Positions 1 through 64,000 of a DNA stretch of 64,000 nucleotides are shown here, piece after piece. A model generated the notes under the pieces. The model saw only the letters and a program-made list of their open reading frames with translations. It ran no database searches and was not told the origin of the DNA. Positions within the stretch are counted from its first letter, which is position 1. The number at the start of each line of letters is the position of its first letter. The stretch comes from Microthyrium microscopicum. Its lineage: Eukaryota. The stretch covers positions 220,627 through 284,626 of the forward strand of contig MU004230.1 of assembly GCA_010405405.1 (NCBI GenBank), given 5' to 3'. The translations under genes were made by a program, and so were the position numbers.

Positions 1-558
1 CCAGATGGCGCAAACATGGCTGTCGACAATCAAAACCGGCTATTGTACATCTTCTGCGTCGTACAACACCGGCTCAATAGACAGCCATATAGTCAAACCG
101 CTGCCTTCCTTCGAGGCCTCTCATCCATGATCAAACCATCATGGCTAAACATGTTCAATCAGTCCGAACTCCAAACCCTCGTAGGAGGAACAAGCTCAGA
201 AATCGACGTCGCAGACCTACGACGAAACACTCTCTACGGAGGGGTATACGTTATTGGTGATGACGGCCTCGAGCACCCTACGATACAGTACTTCTGGCAA
301 GTCATGGAAGAAATGTCTGATGAGGAACGACGAGCAGTACTCAAGTTCGTCACAAGTACACCGCGCGCTCCATTACTCGGTTTTGGCAGCCTAATGCCTC
401 GGTTCAGTATTAGAGATTCTAGTAGTGATCAAACTCGGCTGCCCAGTACAAGTACTTGTGTAAACCTGCTCAAGTTACCAATGTACAAAACCAAAGCTGT
501 GTTGAAAGAGAAGCTGCTGCTGTCAGTATTTTCTGGTGCAGGCTTTGATTTATCATAA
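1..558 (+). CDS. HECT E3 ubiquitin ligase, C-terminal part (UBE3B/C, Hul5-like); 5' end outside window
   Basis: HECT C-lobe motifs: LKFVTSTPRAPLLGF, RLPSTSTCVNLLKLP (catalytic Cys), terminal GAGFDLS*. Confidence 0.92.
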   Translation, partial: PDGANMAVDNQNRLLYIFCVVQHRLNRQPYSQTAAFLRGLSSMIKPSWLNMFNQSELQTLVGGTSSEIDVADLRRNTLYGGVYVIGDDGLEHPTIQYFWQVMEEMSDEERRAVLKFVTSTPRAPLLGFGSLMPRFSIRDSSSDQTRLPSTSTCVNLLKLPMYKTKAVLKEKLLLSVFSGAGFDLS

Positions 559-707
559 TCAAGTTCGGATTCAGCATTCACTTTTACCTCGAGCGTTTTG
601 TTTGCATACAGCGGTGGAATTTGTATTCTAGTTGCTCGTTCTAGCCAATTAATGACACAGAATTATAGACTATCATGATTTGATGAACCATCATTCGCCT
701 TTAATAC

Positions 708-1626
708 TCATTTCCCTCTATGTAGCTTGAATGCTTCTTGTACTGTCATGCCTCCTTCAACGTCTTTGATGACCTTCTCGTCTGCGCCTACGAGCTTGGG
801 AAGTAATTCCAGTACTTTGTCCAATAATTTAAGAGGTATACAAACTGCGCCCCTCTCAACTGGGTCGATCATCACGATATCCCCCTACTCAGCATTAGTT
901 ACCCATTGCATCCCACTTGACTCGAAACAGCTTACCGGACACACTTCTGTGTTATCTATTTGTATTGGCACGTCCGTCGCCCATGCCTGTAGCAGTCAGA
1001 AAAGTAAATCCATGACACTCAATGGAAGCCATCAATCGCCAAGGAAGCCATCAAATACTCCCAGGAAATCATACCTTCGCCTCACCCCCCGACCCAACAA
1101 TCGACGTCCCCTTCGACCAAACCTACTACTATCAGCTTTTCCTCCCTTCTCCTCACCATAATATGTAGCTTACCGGCACACTCAACCCCCTCATAACCTC
1201 CAAATCCCTCACCCTCCCATCAACCACAACCCCCCTCGCCCCCAACCTAACCATCCGTTCCGCCATAATCCCCCCGACCACCGCAACCTTCTGCCCCCTC
1301 GGCTGGCTAATCACCATAATCTTGCCCTCCCTCGCAAGGTCCGCATACGGCACGCCGGCGGGCACATTCGGCAATGGTTGCGCCAAAGTTGTGCTAATAA
1401 GACCCAGCGCGCCACCTAATGCGCCTTCGCTAGGCGCTGGGAAGGAGGTGGTGGAGTGTGAGACGAAGAGGACGGTGGATGCGGGCGCGATGATTTTGGA
1501 AGTGGTGGGGGAGATTGGAGAGATGTCTGCGAGGAAGCCGGCGCCGGGGACGTCGAGTTTTAGGAGGGCGTCGGCGATGTCGGGGGCGGCGTAGGTGGAG
1601 AGGGTGGTTAGTTGGGCTGTTGACAT
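708..1626 (-). CDS. RraA-like / HMG-CHA aldolase family protein, 4 exons
   Basis: DIADAL, AVVGGIMA, GVVVDGRVRD motifs. GT-AG introns (first donor at 1173) extend it through VWSKGTSIVGSG / AWATDVPI / GDIVMIDP to EAFKLHRGK*, with the stop at 708-710. Confidence 0.88.
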
Positions 1627-2670
1627 TTTGCTGGTTGGGTTAGTTGAAACTTGAGGGTCGTGGTGGTGGGAGAGGAAAGGTACCGGGAGGTTAGAGGAGA
1701 TGTATGACGGTTAATTGTGCGGGGAATTGAGGCGCGTGTTGAGAAAATTATTGATGAGGCTATGCGTGGCTCTAGCCTAAAGATGCTCATGTTCTATCTT
1801 AAAAGTCAAGGGAGGAGCTCTATAGCTCTATCGCGAAGTAATGTTGTAGTGATGTCGTCTGATTGACCCGAGGTCGGGTGGTGACAGGGATTATGCCACT
1901 TGTTCAGCCTTATCCTCAGCCTTATCAACGTCAGCGACTCCAGATGTTATCATTACTATGTGAATAAAACGAGTATTCAACAATTAGATAATAAACTGAT
2001 CTCAAGAATTATAATTAAGACAACACGATCTTGCTTCAAGTTATTTCAAGAGAGCTCGTCAACAAGTATAAACGGTTACTTGACAGAGCCCAGCCTTGCT
2101 TTAATGCTGTATTATCAAAATCAAACATGTTTGAACCGCACTCTGCCGTCTTGATTGTGAAAAATACGTACTTGATACTGGCAACAGTTTTCATGAGAGA
2201 AAATGGCAGATTCAGACGGAACCTTGGAATAACATGGCATGTTTGAGTGAGAGTGACTTTACCAGAGTTCTACGCAAGGCGTTTTCATCCAAAAAGAGAT
2301 GATAATTCGAACCGCTTCACAACATCTGAAATCACTATACCCTAAAATAAAGACCATGTTTAGACCTCAGCTTTCAGAATCATACCTTGATTCCTTCGAT
2401 ATCACTTTACTAAATGACGATGTTGTAAATATGTACCTCATTATCGAATCTCTTTAAGACTTTGCTCTCATCCTTACGTTCTTTTCTCGCTGTTTCAATA
2501 GAAAAATAAGCGGTAGATATGAATAGATTTATCATTGTCAATATGGATACATGCCTGCATTCAAGTAAAGCTGAAGAGATTATATGCAAGGTATACACAA
2601 AGCAAGAGCTTAAGAGCGTTGCCATCCAATTCCGTGGAAAATAGGATACCTGACAGGAGTATTCTACGAC

Positions 2671-2710
2671 TTCTGGATCAAAAAATCTAAATCTGGATCA
2701 AAAAATCTAA
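2671..2710. repeat. 20-bp tandem duplication
   Basis: (t/a)tctggatcaaaaaatctaa occurs twice in tandem. Confidence 0.9.
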
Positions 2711-5623
2711 GGTTCTTGAACTATAGACCTCGAAATATAAAGACGCCCTACAAACTCCATTAACAGCCCAATAATAGATCAGCACTGCATTGTACATACA
2801 ATATCTAGTAATTACAAATTTACAAATTTTCAGCACCGGCGCACTCCGCCACTCGAAGGATTCAATATCACTCCCCATATACCTTATACATCTCTTACAT
2901 ATCTGCAAATTGATAAGCCCATCTTCCCTCTTTTCTTTCCAGACAGCACGTCAACATGCCAGTCAAGTCCACCGCGCATACAATTCCGCGTTGCTTAACA
3001 ACATGTTCCTGGCGGGCAAAAGGGCGGGGTGCCTGACCGGTTTTTTATTAGTAGAGCGAATACATGGCTGGAACTGGTAAATGTTGGACATGCACTCGCC
3101 ACATTTATAGCTCAGGGATTTGTAGTTCAGGTCCTCCCTGTAGTGTCCACATGTGGTATACATCTGTGGTGTACAGTTGCTCGGTATAGGCAAACAAACT
3201 CCTGCAGTGGTTTGATGTAAGGTGGTCGTAAGGCACCTGAGTTAAGGAATTGTACTGAGAAAATGTCACACGAAACGGGAATGTTGTAGCTATGCGATGT
3301 TGGAAATCGATCGCGGTAGCTGCCTCTCGAGTGCACGAAATATTGGATAATCTTGAGATATGCAGATACAGGGTAATTGGCAGGCAAGACCACAGGGCTG
3401 ACACTGAAATGGATTTTGCTGGCATTGCATCAATCCTGCCTTGCTTGCCACCATCTCCGCATTCATCACGAAAGGCCCGACGAACTTATCTGGTAGCACC
3501 TGTTCAATCACCGCGGGCTCTGCACTTCTACCTTAGGCATTCTGAAGCGATCAAGATATGACAATTTGAGCAATAGCTGAATGATGAGATTTTATGCACG
3601 ATGAGTCGGATGAAACGATGACACAGGATAGATGTAATGTAGCAAGATTTGTCCTCGTTTCTGAGCGACAGCTTGAACACTGCAAGATTGAAAATGTGGG
3701 ACTACAAGTTCATGTGGTGGAATGGTCAGGCTTGGTTCCTCAGGTAAGCTAGCCACCTGGGATAAGCGACACTGTGTCGATGGAATTCAGGACAGATGGG
3801 CTCGGTACCAATGAATTGATGGTGATACAACGTGGGCAATATGAAGGGTACCGAGTGGATTTATGTCGACCGTTTGCTTGTGGAACAGGTTCAAGGGACA
3901 TTATGGCAATTAGACTGAATAGTTAGGAGAGACAAAGAGTCAGTGACTATAGACAAAACAAATAAATAGCACTGTCTATAGGTGTATAGTGATTAATAGT
4001 AGGCAAATAGTTGTAAGGTGGTGGTTTGGCTTGGAGGGAGGCATATTTTACCCCACGTGTCACATCGGAGGCGGACTTTGGGTGGAAGTGGGCTGGCCAA
4101 TTAGAGGCAAGAACGGGTAAATCGTTGCGGCAGGCGCCGCTGGATCCCGTCAGATTGGACCAGCCTCCAACTTGGCATGGACTTGCCTTTTTAGGATGGT
4201 TGGAGGTGGGATCCCGAGAATTAGCTGATGCGCATAGATTGAAACCACACGGCTCATAAGAAGAAACGAAATGAAGAGAAAAATTCAATGGCATGAGAGT
4301 ATTAAATCCATAGTGAAAAAATGGCGTGCGAGAGAAATATAAAGTATATCTTTGGCTGAAGGCTACTAGTGTGGGAGATATGTACTTGATCAAGGTTGTT
4401 CGATTGATAGAGAATAAATGGTGGAGATATTGAAAGCGCCCGCTTGGGCAAGTGCGTTGAATGTGACAGCTGTCTTACAATCATACAACCAACTGATCTC
4501 TTGCAATGAAGCATGACAACAATGTAAATAAAATAATTAGACTCTGTAGAGAGCAGTGGAAAGACGGACATGAACTCTGAATGGTGCATTAGGCGTGCTG
4601 TTGCATGTTGCGGTCACAGGGATTGCTTGTCCAACCCTCTCACCGCTTCTTCTTCAACCTTGGCTGCATCAAATTCCATGCCAGTCCTGCCAGTCCTGCC
4701 AGTCCATGCCCATCCAGTCCCCCTCCAACATCCCCAGCCAGTCGTCCATCTTCGGCTGTCTGATCCCGCTTCCTGGTCTCTCACTAACCGCTCCAAAATG
4801 CAACCAGTCCACCAACTTGTGCCAGCCGTCCAAAGCAGGTCCTGAGAGCGTAAAGCAGCGCGAGTCTATGCCAGAAGAGTGCAAAGAGCCAGGTTCCGGC
4901 CAGCCAAACACGCACCGTGGCCCTGATACGAGTCTGGATCTTGCTTGAACTGCTTGAACTTGCCAGTTTTTGCCTATCTCGCCCGCCTTGCTGAACTTGT
5001 GGGGCACACGCTGGGGAAGGCCATAGACTGTAGTAAGCCTGTGGTAGTAGTAAGGAATAGTGAGGGAGAAACCGCTCGTAGGCTCGTCACTCAATGCACC
5101 ACCACCAGCTGTACCGTACCATTAGACACGCAACAGTTGACAGGCATACACTACTACCACTCTGTGCCCGCCAGTTTCTAATCTCTTTCTCTCTTCTTCC
5201 TTCTCCGGCTATTCTGATTACATCTCAACTTCGGATTGTGCCCGCAACTGCCCTCGCAAAATCTGTCAGCACTGGCCTTTTTTCATTTGGGTTATCAGGA
5301 ACAGCTTGACCAGGGAATTTAACGGCCTTGGAGATCTACGGAATCCACGGTGGGCCCTGAGAATACATAATCTGGCACTGAGCCATTCAAAGTGTTAGTT
5401 GTCGGTGTGCAAATACTGGCCAGCCCCGCCTAAGCGTCTATCACTCCAACTCCCGTGCGCTTCGACCCGCACAGCCCCGACCTTCTCCTCTCCTCTCCTC
5501 AGCCAGATCCTCCACTGTCATCCAACTGTTGTGCTTCTCACGCGCTGGACGCACTGCCGGCCGGCTCTGACGCGATAATCTCTGACCGCTTTCCATTTAT
5601 CTCTCATCCGCCGACCGCCCATT

Positions 5624-8270
5624 ATGGATGACAACCTCCAGTTCCCGCACGGGCAAGACAATCAACTCCAACCCTCCAACTCCTACCAATCCGCCTCGAG
5701 TCAACAACAATTTGCCTTTTCCCACTCCACCTGGCCGCTCCTCAACAACCAGTATACCATGTCAGATCAAAATGTCGTGTCCGGAAATGAGCAAAACATT
5801 TGCTCAACAACCTCTGGATCTCTAGATCTCAAGCCATCAATTGCCTCACCTCTACCACCACAACTCCATTCTCCAATGTTTCAAATCGAGCAACCTTCAA
5901 TGCAATCAAATCAGGCCAATTCCTCGAACTCTCTGGGCATAACTCCTTCAATGGCCAACTCAATGTCTCCTTTGCATTTGGCGGAAATGGTTCATGGCTC
6001 ACTTGGGTCAGCAAGCTTGCAAATACGTACATCCATGGCCTCTCAACCGGACCCTACTTTACAACAAGCTATTAACGCTTCCGCAACAATGCTGCAATCG
6101 TCACCGCTGTATTCCTCCAACCACAACCTCGGCCAACTCAATTACAGTGATTCAGAGTCTCTCGGTTATTCAAGTGCCTTTGATATGCCTCTCCATGCAT
6201 CCCCCACTGACGACTTTATTGCAACATCTCAAGCACAAATGCATTCTGGACTCGACCTACTACCAATGGACGCCATGACTACCCTCGGCCCCATGGCTAG
6301 CTCCTCTTCCGCCTTTGTTTATCAAGACATGACCCAAATGCTTGGTCCAGATTGGCAAGTGTTGAGCGGTATGACTTCTGCCCCTTATGCCGACCCCGCT
6401 CTGGCGCATAGCTCCCCAGATCATCATCATATGGGGCCACGTTCCTATTCCAGCGTTAGTGATCATGGAAGCTGGACCATGGTGGAGCATTCCCAAGGAC
6501 GCCAGTCACTAGATGGGTTTTCGGATTCATCCGCTGGCGTAAGTCCAATCCTACTACATGCTCGCACCGATTCTCAATCGTCACAGCAATCGGACAACCC
6601 CCCTCTCTCCGCCCATTCGCGAAGCTCATTTGACGAGCTCTTTGCTATCTCCCCGGAACCGGAAGCTCGCAATGATCAGTCAAATACCCATGGGTACTCG
6701 CAACAAAGTCTACGGGAATACCCTTTCGCTTCAAATCACGAATTCGATCAACCTTTGCCTAGCCCACCTCTTCCAAGTCCCTACGCCGCTGTCAGTGGTG
6801 CTCGACCAATTCCAATTTCTGCCGCACATTCTCCCTCCTCATCTTCATCAAGTACTTCCGCTAGCTCTTCTCCCAAAGGAAACCGGAGAACCAGCCCGTC
6901 TGGTGTTGTTGCCAGTAAGGTGACCAAGAAAAAGTCTCCAATGGCTTCATCCAGCCGTGACAAGCCAGAAAAGCGAATCGGTCGCCGTCGCGGACCATTG
7001 AGACCTGAGCAGAGAGAACAGGCTCACGAAATCCGTAAGCTCAGAGCTTGCCTGCGATGCAAATTCTTGAAAAAGGTCTGTGACAAGGGTAATCCCTGTG
7101 GTGGATGTCAACCTGCCCATGCTCGTCTATGGCAAGTTCCTTGTACAAGAATTGACATTAAGGATGTCGGATATTTCCTCAAGGACTGGAATGCTGACTA
7201 TGAACGCCATATCACCCTCGGATTCTCGATTGCCAACATCAAAGGATTCGATACCAGAGAACGTCTTCTCTACGTTACCCACGGCTATGGATTTGTCATG
7301 CCAATTTGGTCGAGAGAAGTCTTCGTTCGTGATGACAACTGCCTTGGATTAGACTGGACGGAACAAAAGGACAACGTGGAGCGCGAATTTGAAGTACAAA
7401 CTGCCAAGCTTTCAGTTGGACGCGAAGGCATTGACAAGAAGATTGTATCGGACTATGTGGATCTCCACCTCAACTCTGGGTTCGATCATTTCGTGAACGA
7501 ATACTTTGATGGCACTCCATTCGTCTCTGAATTATTGAAGTCAATTAACCGCCACTATCTTGCAACTAAGCAAGAGAATCTTCGAAAAGGTCTTCGCCTT
7601 GTCATCGCCTATGCTCTTACTCTCCACATTACAATGGTTCAGGGTCTTACAGAAGAGGAAGCAACAGTTGGAAAAATCGAAGACCCATCAAGCCGCTATT
7701 TCGGCGAGACTTGTGCTCCTGTTATGATCAACTTTGAAGTCAAGAAGGCCATGGCCGATTTGTGGCGTAAATTGATGAGTGAATGCCTTGCGGAGCTATC
7801 CACACTCTACTCTTCAGTCTACGCTGGCGGCAAGCAGAAGAATTGGCCAACCATTTTTATGCTTGCTGCTCTCGTGCTCTCGGTTTGGGAGATGATGCAG
7901 TTTGACAGCCATTATCGTCAACCAGAAGAAGGTACGGTCTCCAAATTCTGTAGCGAGATGGAACATGTTCCAGTTGGTGTTCTCGTTGGACTTTTTGGTG
8001 CCATCTCTACCAAGCTCCCAGGATTCCAAGAATGGGACGCCCGCAAGCACGGCAACGTTTTCAACAACAACCAAGCTGTATGCGACACAATGACTGAAGT
8101 GCGCGGTCATATTGAAAAGCATGGTAAGTCCTATCAAATTGAAATACACGAAGCTCAACTAACTCCTTCTAGACGCGTATTTGAGAACACGACAAGATTC
8201 CAAGTTTTGCCGTGATGATTTCGACTGCTTGTCCAACAAGTTTTTGAGCAAACTAGTCATTCGCGCGTAA
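5624..8270 (+). CDS. Zn(II)2Cys6 transcription factor
   Basis: ACLRCKFLKKVCDKGNPCGGCQPAHARLWQVPC cluster after a basic NLS-like RRRGPLRPEQR. S/Q-rich N-terminus. Intron 8124-8172 (gtaagt...ctaac...tag) gives the last exon ...LSNKFLSKLVIRA*. Confidence 0.92.
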
Positions 8271-9129
8271 GAAGCTTGAGTCTTTGAATTGTCGTTCTTG
8301 TGATACCCAAATGTCGACCTGGAGAAATACTGTTTTGATTTATATTTGCGAAATTTATGACGAAATCTTACGACCATTTGAAATTTGATCCACGAGGATA
8401 GCGATTTACGACAAAACGTTACAGCATTTGATCGCGTTGCATTTTTCGACCCGCCACCTCCTCACCATCCATATGTCACTTCTACAACAATCTCTTCCAC
8501 ATCTACATATTCACAACGTCTTACCGACATCTTATTTCCTTCCACGCTGTTGTTTTGTCTTTGGCTAAAAGCACCACCTTCTTATGAGAACCTCTTGGGC
8601 AGCGATTTGTAACCTGCATAGCATGGGATGGGGAGGAATAAACGCCTTACTGAGCTATTCAACGCCCAGCGAAGCAATATGTATCGGATGAAGCAGCCAC
8701 CCTTTTCCTTCTGTCTTATTCAGCGTTGCTGAGAACATTCTGTCGATGCCCATTTTCGTCATAGACGCTGTCGGGGAAGAAAAGTTGGCCTTTATTTGGC
8801 TATCCTAAAACTCTCATGATTACGACGACTGTCCACGGCCCTTTGATGTTATAGTAGCATCCTTTTACCATGTCACGATGCCACGTTTGCATAGAGCAAC
8901 AGATGGGATTTGGTGTGCATGTATTCTTTTCTTATCCTAGAAGCTATCAAGCTGACTTTAACTTGGCAGAGATAAACCTCTGTTAGAACAATCAATATAC
9001 TTCAACCATCTCTAGTGTTCTTATTATACAATAGTTCTCCTCAACTACACCGTCTCCCATCGCGTATAATAGGCGTCCTCTTACAACATAAGGCATTTCA
9101 TTACCAAACACTTCCGACCCATAATCCTC

Positions 9130-9764
9130 CTACTCCCACATCCCACACGCCTCATCATTCATTTCTCCCCCCCAATGCCAACTCCTCTTCCCCGGCTCCA
9201 ACTTCCCACCCACCAACACCCTCTCCACATCCGGCGCATACGCATACCTCGTCCCGTTCGCCTTCCGCCAATACTCCCTCTTAACCTCCTTCACATCCTC
9301 CATCCGATCTTTCCAACTCGCCGGAAATAACATCATATGCAGTCCCCTCTGACACTCCCCATCAAGTCTCTGACTACTGTACACCGGCATCGGCTCCTTC
9401 AAATCCGTAATTACCGCATGAAAAGACGGCCGCTGATGGGCACACAGTCCATAACTTCAAGGGCTTGGATGGTGTGCAGGCTTCGTATTTACCGTTGGCG
9501 GACCCGGTGGGGAGACGAGGGAGACGAGGGAGTGGTTGCTGTCCATGAATGTGAATTTTATGGGGGTGGTTGGTTTGGCGGGCTTTCGGGCTGGGTGGTG
9601 CGTTGGAGGGGTGGGGAGAGGGTGGTGGTGATGGGTTTGGAGGGAGAGATGTTGTTGGGCGTGTAGGGGGCTTTTGGGGTAGGTGTGAGGGTCGTGTTGG
9701 TTGATTGTGGGTTGGCGGAGGATATGAAGAGGGCGGTGAGGATGGATATGGCTTGAAGGTACAT
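9130..9764 (-). pseudogene. Possible disrupted secreted-protein gene
   Basis: Signal-peptide-like start MYLQAISILTALFISSA. The protein-like downstream frame (...KFTFMDSNHSLV...HHPSP*SYGLCAHQRPSF...EACGMWE*) needs one frameshift and read-through of one TGA. Confidence 0.4.
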
Positions 9765-10488
9765 TTTGGTGGTGATATATGCTTTGTTTGGTAGGTGGTG
9801 GGCTTGGCGAGTTGAATCATGTTGCTAGATGTGATATTTGTTGGGAAGCATTATGTGAAGGAATATACAGAGAGCTGGATGGTTTCTATATCTTCTGAAA
9901 AGCATGTTGCGATCGTGAATGATATCTTGGTATTGGCGAGGCGTTGAATCGTGGTTCTTAGTCTTGGAGCATGGCTAACTTGGATGCTCTATAGCATCCA
10001 ATATTGGCATTCATCTTACATATAAAGACTGCACGAAGGTAGTCTACCAGGCTTGATCTAACCTGGATATGGTCTTTGCGACTCTTTAAGGCTTGAAAAG
10101 AATTTCATGCATTTCTAAGGTAGGGAAGATAGGGTCCAAGGCTATAGTAAACCTTCTTGGCTTGGTGTGAAGTTGCTTCCCAGTGCCGTTGATTGTAACA
10201 TTTCCTGTGCGAATTCAAGCTCATGCTTGTAAAACTTATACTGATGGTCGTGATCCTCTTCAACTAGAAGCTCCTTTCTTGGGCTCAGTCGCAGTCGAGG
10301 GCACTTATTTCGAATTTCGAAATGGACCATGATGCGGCGGCCCGTTTGTATTGACTTGTTGTGATATAACTACTTCCTAGGTAGGTAGGAGGCCTTATTG
10401 GCCTTCTAGAGATAGATATTTGTAATCATAGTCAAGAACCACGTCTTTTGGCGAGATAGTCCTAGGCGTCCAAGCGTAACCATTGTCG

Positions 10489-12578
10489 TTAAGGTGATTC
10501 CTGGCTGTAAGTTAGATTGATATCGGGATCATATTGCAACTCGTACCATAAGTTTTGACACCCACTAGTTGTCGTAAACTGAAATGTTATATCGCCCATA
10601 TGTTCATTTATCAAGGATATCTGATTGTCTAACGGTCTGTTAGCGACAGCCTCCAATTCTGCTATAACAGAATGGATCTGAGAAGCGACCTACCGTGCAC
10701 TCTTTCGTAATTGTGACAGTCGTCAAGATTGACGTCCACGATTGTTTTGTTAGCTTCGTCTTCTGACTGGACCGAAAGCCAATTCCCTGGTGTTTTTGTC
10801 GAGTTTTGCGATTGTTGAGAATCTGTCACTGTTGATAAAGGGTCGACCTCTAGAGGCTCGGAAACTTCACTGTCCATTTCATCATGAGACCTAGCTGACG
10901 GGCTAGCTCCAGTACTACTGGACGGGGACATTCTTGCAATAGAAAATGGAGATCTGTCACCGGAAGCACTTCCTGAAGCCTGGACGATGGTGATTTCATC
11001 TTGTTCGGCTCGAGCCATCAACAGCCGTCTCTTTTCCTGTTGCTCTAAGAGCATCAACTGCATTTGATAATCCTGAAGAACATGTTTCTCATTGGTCGGC
11101 TAAACGAAGGCATAGATCAGTCTCAGGGTATAAGCAAGACACTTATAATTTGAAGCAACTCGGATGACTAACCTGTGGGGGAATGCGACGGGTTGCATAG
11201 AATCCCGTTCCAAGGTCGAGTGTATCATTCTCTTTCCATTGGAGGACCGTTAGTCTGTGATCAGCATCGCGTTGATAATCACTTTTAGCATCAGCAGACG
11301 AAATAACACGGATCCGTCGGAATTTTCGCAGATTCGCGAGGTTATTGTCAATACCATCTTCTCGTTTTCGTTTGAGCGGCCTTTTCGGCCCAATGAATCG
11401 CTTTTCGCTTGACCTTTTGAAAGCGAATACAGCTCTGCTGTTTGTCACCGATGTTGTCTTATTCAATGTGTCTTGAATACGTCGAAAGATTCCACCACAA
11501 GATACACTGTGACGTACGTTAATGAGCAAAGGCACTGTGAAGAAAGCCGGCGAGTGGAACTCGTGACTCACCATTCTATTTCTTCATCTGGGCTTCCCTT
11601 GTTGACTGCACCACATCTTGGGCATCCTGTTGTTTGTACTGATTGCTGCTTGAATACCATACTCATAGCAACCTTCTGACCAGGCCGAAAGCAATTCTCC
11701 CAAGGCTCATCAAGGTCAATTTCTAGCCGAGTGGCAGACTCTTCAAGAATAAAGGATCTGTCATCTATCATATTCGGTCCGCAGCCTGTTCCTTTGACAT
11801 TGTCCTTCAATACTGCTAGTAAAGCATCTGAGGACCTTATGAACTCTAAATGAAAAGGCATGAGTCGATTCAGAGCATCCACTAAATACACTGGCTGTTG
11901 TCGCTGAACCTGTCCGGGCATCTGTCGGATGAATATCTGTATGTCGTGCACGATTTGGAACACTCGCAGGTTAGTCTGAATGGTTTGGGCGCTTAATTCG
12001 AGCAACATCTTCCCCTGTTGAACACTTTGTCCAACGCTGTTAGCAATTGCGCTTAACTTGCCCATCGCTTGGTTGGAAAAGTCTTGCATCCTGCTAGCTA
12101 GAGTCTTGTGGCGTGACTCTTGCTTGCGAGCTTCTATCTTTGTGGTGTTCATCTCTATGGTCAAGAGCAATATCTCAATACTGCTCGTATGGCCCCTAAG
12201 CTCAGCCCGAAAGTCCTCCAGCTCCTCCTTCTTGCACAATGCCCACTTGATCTTCACCCAGCCATCCTTGACTTTTGAGGCTGTTCCCCTTTTTTGTAGA
12301 TGTGGTTGGTATTTCTGTAGGCCTTGATAGAATGCAGTGATGGTCCGTTGGCACTGTGAAGCGGCCTGTCGCAGCGCCACCATCTCTACATTATATGCTT
12401 CATCTGGTTCGAGGCGTTTGACGTGTATGAGTGCAGTTTCGAGGGAGTAAAGCTCGTTGATTAGGGACCTGAAGGAAGCCCCAGAATTGGACGTTTCGCG
12501 AAGTGCGTCTATCACAGTGCCCACCAAGTCGATCGCGGCAAGGAAATCGCCAACGGAGAAGCCGAATCCGACAGACAT
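10489..12578 (-). CDS. Multidomain protein (~628 aa): fungal STAND-type N-terminal helical domain (HeLo-like/SesA-like), ubiquitin-like domain, Zn ribbon, EVH1-like (PP4R3-type) domain with a Som1-like insert
   Basis: Exons 12578-11572, 11506-11173, 11099-10694, 10628-10489 join in frame (1887 nt) through GT-AG introns. Motifs: MSVGFGFSVGDF; QQPVYLVDALNRLMPFHLEF...FRPGQKVAMSMVF; CPRC...CVSC; LQDYQMQLMLLEQQEKRRLLMAR. Confidence 0.8.
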
Positions 12579-13146
12579 AGTCAGCTCTAAATGAGCTGGG
12601 AAAAGCTGAACCTAACCAGATCACGGTCGCAAGTCGGGTTGCAACAACCACTTTATGTGAGCAAGATGTAATGCTCCGCCACGATATATGCAGGCCTCGT
12701 CCAGCGACCAATCACTGCCGTTCAGCCTGACAGGTAGATAAAAAGTAGAGACGGGTAAACGATATAGCCAGATAACTCGCTAGCATCTTCTTCTCTGGCA
12801 ACTACCTAGTATTGATCACAATTTGTGCCCAAGTGCTCACAATTTGCGCATCCAAGATCTACGGAATTCTGTTGAACCCACGCACAACTCAATAGGAGAT
12901 GCTTGAGAACATTTATGGCCAGTTTTATTAGTAAGTGATCGTTGTATTATCACTACTAATACAACTACGTGATTCCAACCCATTCAAACGATTCGCCGCC
13001 AAAATGCACAGCAAGGAGAAGCGTTGCTATGATCGTCTTAAGCACCTGCCATAATTCTCTGCCTTTAGTTTTCGACTCTTGCGTGACTGATTCCAAGTTA
13101 CAGTTCACTCTTAAAATTTCCAAGAGAGTATAAAGACTAACTGTGC

Positions 13147-13337
13147 TTAACAGAAAGGGCAAAGAACAGTCACAGATGTGGATCCCAAGACAGCGTCTCC
13201 GCTGTGCTTTGCGTCTGGGCAGTGAGTATGTTGGGAGGAATGTTTTTACATCTGATGTAGACTTTAGTGACCTCTCGGTGCTTGGGATTGTTGCCACATC
13301 TGCGGAATATTCTGGTGCTCTCGATGTAAGTACACAT
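13147..13337 (-). pseudogene. Small Cys-rich protein (~63 aa) with a 1-nt frameshift
   Basis: MCTYIESTRIFRRCGNNPKHREVTKVYIRCK continues in a shifted frame as HCPDAKHSGDAVLGSTSVTVLCPFC*. ATG to stop is 191 nt, one base short of a whole number of codons. Confidence 0.55.
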
Positions 13338-13709
13338 GCTGTTGGGAATCATAGGCTTTATCGGAGGATTGGCATTAGGAATTGAGAAGAGCAAGGTTCG
13401 GTTGATCAAACAATGCGACATGAACCTCGAGAGTACTGGAACTCAACAACTTTGCGTTCTCCAAGTACAACAACATTCCCTATATTACTCCACATCGTGT
13501 CTCGGTTCTTGGTTGCTGTGCTACTTGTCTTTGTCTACTCTGATGTGGTGTAATGACACGAATGAACTAGATACTTTGCAATCTCTCACATGGCTGATTC
13601 GGTGGTAGTGTTGAGAGGCGGTGGAGAGGCGATGACTACGATGGACTTCCCCAATGAATTCCTAATGTTGAGTATCACGAGTAACCGTCTTACGGTAAAG
13701 ATTCTTTCC

Positions 13710-13932
13710 AGGGACGTAATAAGTGAGCTGTTTCGACGACTATTCCTATCGACTACGATGGCTGCCATAACACTTCTTAACGAGGGACTGGTTTAACGAC
13801 CATCGTATGCGATAATGTAATGCTAGTTCTACGGCGTTGATGGTAATTAAAGCGGTGACTCTTTAAGAAGTGCTATGGCAGCCATCGTAATCGATGGGAA
13901 CTACATCCAAAAGGCTCACTTATTTTATCCCT
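13710..13932. repeat. Large imperfect inverted repeat (MITE-like, CCATCG-N4-CGATGG family)
   Basis: Core arms 13743-13780 and 13863-13900 match 35/38, all transitions. Similarity extends outward (aataagtgagc / gctcacttatt) and inward. Confidence 0.9.
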
Positions 13933-14106
13933 CGAGAGGAATGTAGAGCGTATATGAACATCGATGAGGCTGGTAATAAGCACAGTCTCAGCACAGGGCG
14001 ACACTCCTCCAATGAGTCCAAACGGCAAGTTCAGATATCCCCCTTGCCAACATCTCCTTCCTTTGCAAGTCGAAGCCAACCAAAGCCACTACTACCCACC
14101 TTAGTT

Positions 14107-15400
14107 ATGGCTCCTGATCCTCGGATCCTGGGTATTGGAGGTTCCGCTATAGTCTCCATATATGACGAGAATACTGTACTGAAAGGTTATGTGGTCTGGT
14201 ACGACTCCGGATTTACGTCCTGGCACAACCTCAATGTCAACACTTTCTCATGAACACGCACTAAAGATACTCAGGTTAGATGGCGAAGAGCACATGGCCT
14301 TTGAAAAACAAGAACATTCGAGACGAGCTTTGCAACGTGAGCGCCAAGTATATGAAAGGCTAGGATTCCATCCAGCTCTTTTAGGGTATTATGGTGTAGT
14401 GGATGTAAAAGAAGAGGTACATTCCCTTAGGTGAGACCTCCTGGCTTGGTTAAACGCACTTGATGGCTCCCATCGCATCTTATGGCTTGCATCGCATCTT
14501 ATGGCTCCCATCGCATCTTATGGCTCCTATCGCATCTTATGGCTCCTATCGCATCTTATGGCTTGCATCGCATCTTATGGCTTGCATCGCATCTTATGGC
14601 TTCCGTCGCATCTCATGGCCTCCATCGCATCTTATGGCTCCTCTCATGCTGACATAATTCAGATTAGAACTTGCAGTGAACGGCGATGTTCGGGCCTTCA
14701 TTAGGAAGAATAAGATGAAATCGACACGAAAGCGACTGTCCTGGGCGGTCGGTTTAGCTTCTGGTTTATCTCATATGCATTCTCATGGTATTATCCACTG
14801 CGATTTCAGCTGTCGCAACATTTTCATCACCAAGGATTTTTCGGTCAAAATAGGGGACTTTGGGGGCGCAAAGCTTGACGATCAGGAACCACTGGTAAGA
14901 TCTTCCAATGTGGAATAACATCTCTATAAACGTCATTTGCCCATCGCACTCGATGGCTTCCATAGCATGCGTTTCTGATCGAGTGCTATGGATGCCATCG
15001 AATGCGATGGGACATGCGATTGTTTGATGAGCTGACCTGAAAAGATCATTTGCTCTGCATGTAATCTTGAACTAACAACTTCTAGGATTCGGAAGAGCCA
15101 TGCTACGAGCTACCACTTCGTGGAAGAACCTGGGAAGAAAGACCATACCTCAAAAGAGAACTGTTCGCACTAGGCTGCGCCATATACGAGATCATGGCCT
15201 GGACCAAGCCGTTTGATGGATTGAGTAACGAAGATGTGGAGGCTCGGTATAGCCGCGAAGAATTTCCTGGCCTCACTGACGTCTTTGGTGAGAGTGTCAT
15301 CCGCAAGTGCTGGGAAGAGGAATTCAACAGTGCGGACGATGTGAAATATGCTTTAGAGGCCCTCTCTGTTGCCAGTGAAGAGTATGAGGAGGAGGAGTGA
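14107..15400 (+). CDS. Divergent fungal Ser/Thr protein kinase, 4 exons
   Basis: LGIGGSAIV G-loop, VLK, HCDFSCRN, KIGDFGG, ELFALGCAIYEI. Introns 14199-14274, 14431-14662, 14895-15085 are all GT-AG and keep the frame. Confidence 0.9.
14463..14641. repeat. 19-bp minisatellite (9 full copies plus a partial) inside kinase intron 2
   Basis: Unit ATGGCT(C/T)(C/G)(C/T)ATCGCATCTT starts every 19 nt from 14463 to 14634. Confidence 0.97.
14940..15011. repeat. 28-bp inverted repeat inside kinase intron 3
   Basis: cccatcgcactcgatggcttccatagca (14940-14967) versus the reverse complement of 14984-15011: 26/28 identical. Confidence 0.93.
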
Positions 15401-15860
15401 CAGCCGGCCACGGCAAAGCTGCGTGTCAAATCAAAAACTTGGTAAAAAGGAAACTCTTTGATGGGATCAAACATGGTACCAGAAAGATTTGTAGTAATTT
15501 CTAATCTTGCTATCAAGCAACTATCTGTCAGACAAGCACTTCACCATCCTAATGACTTGTTGGTATATTGAAGTGAAAGAACGTGGATGAGCAGTGATGC
15601 AACTTGAGCGGAGGCCAGTTTGGTGTAGATTTTCTCACGATGGTGATGGTGTTTCAACTCTAGCTCGACCACGTGGACAGGGGTCTTGTCTGGTGGATCC
15701 TTGACGTCACTCTCCAAACATCAGGTCTTGCGCCCGGACTTCAGTCTTCCAAGATATCACGATGCGGTCGCTTATGCCCATTGCCCACCTTCTGCATTGT
15801 CTCTTAATCTCTACGTACCTCTGAGCTGTTCATGAGAAATGATCAAATTGTGTTTATAAC

Positions 15861-17393
15861 ATGTTGTCCGGATGCCGCACCTTTCGCTGTGCGAATCGCT
15901 TGACAACAACCCCATCCCTGAGCCCCAAACCACTACCAACAGCCCGGATACGACCCCAAATACCCTTGATCATCTCTCTCCAACACATCCGACATGTCAG
16001 CAAAGCCGCGGACAAACCAGACACCTCCTCCGGTAACACATACACCCAGCCCCATGCCAACCTCGACCACGAAATTACTCCTGCTGAAGAACACGTTTAC
16101 GCGTCTGCCGTCGCGGCTTCGAAAGAGAAACAAGCGCGCGCCCCATGGCTTCGCGAAGGTTCCGATCGCCCACCGGTAGACCGCATTGGCAATAACAAAT
16201 CCTATGCGAAAGGCAAATTGCTTACTACACCATCGCGTATGCTCAAGTTGATTATACCGCTTGCGAGTAGAGATGAGTTGAAGGATGATCGTAAGGATAA
16301 AGAGCTAGAACCACTAGCGTTGCTGGTACATCCGAGTCAGCCGCTGAGCTATTTGGAGCGGTTGATTCAGAGCGAATTGCCGAGTATTAAGGAGGGTGAG
16401 AAGGAGCGGATACCAGGTGTATGGTTTCGCGCCCCCGATGCGGCTGATGAGGAAGAGGGGAGTGACGATGGTGGCAAAGGGCGGTTTGAGAAGAAGGATG
16501 AGGATCTGGATGAGGGGGATGTAACGATTATCGAAGGCAAAAGAGTTCAGACTGGCAAGCTGAAGGGTGATGACAAGGAGAAGACGAAAAAGCCAAAGAA
16601 AACTACTGTGGCGGAGGAGGAAGCGAGGGAGCGGGAACGAGAGCTCGAGGTGGATGAGAATGATCCTACCGCCGGATTCGTGAGGTGGAGTGGATCTACA
16701 GAAATTGGAGATTTCATTCGCGATGCGGCTAGAGCGAAGAACTTTGCGTTGGATATTGAGGGAAATCCGAATTCAATCTTGGTGGGCGTACCATCCTTTT
16801 CGGACCGTACGTACTACCTTCGAATGCGATTACGACAAAAGAGTATGGAAATCGTGCGTTTGGCCGATATAAAACACGAATGCGACCAAATTGCTCATAA
16901 AGGAGCGAAACGCGTGGCTGTTGGAGGCGGTGGTGCTCTAGTCGTCTACTGGTTTGCAGTCTACGTGCTCACATTTCGCACGGAGCTTGGTTGGGATGTG
17001 TAAGTCATTGCACATGTTAAAGTGCGGAAATCACTGACACTGCATAGCATGGAGCCCGTTACATATTTAGTTGGTCTAACAACCATCATCGGGGGTTATG
17101 CCTGGTTCTTGGTGAACAATCGCCAAGTCTCATATCGCAGTGCGATGAACATCACAATTAGCAGACGGCAATCAAAACTGTACGAACAGAAGGGATTTGA
17201 CCTGGCTCGATGGGAGGAGCTGATGGGCGAAGGCAACAGGTTGCGACGAGAGATCAAGATGATTGCTGAAGAATATGATGTTACGTGGAATGAGAAAGAC
17301 GATGCAAAGAGTGAAAAGGTCGTCAAGGCATTAGAAGAAGAAAGGAAGAGAAAGAAGGAAGCGAAAAAGGATGAAGATGAGGACAGTGACTAA
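15861..17393 (+). CDS. MCU: Mitochondrial calcium uniporter
   Basis: Arg/Ser/Thr-rich presequence, [21 protein letters not shown], two TM helices flanking WDVMEPVTY (DIME selectivity motif, split by intron ~17000-17048). Confidence 0.95.
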
Positions 17394-17574
17394 ACAATTC
17401 CTTCAAGTAAGTCTAGATCATGAACATATCATGCTGCTGTTAGCATTTGCTGCATAATACCCATAGTCATAGAAACGTTTCAATACAGCTGTTACATTTT
17501 CTACATTGCTATTGAAAATTCAAGCGCAAGCCAGTTGCTACTATTGGCTGTAAAGTCATACAGCCAACGGCATA

Positions 17575-17767
17575 GCAAAATGAATGGCGTACTCCCATCA
17601 ACTCCGATGGCTACTACCAGCGCTGCTAACCAAATAGTGCTTTGATACCAGTCATATCTGATAACTATTCCCAAGCCGACCGCTTTTTATACGAAATAAA
17701 GCACTCAATAACAGAGCGTAGCGTCTGGGCGCCATCGGAGTTGATGGAAGTACGCCATTTATTTTGC
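17575..17767. repeat. Inverted-repeat element (CCATC-N6-GATGG hairpin family)
   Basis: 37-bp arms 17575-17611 and 17731-17767 match 35/37 (gcaaaatraatggcgtactyccatcaactccgatggc). Confidence 0.93.
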
Positions 17768-18271
17768 CATGTCGTCGGCAGCCTCTGCTTGCACTATTCC
17801 ATCTTGTGATCGAGTCCTCGGAAAGAACCCATATACTTTGCCCTCGTGTATGCGCAATACATACTCCTGTCCATCTTGCGTCCAGGATTCGAGGAAGTAC
17901 ACCTTTCGATCGTGGACTGGCCCCACAATGCTATTGGCAGCATAATCAACCACAAATTCGGACCCATCTATCGTTTTCTGAATAACACATGCATCATGTC
18001 GACTAGTTGGTTCTTCCTTCAGGTTTCGCCTATTTGGATTCATATAAGAAGTTGTCTCGTCGTTGTGGTTGACATAGTATTGTCTTCCTTGCTTATCATG
18101 CCGAAGTTCATATCCAGGTGGAAGCTCGTTCATCATAGACTCGGATTCCAGGGTCGGCAGGTAGCCTGAAGTCTGCTCCTGGATATCAAAATAGTAGGGG
18201 CGACCATTGGCATCGTGACGGACTTCGAATCTTTTTTTGGTATCCATACTGAGTTCGAAAGCGTCGCTCAT
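17759..18271 (-). CDS. Small protein with tandem degenerate WW-like domains
   Basis: LPPGYELRHDKQGRQYYVNHNDETTSYMNP and FEVRHDANGRPYYFDIQEQTSGYLP match the WW pattern without the Trp residues. Start codon uncertain. Confidence 0.7.
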   Translation of the reverse strand: MSDAFELSMDTKKRFEVRHDANGRPYYFDIQEQTSGYLPTLESESMMNELPPGYELRHDKQGRQYYVNHNDETTSYMNPNRRNLKEEPTSRHDACVIQKTIDGSEFVVDYAANSIVGPVHDRKVYFLESWTQDGQEYVLRIHEGKVYGFFPRTRSQDGIVQAEAADDMAK

Positions 18272-19721
18272 CTGGTTAGGAAGGGGATCAGCAAGATTTA
18301 GAGAAAGTAACAGCTGCACAAAGATACTTGTCTCTGTGGTCCAATGCTGAATAGTTCGAGACTTCGTTCATAATGAGAATACGGCGAGCAAGCTTAAAAT
18401 GTGGTTAGGATATGTATACCTGGATACGTACCTTAGGCTGAATCGTTGAGGTGAGGGTGATCTAATCCACAAGCGTCTATGGAAGAAAAGACTATGATGG
18501 TTGAGTCTTTCTTCACTTGCGTCAATGCTTTGAGATCCTGCGTGTTACGACATACACACGTAATTACAGGCTTTCATCAAATAGCCTCTAGATGAAGACA
18601 GGCTGGCCTCGTAACAACAGAGTTAAACAGGTTGTGAAATCTGTTGCGTATGTCATTACTAATTACCTAAGTGCATATCTACTAACTTAAGAGGTAGGTA
18701 CCTAGGGAAGCTGGGTCTTAACCCACAAGGACTAATTCGTTACTTTTATTTTGACGCCTAGATCACAAATTCTCGTCGTAGGATTTGATCGACGGTTACG
18801 TAGTTCGTTGAGACTTTGTCACTTAATTAATCGAAAGTAATGAAGAGAAAAGATAATACAACTGCGCCGCTGGCTGAGGACCCCAAATACCCCTGAAATC
18901 AGATTCAGGGAGGAGGTGCATGGAAGGCTGTGTGGCCCTTGCCTCGAGATTTGAGAACCAATCTTGATGAACATGTAACAGAGCTCCTTGGAAAAGGAAG
19001 ATACAAAGCAAAACTGGCCAGATTAATTACACAAGCTGCTAGGACCAGACATGAGTGCTAGAATAACATTACCCACATGCTCGCTTTACATTACCTTACG
19101 AATACCATGCAGATGCAGTGATAGTATAGTCGCCTAGCTCGATAGTAAACAAAAAACTGTAATGCTGACCTATCGAAGGACTGACAATCTCATACTATCC
19201 CGGCTTGAAAGTCTTCGATGGATTCTGATGAAAGGAAGTATCAATCATACACACTGAACACCTGGGATGTCCCATGCAAGCCCAGCTACACACCTACCAA
19301 ATCTCTGATCTTGAATGCTTTAGCAGCATATTGTGGTGCTGTTAGCTGTTGAGGATTGAAAAAAACTGAGCAGTCATCGAAATCTGATGTGAACTGAGCT
19401 AGATGGATTGTCATACGAAACGTTAGAATAAAACATACAGTTTCAGGTTTATCAATGATGATAAAATCTCCAAAGAGCCATGACATAGTCTCAGATGGAA
19501 CAAGATAAAATTAGTGGTATGTAAAGTCCTAAGACCATCCTCTCAAATCGCCTATGCGCGCACTCAATATACAAAATAAAAACAAAAGAACGAACAAAAC
19601 AAACTATGGTATCTACAACGAAATCCCTCGCACATATGTCGCTTCGCGATCGCTAAAGTAACTTTTAAACAAGTAAACCAAATGAAAAAAATCAAAGGAA
19701 AGAATAGACAGTTTCGCCATC

Positions 19722-22700
19722 TCAATCACCGTCCCAGCGCGGTATCCACTCATCCCCTGGATAACTCGTCGCCTTCATCTCCGGCTCATCGTCGTCCTTC
19801 ATGTTTGTTGCCGGCAGCTCAAACACTTGTGAATTCTTCCTCTCATGCTGTGCATGCCTTGGAACCGTGTTCTCTTTGTTCTCGGATGGTGGTTGGGCGT
19901 TGACAGGGCCGGGAGTTCCGTTCCGTGAGGAGGATGGTGTGTTGCTTTGCGAGAGCTGTTGAGAGGCAGCGCGGAGTAGGTGAGCGGTGCGTGTGGTCAT
20001 TGGGCTGGCGGTGCTGCTTTCTGGTAGCGGGATGGTGGATGGAGAGCGTGGGTCTGGAAGAGCAGGATGGGGTTGAGTTTGGGCGATCGCGCTTTCTGGT
20101 AGAGGTACGCGCGAGGGAGAGAAGACGTCAGGTTTGGGTTGCTGGGTCGGTAGATCTTGGGTGACGATAGCAGCCAAGGGAATCTTGGGTGGTGGTGGAG
20201 GTGGCATTGCTTGCCGAGTTTGGGGAGCATCAAAGTCGGTGGAGGCTTGAGTTTCGCTCAGTGTTGTCAAGGTGCGCTGTGGACCAGGTCGAGGAGCTGA
20301 AGCTTCAGACGTCCGTGAGCGTTGGAGGACAGGTATTGGTGGTGGGTGGTATGATTGCTCAATATCTTCATCTTGAGCGGTAGGAGGAGCGGAAATCTCG
20401 CTGCTTTGTGCTGGAGCGGTGCTCCCTTTTTTCAAAGGCTCTGACTGAGCGGCTCCGGGGGTACTTTGCGCTTCATGATAGGAAGATGGTCTTGGCTGGA
20501 CTGCGCCTTCTTTATTGACATTCGGTGGTGGATATACTAGATTCCCAGTAGGATGCTGTGGGCGTGGTTGTAGAATTGGAACATTATTCTTCTGAAGAGG
20601 AGCTTTCTCAGCCTTGGCGTGGTTAGCACTAGCCTCCTTGATGCCTTCTGGCTTAATCTCGCTGGTTTCATCTACTTGTTGAAGCTGATGGATACTACCA
20701 TGTATGCTTGACGGACGACTAGTCTGCTGCTCTAATGATTGACGAGGCCTTGGTAACTGCTGCTGTATTTCTTGAGAGCGACGAGTCTCCAGTGATTGAC
20801 GAGAATAATACCGTGGTGAATTTGCACCAGAAGGGGATTCCTGTCTCTGTCCAGGGAGGGACTGCGACAAGCGTCTGGGTGTTTGAACGGGAACATCTTC
20901 TTGTACTGATGGCGGAGTTCGAGATATTGGTTGCACCTGTATAGCTCGTCGTGGTAACTGCCCTTGGTCATCCTGTTGATACTGCGGTGCTTGTTGCTGA
21001 GCCTGAGGATGCATGTACTTGACATTTTCAGGTGCCCGTTGCGAAGTTTGCCCATTCGAGAGTCCGACTTCCTGATTAGGCGGAGGTTGCGAGCCTGGTC
21101 GGGAAACCTGAGGAGACGATTGCTGTGAATAGTTCTGAGGCGTTTGGACATGCTGAACTTGACTAGGTGTTCGAACCTGTTGGCCTTGTGAGGGTGGTCG
21201 AGACTGCCCTTGTCCATAGCCAGCCGGGGCAGCTTGCTGTGGAGGTGGTGCCTGCTGCTGTTGAATATAACCCTGCGGTAATGGCGAAACTTGTGGCATG
21301 CGAAGAGGTGACTGCGGTTGCAGCTGTGGAACCTGTGGTGGAAGCTGTCCTTGTTGCATCTGAGGAGGTATTTGCTGTTGTACAAAACTACCTTGCTGGG
21401 AAGCATCAATCGGTCGCGTCATCCGAGGAAGATTTGCCATCTGATTCGAAGGAATACCCTGTCCACCGACAGGCGCATATATAATCCCCTGAGGAGTTTG
21501 ACCAGGTGCAGATGGATACAAATACACCACATGCCCAGGATTGGAAGGGTGTATATAGTACTGCCCGCCTGGAGGCATTTGTCCTTGAGGGGGCATAAGC
21601 TGGGCTCCCTGAGGCACACCTTGAGGAGCAACCATTTGTCCAGGTTGCTGTCCTTGCTGTTGTTGCGGCGGTCTACCCATTGGCTGCCCAGGCATTTGCT
21701 GAAACTGCATACCGGGTGGTAATGTAGCTCCAGTGGGACTCATCATGGTCTGCCCTCCTTGTTGCCATCGACGCTCGGCGGCATACCATATCTCTCGAGC
21801 CATGATATCGCGGTCACTGTCCTGGTCACCAGCGGCGGGTATATTAAGGTTCCATGGTCGTTGTTGATGTTCCAATTGCCCTGGAGCGTAGAAACCACCC
21901 TGTTGTGGCTGACCTTGATCCTTCTTTTTGCCCAATTTATGACCAGTGGTTCCAGATCTTCCAAAAAGACTTCCCAGAGCAGAAAATCGCTTTTTCTTTA
22001 CAGGCTCGCTGTGGGCAGACGTTTGAGCCCGCTGAACTCCAGTTGGTATTGGTCCTTGTGGCCTCATAGCCATTTGCTGTGGGGCTCTTCCTTGCATTTG
22101 CATTTGTATCTGCTGTTGCATCTGTTGCTGTTGCTGTGGCGAAAGATTCAGAGGCATTTGCGGTTGAGAGGATGTCCGTTGGTGCATCTGCTGCTGAGGC
22201 GGCATTTGTTGCATTTGCTGAGGAGGTCGCATCTGCTGCTGCATTTGCTGAGTCTGAACTGATTGTTGAGATTGCTGCTGTTGCAGTCGAGGAGGTTGCA
22301 GGGGTTGCTGTTGAGGAGGTATACTGCCAACAGCAGCATTTGGATTTTGCAGATAATCTGCCCGTGATGGAGACTCACTAGCTTGGCCATGAACACTGTT
22401 ATTGTCTTGAGTAAGAATGGACTCTGATCCAACAGATGGCGATCTGCGAAATGGCTGAAGTAGAGAAGCACGCTTTTTACGAGCTTCTGATACATCGTCT
22501 GGCTGTACTGGGGAGGGGCTGGATGTCTGCCCAACATTCATTCTTGGATCACGAGCCATTTGAGGTTGCGATTGCGGTGGTTGTTGACTCTGTGGTTGCA
22601 TTTGGCCTCTACCCATCTGAAGCTGTCCTTGGGATTGTCGCTGTTGCTGAGGCTGGGGTTGACCACGACCCATTGGCGGTTGACCTTGGAACTGAGACGG

Positions 22701-25700
22701 AGGTTGGGGTTGACCACGACCCATTGGCGGTTGACCCTGGAACTGAGGTGAAGGTTGAGGCTGCCGATTCTGTGGGGGGGCCATGGGTTGTTGTCCAGAC
22801 ATAGCTGGAACAGGCGGTGGAGTCACAGTAGCTGGTGCCGGGACAGCATTATTCTTCTTACTACTGAAGAGTGAGGTAAACCTTTTACTCTTCTGCTTCT
22901 CTTGCGATTTCTCCTGCGGGAGCTGCTGTCCGGCCTGTTGCTGCTGAAGCATCTGCTGCGGATTTTGACCGGCCTGTTGCGCTTGCTGCATCTGAAGCTG
23001 TCGTTGCTGCATAAGCTGGCGTTGGAGCAGTTGTTGTTGCTGTTGCTGAAGAAGCTGTTGTTGCTGCGGATTCAGTTGCTGTTGTTGGAGAAGTTGTTGT
23101 TGCTGTTGCTGCGGAGTGAGCTGTAGCTGTTGTTGTGGCGGAGGTCCACGTGGAGGCATAACTTGAAAACCAGTATTTTGCACCTGAGGACCATTTGGCT
23201 GACGAGCTTGATTAACCTGCACTTGAGGTAGTCGTTGACTTGTAGGCGGTTGGACAGGAAACTGTCCGCTTTGAACATCTTGTGTAGTTCTAAGAACATT
23301 CTCTGAAGGCCTAGAAGACTGTCCATTCAAGGTATCTTGCTTGACTCCACGAACATTCTCCAAGGACAGAGGCAATTTCCTCGGTTTTACTTCCTGAGAT
23401 GGTCTACGAACGTTTTGAGACTGTCCATTTGGTGCATCCTGTGACATGCCACGTAAATTCTCTGAAGGCCGAGGGGGTTTAGACTGCGGTATGCTGCCAA
23501 GATTCAATGGTTGTTGAATTCCACTAAGCGGTCGACTGGATCGACGAATCTTAAACTCAGTCGGTGGCATAGCAGATGCATCATCCGAAGAACCAGGCCG
23601 ATAAACATCAAGCACTTCCTGTGATGGTTTGCCAGCCTGATCGCGTGGAAGAGGAACAAAAGACATGGGCCGTTCCAGTTCTGGGTTTGGTGGATTGTAG
23701 TCGCGCGAGTTGAATTCCGGCTGCAGTAGTTGTGGCTGAGAATTCGAATGTATAGCCGGTGGCTGAACTTGAAGTTGTTGATACTCTGGCATTTCCAACG
23801 AGCGGGTACTGACTTGACTGAGCGCAGGACCGAGTCCACGATTAGATGGCAAGGGAGCATCTGGAGCGGGATACTCGCTTTTGACTGACGGCATTGGACT
23901 GACAGAATGTCTCCCGTCCGTTGGCGCACCCATCAGGGACAATGAGTTGGTAAACGTAGGAGTTGTATTTGACTTGTCCAGATCACTCACGTCAGCAGCC
24001 GATTTGCTGACTACGGATTCTTCGGGCTCAGGTACGGCGTGCCGAGCCTCTTGTAAATCATTTTCCAAGGCGACGCGATCTCCGTACTGTCTGACGCTGT
24101 CAAAGTTGAGAGATATGTGGTCATCTCCATCGTGTGCAGAAGTTTCCGGGATGGTATGATGACCTGGATGTTGAATCAATGATGGTCCCGCGACAGGGGT
24201 GGTACTTGGTTCCTGGTTCGTGTTCAAAGTTGGAATCTGTGCTGCAGGAGATTGATGAACATGATTTTCAGCATAATCCGGCGAAATAGCACCAGCGCGC
24301 TGATGCTCAATCGGACTCTGTTCATCGACAGCACTAACGGGCTCTGACAGCTCTTGAACCTGCGGCCGATGCTGCACTACAGCTGCAACGCGGTCCATTG
24401 CGGGCGGATCCGTCTGCAAACTGCCAGGTTGATCTGAAGAAGGGAGGACAACAGCAGCAGCAGAAGACTCGCCTTGCCTTCCAGCCTGCTGCTCCGTGGA
24501 TAAAGATTTGCTTGTCGTTGTTGCAGCAGCAGCAGCAGCCTTGGCCTTGTTGTCACCAGCCTCGTCAATGGGGCTTACCCCAGGATCGTCATCTCCAATG
24601 TGGACGTTGAGATCCTCAGTGGGCAAAATCATGCTGACGACACGCGCATTGCGATCAAGAAGCTTTGAGTGCAGCGAGCCTGTCTTGCTTGCCGCGCTCT
24701 TGAGACTCGCTTGGCTGGCGGTGGCCGGGTGCGACTTGATGGCGGCGTCGTCTCGCGCCGTGTCCTCTTGGGGCGGAGAAGGCGCAGTTTCCTTAGCAAA
24801 GTTGACCGGTCTGGACGCCCCCACATGGGCCGCTAGGACAGAAGCGGGTGGTGGTGGGCTGGAATTGGAGGGTGGAGTGGTGGTGGCCTTGATCATGGTC
24901 GCCTTTTCCGCATTGCTGTCCGAGATTATTGATATCCCGTCGTCTAGTGAGTTGCTGATATGTATGGTGTTGATATCAGACTGGGTGGAGGTTGGCAATG
25001 TAGTTGGAGTTGGAGCTGTGGATGCTTGGGGCCCAGCTAAATTAGCTGGCACGTTTCCACAATGCGGCTCTGCTCCTGGTTCCCGCAAATTAGAGCTCCC
25101 CCTCCCTACAGATTCAGATTGGTATGAAACCAGCCCTGAATCCCTCAACTCCATCTCCATCTCCCTTTTTACTTGCTTACTACTATTTCCAGAAGTATAT
25201 AAATCATCATCACTAACATCATCAACACCTGTACCCCACTCACTCTCCCTTCTTACAGTTCCAAATCCCTTGCCTTCCTGAGAAATCTCCCGCGACAGCA
25301 TTGAAACATCAGAAACAGACCTACTTGCTCCAGTACCAGTGCGTGTAAAAGCAGCAATACTCGGATCTTTCATCAACGGCGCATTCGCATGGAAACTAGG
25401 CAAAGTCGGCACTGGCGGCGGTCTCTCTTCAACAGCTTCACTTTGCGGCCGTTTCCTCGTCTTTGAGAACGGGGAGAAACCTCTACTCAACAGGTTGCCT
25501 GCGCTAAACCTTCGTTTCTCGCTTGAAGTGATAAGTATTGCCTCACCAGGCGCTTCGCTAGGAGGGAGCGTATTTCTCCGCGCATAGGATTCATCGGACT
25601 GGCTTTGTCTTTGGGTAGGAGGTCGTGACTGTGAAGTATCGACAGAAGAACGCCCAAGAGGAGATTCAGAGGAGTTGGCCTACAGTAATCATTTGAGCAT

Positions 25701-28700
25701 TCATCCTCAAAACTTGAAGAGAGATCGGTAGAGGAAAGAAAAGTCTTCGTAATTGTGACCCATTTTTGAATAATATCGTACAGAACGATCGAATAAAATA
25801 CAGTATCGGACCAACTTCTGCCCTTGCTATGATCTACTCCAGGATCAAGAAGTGTACATCAATATTCTCGACCCACTTCGTACGACGTATTCTGTATCAA
25901 TCTTGAATACTCAAATTCATTTCATTTTACATCAATCATTCTCAACGCAGCATCTCCTCCCGTGCCAACAGATATTCGTGTAGAAAAAGACAATAGAGTA
26001 TACAGCATCCAGTCATACAAAGAAAACGTACAAAGACGCAACAGCAAACAAACGCAAAAGAGTAGTAAAATATATGAATCAAAAAAGAAGTGTTTCTAGT
26101 TACCTACATCATCACCCTTCTTGCGTCCACGATTCATCTTTCCAAACAACACCTTGGACTTGCCGCCCAATCCTTTAAGCGTCTCGCCCACCACTTTGCC
26201 TGCATTTGCCATTCCTTGGCCACTTGCGCGCTTCGAGTCCGGTGAGTACTCGCCATAATTTGCACCCGAGTCTCCTCCACCGGAGGAAGTGGAGACGCCG
26301 AGTATCTTGCCGATACTACCGCTTTTGATATGTCCGCGGGCGCTGAGGGACTGGCTGGCGGATGGTGAGAGGAAGGAAGAACCGACGAGTGGCTGCGCGG
26401 CTTCGGCTTTGAGACCATTGTGTTCGGGATATTTTTGTAGAGTCTGGGCGAGCCAATTGTCGAGACCGTCGTTCATGGCGGCCCATTCGGTGCGGGTTGA
26501 GTTATATAGATCAATGCGGTCGGGTGTGGATTTGATGTTCATGATTTCTCGGAAAGAAGGAAGAGGTGGGAGTGATGCACCGGATGCTTGAGCTGATGAG
26601 AACCGTCCGGCTGCTTTTGGTGGTTGGACGGCAGAAGTTGGTGCTGTGATTGGAGTTTGGAGGTTCTCGTCGATACTGCTTCGCTCTTTGAGCGCTGAGG
26701 GTGGTGTGGAAGGCCGTGGATGTGCGATAACAGCGGCAGCACCAATACCTGCTGCTATTCCTATACCGCCGCCCATGACTGCTGGAGCAATACTACTGCT
26801 TGTAGCGGGTTCTTGTGGGATTTCCTTGTGGGCGGGCGTATCTGATGACATTGCGGATACAGGGCTGACGCTCTGCGATGGAAGGCCTAGTGCTGGATCG
26901 GTTGCGGCTTCAGTCAATTCTCCAGGTTGCGCGTTTTTCACGTGTAGTCCTTCCCCAGCCATACGAGAATTATCGGCGACAGTGTTTTGTCTCCCTCTTG
27001 CGACTCCTGCAACGCGTGGCTCTTCGGGTGTAGAAGTGGGGTTGCCCGCTCCAGCGCTTACATCAATATGACTCGATTGTGCAAGTGATGATTGCGTCTC
27101 CCAACTAAAGCGACGATTGAGATTTGGCGCTGGTACTGCATTAACGTTTTCATCAGAAGGCAATAATGGAGAAACAGGATTTTGCTGTAGTGGGGCATGG
27201 GCCTGTTCTGCCGAGTTGTGAAGTGCAGGAGCCGTTGTAAGCATGCTGGTAGCAGGATTTGCGGCTGTGGGTGTTGTCTCGAGATCTTTTGGTATAGCCC
27301 GTGTTTGTTTTGGTGTTGTAGGTGAATTGATGTAACCTGATTCTTCATCTTTTGCAGGTGGAGTGGGAGGAATCGTAGACGCCGTAGACTCAAATCGGTC
27401 TGGTGGCAGAGGACGTGCAACACGAACGTCTCCATACGAAAAGCGTCCTTTGTTGGTTGTCGTCGGCTCATTGACTTCTTCTGCATCCTTTGAGCCTGAG
27501 CTACCAACTGATTGTCGAATCGCTTCGCCCATGGCTGCTCCTGCGGCAGCAAGGGACGCTAAAGGTCCCCCAAATGACTTGTTTTGTAGCTCATGTTTCG
27601 GGGTAGTGGGAGACAGATCTAGCGATCGTTCAGGAGGTGTGACAGGGCGTGGCTTATAGGAGTCTTCATGCTCGATCGGAGGTGGGATTTCCCCAGCGGG
27701 TGATGGAACCGCACTGATTCCCATTGCATAAGAATCAAATTGTCCCGGGATCTTAGGTCGCGTAGGCAAAGGCTTCTCTAATGCAGTAGGAGAAGAAGTG
27801 GCCGTTGACCCCTTACCCGTGATAAGTTCGGCGGATCGAGGACGAGGCGAATCGTGAGTTGTTTTGATCTCAGGGGCACTACCCTTGGATCCAATCGAAA
27901 CTACTGAGCTTCGCCTCGATTTTGTCATGGTGTCAAATTGAGAAGCTAAATCAAAAACCCTGCCTTTGGACGGTGACGACGATCTGGAATTCGCAGCGCT
28001 GCCTATCTTAGGAGGCCGTGGAAGATCTTCATCGTGAAAAGACGAGCTCATGGACGCTTTGGTGGGCTCATGTGGTAAAGCTTTCTCTGGAGTGGCGGGT
28101 AGAAATGGCGCAGGTGGAAGTGATTTTTCTCCTGTAGTGGGTGCTGCGACGACGCCTCCGGAGCTACCTCCAGTACGATCTTGGACTGGACTGAGGATTG
28201 GACTGATATCCGCAGTACCGCGCGAGGTTTCCGTGGCCAGGGAGCGTTGAGAGTCCTGTTTAGACACTTGACCACCCTCTGTAGGACCAAATGCGCGATT
28301 TACTAGTGTTCTAAAGCCTTGAGAAGGCTCTCTAGTCGGTAAAGAATCTGCATTACCGGAAGACAACCCCAAGTTCGAGCAATCTGATGCAGGGGCAGCT
28401 TTGCGCTGTACTGGTGAATATGATTTTGTTTCGGAAGTAAGGGGAGGATTAGAGCCCCAAAAATCAGACTCAAAATCAGTGCCTGATCCGACTTGAGGTA
28501 ATTGATAGTTTTCCACAGAACCCTGTCTATCTCTGGACTGTTGTCCAATCTGCTGTAGCTTTTCTTTCGCACCAGGTTGATCGAGTAGACCATATTCGCT
28601 TTTACGCTCAGGAACAGTAGTGAGCATGGTCTTTCCAGCATGAGCATTCTCATCCTGCATTTTTTCAATGCTTGTTCGTGGCGCCGCACCAACAGATCCA

Positions 28701-29497
28701 GTACCAGTACCTTTCGAGTCATCGGTGCCTGCAACAGATGGCTGTGATTCCATGGACGCTCTACGTTCCTGATCTTTGGCTTCTTGCATCCGTTTATAGA
28801 TATCGGCTGGCCGCATAAAAGGCTTTGGGGCCGAGGAGGTTGATCTTGGATCATATGCGCCAGCAGATGGAGGTCTCTCAATGGGCGAAGTTATACTATT
28901 CGTGGGTGAGGCCGTATTGTCCCTCGCAGTTTGTAGTGGCGCGATCATGGCAGAAGGTGAGAAATCTCTACGATGTTCTGGATTTGTGGATGAAGCATTC
29001 GATGCGATCGTTGGGGCTATACTGAGTCCGCTTACGTTGCGTTGACCAGGCGGATTAATTATAGGTGCGTCGGTAGCCGGAGCAACTGCTTGCGCAGGCG
29101 GCGGGACTCCAGCAGAAAATGTTCTTCTTTCGTCGCCTCTTTCAAAGGATGATGATCGCTGAATGGCTGGCGCGGCTGGAGACGTGAAATTCCTCGTGCT
29201 TGCACCCGCGGCACCTTGGGCAGGAAGAGGTGGAGCTTCGTTTACTCCGTACTCATCATCCTCGTCATAATCACCCCAATCATCTCCCCCATACGAACTT
29301 GGCTTTGCTTCAACCCATTTCTTTGTTTTATTACGATTAACATTGGTTTTGAACGAAGGCGCTTCTTGAGGGGACAGGGTGGTTTGTTGTCGACGATCAC
29401 TAGGGTTTGTCAGTCATACGGTTATTCAATGCTGAGATTAGACATACAGCGGAGATGTTATGCTATCCTTGTCGGGGAATTGGTAAGGCTGTTCCAT
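19722..29497 (-). CDS. Giant intrinsically disordered Q/P/S-rich fungal protein (~3,099 aa; possible ~1,117-aa short isoform)
   Basis: Exons 29497-29448, 29399-26108, 25679-19722 join in frame. Conserved-looking islands: FKTNVNRNKTKKWVEAK..YGGDDWG, FMRPADIYKRM, FREIMNIKS, and terminal MKATSYPGDEW. Confidence 0.8.
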
Positions 29498-30942
29498 GAT
29501 GAGCGATTCAATGGGTCTGGCAAACCGGACGAGGCGCCAGTGGAGAGCACAAAGTTTAGGATTTAAAAGTTAGATGGAAGTAAAGAAGAAGTAGTGGAGC
29601 AGAGGCTAACAGCCATTACTCTATTTGAAGTACAAAACGGGTGTGAAGGCGTAATGACGATTGAGGGGATCTGGTGGCTGGCAATGGACAAAGGCTGACG
29701 GGCTGACTAGGATGAGTGAAAAGATGTACTAAGACTCTGATCCACAGCTCCTGATAGAGAGTGAATGAAGATGGTACCTGGTGCCTATATGTAGAGCAAA
29801 GTGTCAAAGCATAAGGTTGAGGGCAAAAAAGGCAGAATGGAATGTCGGTAGAGTAGGGGAGTAGATCTGGGGATGATGCATCAAAGTCACGAAGTTAGGA
29901 AAGGAACATTTGAACACTTGGCTGGCAACTGGCAGGCGCGGCAGGGCTCTACTCCAGACCAAGGACATCCATGGATGGAAGCAACGATGCGTGGCACATG
30001 TGGCTTAGCCAGATGGTAAACAGGGGGTTTCCTTGTCTATAAAATTATCAATATCATTTCAACTCCGTCGCCATCCATTGGAGCCAATGTTTTCTACTAA
30101 TCTTATATCAACCAATTCGCGCTGGAATAACTTTCTAACTTCCCGCTACATGTAGAAATTAAGCCTTCAGTTTGGCTTGATCTTTCAAGCCTAGCGCCGG
30201 TTCTTAACAATAAGACTTGAAGTTCTGCAGGTTGCCACAGGAGCTGCACTTAAAGAATCCACAGATTGTCAACATGATAGAAGATTGAATGAGATTCCTT
30301 CGTCGCTCAAATAAACAACAATGTCCTTTATCCGGTAAAAGCTTGATTCGAAAATTGCATCTGCCATGGAGGGTTTTCAGGTCTTGACGGATTATCGCAT
30401 GCGATGGGAAATACTGCATCCTCTATCGGCCTGTGAGCCTTTGCCGTTGATGGGAGTATGCCGGTTAATGTGCCATTCGGTTCAGAACTCGCAAGTAGCT
30501 TCAATAATAAACTCTGCAGAGTATCTAGATAGGAAAGCACTCAAGTTACTCTGGAATCTGATTATATGAAGATAATAGTGTTTTGTTAGCTAGGATTCTG
30601 GAACGCAGGTTCCGAAACCATACCCCCGTCAGTCCTTAACCATGGTTAGCGCTAAAGTACGCTTAGTCATATCTTAGGCAGCCCTTTCGTGATGCGAAAG
30701 CCGCCTTTGATCTTCAATCATCCAAAGGCCACGCATATCCTCCACAACCATCAAACCAACAACTTCACCACAAACCTCATTACCACCCTCAGACGCAAGG
30801 CCTACCATTATACTCCTCTCGCCCTTTGATTGCCGCATGAAAATCTAATCCAACAACCACCAACGCCCTCTAAAACCCACCACCCCTTTCACCGACAAAC
30901 CGCATCCGGTTACCATCTTCCCATCAAACAACACTCACCGCC

Positions 30943-31974
30943 ATGCTCGCCATGCCACCCTCACATTCAATCCAAGACCGCACTCCCGAATTCCACGCCA
31001 TCCTCCGCGAAGCCACACACCGTCTAAAATCCGCGCCAACATCTCAACGCGCCTCCCTCCTCTCCGCCTCCCAACAACGAAATGCTTCACCCGGCGCACC
31101 ACCCTCGCGCAGTGAATTCGCACGCCGAGCGGCAGATATCGGCCGTGGACTAAGCGCGACTATGGCAAAACTCGAACGTCTGACACAACTTGCAAGACGG
31201 AAAACGCTGTTTGATGATCGGCCCGTTGAGATCAACGAATTAACATTCGTCATCAAGCAGGATCTTACAGGGCTGGACCGGAATATCAAAGAGTTGCAAA
31301 CGCTGGTGCCGCCAAGGGAGGTCAGTCAGAAGGAGGGACAGGAGGGCGAACATAGCAAGAATGTGGTGTTCATGCTCAGGGCGCGACTGAGTACAGTTGG
31401 CGCGAGTTTCAAAGAGACGCTCGAGACGAGAACGAAGAATGTACAAGCTTCCAAGAGCAGGACAGAAAATTTCCTATCCAGTGTGGGTGCGGCTGCGACG
31501 TCTACGACACCAAATGGCACGCCTGGTCGGACGGATAGTCCGCTATATCAAGTGCCGCAACCCAACGGGAAGCCTATGAGTGCAGCGACTATGGACATTC
31601 TCTCTCTCGATCCCTCACAATCAGGCGGCTCAGCACTACTACGGCACCAGCCGGCATCAGATCAGCAGCTGTTGCTGATGGAGGAAGGAAACAACACGTA
31701 CATTGAACAGCGAGGCGAGCAAATCGACATGATTGAACGGACCATGGCAGAACTCGGCGGCATGTTCACGCAGCTAGCGGAGATGGTGTCGCTACAGGGC
31801 GAGCAGATTCAACGGATCGATGCAGATGTTGAGGACACGCTGGACAACGTCGAAGGTGCGCAGCGAGAACTACTCAAGTACTGGGGTCGGGTGAGCGGCA
31901 ATCGCTGGCTCATAGCGAAACTATTCGGTGTGCTGATGATATTCTTCCTACTATGGGTCTTGATTGCCGGTTAA
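30943..31974 (+). CDS. SED5: cis-Golgi syntaxin (Qa-SNARE) Sed5
   Basis: N-peptide SIQDRTPEF, LARRKTLFDDRPVEINELTFVIKQDL, SNARE motif, C-terminal TM after NRWLIAKLFGVL. Confidence 0.96.
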   Translation: MLAMPPSHSIQDRTPEFHAILREATHRLKSAPTSQRASLLSASQQRNASPGAPPSRSEFARRAADIGRGLSATMAKLERLTQLARRKTLFDDRPVEINELTFVIKQDLTGLDRNIKELQTLVPPREVSQKEGQEGEHSKNVVFMLRARLSTVGASFKETLETRTKNVQASKSRTENFLSSVGAAATSTTPNGTPGRTDSPLYQVPQPNGKPMSAATMDILSLDPSQSGGSALLRHQPASDQQLLLMEEGNNTYIEQRGEQIDMIERTMAELGGMFTQLAEMVSLQGEQIQRIDADVEDTLDNVEGAQRELLKYWGRVSGNRWLIAKLFGVLMIFFLLWVLIAG

Positions 31975-32448
31975 TCTGCCCTTGCATTTCGGTGAAGATG
32001 AGCAAAGCCTGTGTATAGTAGTCTACTGTTTCCATTTTCAAGGCTTTGGCTTGTGGCATCTTGGAGGTGTTGATTTGCAAATTTGGCATTGCTGCTTATA
32101 GATATCAGAAGCAGCGGAGAGATGAGAGCCATATTACTCTGGGCTCACATTCTTGTAGAGTATTCTTGTTCAGTTCTTCGTTGTATGCCTATTAAACCCT
32201 TACCTTACATGTTGATAATTGCTTCAATCCATAGATATTTAACCACATTTCAGACTGGAAGTAACTAGTTGATCATAACAATTCTTTGGGTGTGGAATTC
32301 GTGACTAAGGTAAAAAGGCTGAGATCCATCCATTTCCTCCCATGGTAATGCCGTCTAATAAACTCCAACCTGTAACGAATGCCGTGCTCAGTATCCGCTA
32401 TACGGACATACATAACTGAGCTAAGAGCCAAAACTCATGCGATAGGTG

Positions 32449-35022
32449 TTATCGGTCTCTATCAACATCATCCAACCTTCTCCTCCGTCCTCGCCAACGA
32501 TTGGCGTTTCGATCATAACCATATCGGTCCCAAAAGCCTCGCCATCGATCTGCTACCCATTCGCCTACGCCTGGCTCTTCTGGCTCTGGTCGCATGTCCG
32601 CGCGCTCTACGTCTTCGTCTGTTGGGATTGGTTCATGTGTGGTGGGAGAATCGTTTCGCAAAAGAGCCACGTGTGTCTGCATGGCATCGCTATCGTCGTC
32701 CGACTCGCCAGCTGAGAAGTGGACTTGACGTTCGGATGAGGAGCTGGGTTCATGTCGTGCCATGGAGCGGACGACATCGCCCTTGCAGATAGGACAGGTG
32801 CGTCGTCGAGTGGTCAGCCAAGGAGTTCTGAGACATAATATTAGCATCTCATCCTGTGATATCAGTGATTTATATACTCACATGCACTCGACGTGGAATT
32901 CGTGGCCACATGGCAGACTCATGACACGACTGATGCCGTCAATGTATTCTTCCAGACACACAACACATTCTTTTTGACGACCACCATAGCGTTTTCTCCA
33001 AGCAGCAAGGCCTTTTTCGCGTTTTTCACTTTCGGTCATCGAGATGGCGTCATCTTCTTCTTCGCTATGCTGCGACGAACTAGGACCTGCAACTTCACTC
33101 TCAGTCCTGCTTCTTGGTCGCCGATTTCTAGAATGCGAGCGTGAAATTACAGGGCGCAGACTCGTTGAGCTATGTTGTAATAGAGGAGTGGTGGGTGATG
33201 GTATTATTGGTGTGGCCAGGGCTGTACTAGAAGCTCCTGACGATGGGATGGTTTGATATGTTCGGACTGGTAGGCGATCGACAATGGACTTTGGTGCTCT
33301 CCAACGACGGCGTCGTATCCGTGACCGGATGAGTAGGACTGTATATACAACAGTAAGGGTGATTAGTGGGCTGATGACTAGGACGAGTATGGTGTCGAAA
33401 AAGGGACTAGATGACATGTTTGTAGGGGTCAGGGTGACCCAGAGTCCTTCATGAGGAGGCTGATCTGCATGGGTTTTTGTTTCGGAGATTTTGGTATCTT
33501 CAGCCTTTTCGGCCGCGGCTTTGGCCTTCTGGTTTCCATTGGATTGTATCTCTGCGGAATCTTTAGAAGACTTTTCTGCCTTGACTTTCTCTGACTTTGT
33601 ATTCTTGGTGACTTTTGCACCAGTTGACTTATCAGCCGGGAAGGTTCCATCTCTTCTATATTCACCACTGCTAGGAGTAATACTTCCTCCAGCGAAGCGC
33701 TTGTCTTTGGGACTCTTCGGATCGCTCAAAGCCTTGGATTTGGAGTTTGAGGTTTTCGATAATCCAGGGTCTCGCCAATCTTGGACGCCAATCACAAAAT
33801 CTGGAGACTTATTCCCGCCATTGTTTGAACCAGATTTTCGTGAGACGTCTTCCCACTCTGACAGCTGGACCCATTCATGGTCGCCACTATTTGGTGGCCG
33901 TGTGTTACCATTACTTGAGCTACTCCGGCCAAACAATCCAAACAGGGAAAAAATTGTACCGAAGAAACCGCGAGATGTTGTAGAGCTATCATTATCGATA
34001 TTCTTGGCCGAGGACTTGCCATTGGCTTGTTTTGGCTTTGGATTCTTTGTTGATTTTGTTGCAAATTTATCATTTGCGTCCTTGGAGGTTCCATCCTCTG
34101 ATGCCCCATTACCAATTGACGGATTCGCGCTGAAGCCGTAAGGTGGTATTAACGAAGACAATAGGTGTGCGGTGGTATGTGATGTGAATAGAGCCGGAAT
34201 GGTTATGTTGCTGGTATCTCCTTTGGCATACATTGTTATAAGTGGCCCACCAGGAATATTGTCTCCGACAATTAGAGCCGTGGCTCCTCGACGTTGCGCC
34301 CATTTGACCTTTTCGTAGAATCCACAACCTCCTCGGCTCAAAAGCACAACTTTTCCACGGATTGCAGCGCTTTCTTGAAGAGATTGTATGTCAGCGCCAG
34401 ACTCATCCTCCGCAGTGCCGTCTATATCCGCGAGAGCCTGGTACAGGTGATCGTCAGTACCATCATCTTGTGCAATCTTTTTCTTTGGAACCTGTTCTTC
34501 CTCTTCTTCAACATCATCAATCTCATTCTTCTCTTTGGACGACCTCTTGGCTTGTGTTGCTTTGGATTTGGTGGTGGTTTCCGACTGAGCGGCGACTGCC
34601 AGCTTCTTTTTCGTAGATCCCTCGATGGGCTTTCCACCAAGTTTAGATAGACTTTCATCCCAACCTGGCACATCACTACAACCCAGTTCTCCTTCTGGAA
34701 CTTTTTCTGCGCCGACCCAACCGCGGGGATCTTCGCCAAATCCACTCCCTATCCATAGTTGCCCGCTCAGCCCTTTGGCAGGTAGTAGTGGACCAAAGGC
34801 AGCCGGTCGCGATAAGAAAAATGTAGAGTTGTCGTCCGTCAAAGCTATGATGGCGGATAGAGGAAAGAGTGGCGTGTTGAAAGACACCAGCGCGCGAATG
34901 CCGCTCCTTCTCTGGGCTCCATGTTTGGCGGAGTATGGGTTGGAGTTACGCGGAACAAGGAGGAGAACAAGAACTGTCGCAAGACAGCACAGTATTAATA
35001 AAAAGATGCGGGATGGTCGCAT
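32449..35022 (-). CDS. PA-domain transmembrane RING-H2 E3 ligase (RNF13/RMR-like)
   Basis: Signal anchor, PA domain (VVLLSRGGCGFYEKVKWAQRRGA), TM helix, CVVCLEEY...LPCGHEFHVEC(intron)ITPWL...CPICK. Confidence 0.93.
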
Positions 35023-35852
35023 TGTGACAATATGAAGAAAAAGGCAGGGCACCCTAGGCCGAAGGGGCAAGCGGCGGAGATGGGTTCATGTAGAAGGCTA
35101 ATGAGGACCACGACGGATCCGGCGTTGGATGGAAGATATACAAGGCGCGGAGATGTGAGTTGAGAAGGATCGTTATCGGGTGATGGAGGTGGTTGAAGGA
35201 GAAGAGTTCAGTATGTATGGGGATTGTCTCATGAGGCTGTCATGACATGGTCATCCGCGAGTACTGACTGGCTGGGGTCCGCTGGGGATATGCAGCTGCG
35301 CGGTGTTGATGGTTGGGTGGAGCGGGGGCAGGAGAAGGGCGTTGAAATTGCCAAGACGACTCCCAGAATCTGGAAGGCTAGAGTAATATTCTCAGCTATC
35401 AGGTTTGAGCGTGAAGATATTGTCTTACTTTTCTTATTAGTTGATACTGAGTCTATTCACAAGCTGGCGAAGAGGTGGCGAGGCGTGTGGTCCAAATGCG
35501 GCGGAAAGAAGAGGTCACGCGATCTTGGTTCTATCCTTCCAACTTTCTACCAAATACACTTGAACAATTCAGCATAAAGTTAACTTATGGTCAGATAAAT
35601 CAATTCTTACAAGGTGCAAGTAGGTAGTATGTATCTAAAGTTTATCGCATGCGATGGGAGAATTGGGACCTTTTCTTTGGAAAGAGCATGTGATAGTAGC
35701 TACATTGCCCCTCTTCTCTTCTGGAGCCCCCGCTCCTTAGGTGTTGCCAAGCCAAGGCTACCAGATTGGTTTGAAGCATTCAATGAAGCTGTCCAGAACA
35801 CCATCTGCCTACCGCACATCCATATGGTCCTTCGCAACGTAGTCCAGTAATC

Positions 35853-36600
35853 ATGGCCGATCAACCACAGGCCGGCGACCTCTCCTGGAAGCTTAGCTCT
35901 CATCCCGTCACTTTAGTCACCTTTCTTGGATTTCGAACTGGTGAGCCTGCAGTTCCAAACTTCCAACATCGGTCCGAGAAGCACTGCTAACATCACGAAG
36001 CAAGCCTGTTGGTTTACATTCTAGGACTCTGGTTCACCCAGAACTTGTACGTTACATCGATTCATCTCTTGCTACTGCGAATCTAACTACAATAGCGTCC
36101 TCGTTTTCATCATAACCGTCGTACTTCTCGCCGTCGATTTCTACTACCTCAAGAATATTGCCGGTCGGAGGCTTGTAGGTCTACGATGGTGGAATGAAGT
36201 CAACCCTTCCACCGGCGAATCACAATGGGTGTTTGAATCTTCAGACCCAGAGACAAGGCAGATCAATGCGACAGACCGGAGGTTCTTCTGGTTGGCCCTC
36301 TATGCGCAACCGGCCCTCTGGATTGTCATGGGCGTGGTTGCCATTATAAAACTTCTTAGCTTCATGGCTACGCCCTTGTGGTTAACTCTAGTTGGTGAGT
36401 TTATTGGTCTCCTTCCAATTTCGATACCAAGCTTACGTGCTGTAGTCATCGCCCTGGTATTGACCGTCACAAACACACTTGCATTTTCACGATGCGACAA
36501 GTTTAGTCAGGCGTCGAATTTTGCTTCGACCGCTTTCAACGCTGGAGGTATTGGTGGACGGGTAGCAACTGGAATGCTCAGTCGTTTGTGGCCTTTTTAG
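35853..36600 (+). CDS. TVP23: Golgi membrane protein Tvp23
   Basis: [12 protein letters not shown] start exon; [37 protein letters not shown]; two upstream GT-AG introns. Confidence 0.93.
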
Positions 36601-36667
36601 TGATGTATGAATAAAAGCTGCCGAAATGGTGGCGCATGTCCTCATTGGTTGTATTTGATATCCAATT

Positions 36668-37612
36668 TCAAGCAAGCACTTGTTTTGGTTTTTTGGTATC
36701 CTTCTCGAGATTAAGTGCTTTATGTCGTCTGAGTTCAGGATCTGCAGATTCTCCAAGATGTGCTTCGTTCCAGCATCTGGAGCAGTATAAATCTCCATCA
36801 CAGCCACGACACTGAAGAGTAGCATCGTCAAAGCATATCTCGCACCAGTTTTCATCCTCTTTCTCCTCATCGTCAGAGGATTTTACTTTTGAGCCAGGGG
36901 TAGATGGAAGATCAAGTCCAGAGCTTGTCTTTGGTGCCGCTGATGGAACGGAGGGTAGTTCCAGTGAAGATTCATCTGCATTCTCTTGTATTGGCTTGGG
37001 ACGAAGCTGACTAGGTGTATCCGGGAGTTGAAGAATAGACTCTGTTTGCTCTGATTCGTCATTATTCTCGCCGGTGTCTTCTTCTTCATCCAGATTGAGC
37101 TCAGCTAACAATTGTTCAATATCATCCTCTGTCACTGGATCATCAGCGTTTGCTGTCTTCTCATGACCTTCGTCTCCATTTCCTTTGGTGGAGCTGGTTT
37201 CACTCTCTTCACCATTGTTCTCCGCCTTTTCATCCTCCGAGCGTTTTTGTGCCAATACTCTTCGAGCATCAGCAAGAGTAGATTTGACCTCTGCTGCATC
37301 AGTCTTTGTAAATTCCGGGCCAGCACTCAAGTGTCGAATAGCCTCATTCATTTCCTTACGATCCTCCTTCGATAGACCCAGAGAAGTAATGTCCTCCGCT
37401 TTCAGCGACTCTGTTGGAGCTTCTTCGACCAATCCTTCTGTAGCTTCGCCATTTGAAAGTCGCCCTCCTCTTATATTTCGAAGTCTGTCCTCAAGCGTGC
37501 TAGCTTTGGGCTGCGAATTCGCGAGACTTGATGATTTGTCCAGGCTAATGTTTGACTTTCTTAGAGCATTCAAGCGAGCCAAAAGACCTGCGTCATCAAC
37601 GCGATTCGACAT
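36668..37612 (-). CDS. ZFYVE19/ANCHR-like C-terminal B-box-type zinc finger protein
   Basis: Acidic disordered body, LLARLNALRKS N-terminal motif, WCEICFDDATLQCRGCDGDLYCSRCWNEAH. Confidence 0.85.
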   Translation of the reverse strand: MSNRVDDAGLLARLNALRKSNISLDKSSSLANSQPKASTLEDRLRNIRGGRLSNGEATEGLVEEAPTESLKAEDITSLGLSKEDRKEMNEAIRHLSAGPEFTKTDAAEVKSTLADARRVLAQKRSEDEKAENNGEESETSSTKGNGDEGHEKTANADDPVTEDDIEQLLAELNLDEEEDTGENNDESEQTESILQLPDTPSQLRPKPIQENADESSLELPSVPSAAPKTSSGLDLPSTPGSKVKSSDDEEKEDENWCEICFDDATLQCRGCDGDLYCSRCWNEAHLGESADPELRRHKALNLEKDTKKPKQVLA

Positions 37613-38447
37613 ATTTGAGAACGATCAATTCTAAATATTTAGAAGTTCAGATAAAGAGTAGGTAAACTTCAGTCGAGATAACTGATGGTAGCTATGAATC
37701 ACTAGCGTTCCCGATTGAAGCCGGGAAACTCAACACCAGAATCCCCGATCGGACCGAGCATTTCCAACTTCATTCAGCACAAGTCAAAAAAATTTCAACC
37801 TTCATCACCCTTTTTCATCCTAGTGACTTGCTATGCGATACTATCAGGGTATACAAATCTGATTCCACCGTTTTCGATGGCGCCTATTGCATGGCAACAG
37901 GGACATATTCCACTCCAGAAACGGAAGATCCACAGCTAGCCCCTATAAGCGTCAACAATGACAAATTTCGCATCGACATCAAAGAGATCTGATCTTCAAG
38001 ATGAGCAAGTACCCAGAGCTATAGAAGACCCTACTAACCAACCAAGTTGATCTCAACTCTTTCACACAAGCACAACCTTGCCCTCCATATTAATTTGACC
38101 TTCTTAGCCAGGTACTCTATTCTCTACCAAGCAAGACAAGCAAGGTATAGCTACTACTGACTATTGGGGAAATTCCGTTCAAGGACATGAATTTCTACAA
38201 TGCTATTTACAATGCAATATATTCACATTAACTTACATCTCTTCTCCAAGCATTTTGATTCGCAATTTGTGCTCATCTTTATACAGGATTGCTGCTATTT
38301 CTCCGCAAATAACATTTGGGACAATGATGTACTCCCTGCTCAAATAAAGGTGTAGTCTCGTCATGGGATACTTTTTCGTTTGCGGCCTGTTGGTTTAACA
38401 CGATAGCCGTCCTTTCGTTCTTTTGATATACATTCGTTTTCGTCGCG

Positions 38448-40960
38448 ATGCGTTCCTTAACATTATATTCGCTTCTTAGCGCAACAGTCGTTTCCGGCTC
38501 CACAGTCACTAGACGAGACAGTAAGTTCTACTCTCCTCCATCTTCCGGCACAAAAGATTGACCAAAGCCCAGCCAGCGATACAGCTCGAGACTACTCTAA
38601 CCTCCCAAACCCAAAAGGCATATCCTGGACCCAAGCCTACGCCCGCGCCAACGCCTCCCTCGCCCTGCTCTCTAAAGATGAAAAAACCGGCATCGTAACT
38701 GGCACTGGCTGGCAAAAAGGCACCTGCGTAGGCAACACGCGCGCCATTCCCAAGATCAAATACCCCTCCCTCTGCCTCCAAGATGGACCAGTCGGCATTC
38801 GCTACCAAAAGCAAGTCTCCGTGTTTCCTGCCGGTGTCCATGCGGCAAGTACTTGGGATGTGAATCTCATGTACAAGCGTGGATACGCACTGGGCGAGGA
38901 AGCACGCGGCGTGGGCGTACATGTACAGCTGGGACCGGTAGCAGGTCCGCTGGGCAAGATTCCGCATGGTGGTAGGAATTGGGAGGGTTTTAGTCCGGAT
39001 CCATATTTGACGGGTATTGCGATGATGGAAACGATTATGGGGATGCAGGAGGCGGGTGTGCAGGCGAATGCGAAGCATTATATCGGGAATGAGCAGGTAA
39101 GAGCTTACTTATCCACTGTTCGGAAGATTAGGGAAGCTAACGTGGACTGTGTGTATAGGAAGTTTCGCGGACGACAGTCACGTCTAACATTGATGATCGT
39201 ACAATGCATGAGTTGTATTTGTGGCCGTTTGCGGACGCAGTGCAGGCAAATGTGGCGAGTGTGATGTGCTCGTATAACAAGCTCAATGGCACGTGGGCGT
39301 GTGAGAATGAAAAGGTGTTGAAGGGGTTGTTGAAGAGTGAATTGGAGTTCAAGGGATATGTTATGTCCGATTGGGATGCACAGCACACGACGGTGGAAAG
39401 TGCTAATACTGGGTTGGACAGTGAGTTATTTGTCTCATTCGGTGGAAAATGTTGCTAATACAAGGGGCAGTGACTATGCCAGGCTCAGATTTCAATGGTG
39501 GAAATGTCTATTGGGGGAAAACTCTAGCTTCGTCTGTCCCTGGGCGGGTTGCAGAATCAAGACTTGATGATATGGTTCGGAGAGTTTTGGCTTCTTGGTA
39601 CTATCTTGGACAAGATCAAGGGTATCCCACGACTACAGTGAATAGCTGGAAAGGAGGTACTGGAGGACCAAACGTTCAAAAGGACCACAAGGACGTAGCT
39701 CGCGCTGTGGCAAGAGACGGAATCGTTCTTCTTAAGAATGACGATAACATCCTTCCGCTCAAGTCGCCAAAGTCTCTCGCCATTATCGGACAAGATGCGA
39801 TTGTCAATCCCAAGGGCGCCAACGCTTGTGCTGATAGAGGCTGCGATGATGGAACTCTGGCCATGGGTTATGGGTCAGGAACTGCTGAATATCCCGTATG
39901 TGTGACAAAGTTCTCGTTGATGCATCTGCTGATCTAGCATAGTATCTATCCGCGCCACTTGATGCGATCAAGTTAAGGTCAACCAAGGATGGAACTAAAA
40001 TCATAACTTCCACCACAGACAGTACAAGCTCAGGTGCATCTGCTGCCAAACAAGCTGATATCGCCATTGTCTTCATCAACTCCAACGCTGGTGAGCAATA
40101 CGTCAAGGTGGATCCCAACCCTGAAGGCGACCGTATCAACTTGGACCCATGGCACAACGGAAATGATCTCGTTTCAGCAGTCGCAAAGGCTGGAAAGCCA
40201 ATAATCGTCGTTGTTCACAGCGTTGGCCCAATCCTTCTTGAGAAGATCCTTGCTTTGTCCAATGTCAAAGCCATTGTCTGGGCTGGTCTACCAGGACAAG
40301 AAAGCGGCAATTCACTTGCTGATATCCTGTATGGTGATACTGCACCAAATGGCAAACTTCCATACACTATTGCTAAGACCGAGGCCGATTATGGTGTTCA
40401 GGCATCTCAGAACAAGGTCGACAACTTCAAGGAAGGTATCTACATTGATTATCGACACTTTGACAAAGCCAAGATTGAGCCGCGTTATGAGTTTGGCTTT
40501 GGTCTATGTAAGCCCTGTCACAAGCATTTGAGTATACATACTAATCGTGACAGCTTATACCACATTTGACTATGCCAACCTAACACTCAGTGGAGACAAG
40601 AACGTCAAGCGAGACATCCAAGGGCCAAAACCACAATCTACTCTCTACGCATCAACCGGACATCGCATCTCTGCAACAATCACCAACTCCGGAAAAGTAG
40701 CCGGTGCAGAAGTTCCTCAACTCTACTTGTCATTCCCAACGATTGGCGCCGTAGACTTCCCTCCTCAGCAACTAAGAGGTTTCCAGAAGATATTCTTGAA
40801 GCCGGGCGAGAGCAAGAAGGTCACTTTCACCTTGAGGAACAAGGACGTCAGCTATTGGGACATTCGCTCTCAGGACTGGTCGCCTGTAAAGGGCCAGGTC
40901 GGGGTCAAGATTGCGGGTAGTTCGAGGCTAACGGGAGCTTCTAGAATACTTAATCTTTAA
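38448..40960 (+). CDS. Secreted GH3 beta-glucosidase (multi-exon)
   Basis: Signal peptide [52 protein letters not shown] (nucleophile), FGFGLSYTTF, C-terminal Fn3-like [15 protein letters not shown]. Confidence 0.95.
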
Positions 40961-41455
40961 GCGGATTTTCGCGCTGCAATAATGCAAGTAATCGAGATTA
41001 CTTCCAAATGCTTCTTTGGAGTGTTTTATTCTGACAATGCTACGGTCTTTGACTGGACTTAGCACTTCTTTGGTTTCTGGTTGATGCTTGATTGGCAATG
41101 GTGCCTGTCCATATGTGTTGACTTGACTTTGTGGCTAATGTAATGGCATATTATTAGACTCATCGGAGTAAAATGTACCTTCACAATACGTCAACCCTTT
41201 TGAACGTGTAAGCCAAGCCAAGTAACAGCTATCAACCGGGTGACCAAAAAATGGCGCGCTCCCATCAAGTATGATGTCGCCCATCGCGCTTCTTAATAAA
41301 AAGTCACCTGGTTTGCACCGCATTTAATGGGGGATCGAGTTAATATGCATTAAATACCTGAGGAATACAATCCGTTGCAATAGAGCGTAACAAATAGTAG
41401 ACAATATACATCATACGCCCAGTCGGCTATCAAGTAGCGCAGGCTGTCCTCTACT

Positions 41456-42102
41456 CTACTCCGTTACCTCATCGCTCGCCTCATGTCTACGCTTAGCTTC
41501 CATGGGGCCAAATTCGTCGCTCGTCTTATGTTTACGCTCATCATCGAGAGTGAAAGTTGCAACGCTTTGATCCCAAACACACAGCCAAGCATCCAATATC
41601 GTTTCAGATCCTACAAGACTGCCGTAATGCTCGCGATTCTCCGGAAACTCAAAGTCACCACTGAAAGATCCATCAGGGAACTCAAAGGCTCGATCGCGTA
41701 GCTCTACGCATTGTTTCTTTGGCTTCCACGGAACGGCGAGGCCAAAGTGACGACTCATTACGTTGGAGATGGTCTGCTCAATGTGAGAGCGTACTCGCTT
41801 ACACAGCATCAGTTTTCCGAATGCATCCGTACGCTCCGGACCGTTCAGTGTTGGAGTTTGAACGGCAGCTTTGGCATCGTTGGTGGCGCGCATTAGGCGT
41901 TCATGGGCCTGTCGTGCCGTCCATTTGCGCTCGGATGGGTGGTATCTAGCAGATTTGTGTTGTCCCAATTTGTTTGATGGCAGTGATGGGTGGGCTATGA
42001 TTCGGCCTACCATTGCTGGTGCTGGGTTGGAGGTTAGCAGCTGTATATAGATTTAGACAGAGGAGGTATATGGAACCTACCTGCATCTTGGGGGTTCGAC
42101 AT
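41456..42102 (-). CDS. Hypothetical protein (2 exons)
   Basis: 185-codon ORF plus a short in-frame first exon MSNPQDA through a gtaggt...gctaac...cag intron; no recognisable domain. Confidence 0.5.
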
Positions 42103-42945
42103 GGCTAAGAGGTTGTGTCTATAGACTTGACTAAAGATGCTAGTCCGGTGGAAACGTATCAGGGGTCTGTGATGGTGATCACTTCAGACTTGACAAAGTT
42201 CTTATGGTTGGAAGATAGTAAAAGGGGGATGGCGTTACCAAAGTTGCTGAATGTGTTATACGGAAAGGAGAATGGTTTGTCGACTTGTTGAGGTTTGGAA
42301 GACTTGAATATACATCTCAGAAACCATCTGGTAACTATTTCACCTGGCAAAGTCGCAAGGCTTTCACTTGTTGATGCTTTGAGCTGGCAATGCTTTCAGA
42401 TGGCAATGCCTTCACCTAAAAATACCTGATCACCAGTCTTGCTTTGATTGGGAGCTCCACCTGAACTCGTCCAGCATGGAGTTGAGCTCCACGGATTGTA
42501 TTACAGGCGTTAGCTCTGCCAGACTTGCGATTGACAATGAATAAGGTAGTACTAGGAGGTAACGCATATTTGTCCATCGAAAAACATGAACGTTCCCTAT
42601 GGCAAACTATTCACTTGCCTCTGAAGCGTAGCAGATGGTCGCTATCGCACTCGATGGGAGCAGGCCGTTGATTTTGTCATTCAGTTTGTTCAGTATAATG
42701 AAGAAGTAATTGATTGAGCAATCGCAGAATCATAAATGAAATGCAAGGCAGTATACCCTCCAAAGTCTTGCTATTAGAACGCCCACCTTGCTTTCAGGCG
42801 GAGCTTTATTGGATCAGAGGCGAAGGAAACTCCAGCTCTGCAAAACTAAAGAGATGACATTTCTCAAAATGCGACCCAGATACAGCACGCCCAATAATAC
42901 GCTAACACTTCAAACTTAGAAATCCAGGCTTCGTTACTTCTTATC

Positions 42946-43581
42946 TCATCTTTGAATTTCCTTGATACACAGCTCTTGTCCAAACTGCAGTTTATTGCAA
43001 TTCAAACCCGTATTCATACTCTCCAGCTCTTGAACCTGCATGCCCCTTTGAGTGGCAATTGACCAGCAAGTTTCGCCATTCACGACGGAGTGTAGAACCT
43101 GGTTCTCTGCACAATGTAAACTCGGTTTGCTCCCAAAGAATATGCGGCCGCCGCCTAGAAGAAGATATACCCCAAGAAGAAATACGCAGATGATGAGGAC
43201 GAAGGGCGCCATATATCTCCAGGATTCATCTTTATCTGGTACTGAATCGGGTACAGCTTTTGGGCCTCGAGTGCCTGCTACAGTGATTTTTAGTACTTGT
43301 TTTGAGAGAAAAAGAATTGGCATACTAGGATATAATGTGCCATAGCGAGCTCCTGGCGCGCCTTCATAGAAATTGCCTTCTTCATCCTGAAATGTGTAGG
43401 TCTGTGTATCGGCATCGTAGCCTACCCGGCGCATGCCTTCGGGAAGACGCTCCGAGTCCTGTATATTTATGTCAGAAAGCGTTTGGGAAGTAGAGCATGC
43501 GAGCAGGCAGATATATCACGTCAGGCTGTCTAGAGAGGAAGAGACATGGCTTACAGATTCTCGATCGGCCCAACGTCCCAT
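42946..43581 (-). CDS. Single-TM protein with C-terminal LysM (CBM50) domain
   Basis: MGRW...ERLPEGMRRVGYDADTQTYTF N-terminus, TM helix, HSVVNGETCWSIA...MNTGLNCNKLQFGQELCI; two introns. Confidence 0.9.
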
Positions 43582-44184
43582 GATTGTGATATTTGAATAG
43601 TATTGCTCAGGTTGCTTGTGGATTTTTCGAGATGTCAAGCAAGATCAAGCAGAATGGGAGAGAGACTTTATGATTGTAGTCTACAGAAGGAGGTGAAGTT
43701 ACAATGCTATCAGTCAATTAAGGGAGTGGCGCAGCAGCCCTGATAGGACCGTTTGTGACGTTTGTTTCAGAATCAGAATGTGGGAGTGGTTGGAAGCGGC
43801 CCCCAAATTCTTGCTGCGATTCAACTATTGTTATTTTTATATCAGTCGCAAAACGTTGATGAGAGCAAATTTCCAGGATGCTAAAAGAGTTGCTGCCTAC
43901 AATATCCCACGCAAGAACTACCGAACATGCAGCAGATATAGTCGAACTAAGTACCGCGTTGAGGCTCTTAGATCCGAGCTCTTCAATGTCCGAGAAGTCG
44001 GATAAGATAGCTCTATGTACAGCCATCTCATTGGTTGAATTATCCCGATTCCGCGTAAATTCCGCGTGCGAAATAAACGTGTCTCGGCCTTCGGATTTGG
44101 AGCAGGCTCCAGCTCAAACCATAAAACTCTCCATCTGATAAGATACCTTCCCCCTTAATTGTAAATAACTTTTTCCAACCAATT

Positions 44185-47100
44185 TGGGATGGTTAGCAAG
44201 GTTATATTCTACAAATATTTTCTACTCGTAGATTAGCTAAAAGTAGGTTAGGGAGCGTTAGCGCGTAGATTAGGGAATATTAAACTAAGAAAACGTGCCC
44301 TATACAAATTACTCTTATAGGGCTTTTTTAACTATAACCCTGCTATATTTTAATTAAATCTTAGCCAAAAATAGCCTAAAATGGATGCTACTAAAGATAT
44401 TAAGATAGCTGCTAATAGTATTTTAGCGTTATTATTAAACTAGCTTTAAGAAGAAAAGGAATAGGAATAAGATTAGGTAATACTAGTACGTGATTACTAA
44501 CCTCCTATAGAATATCTCTTCTATAACTAGAGTCTTAAAGATAGATTAAATTAAATATATAAAATTAAATATTAGTATACGCTATAGGCTTAGATTAAAG
44601 TAATATCTATAGTACTAATTAGTATATAATAGATTTAAGAAGTATAAAATATAATAGCTAGCAAAGATGTTAGATCTTAAATCTATACCCCTACCTAATT
44701 AAATAATACTACCTAAAAAACTACTATTTCTATTATGTATTATATGCTATAGATTAGCTAAAATCTATACCTATAATAATATCTATTAGTACTTTAGAAG
44801 AAGTAAAACTTATATAAAGTATTACTTTAACGCTATATTAATCTAGCTTTATAATAAGTATACTAATACCCTATTATAATTCTATCCTATTCTTATATTA
44901 TTAAGATATTTTTAATACTTATAAGCTATAAATTATACTAGTAGCGTACCTAAGTTTTAGGGCTAGATTAATAGAATACATATTAATATTTTAAAGCTAG
45001 AGGGCAACTAAATTTAGTAGCAGTTCTATAGTAGTTATTAAGAGAACTATTACATAAAAATATAATATATTGCTATACTTAATAGAATGTTGCTAGCTAT
45101 TAATTATAGCTACTTTAGATCCTTAAATAACCCCTTAATATTAATTAATTTAGCTCTTAAAGATAGAATTTAATAGATATTTAGTAATAGTCTAAAACTA
45201 CTCTTTTATAGTAACGCTATATATCTAATAAATAATATAATTATAGCGCTATACTAGGGTACTAAATTACTATTTTAGTAGTATAATTTTAATCTTAAAT
45301 AGGCGTCCCTTTAAATAGGTATTAAGTAGATGTTTACTATTATAAAGAATACGTAGTAGGAAGGATTATTAGACTATAAGTATAATATATAGATAGGTTT
45401 AATACCTATAGTATATTATTAAATAGTAGTAATATTATTATAAAACTATAGAATGGCTTAATAGTAGAAGAATCTCGTAAAGAGCTAATATACTATTAAA
45501 CTACTAATAATTAATTAGTATTTAAATCTAGGTAGTATATTTAATAGTTAGACACTACTAGAATTATAGGAATAGAATAATTTAAATGATATAAGGTAGT
45601 TATAGTATTAATTAAAGAAGTAGAAGTTATAGAGTAAAGTTAGATAATCTTATTAAAGGAAAGGAAGTTATTAAGATAGGGTTAGCTAATTATTTAACCC
45701 TTTCGTATACTTTTAAAGCTTTTAGTATCTATTATAAGATTTATATAAAAACTATATTCTATCTTTACTACTAAATTATATATAGAACACTAGAATAATC
45801 TTACTAATGCTTATTATCTTAAAGACTTCCTTAATAACTCCTTTATCTCTATTATCTCTAAGCATAATTTATTTACCTTTTCTCTTAAGCCTATAACTTT
45901 ACTTCCTCTATTACTACTACTACTACTACCTTAATTATCTACTTCTTTATTACTATGATAATTATTTCTATCTCTAAGAGCTTTAATTATCTTTTCTAAT
46001 ATCCTTATAATTATCTCTAAAGTATTAGAAATCTTCTTACCCTTTTTACGCTTTACGCGTAGATCTAAAGTAGGATTTCTTTATCTTAGAGTTAAAGTTA
46101 AAAAACTACCTTATAGAGGGGTAGGAATATAAGTATTTAGAGTAGGAACTATAAAATTTAACTATTAGATACTCTCTTTAAGATTAATTACTAATCGTTC
46201 CCTAATAGAAAGATTAAATAATATCTTAATATTATAATTACTATCTAATATAATATTAACTAATAGCGTACTCTTCTCTAAGAACTATTTAGCTATATTA
46301 TTACGCATTTTAAAGCTATCTTCTTTCTTTATCTTCTTAGTATCTATTATTAACTTCTTCTTACCTATAGCCTTCTTGTAGGCTATCTAGATAACCTTAA
46401 ATTAATTAAGAGCTTATTAAAATTTATTAATTAGTATATTATAGCCTAATTTAAGCTATTTAACTTTACTAATTCTTTAATAAATTACTCTCTTTACTAT
46501 GACCTTATAAGCGTTATAGGAAGGGCTCTTTTTAGTTATAATATTCTTCTTCTTTTTAAAAAGGTCTAAAATACCCTACTACTAAGTATACTTCTATTTA
46601 CTAAGGGTATCTTTACTAATACTACTATAGGTATTAATCCTCTCTAAATAGTAGAATACTAGTATTACTAATAGTAGTTATTCCTAGTTTAGGTTAAATT
46701 TCCTTTCCCTATTTAAGAGTACTATTACTAGAGCTATAGAAGTAACTAGTAGTAGGAATTTAATATCTAGTATAGTAGGAACTATATGCTAGCTCTAGCT
46801 TTGTGAGTAGGAATTTAGCAATAAATATAACTCTTGCTAGCTCTAGGTAAGTAATATTAGGATAAACTAATCCCTATATTATAGCATAGTACTATTTTAG
46901 CGTATAGATATATACTAATCCTAGCTCTAAGTATTTTGTAAAGCACGTTAAGTAATATTAGAATTAGGGTCATATCCCTAGGTCTATAACCCTTTAGTAA
47001 ACTACTAAGCTATTACTATTTTAGCTAGGATAAGCCCTAAAATAAGGGCTTAGAGTAATATCCCTCTTATTAATATTGTAGAAGCTAGAATATAGCCCTT

Positions 47101-47506
47101 AAAGCTAAGATTCTTGCTTAGAATCTAGTAGAGGATATAGAATTAAGTCCTCTAGGGAGGGATTAATATTCCTATTATTAAAGTTAAGTATATAGCGTAT
47201 ATTTAAATCTATGCTAACGTTATAGATAGATTTATATAGTATTTTACTACCTATAGTAATATAAGTAGTTTATATAAGTTTACTAAATTTAATAGCCTTA
47301 TAGAGTAACTAAGTATTATTAAGATCTACGCTAAACTAAGCCTCTTTTAGCGTTACTAAACTACTTTAAGGAGAAGATATTAAGGTTATAGCGCTAGACT
47401 TAAGATCTAGCGCTATGATCTTAATATCTTCTTCTAGCTATTTTAAGTTAGTAAACGCTGCTAAAAGGAGAAGATATTTGTAAGATCTCGTTTGCTGACC
47501 ATCCCC
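44185..47506 (+). mobile_element. Full-length RIP-inactivated PIF/Harbinger-superfamily DNA transposon
   Basis: TIRs GGGATGGT(T/C)AGCAA...ACAAATAT(T/C)TTCT at 44186 and ending 47505; ATT on both flanks (44182-84, 47507-09); TpA-saturated interior; DDE_Tnp_4 relic inside. Confidence 0.85.
44946..45524 (+). pseudogene. RIP-mutated DDE_Tnp_4 (HARBI1-like) transposase core
   Basis: One frame; reverting C>T/G>A gives FWGWIDGTHI..KP, FYSGH..H..K.Q.I..PDG, FYGDA.YP, FN..AS.RI.VE..F, EPPTI..YL. Confidence 0.85.
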
Positions 47507-47609
47507 ATTCCCATTCAACCTGTCATCGCCAGCCTTGCCAAGACCGATATCAAAATTGTATACCTGCACCACAACCAGCTTTCGTCTTATATCCCAGGGC
47601 ACCAGCACC

Positions 47610-48780
47610 ATGGCAGCCATAAAAGGCCTCTTCGGCCGTCTAAAAGTCAAAGACACAATTCAATCTCACATCAATCATCATAAGCACGATGATTTCCAAA
47701 AGGCCGCTGATGGCGAATTATTTACAAAGACCGATCCTGCAATTGATGGGGAAGATTGCACGCATGACTGCGGAACTTGTTCGGTGCATCTGCCTAACAA
47801 GTGGTCAATTGACGAGGCAGACCAGTTGTATGGGCACATCAAAGGATTCAATCGACATATCATCGTCGCAACTGGCAAAACTGACTGGGTAAGTTTGCAT
47901 ATACTTTTTTTATATCGGGCGATTTCTAAAGAAGACACAGATCAGAGATGTCGGCGCAATCAAAGGCAGCGTCATGGAAGCAATCGACTCCAACTCCTCC
48001 AGCATTAACAATGGCCGGCTCATGCTCTCAGCCTCCAACATGCCTACCGACTCTTCCCACACCACTTCTGAGGACTCCACGCGGTGTATTCTGCTTCCGG
48101 CCTTTCTATTCATCGACAATGTAACGCCGTCCGCAGTCCCGGATCTCATATCTGGCGTCATCAACAGTACTTCCACAAACGTCACGTCACTCACTGCACC
48201 TTCGCCCAACAATCTGAGCATTCCGGAAGGCCTCACGGTACGGGCCTGTCCACACGACTACCTAATCCTCCTCTGCAGCCACAAAACCCGCGATGCCCGA
48301 TGCGGCCAATCAGCACCACTGATCCGGAAGGAACTGGAGCGCCATCTCCGGCCGCTGGGTTTACTAAGAGATCTGCATGATGAGCGTCCAGGTGGCGTCG
48401 GCATTTACTTCATTAGCCATGTTGGTGGGCACAAGTATTCGGCAAATATGATGATTTATCGGAAGGCTGGTACCAAGGGACTAGAGATACCGGAGCCCAC
48501 GGCTGAGACTGGAGATGCTGGAGCGCAGCCGGTTGGAGTGGAAAAGACGGAGACGAATGGTGGCGTGGGTAATGGGCATGTAGAAGGCCAGGGGAATGGG
48601 TCCGCGAAGAAGGAGAAGGAGGTGATAGATGAAGCAGGCCAGTGCATCTGGCTGGCGCGGATCAAGCCGGAGGATTGTGAGAATATTGTGCGGTATACGA
48701 TCTTGCAAGGCAAAGTAGTGAAGCCAGAAAGTCAGCTAAGAGGCGGTTTCGATCGTTGTAAGCAGTTGGCGAGTTGGTAG
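47610..48780 (+). CDS. Sucrase/ferredoxin-like (Apd1/Aim32 family) 2Fe-2S protein
   Basis: CTHDCGTC, HIIVATGKTDW, LLCSHKTRDARCG, ISHVGGHKYSAN; one intron near 47890-47946. Confidence 0.92.
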
Positions 48781-48815
48781 ACGGGACACAAAGGGATAGA
48801 CATTCCGAGTACATA

Positions 48816-48980
48816 CCGAAAACTTCCATTCAGTCGTGACAAGCTAGCGTGCCTATTTGGGTCGCCGCGCCACTAAATTTAGCGGGCGTCCTTCAAGTTA
48901 GCGATTGGTTGTCCCTAGCAAAATCAAGATCTGACCCAAATAGGCACGCTAGCTTGTCACGACTGAATGGAAGTTTTCGG
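48816..48980. mobile_element. 165-bp MITE (Tc1/mariner-type) with perfect 48-bp TIRs and TA target duplication
   Basis: ta|ccgaaaacttccattcagtcgtgacaagctagcgtgcctatttgggtc ... exact reverse complement at 48933-48980|ta. Confidence 0.97.
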
Positions 48981-49359
48981 TAACTTGAATAGGCGCAAGA
49001 AGTGTTTCAATAATAGACATTTAGAGTCTGCTACATTACAAATTGGTCAAGCCCCCATAAAACACTTTCGGGACTTACAATAAGAAAAGTCCAGCCTACG
49101 ACGCCTAGCCAAGAACTTTCAGATGCAGCATCTAGAGTCACAATGCATCTATTGTACAGGTACATAATCTAGACAAGCAGACCCCGGGAGCTTTTGGTCT
49201 ATCGCCTTTGCTACTTGCTGCATTCAATATTATTAGAAGCGATGGATCCGATCCAAAACCCAGTCAATGCAACCCAACGCCATGCAAATTTCAAAAGCGA
49301 CCCTTGTGCCCATGTTTCGACCGCACAAAAATAACCAGCAAACCTGTACCATAACGAAA

Positions 49360-51023
49360 TCAATGAGTGCCGTTTGTGGCAGCCTTGGGCGCACACATAA
49401 CAATGGAATACTGTCCACCAGCACCCGCCCAGACCGGCGTACCGGCACCTTCAGGAATCTTCATCTCAGTTGGTTCCTTGACCAAATCATCGTCTGCAAC
49501 GCGTTGGCCGCACTGGCTGCTGGCATTGAAGCCCCATGAATATAGCTTGCCGTTCGAAGAAATTGCGATAACATGTTCTGTGCCTGCTGCAGCCCAGATG
49601 CAGTCCTTGACAGAGGTTGGTGTAGGCTCGAGAAGAATGCGTGGCTTGTTACGCTCATACGCAACCAAATCGTCTGGCAGTTTAGTGACATCCATGCCCA
49701 TCTGGCCACCGTCAACACGACCCCAGACCAAACATTCACCATCGTGGGTGACGCCGACTGAGAAGTGAGTGCCGCCCTGAACCATCTTCATGCGAGTACC
49801 GAGGGAGGTGACTTTGTGAGGAGTAGTGATGGTGTTGCCGCCAGTGCCAGCACCTTGCATGATACCGGTTTGCCCAAAGTTGTTGAGACCCCAGGCCCAG
49901 GTGTGGCCCTTCTTATCGATAGCAAAGGCATGGCTGCCACCAGCGTGTACGTAGGTGATCTCAGTACCGCGAGGGAAATGGATGTTGGCGGGTATCAGGC
50001 CGTGCTCTCGAGGAACATGGCGGGTTTTCACGCTACCACGACCAAGCTGGCCTTGCTGATCGTTGCCCCAGGAGTAAACCTTTCCAGCTGTGTCAACGGC
50101 TAGAACGTAGTCACTACCTGCACTGATGCTCTTGATGTTCTTGAGTAAATCTAGATGGAGAGGGCTATGTTGTACTTCGATGACCTTGTTAGTCTTGGAG
50201 TCGACTGTGAACCCGTATTTTCCTTGGGAATCCTATGACCATTAGTGATGAGCTCGAAATAGTTGATCAAGCAATTTACTCGGAAGTGACCCCATCCATA
50301 GACATCTCCTTTCCCAGTAACGACAAAAGTGGCTGTATCTCCAGCTGCGACTTCAGTGATCTTTGTGCCAACAGGGAAAAGATCCGATGGAACTGCAGCC
50401 GGTGTAGCCTCGAGAGGGTTCAAATCGGAGCCGGAGTCGTCATCATCATCAGAATCAGATTCATCACCAATGTCACGCTCAGCACCGGCCCAAACAGTAT
50501 CTCTCCCAAGAGTGTTATCATCATTGGCACCCCATGTCCAGGCTTGCCCTTCAGCCGTCAATGCAGCGTTATGAATACCGCCGCAGCTGAGGCTAACAAC
50601 CCCAACAGCCTTAGGTTCGAGTTTATCGTTTTTTCTCAAGCGTTTGGCGATGCCGGCGCCTTTTCCAACACCAAGTCCAAGCTCGCCTGAATCGCCAGTC
50701 CCACAAACATAAACCTCTAGACGTTGTGTAGGAGCAACATTTATGACTTGTGGTTTCGAGGAAGCTTTTGTGGTGGTAGCTTTAGCAGCCGCCTTTACTG
50801 GAGCTTTCGCTTGAGATTTGGTAGTTTTCGTAGGTTTTGTGTCTTTAACCGCTTTAGTGCCTTTCGCAGCCTTTGTAGGTTCGTCGGATGCTTGAGAAGA
50901 TGTTTTGGCACGTTTGGCAGGCCGTTCGTCGACGTCGGCGTCGTCTACGGGTTTTGTGGTGGCGCGTTTTCGCGGCTCTGGTTTGTCTCGCAGGGGCATA
51001 GCTACAGCTTTTGAACGAGCCAT
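49360..51023 (-). CDS. RCC1-repeat protein (Ran GEF Pim1/Srm1-like)
   Basis: Basic N-terminal tail, repeated GxH...G.VY.WG.N..GQ.G blades, acidic DSDDDDD insert before LNPLEATP; intron near 50234-50280. Confidence 0.92.
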
Positions 51024-52370
51024 TGAATATGAAGAGAAAGTGGTAGATTGAAGGTGGTATGGCACAGAGATGGCGGATGAGAGAAAATTGGATTATCAAT
51101 GAAGCGACAGCAGAAGATGGGCGTTGGAGGATGGAAAAGTGACGGGTTGTAAAAAGTGTTGGCGGCGAATGTCTGATGTGTGTCGGATGTGCTGGTGAAA
51201 GAAATCAGAAGGACCAACCGACTGGTTGAGGCAGGTGCAGGTCTTGGCAACAAACACACAAAGATGGCAGCTGCAAGCCACAGCCAACCAGTCGTGACTT
51301 GCCTTGTTGGACTCACCTCAACATCTCACCACTTTCTGAGACTCTCCTTTTCAGTATTGCCTCCTTTTCTATCATTTTCCTCGTCTATCGACCATTAGTT
51401 TCGTGATATCGACATCTCAGTCTCGCTGAGATCTCTACCCCTTACGAAACTGCCCGCATCTCACCCTAGTTGAATACATGGTTTGCTTGGGCGGTTGCAA
51501 CGGCAACCCCATGATCATTCCTCCAAATGGGTGTTCAGAAATTGAATTTGGCTGAGAGAGTTCTAGATCAACAACTGAAGTAGAGACAGAAACTGTCATT
51601 GTCTTTGTTTGCTTTGATGGCACTTGTTCTCCACCATTGATCAGCAGTAACCTCGAGTGCATCAAAGTTGGTGGTTCCCAACATGTTCTTATATCAGATA
51701 TCAGGCAATCAATTCCCAAGGCAAGATCAGGAACAGCGCCTTAGAACTGGTCTTATAGGCACTTATGTCAATTTGGAAATGCATCGACTCAATCTATGAG
51801 CCCAGCAAGGGCATAACCAAGCCGGCCCTGACACTACTTCTGGATGTCAAATTGACTGCCTGGTGTACTGCTTGCAAACCACACCAGTTACTTCTCGATT
51901 TACCATTGTGCTTTTATCCCACCACATTCGAATTGTCCTTGAGCTTCAATGATCAAGTATAGCACCAGTCATTGGCAGAGAATATGACCACTGTCGACAG
52001 AACAGGTACCAACCATCCTGGGAGTGCGGGCAATCTCAACATATATCTCATACACCCTGCCTCGGCCGCCACATGGCATTATTATCATACTTCTAGAAGC
52101 TATATCATTTCTAGGCACTAACCCTCTACCCAATGGCGGTCAGAGCGCTCTACAACCGTTCGTTCTGCACTCTCTGGTACGTATTGAGGTACACTTTTGA
52201 AATTAATATAGTCAAGTAGCAGCACCGCATATTACATCGCTTACAAAACTCGTATTCAACCACTTTTCATATCTACTCGCAGTTGTGCCGTTGAGTTTCT
52301 GGCTTTTTCTCGTTCTTGTTGTTCTTTCCTCTCGTTATCATACATTCGTTCAAATAGGGGCGCTTTAGCA

Positions 52371-53978
52371 ATGTACAGCAAGACCATTTTGACCAGCGCG
52401 GCGTTGGTGGCTGCTGCTTTTGCACAAGGTCCACCAGGCGCACCAACCGGTCCAAAAGCCAAAACTACACATGGAGAGGTAATAGGCAAAGAGTTAGGTG
52501 GTGGAGTTAAGAATTGGATGGGAATTCCATTCGCTAGTCCTCCAGTGAGATTCATGCCTCCGCAAGATCCGCAGCCATGGAGCACTCCATTAGAAACTAC
52601 CAAGGAGAGTGATTCCTGCTTACAACAATTCGGATGTAAGGAAACAGTCGACTTGATCGAACATAAAGTTTACTGACCCCTTCTAGACCCCGAAGCATCT
52701 CGCAATCTGACCATCAAGATCTTCAGCACCCCAATGCCCAAGGAAAGCGAGGATTGTCTCTACCTCAATGTCTGGGCACCAGCTGGTCCAGCACCCAGCC
52801 AAGGCTTCCCCGTAATGTTCTACATCTACGGCGGTAACCTGCAATTCGGCCATGGCGCTCTTCCGCAGTACTCTGGCGAAAACATTGCCCGTGAGCGCAA
52901 CGTCGTTCTCGTCAACTTCAACTACCGTACCAACGTCTTTGGTTTCCCTGGGGCACCATCTCTCAAAAAGGGCGAGAACAATCTCGGCTTCCTTGACCAG
53001 CGCAAGGCTCTTGACTGGACTAACAAGAACATCAAAGCATTTGGCGGTGATCCAAAGAAAGTCACCATCTTTGGGGAGTCTGCTGGCGGCTTCAGCGTGA
53101 AGCAGCTTGTCGCGAATCCACCAGACCCATTACCATTCCGCGCTGCTATCATGCAGAGCCAGGCGGCGAGTGTGCGCGGCGGAGCAGAGTCGTTCTTGAA
53201 GTTGGCGAGTGCGCTCCACTGCAATACAACCATGGCGCTGGAATGCGTCAGACACGCAGACGCACGCGAAATCAAGAGTATCATCGAGCACCAGCGCATC
53301 GACTTTGGCCCACAGGAAGACGGCATTACGCATACCGTGGACACGCGCCCAAACTACAAGTCCGGCAAGGCCGCCAAAGTGCCTATCATCATCGGCACCA
53401 ACAAGAACGAAGGCAGTGCATTTGCACACATTGGTCTTGCCACGCCCAACACGACCCTCGAACAATTTCTAGGCGCGTTCGTACCCGGCGGTAAGCCAGT
53501 CGCAGAATTCGTGCTCAATGAAGTCAAGCCGCTTTACCCCTGGACACGATATCGCAGTGATGTCGCGTTAGCTGGTGCGATCTTCACTGACTTGGGATTC
53601 ACATGCGGTACCAATTTCCTAGCCACCTCACTCAGGGACAACGGATATACAGTCTACCGATACTTTTACACTGCTGCGTTCCCTTCGCAGGCCAAGTTTG
53701 AGAATGCTGGCGCATATCATAGCTCCGAAGTGGATGCGATTCTGGGCACGTATATGCCTACTATTCACGCGATGGATCGGGTGAGCAATGTGATCCAAAG
53801 CATCTGGTCAGGCTTTGCGAAGAACCCCAGCATGGCTCCTAGTGGCTGGCCGCAGCTGTCAACTACCTTTGACGCTGTCAAGGTGTTTGGCGACAAGGAG
53901 GACGGGATGACTACATCAGGAGAGGTAGACGTGAACTGTAAGGTGATAGGACCTTTGGTTGAAGGGACTGGTGTATAG
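52371..53978 (+). CDS. Secreted type-B carboxylesterase/lipase
   Basis: Signal peptide, GIPFASPP, SEDCLYLNVW, YGGNL, FGESAGG nucleophile elbow, NEG, AYHSSE; intron near 52636-52687. Confidence 0.95.
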
Positions 53979-54648
53979 ATACAGGTAGTAGTACCGTAGA
54001 TGTAGAATTACGGTGTCTTATTTCCTAGGTCACCCTTTTGAGATGCAACCCATCAACCTTTTTGGCTCCCATCTGCTACGCTCTGGTATCGACTACTTTG
54101 TTTCCCATCGAGTATGTAGAAGGAGCCAAAAATTATCGAATCAGATGGGGATTAGAGGGTATGTTCTTTATCAGGTGCGGTGGTAGACATCGAAGTCGAT
54201 GGGAGTGCGCCATGTATTTTTGTCAACCTCGTTGATATGCAATTCCATTGATTGGCAAGAGTCATGTGCTTGACTGGTACTCTATGCTCTCATCTACCTC
54301 GCTGACTGCCAACTACGATCCACTCCCATCGAGTGCTTTCGTTTCCATCGAAGGCGTTAAAAGGGACTGGATTGGCGAATGCCATGGCTGCGTAGATTCG
54401 AGTTGCAACCCGCTTCTGTTCAAAGCATGCTATATCTGTCGGTTCCCGTGAGGAATGCAACAAAACCCCTGGCAAATCTTGATAAACCATCTGCTAAACC
54501 ACTCAATCATATCTGTCCAAATCCATTGAGAACCATAGTCATAAATCCACCCGAAGCCTAGCGACTCTTGCACACAGCCCGGATGTAAGTAAGGCATACA
54601 GGCATTATAGCTGCGAGTAATGAGGTGGCTGTTCAGAAACAATGCTTC

Positions 54649-55617
54649 CTAATGGTCCTTGCGACTAGGAATTGCGTTTTCTCGGAACATATCGTGATCT
54701 CCCAGGGTTGAGACGCTGCGTACCAAGTAGACCTTGTTACAAGATTGGGAACAAGAAAGATGAGCCAGAATAGGAGAGTCACCCCGGCCAGCGATACACT
54801 GTTCAAGCTGAACAGTCTCATGTCGAAAAGTGAGGCTAAACGGCCAGTTCTCGTTTGGTTCTGCAGGATTCCATGACTTGAATTGTGTCCAACAAGCGTC
54901 GTTAAGCTTTTTGAAAAGCTGCCCGTACTTAGTGGGTGATATAGCATTGGGTATGATTGGAAGAGACCGGAAAAAGAATAAGTCCAAGCTGGGATTTCGT
55001 CTACTCGAGGCGACGTGGTCGTGATCTTCAGCTATGGATTGAAATAGCTCGATTATGTAGCATGCCTGAATGTCGAATGTAGCTGTACGAGAACCTGTAG
55101 CCCAAAAGTCCACGAACGTGTTCCTTTGATGAGAAATTGCGCTTTGGTGCCAAACAAATGCCCTCAAGCGGTGGAGCGTTTGAATGATGAAATGCTCCAC
55201 AGTCCAGAGTCTGGAATATCGACCAGTGTTTTGGTGTGTTGAACGATCAGACAATAGTATGGAAACGTCTGTAGCCACGAAGTGCAAATAACGCTCCACT
55301 TGAGGAAAGACTGAGCTTGCACCTGGCATTTTGATTCCATAATATCGACCCATGGCGTAGAAGAGCATGTTGATCAGTATGAACAATGGGCTTGCTTCGG
55401 CATAATCAAAATCCCCACGAAAGTTCCGACGCATCCCTTTTTCAGTAGACATGATGCGATAAATCTGAGCGTCATCCTTTCCTATAGGCTTAATCTGGTA
55501 ACCTTTCTTCATGATCTCTGTGAGCTTCGGTTCTTCATCGTCAGGGTCGTCGAACCCCTTATGCCTGGCAGTAGCTTGGGAAAAGGCCTTCCCGGGCTTA
55601 TATGGGAAAGAATACAT
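54649..55617 (-). CDS. Hypothetical protein bordering the RIP block
   Basis: 322-codon open frame with globular-like composition; no motif recognised; both ends uncertain. Confidence 0.55.
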   Translation of the reverse strand: MYSFPYKPGKAFSQATARHKGFDDPDDEEPKLTEIMKKGYQIKPIGKDDAQIYRIMSTEKGMRRNFRGDFDYAEASPLFILINMLFYAMGRYYGIKMPGASSVFPQVERYLHFVATDVSILLSDRSTHQNTGRYSRLWTVEHFIIQTLHRLRAFVWHQSAISHQRNTFVDFWATGSRTATFDIQACYIIELFQSIAEDHDHVASSRRNPSLDLFFFRSLPIIPNAISPTKYGQLFKKLNDACWTQFKSWNPAEPNENWPFSLTFRHETVQLEQCIAGRGDSPILAHLSCSQSCNKVYLVRSVSTLGDHDMFRENAIPSRKDH

Positions 55618-55909
55618 CTAACCCGTGGACAAGGAGGAAGATGCTCCTTTCGATCCTAAGGAAAGATGGTGGATGCAAATGATGTTACTCATGATCGCAA
55701 GTCTACAGAAATTTCGTCTAGCTTGGCGCTTCAGAACTCTGGTTGTCTAGAGTAAGTTTACCAAGTCCCTTGCCAATGATATTAGTTTCTGCGCTTCGAG
55801 ATGGACAACGGAGAATTCCACATTACTACTTCAACTGTCCTAGAATAAGGCTTTGCTTTTTTTAGCAAGTACGATGTCTGCCATCAGCGTTGATGGAGAG
55901 AATGCACTA

Positions 55910-57952
55910 ACGCCAAGCATAGGGATACTTGCCAACACAGAAACTTGCCACCCCAAAAAGCAGATCTTTACTAAATCTTGAAGTAGTAAATTAGCCATAA
56001 CTCAATCAATTTAAATGCAATTTAATTATTTTAAACATTTAAATAATCTATAACTTTGTCTATATCTTATACTGCTCTTTAAGCTTTTACTTAATATATT
56101 TTAGTACGTTCTATCTTCTTTTTAACCTCTAGATCTATAAATTACTAAGTTCCTAGAAATTTCTAAATAGTATATAATTTATTAGTAGAATCTATTTATT
56201 TTTTAACTAGTTTTTATTTCTTAGGTACCTTTAGTATTTCTATACGTTTATTTATAGTAGAAAGAGATACTATTATAAATACTAGATTTACTTCTAGTTT
56301 TATAATTCTACGCTTTAAATTAAAGTTTTTAGCTTATAAACTTTACTTAACTATTAAAGGCTTAACTAAGCTTAAAATTTAATTCTAAAGAAGCTAATTG
56401 CTAGTAATTTAGGTAGTATTTAACTCCTTTAGGTTATTTTATAAGTGTAAGGAGCTAACGGGCACGATTAGGCGAGCAGAAAGTAGCTAGTATTGTAGGA
56501 TCTAAGTACGAAGAGAAGAAATCTAGAGATGTAGCTACGGATGCAAAGATATAGGGCCTGGGGGATCCTTAGACACACTAACCCCAAACGGGATAAAGAG
56601 ATCTTATCTGTAAGATTAGATCTCTGCATCTAAACACTACAATACTAAACCTGTAAGGATTCCTTACAATAAGGTAAAATAAAAAGAAAGAGAAATTTTA
56701 TAATTTAAGGGCTAAATTCTAGCCTTTTAGAAGCTAGTAAAAATATTATCTTCTAAAATTATATCTAGATAAAGTTTATAATATAATATAATAAAGTCCT
56801 TTTAAGGAATAGTTAATTTATTAAATATATTATTAAATTTAGATAGTTCTTATTAATAAGCTATCTTAATAAGTCTAAAAATTCTAAGATCTAGAGGTTA
56901 TAAAATATATAAAGTATATAGTAAAATATATAATAAAATAATTTAATTTTCAAGGTAAGTATATATAAAGTAATAAGAATAGTATAATTTATAGTTATTT
57001 AGGATTAAAAGACGCTAAGTTTATCTTTATAATAGCTTAGTTTATAGTATAAAGACTTTATTAAGCTAATAGACTTTAATATTATTAAAAGTCTAACTAT
57101 TACTAGAATATATAAATCTTTAATCTTTATATTCTTTTAGATCTAGATAAGAGGAAAGCTAGGTTAACTATATATTTTTAATAATAAAGATAATTAGTAA
57201 ATTAATTTTTAATCTAGTAGCTAAAATAGCTTTAATTATAGTATTCTACTTTACTTTTAAAGGTTATTTTATAATTACCTTTCTAGCTTTATTTAAAGAG
57301 CTTATAATAACTACTTCTTAACTAGAATCGCCTATTTAGAGTCTAGATTTATTTATATTTTACTTATTTAATAAAGAAATATAGTATTCTTAGTAAAGCT
57401 TTTCTAGATAATTAAAGAAATAATTTATATTGCTTAATATATATACTTCTACTTAGTCTATTTTAACCTTTCTAGTAGGAATAGTTTTAAGAAAAGGGTA
57501 ATAATAAATAAAGTTTATATACTAGTTCTCTCTAAGTATAAACGAAAGTTTAGTAGTTTTTAATATCTTACTAGCTATAAGACAAATTTTAGTATAAGTA
57601 GGGGCCTATCTAGCTTAATTTTTAAGTAAAATCTAGTTTACTAGATATTTCTCTATATAAGGAGGCATTTTTTACTTAGATTTATAAGCTTTGTAATAAG
57701 ATTTTACTTTATTAAGTTATTCTTAAAGAGTAGGTTTAGAAACTCTAATTTTATATTTATACTCTTATAAAGTCTTAAATTCGCTATTATTCTAGCGTTT
57801 TAGGGTATTAGCAATTTCTTTAGGAGTAGTTTTTATTTTAAATTATTAAATTTAAAGCATTATTAAATAATTTATTATAGTTTGTAATTATCTAAATATA
57901 TTATAGTAGGGTAGCAAGTATCCCTATTAGTAAGTATCCCTATACTTAGCGT
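55910..57952 (-). mobile_element. RIP-inactivated Fot1/pogo-type (Tc1/mariner) transposon
   Basis: TA|ACG(C)YAAGYATAGGGATACTT TIRs at both ends with TA duplication. De-RIPed minus frame ~57014-56860 reads RLLILD.H.SH...C.EN.IILL..PHTSHILQPLD.GIFGP.K (DDE_1). About 1.8 kb once the nested LTR is removed. Confidence 0.92.
56446..56668. mobile_element. Solo LTR (223 bp) nested in the Fot1-like element
   Basis: TGTAAGGA...TCCTTACA termini with 5-bp target duplication ATAAG (56441-45, 56669-73); higher GC than the surroundings. Confidence 0.92.
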
Positions 57953-58007
57953 TATTAAAGTAAACTATATATTATACTAACTTCTTTAGATATTCTTAAT
58001 ATTATAC

Positions 58008-61000
58008 TAAGGTATAGGTTAGGTAACCTATTAAGGTTAACCTAATATATATAGATTCTTAATATTAGGTTAGGTTTTAAAAATATATTATAAAACCTAT
58101 ACCTAACCTAAGTAAGATAAAATTATTATAGATTAAACCTAAGGAACCTAAAGGACTTAAATTAAAGACCTATTAAATAAGGTTTATTTAGTATATAACT
58201 TATTTAGGTTATAAAGGAAGGGTTACTATACCTAATATAGTTAGTAAAAGCTAAGTAGATAGAAATAATCTAGTATATAAATTAAAAAGTTAGAAAAGTA
58301 TTAATTAAAATATTTAGTATAATATATAGATTAAACTATATATTAACTAACTACTACTACTAAAACCCTAATAACTAGTTTAAATCTTCTTCTTCTTACT
58401 AACCTTACTAAAGACTATATTTATTAGTAATTATTTTTACTTATTCTCTAATTCTTATTAAAAAGTAGACTTAAATATTAATTTATAAACTCTTTTACTA
58501 GTAGCTACTATAGATAGAAGCTTACTAATATCTTTTAGTAATTATTTATAAAAAGAGTTTTATATATTACTATCCTTTACTTTATTACTATTCTTATTAC
58601 TATCTAAATCTATACTATAGAATCTAGAAGAGGTTTTTAAGCTTATAGATTTACTAATACTAGTATCCTTAAGGTTTTCTTTTCTTTTAGTAAACCTAAA
58701 ACTAGTATTATTTTTATTATTAAAATTATCTTTACTAGCCTTATTTATATTCTTATCTAAAATATTATTATTCTTATCTAAATTATTTAAATTATTTTTT
58801 TTATTAGAAATAATAGATAACTTATCTAAATATTTATAATAAGTTATATAATTAAATATCTAATAGTATATAGTATTAAGATTACTAAAATAAATATAAT
58901 TAAGTAAGATATTTATAAGTTATTTTATAATTATATTAATATATTTTTTATATATATTAACCTTTACTTTAATTTTATTAAAACTACCTTAATAATCTAA
59001 AATATTAGCTATTAATTTAGTAAACTTATTATTATTATATTAGTAAAGTATATCTTATAATAATATAAAGTTATAAAATATCTAAAAAGAGTAAAAACGA
59101 TTATATTTAAATTAGTTATAAATAATAAAGAAAATATATTCTACTTTAACTTTAGTAGCTAGTATATAAAAATAATTATATACTATATAAGCTATTATTA
59201 GATAGAAGTTTAGATTATTATTTTCTTTCTATATAAAGAGAAAATTATTATTTTTTATAAATACTATTATTATATTAGTAAATTATAAATAATATAATAA
59301 TAAAGATATACTACTTTTAAAGTATTATATAAACTTATTAAATAAAAATAAGCTAGTTAAGCTATTATTTACTATAACGTTATTATTATCTATAATTAGT
59401 TCTATATTATTAGATTAAGTATTTAAATTACTATACTTCTTAAGCTAAACTTTATAAAGGTTTTTAATTATTACGTTATACTAAAATAAACTATTTAAAC
59501 TAGAGTAGTCTTTCTACTAAAGATTAATAAAGGTAAACTTAATTATATAAAGAGATAATAACTAACTAAAAGTATAAATATACTATAGTTAGATATTAGT
59601 TTATATTAAGTTAAAGTATACTTATAGTTTTCCTTAAGCCTCTTTTAGACTAGACTAAAGTTTACTTTACTAATATAGTTAAATACTTACTAATATATAT
59701 TTACCTAGAATAGCCTTTTTATTATTAATATATTAGAAGAGCTTTTAGAAATATAAAAGAACTTTATAAATAGATAGAGCCTTAGATTTATTAAGAATCT
59801 AAGTTATAGTATTAAATAGAGTAGTAAGCTAAACTAAATACTTAATATTAGTTTATTCTATATTAAATAGTATAAGAATTCTTACTTATTATTAATTCTT
59901 CTTTTTTTTAGCTTTATAAGCTTTAGTAATAAGGAAGTATATAAAGAGTATTTTAATAATTTAAAGGTAAAGTCTTATTATTATTATTAAGTCTTAGTAT
60001 ATTTTAATATCTTAAATTAGCTAAAGGTTACTATAAAGATTAAGGTTATTTTAATATTTATTAATAGAGTATAAATTAGATATTTAGGATTTATTAAAAT
60101 AAAAACTAGCTAAGTAAGTAAAGAACCTAAAGAGATATAGTTTAGAAAAGCTAATATACTTAGTAATACTATAAACTTAGACTATATTAGCTATTCTAAT
60201 TAATACTTTTTTAACTTACTAAAAATAAGAACTAACTTACTTTATATAAAGTAAGAGTAACTAAGCTATATTTTATAGTAAGTTTTCTTTTCTTTAAAAT
60301 ATCTTCTTTAATAAATATCTATTTAATTTCTTTATTTATAGACTTATAACTAAGATAAGAAAGTAAAGTACCTTATACTAGTTAAATAATATAAAATATA
60401 TAAAGAACTTAAATAATACTTATAATATATTTAAAGTATTAATATATATTTAATATAAGTACTATTATCTTATTATTACTAGCATTATTAACTATAATAA
60501 AGTAAACTTTTTTAATAATACTATATTAATTAAATATATTACTTATAAGTTTAGTATAAGCTTTACTTATAAACTTTTTAATAGTAGAAAGAAAGCTAAA
60601 AAGCTTCTTTTTCTATTCCTACTATAAAATAATTTATTATCTAATAATAGCTAAGTACTCTTTATAAGTAAAATTTAAAGACTACCTATTTAGCTAAATA
60701 CTAATATATATATTATTATTTAGCTAAATAAACTCTTTTCTTAACTTTATAAGATTAATTATAACTTATTTTATAACTTCTAAAGTAATAGTTTTCTATA
60801 AAGTAAATTAAGGTTAAATACCTAGTAGTATATAATAATTAATAACTTACTATATAAATTATAATTTAAATATACTAAGAAGAAGACTCTTAGCTATAAT
60901 TAAATATATTTATAAAGTAAGAAAATCTTATAATATAATCTTATATTTATTAAAGCTATAAATAGCTTTAAGCTTTATATTATATATCTATAAATATTAT

Positions 61001-61300
61001 AATTAGTAATAATATAGCGTAGTAAGAATTAAATATACTAGAGTTATAATTAATCTTATTTAATTAAGTATAATCTAATCTTTATTACCTTTAGCTATAG
61101 TAATATTATTATAATCCTAAAAAATAATATACTTATTAAATAATCTTTACCTAATAAAGGAAGTACTAGTATTATCTTTATAGAAATAATAATATTTAAG
61201 GAACTTATAATAATAAATATAGTAATAATAAGGCTAGCTAATAAACTTAAAAGTGCTTACTTATATACTATCCTAAATAGGGCTTTTTTTCCTACTATAC
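58008..61300 (-). mobile_element. RIP-inactivated hAT transposon (right boundary approximate)
   Basis: De-RIPed minus-strand motifs: LD.WSS...YLAIT..WI...W (~60700-60600), IT.DNASNNK (~60500-60465), YP..A.MARDYF.IPAT.V.VERIFS (~59210-59120). aggttaggt/acctaacct subterminal repeats at 58008-58240. Confidence 0.82.
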
Positions 61301-63499
61301 TAATAAGAATCTATTTATATAAGAATTAGCTTTTCTTAGTTAATAGTAAACTAGGATATAATTTACTACTAAGTTTAAAAATAATTATTAATATCCTTAC
61401 TTTATAAATATATTTTCTTTTCTTAATTACTAGATTCCTCTAATACTTTAAGTATTATATTAGAAATAGAAGAAATAAGTATTAATAAACTAGAAGATAA
61501 TATACTAATAGAAGAGTTTAGAATAGTACTATTAATAGTAGTACTCTTATCTTAGATAGTAAGTTATAATAATAAGAAAAAAGTTATTAAGCTAGCTTTA
61601 GATATAAAGAAATTAGAGGTAGAAGTAAAGAAAGATATAATTTAGAGTAGTATTAACTTTATTAAAAAAACTTAAGATTCTAAAGAAATAAAATTAATAA
61701 GTTAAAAAAGTATTAATTAAAAATTTAGTACTATTTATATTATCTTATAATACTATTTATAAAAACTTTTATTTATTCTTTCTTCTTTTTTAATATTAAT
61801 TAATTATACTCTATATTTTAATTATTTACTTTCTAATTACGCTAATTTAACTAATCTAGTAATTTAGGAAATAACTAATATAATATATTTCTTCTTCTAA
61901 CTTTTTATATTACTATACTATTAAACTCTTTCTTAATCTATTATATTTTTTAGCTTTTCTTAGAACTACTTAGCTTAGTCTTCTTTCTTTAAAAGTAATT
62001 CTATAAACTAGAAATTTATAAAGTTATTCTTTTATATAATCTATACTTAGTCTAGTTATTACTAGTAGTTAGCTATTTTATCTTTCTTAACTAATATATC
62101 TATTAAAAAGTAATACTAGTTTTACTTAGGTAGTTATAATATACTATATAGAATATACTAAATTTAAAAATTATTTCTATAATTAACTTTATTATACTAC
62201 TTAATATAATATTTAAACCTTAAAATAAGAATATCTTAATAGCTTATTAATCTCTATATTTAATTTAAAAAAATAATATACTAATTAATTTTTATTATAT
62301 TTTTTCTATTATAATAATAAAAAATACTATTTAAATTAATTTACTTATATTTTTATATTTAAATAATAATTAAATAGTAAAGAATATTTTAGTCTAAAAA
62401 TAATTATAAGGCTAAAGATAAGTAACTAAAGTATTCCTTACTTTAATTATTTTTAGTTATAAAGGTTATACTACTAAAAAAAATTAAGACTATTATTAGT
62501 AGTTATTTAAAGAGTATTACTACTAAAGTACTTACTAAAAAATAATAATTAGCTACTTATAGATTATATAATACTTTTATATTAGAAAGTTTTAGAACTA
62601 TAATTTTAAAGAATAAATAAGTATAAATATTAATAGTAAAAGATATAAGTAGTATTATTATTATTATAATAATTTAAGTTTATACTATTTATACTAACTA
62701 AAAATATTTATAATAGATTCTTTAAAGTTTATTATATAAGAGTATATAATTATAGTAGTAAGAGTTTACTTAATATAATAAAATAACTTCTACTATAATT
62801 TATTCTTAAGATTTACTACTTAAGAAAGTAGTAAGATAAATATAAATACTACTAAAAATTTAGTAAAGAAAAGAAGATAAAAAAATAATAATAAGTAAAA
62901 TCTAAAATAAAAAGTAGAATTAATATTATAACTTAAATAAACTTATAAAAATTAGAAAGTTATATAGACTTAAAAAGTTTAAAGTTATAGTCTTAAAGTA
63001 TAATTATATTTAGTAATAGTATATAGATAATTTATTATAAAAAGTTAAAAGTAATAAAATTTATTAAGATTAATATTTTATAATTAAGGCGTATTAAACT
63101 TTATATTAATATTAAGCTACTATTAAGGCTAAGTTTTAGAAAGTTATAAAAATATTAATTAGAATTTAAAAAGTTTATTATAGCTTCTACTTTCTAAAAT
63201 ATTTATTTATTATAGTATTTTTCTTTTATTAGTTTAAATTAAGTTTTATTAAATTAAAGGCTAATATTCTAAATATTCTTATTTACTATAGGCTATAAAT
63301 TATTCTATAGCTTACCCTATTAAGTTATTTACTTTTTTTAATTAGTTATTATATAATCTACACTTTATTAATCTTTATTATATTATTTTAACTTATTTTA
63401 TTATTTTAATATAACTATATTCTTCTTAACTTTATTTACTTATTTTTTAGAATTTCTTTCTTAATCTTAAATCTTTTATAATCTTTATACTTATTTTTA

Positions 63500-63810
63500 T
63501 TACCTTTTTTTTATCTACTTATAATCTTATTTTTTTCTTCTTACTTACTTATAATCTTATACTCTTTTTTATATACTATACTTTTCTTTATTACTTTTTT
63601 TTAATCTACTTATAACTTTATACTCTTTTTTACTTACTATACTCTTTTTTATTCTTTTCTTCTAATCTATTTATAACCTTATACTTCTTTTTATTTATTA
63701 TACTCTTTTTTATTCTTCTCTTTTAATTTACTTATAACTTTATACTTTTCTTTACTTATTATACTTTACTTTATTATCTTCTTTATATCTATTTATAACT
63801 TTACTTTTTT
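63500..63810. repeat. Degenerate ~60-bp tandem repeat inside the RIP block
   Basis: tctayttataac(t/c)ttatac... recurs at about 63605, 63665, 63726 and 63788. Confidence 0.7.
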
Positions 63811-64000
63811 ACTTTCTTTCTATTTACTTTTTTTCTATTAATAAAAGTAAGTTATAAAACTTTTACTACCTATTTTATAACTTTTTATTCTTATTCTTTA
63901 TATATTTTTAGTATTATTAAATAAATATTATTATTTAAGTTATTTTTTTTGCTAATATTCTTTATAAATAATAATATTAGTAATAAAGAAAAAAATATAT

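Follow-up and report, generated by a model that had tools for sequence, protein, structure and literature searches.

An expressed five-exon gene of Microthyrium microscopicum from a large fungal family with a HeLo-like core and variable C-terminal modules

The window analysed here (a stretch of 64,000 nucleotides from contig MU004230.1 of the Microthyrium microscopicum assembly GCA_010405405.1) contains an expressed gene of five exons, whose 644-residue product very probably belongs to a large and uncharacterised family of fungal proteins in which a conserved core is followed by a variable C-terminal recognition module. We are confident that the core runs, in order, from a GxxxG start and a predicted HeLo-like/PigL_N four-helix bundle through a helical hairpin, a ULD_2 ubiquitin-like domain and a CxxC..CxxC ribbon to a basic patch and an FRRIRV strand. 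In all likelihood, the C-terminal module in the clade of this protein is an EVH1 domain of the PP4R3 type, here diverged and interrupted by an insert, and it is highly probable that the insert presents one SomA-type amphipathic helix on a disordered, serine-rich tether. For the function of the protein, we tentatively favour, by analogy, an MLKL-like, self-contained sensor-executor, a reading to which we would give somewhat less than an even chance.

Gene model and transcript

The coding region occupies positions 10395..12578 of the minus strand, on which all features described below also lie, and comprises exons 12578-11572, 11506-11173, 11099-10694, 10628-10547 and 10500-10395, with the stop codon at 10395-10397. 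Translation of the exon join is exact and matches letter for letter a database protein named Microthyrium microscopicum (hereafter P0001). All four introns have GT..AG borders: intron 1 (11507..11571, 65 nt) interrupts, in phase 2, the codon for Cys336 of the putative zinc ribbon, and is followed by intron 2 (11100..11172, 73 nt), intron 3 (10629..10693, 65 nt, with a branch-point-like CTAAC motif) and intron 4 (10501..10546, 46 nt). One contig of 4788 nt from run X1 matches with 0 mismatches, covers 10100..12626, ending 48 nt upstream of the ATG, and omits exactly these introns whilst retaining all exons; the mRNA is therefore spliced at these four introns with every exon included. Run X1 is not recorded as RNA and its kind was guessed; the intron-less contig was found in it nonetheless. 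It is thus a real gene, and an expressed one.

A preliminary description of this DNA, made from its letters, had proposed a 628-residue frame with a boundary at 10489. Every peptide that it quoted falls within this single minus-strand, multi-exon gene, and its first two junctions match the transcript. The 32-nt third intron that it drew (10693-10662) is not used, the true acceptor lying 33 nt further on; intron 4 was missed and read through, where the transcript contig skips 46 nt; the coding region ends at 10395, beyond 10489; and the 628 residues, which rebuild to 639 from its own coordinates, give way to a true product of 644. Transcripts stopping before exons 3 and 4 would have told against the frame; the contig instead covers all five exons.

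Fused gene models are frequent in fungal annotations, and homologue P0025 has an amidohydrolase fused N-terminally, so the frame might be thought an annotation artefact, composed of adjacent genes or of ORFs that do not code. Here, however, five exons are joined at GT..AG borders by a single contig with 0 mismatches, the two CxxC halves of the putative zinc ribbon are brought together by removal of intron 1, and homologues are colinear through residue 444. Barring misassembly of the transcript contig, an artefact is rejected, and we regard its probability as negligible. At the column of intron 1 (Cys336), 16 of 82 aligned homologues have a tryptophan; reading through intron 1 in the window gives TGG and then a stop, and the tryptophan is probably the mark of truncated gene models among the homologues.

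The conserved core

The protein opens with MSVGFGFSVGD (residues 1-11, 12546..12578), a motif that contains G6xxxG10 and is conserved among 82 aligned family members (F5 in 78, G6 in 80, S8 in 77, G10 in 79 and D11 in 80). A glycine zipper is reported, in the available part of bioRxiv 10.1101/839308, to be necessary for the membrane targeting of HELLP. At residues 19-186 (12021..12524) there follows a helical domain matched by Pfam PF17111 over residues 18-187 at 42.6 bits (E 5.9e-11), above its gathering score of 27.2. PF17111 is PigL_N, named HeLo-like or Helo_like_N in the accessible text of PMC9815663, where it is treated as a HeLo-like NLR effector domain whose profile match aligns near-perfectly with the MLKL executioner domain. 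The N-terminus had initially been called HeLo/SesA-like: the HeLo-like assignment stands, and the SesA one falls, with PF17107 reaching 13.1 bits in P0001 against a gathering score of 26.3 (E 0.11).

The core is modelled confidently by AlphaFold2, with residues 1-350 mostly at pLDDT >80. Helices are predicted at 9-29, 34-55, 60-88, 102-184 and 186-219 (mostly pLDDT >80), including a long helical hairpin that continues after the PigL_N domain to about residue 219. Structural neighbours of residues 1-150 by VIA-align include MLKL (4btf_A, Z 11.0, rmsd 2.4, 99 residues aligned; 6ux8_A, Z 9.7), Rx CC (Z 10.0) and NRG1.1 CC-R (Z 9.6), together with AtMLKL3 and MLA13. All scores, at 8.6-12.1, lie below the caution line for helical bundles at about Z 13, and for this reason the likeness to MLKL may be no more than generic; scores as high are reached by IncA and by designed bundles. 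Foldseek with the model of the window protein returned no row at E<=0.001.

The ULD_2 ubiquitin-like domain (residues 226-310, 11649..11903; pLDDT 97-98) is matched by PF22893 at 49.5 bits against a gathering score of 24.5. Weak Foldseek rows include ubiquitin-like folds (ISG15, UBX, ubiquitin variants and the ELMO1 RBD; TM by target 0.5-0.64, E >0.01), and the ubiquitin-like domain that had been proposed is borne out by the Pfam match. Beyond it lies a putative zinc ribbon, CPRC-x13-CVSC, encoded across intron 1 (residues 319-339, 11497..11624; pLDDT 83-96). Its cysteines are conserved in the family (C319 in 75, C322 in 78, and C336 and C339 in 52 each of 82 aligned homologues), and the two CxxC pairs thus agree with the Zn-ribbon first suggested, as a predicted ribbon; the Pfam scan of P0001 gave no ribbon family above its cut-off. 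A basic KRKRE patch and the FRRIRV strand (residues 377-403, 11305..11385) end the conserved core. AlphaFold2 places a strand at 400-405 (block pLDDT ~91), and the pattern [FY][RK]R[IVLM]x[IVLM] follows the ribbon in 54 of 171 fetched family proteins.

The EVH1 tail and its insert

The reference for the C-terminal module is homologue P0008, whose EVH1_PP4R3 match (PF22972) scores 48.5 bits, above the cut-off of 27. By sequence, this domain matches PDB 6r8i_A (entry title 'PP4R3A EVH1 domain bound to FxxP motif') at E 5.3e-10, and Foldseek retrieves the same chain (E 1.1e-7, TM 0.74, 41% identity to human PP4R3A); the AlphaFold2 model of P0008 has seven strands and a helix, with block pLDDT mostly 80-93. 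A word-based search with the P0008 domain returned only P0008 itself and no close PP4R3.

In P0001, the first part of the domain (HRLTVLQWKENDTLDLGTGFY; residues 416-444, 11182..11268) corresponds to the first two strands in the alignment with P0008. It is included in the BLASTP match of P0001 1-444 to P0008 1-415, positions 1-39 of a local family HMM align with residues 398-443, and hhalign gives E 7e-4. The second part, from WLSVQSEDE to GCQNLWNHL (residues 554-613, 10491..10781, across introns 3 and 4), matches P0008 420-472 by BLASTP (E 3e-5), positions 45-105 of the local HMM, the P0008 domain by hhalign (E 6e-4) and, in Pfam EVH1_PP4R3, profile positions 33-91 only (E 0.0035), at 17.9 bits and so below the gathering score of 27. 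The hhalign probabilities are only 26-28%. An ESM Atlas search by structure gave weak PH and EVH1_PP4R3 rows for the second part, and one by features no usable match; among PDB sequences P0001 had no relevant match, with a single row at E 0.096.

Judged by these alignments, the tail is a diverged EVH1 domain, split by an insert of about 109 residues and colinear with P0008 in both halves. The preliminary description, which had recognised in two segments the halves of a PP4R3-type EVH1 domain, was right in kind, P0008 having a bona fide EVH1 with whose halves both segments are colinear; P0001 itself stays under the Pfam threshold, and its AlphaFold2 model lacks the domain.

The folding of this domain is in doubt because pLDDT falls below 50 at residues 419-449 and 530-644 (30-38 over 530-644), and in P0001 the EVH1 may no longer fold. 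A complex prediction of the two halves (398-447 and 550-625), in which the alignment was unused, scored 0.01, with a mark of 0.34, and speaks neither for nor against such a fold. One explanation, which we consider rather unlikely, is that the tail is decaying: the EVH1 would be a relic broken by the insert, whilst the core, perhaps with the SomA-type helix, still matters. The low pLDDT over 530-644 agrees with this, as does a Pfam score that is the lowest among members with a full-length tail; the second-strand Trp of PP4R3A and P0008 is replaced by Leu in P0001 (alignments read by eye). Moreover, the nearest relatives in the core tree (P0093, P0002 and P0094) have no significant match to the EVH1 tail profile, or no match at all, and no recognisable second EVH1 half, a pattern suggesting that constraint on the tail has relaxed. 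Against decay, the frame is open, transcribed and correctly spliced at three tail introns, and the two halves are still colinear and detectable. The poor model may itself be the product of a misaligned MSA: when full-length proteins or untrimmed tails were aligned with MAFFT, the second EVH1 half of P0001 was misplaced, which may be why AlphaFold2 left this half unmodelled.

The insert (residues 445-553, 10782..11181) occupies the loop past the second EVH1 strand and is a clean gap in all eight of eight EVH1-bearing homologues. It holds intron 2, which lies three codons past the point where P0001 ceases to align with homologues in the EVH1, and the start of the insert adjoins the exon 2/3 junction; a long intron removing the insert was ruled out, the insert being retained in the transcript contig. 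It consists of the 30-residue SomA-type helix motif KHVLQDYQMQLMLLEQQEKRRLLMARAEQD (residues 452-481, 10998..11087; containing YQMQLMLLEQQ) and serine-rich, low-confidence sequence. AlphaFold2 predicts a helix at 451-488, with block pLDDT 78-94 over 451-480 and pLDDT <50 beyond it.

The YQMQLMLLEQQ motif is near-invariant among proteins that bear the name SomA or LisH-domain protein; five of the 30 residues in the P0001 copy depart from its commonest form. It also occurs, often in tandem, in ankyrin, F-box, ZZ/NBR1-like, DUF7730 and NACHT-ankyrin proteins, standing at the tip of the NACHT-ankyrin protein P0090, and three of 171 family proteins have it (P0001, P0101 and P0163). Because of this spread across architectures, the matches identify the motif as a promiscuous short module rather than a SomA domain. 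What had been termed a Som1 module survives, then, as a 30-residue motif common to SomA-named proteins and found in many unrelated architectures, and not as a SomA domain; Pfam finds no LisH in P0001, a domain that P0080 (named somA) does have. A literature search found no mention of QLMLLEQQ, and the available text of the SomA paper PMC4631450, where PtaB is named as a partner of SomA, makes none of the motif. The presence of a PP4R3 or SomA gene inside the window was considered and rejected: the motif occurs there in a single copy, and no other ORF is EVH1-like. The predicted 30-residue helix makes a good candidate docking motif of a kind not described before.

Family context and possible roles

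The family numbers 2457 cluster representatives, and all source-named members seen belong to the Pezizomycotina. As first proposed, there is no NACHT domain: Pfam found no NACHT, NB-ARC or NOD domain in P0001, nor in any of 74 long family members scanned, and no NLR gene adjoins that of P0001. A survey of C-terminal domain swapping among homologues had also been suggested, and tails do vary among the 74, which carry EVH1, HPt (Ypd1-like), Myb (61.5 bits), GATA (38.7), Forkhead (63.9), bZIP, Clr5 (51.6), MIT and ubiquitin domains; P0229 has a singleton Myb tail. Members with HPt tails form a monophyletic group (SH-aLRT 98). Members bearing EVH1 are scattered across a 46-member clade of the core tree, and divergence in their EVH1 tails far exceeds that in the core; on this distribution the tails look like old inheritance rather than recent capture. 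Literature searches for PF22893, PF22972, or 'HeLo-like' plus 'ubiquitin-like domain' in fungi found nothing relevant, and the family is uncharacterised in the literature.

In PP4R3 proteins, the EVH1 domain is located N-terminally. P0001 resembles PP4R3/SMEK/Psy2/Falafel in that its clade has a C-terminal domain of the PP4R3 subtype of EVH1, of which it keeps both halves; unlike them, it has this domain C-terminally, split and below the Pfam cut-off, and lacks the PP4R3 core PF04802 (Pfam, E<=0.1). It is no PP4R3 orthologue. With the LUFS-domain transcription factors SomA/Som1/Flo8 it has the one 30-residue motif in common, without LisH/LUFS or any further similarity. The comparison with HELLP, HET-S and MLKL goes further: P0001 has a predicted PF17111-family bundle with an N-terminal GxxxG, and is laid out with a putative executioner domain first, then a helical brace and, at the C-terminus, a regulatory part; MLKL is among its structural neighbours. 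It differs in its ULD_2, zinc ribbon and EVH1 and in the lack of a partner NLR nearby; Pfam finds no kinase-like domain of the MLKL sort, and a C-terminal amyloid motif of the kind described for HeLo-like proteins in the accessible part of PMC9815663 is absent.

In the sensor-executor reading that we tentatively favour, we infer membrane attack, autoinhibition and a binding partner for the tail. The bundle at the N-terminus would act as an executioner that targets membranes, restrained by the helical brace together with the ULD/ribbon unit. A cellular partner would be bound by the C-terminal module, through the EVH1 groove, the SomA-type helix or both, and binding, loss or modification of this partner would release or oligomerise the bundle.

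The KRKR patch and the DNA-binding tails of relatives, as sequence features, point to a nuclear rather than a membrane role. P0001 might accordingly be conceived as a non-lethal adaptor or regulator, nuclear, with a regulatory or oligomerising core and with its EVH1 and helix plugged into PP4/SomA networks, an account that we find doubtful, as we do its corollary that relatives use their DNA-binding tails likewise. The KRKRE patch precedes FRRIRV, relatives have Myb, GATA, Forkhead, Clr5 and bZIP tails, the matches of the helical bundle are unspecific, and the helix motif is common to the transcription factor SomA, for which the available text of PMC4631450 gives an NLS and a nuclear function. 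Set against this, PF17111 is best known, in the accessible part of PMC9815663, for serving fungal NLR systems as an effector domain of cell death, and the near-invariant N-terminal GxxxG is consistent with membrane targeting.

P0001 might instead be an integrated decoy, as the preliminary description suggested, with its EVH1 and its SomA-type helix serving as baits that mimic the hubs PP4R3 and SomA, which we judge improbable; equally improbable to us is the corresponding mode of action, in which an antagonist's hub-targeting effector binds the bait and triggers the HeLo-like domain without a NOD module. Like integrated-decoy NLRs, known from plants and put forward as putative in Sordariales in the available text of PMC12258605, P0001 combines an executor-type chassis with a regulator-like domain and a variable tail; the added domain is homologous to a regulator and differs among homologues, whose tails resemble conserved regulators (PP4R3 EVH1, Ypd1-like HPt, Myb, GATA and others). 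The EVH1 of P0008 is specifically PP4R3-like, the EVH1 tails have diverged far beyond the core, and the SomA-type motif recurs both within the family and on P0090. Unlike such NLRs, however, P0001 has no nucleotide-binding domain, paired helper or known effector; fusion to an immune receptor is not seen, neither P0001 nor the 74 scanned members having an NLR chassis, and no adjoining gene encodes an NLR. The EVH1 tail, moreover, seems old and inherited over the 46-row clade rather than recently captured, the word-based search found no close PP4R3, singleton tails (GATA in P0114, Forkhead in P0143, Clr5 in P0016 and MIT in P0218) may be gene-model fusions, and divergence is equally compatible with decay. 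Extended to the whole PigL_N-ULD-ribbon family, the idea would make its members NOD-less sensor-executors, in which a HeLo-like killing domain is coupled to interchangeable baits copied from regulators; we think this unlikely, and see as little likelihood in the proposed sources of the baits, namely PP4R3 EVH1, Ypd1-like HPt, the DNA-binding domains of transcription factors and the SomA helix. Were it true, it would amount to a one-protein analogue of integrated-decoy immunity, and P0001 would have two baits, one nested within the other.

HeLo-like domains are known as death effectors activated by NLRs via amyloid signalling. Here, a domain of this type occurs in a very large family with no NOD in the members scanned and no amyloid motif, and is followed by a ULD/ribbon unit and recognition modules that can be exchanged. 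Should the N-terminal part prove active, recognition and membrane attack would be coupled in one fungal polypeptide, comparable to MLKL in animals, and the family would supply candidates for decoy-type sensing outside NLRs.

Gene structure and conserved core

In this region of the window the minus strand carries a single gene, seen among stop-to-stop open reading frames as a 347-aa frame beginning MSVGFGFSVGDF and three more open frames downstream; exon 1, used as a protein-search query, returned the window's own product, P0001 (644 aa; source name 'hypothetical protein BT63DRAFT_380723 [Microthyrium microscopicum]'). The joined translation of five exons (12578-11572, 11506-11173, 11099-10694, 10628-10547 and 10500-10395, minus strand) reproduces P0001 exactly, and the four introns (65, 73, 65 and 46 nt) are all GT..AG. 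X1, the only public sequencing run containing the stretch (its kind is a tool's guess only), holds a 4788-nt contig that shows no mismatch, omits exactly those introns and extends to 48 nt upstream of the start codon. Lacking four canonical introns, the contig represents a spliced transcript, and as it spans the last exons these are transcribed; the preliminary description's own refuting condition, transcripts ending before exons 3-4, does not hold. The preliminary description had placed the first two junctions correctly, but its third intron, of 32 nt, is unused and it read through intron 4; its length of 628 aa was also in error, as the same model rebuilt gives 639 aa.

The contig runs about 2.5 kb past the gene's stop, below 10100, towards a convergent 878-aa ORF (5579-8215, plus strand) with a weak Zn(2)Cys6 match, so that convergent transcripts may overlap or the gene may have a long 3' UTR. 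Just downstream, at 9331-9850, lie Pro-, Thr- and His-rich low-complexity open frames on both strands; a 158-aa low-complexity frame near there has no Pfam match.

Two Pfam profiles match P0001 above their curated cut-offs: PigL_N (PF17111, 42.6 bits), which passages of PMC9815663 treat as the HeLo-like effector domain found in fungal NLR systems, and ULD_2 (PF22893, 49.5 bits). A ubiquitin-like domain had thus been rightly proposed; of the 'HeLo/SesA-like' N-terminus the first half stands, but SesA reaches only 13.1 bits against a cut-off of 26.3. The suggested zinc ribbon is likewise borne out: the four cysteines of CPRC-x13-CVSC are kept in 75, 78, 52 and 52 of 82 aligned homologues. Intron 1 interrupts this ribbon and splicing completes it. 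Tryptophan replaces the third cysteine (C336 of P0001 in the 82-row alignment, A1) in 16 of the 82 database proteins, and the window's intron 1 (11507-11571), if read through, gives TGG and then a stop. From this match we infer that the position of intron 1 (phase 2) is conserved in the family and that many entries of about 330-340 aa are probably truncated gene models, which would make counts of C-terminal tails underestimates. The ribbon is followed by a KRKRE patch and an FRRIRV motif, the latter type being found in 54 of 171 fetched family proteins.

At the N-terminus F5, G6, S8, G10 and D11 are kept in 77 to 80 of the 82 homologues; membrane targeting by HELLP is reported, in the portion available of bioRxiv 10.1101/839308, to require a glycine zipper. 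AlphaFold2, given the 82-row alignment, modelled residues 1-350 and a strand at 400-405 confidently. A Foldseek search of the PDB with this model returned nothing at E<=0.001; the weaker rows comprise helical bundles (SPECT, IncA, Rx CC) and ubiquitin-like folds. For residues 1-150, VIA-align placed MLKL among the neighbours (Z 11.0, rmsd 2.4, 99 residues) together with Rx CC (10.0), NRG1.1 CC-R (9.6), AtMLKL3 (8.8) and MLA13 (8.6), all below the value of about 13 under which Z can be generic for helical folds; IncA and designed bundles score equally high. Sections of PMC9815663 describe a near-perfect alignment of the MLKL executioner domain with a PF17111 profile match.

A split EVH1 domain and its helix-bearing insert

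Two C-terminal peptides had been assigned by eye to PP4R3. In full-length P0001, EVH1_PP4R3 (PF22972) scores 17.9 bits (E 0.0035, aa 555-613) and does not reach its cut-off of 27, but both peptides do belong to such a domain. Firstly, P0008, a Rhizodiscina lignyota homologue with 45% core identity, contains it intact (48.5 bits in Pfam): its sequence matches the solved EVH1 domains of PP4R3A (E 5.3e-10) and Falafel (E 3.3e-9), and its AlphaFold2 model, with seven strands, a C-terminal helix and block pLDDT mostly 80-93, has 6r8i_A (E 1.1e-7, TM 0.74, 41% identity) and 4wsf_A as top Foldseek matches, above Ran-binding, Homer, Ena/VASP and Dcp1 domains. Secondly, BLASTP aligns P0001 with P0008 in two colinear stretches, 1-444 with 1-415 and 554-606 with 420-472 (E 3e-5), and a profile of five family tails matches P0001 twice in the same order, positions 1-39 at 398-443 and 45-105 at 554-613 (whole-sequence E 8.3e-5, 235 proteins). 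Thirdly, MAFFT alignment of domain-trimmed tails shows aa 445-552 as a single clean insertion that all eight homologues lack. These colinear matches and the clean insertion identify the peptides as two parts of a PP4R3-type EVH1 which, judged from sequence, has diverged and is interrupted within the loop that follows strand two. By hhalign the parts give E 6e-4 and 7e-4 at a probability of only 26-28%; the ESM Atlas model returned weak PH and EVH1_PP4R3 rows, and AlphaFold2 pLDDT is below 50 over the domain, where the input alignment was wrong. The EVH1 alignment ends three codons before intron 2.

The insert begins KHVLQDYQMQLMLLEQQEKRRLLMARAEQD and is modelled as a helix at 451-488 (block pLDDT 78-94 over 451-480). 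With aa 446-500 as query, 64 other proteins were retrieved, a 30-aa motif being almost identical in most; many are unnamed proteins of 680-900 aa, whilst one has the source name 'Transcriptional activator somA', another 'Transcriptional activator', and three are called 'LisH domain-containing protein'. The string NHALQDYQMQLMLLEQQNK[KR]RL[LM]MAR[QA]EQD is near-invariant across SomA- and LisH-domain-named and many unnamed proteins (P0029-P0092). Often tandem, and sometimes in two to three copies, the motif accompanies, by Pfam, ankyrin repeats (P0032, P0033, P0056), F-box (P0052, P0079, P0087), ZZ (P0083), NBR1-like (P0091) and DUF7730 or DUF7025 domains, and it lies at the extreme C-terminus of a NACHT-type (NPHP3_N) ankyrin protein, P0090. 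Within the PigL_N-ULD family it is borne also by P0101 and, as a degenerate copy, P0163. Because it recurs in so many unrelated architectures, it is a promiscuous short helix module and not a piece of SomA; the proposed 'Som1 module' comes down to this motif, and P0001 has no LisH match in Pfam. SomA is described in parts of PMC4631450 with LUFS/LisH and an NLS, the motif not being among the features described there, and a literature search found no mention of the string.

Tail variability across the family

Of 1.84 billion cluster representatives, phmmer matched 2457 at E<=0.001; 869 of these reach E<=1e-10 and 172 reach E<=1e-30. Among 74 members scanned with Pfam (13 + 61, mostly about 420 aa or longer), none has NACHT or NB-ARC, in line with the preliminary description, and in the survey of C-terminal domain swapping that it proposed, tails differ beyond the core. 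EVH1_PP4R3 lies above cut-off in P0008 and P0101 and below it in P0006, P0001 and P0010; the tail profile adds EVH1-like tails missed by Pfam in P0099 and P0107 (both among the five seeds) and, as new matches, in P0011, P0234, P0021 and P0096 (first half). HPt (P0014, P0018, P0020, P0013), bZIP (P0010, P0011) and ubiquitin (P0007) fall below cut-off, MIT (P0218) is at it, and GATA (P0114), Forkhead (P0143), Clr5 (P0016) and Myb (P0229, 61.5 bits; weak in P0227 and P0150) exceed it. A tail type seen in one member alone may stem from fused gene models. P0101 (449 aa) has, directly after the ubiquitin-like domain, a very PP4R3-like EVH1 fragment of 31 residues (28.6 bits), no ribbon, and a YQMQL motif copy after the fragment; either a gene rearrangement or an error in the gene model may account for this. 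Relatives with DNA-binding tails, together with the basic patch in P0001, would suit a harmless nuclear adaptor, a possible if rather unlikely role.

Quick maximum-likelihood analysis of the core (LG+G4 with SH-aLRT only, on 82 rows by 350 columns) yields a tree of two clades with support of 99 each. One, of 46 rows, contains all ten EVH1-tailed rows, scattered through it, and all eight HPt-tailed rows, which form a single group (SH-aLRT 98). With 57 rows unlabelled, some of them truncated models, an old EVH1 tail, later replaced or lost, fits this pattern without being proved by it. By the core tree P0001 lies closest to P0093 and P0002 (Penicillium), in which the tail profile finds no significant match (E 0.44 and 0.46); P0094 is not matched by it at all. 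That the tail of P0001 is itself decaying is an unlikely explanation. In the HPt sub-clade (P0012-P0015, P0017, P0018, P0020, P0110) a C-terminal HPt-like tail, consistent in length, stands in place of the EVH1; six of the eight have lengths of 590-603 aa, and one member is source-named 'Multistep phosphorelay regulator 1'.

A putative executioner-like protein without an NLR

The preliminary description had proposed an integrated decoy. In favour of this idea, the EVH1 is of specifically PP4R3 origin, relatives carry HPt and transcription-factor tails, and the SomA-type helix recurs; against it, an NLR is missing, the EVH1 tail seems old and there is no known effector. It is quite improbable. 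By Pfam, the large nearby ORFs show a weak Zn(2)Cys6 match, an MCU-like match and a WW domain and include no NLR, and the 64-kb window holds no second motif copy or other EVH1-like ORF. Two very long frames, 19722-25679 (minus strand, 1985 aa) and 26096-29413 (minus strand, 1105 aa), have no Pfam family at E<=0.001. In the accessible part of PMC12258605, putative integrated decoys are so far proposed only for Sordariales NLRs. The domains themselves are not new, since both core profiles are already in Pfam and the precomputed annotation of P0001 includes PF22972. A search of the literature found nothing on this architecture, the motif, ULD_2, or EVH1_PP4R3 outside PP4R3; supplements of the cited papers might list the family among non-NLR HeLo-like proteins.

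It is worth noting that adaptor, decaying tail and decoy are not mutually exclusive. P0001 is a HeLo-like protein of unusual, modular, NOD-less architecture, whose layout would run from an executioner-type four-helix bundle through a long helical brace and a compact ULD/ribbon/FRRIRV unit to a recognition module, and would overall most resemble MLKL. Splicing, domain content, family size and the variety of tails are observed; how the protein works is deduced from its layout, and on the strength of the MLKL likeness we tentatively prefer a self-contained sensor-executor whose N-terminal bundle would be controlled by events at the tail.
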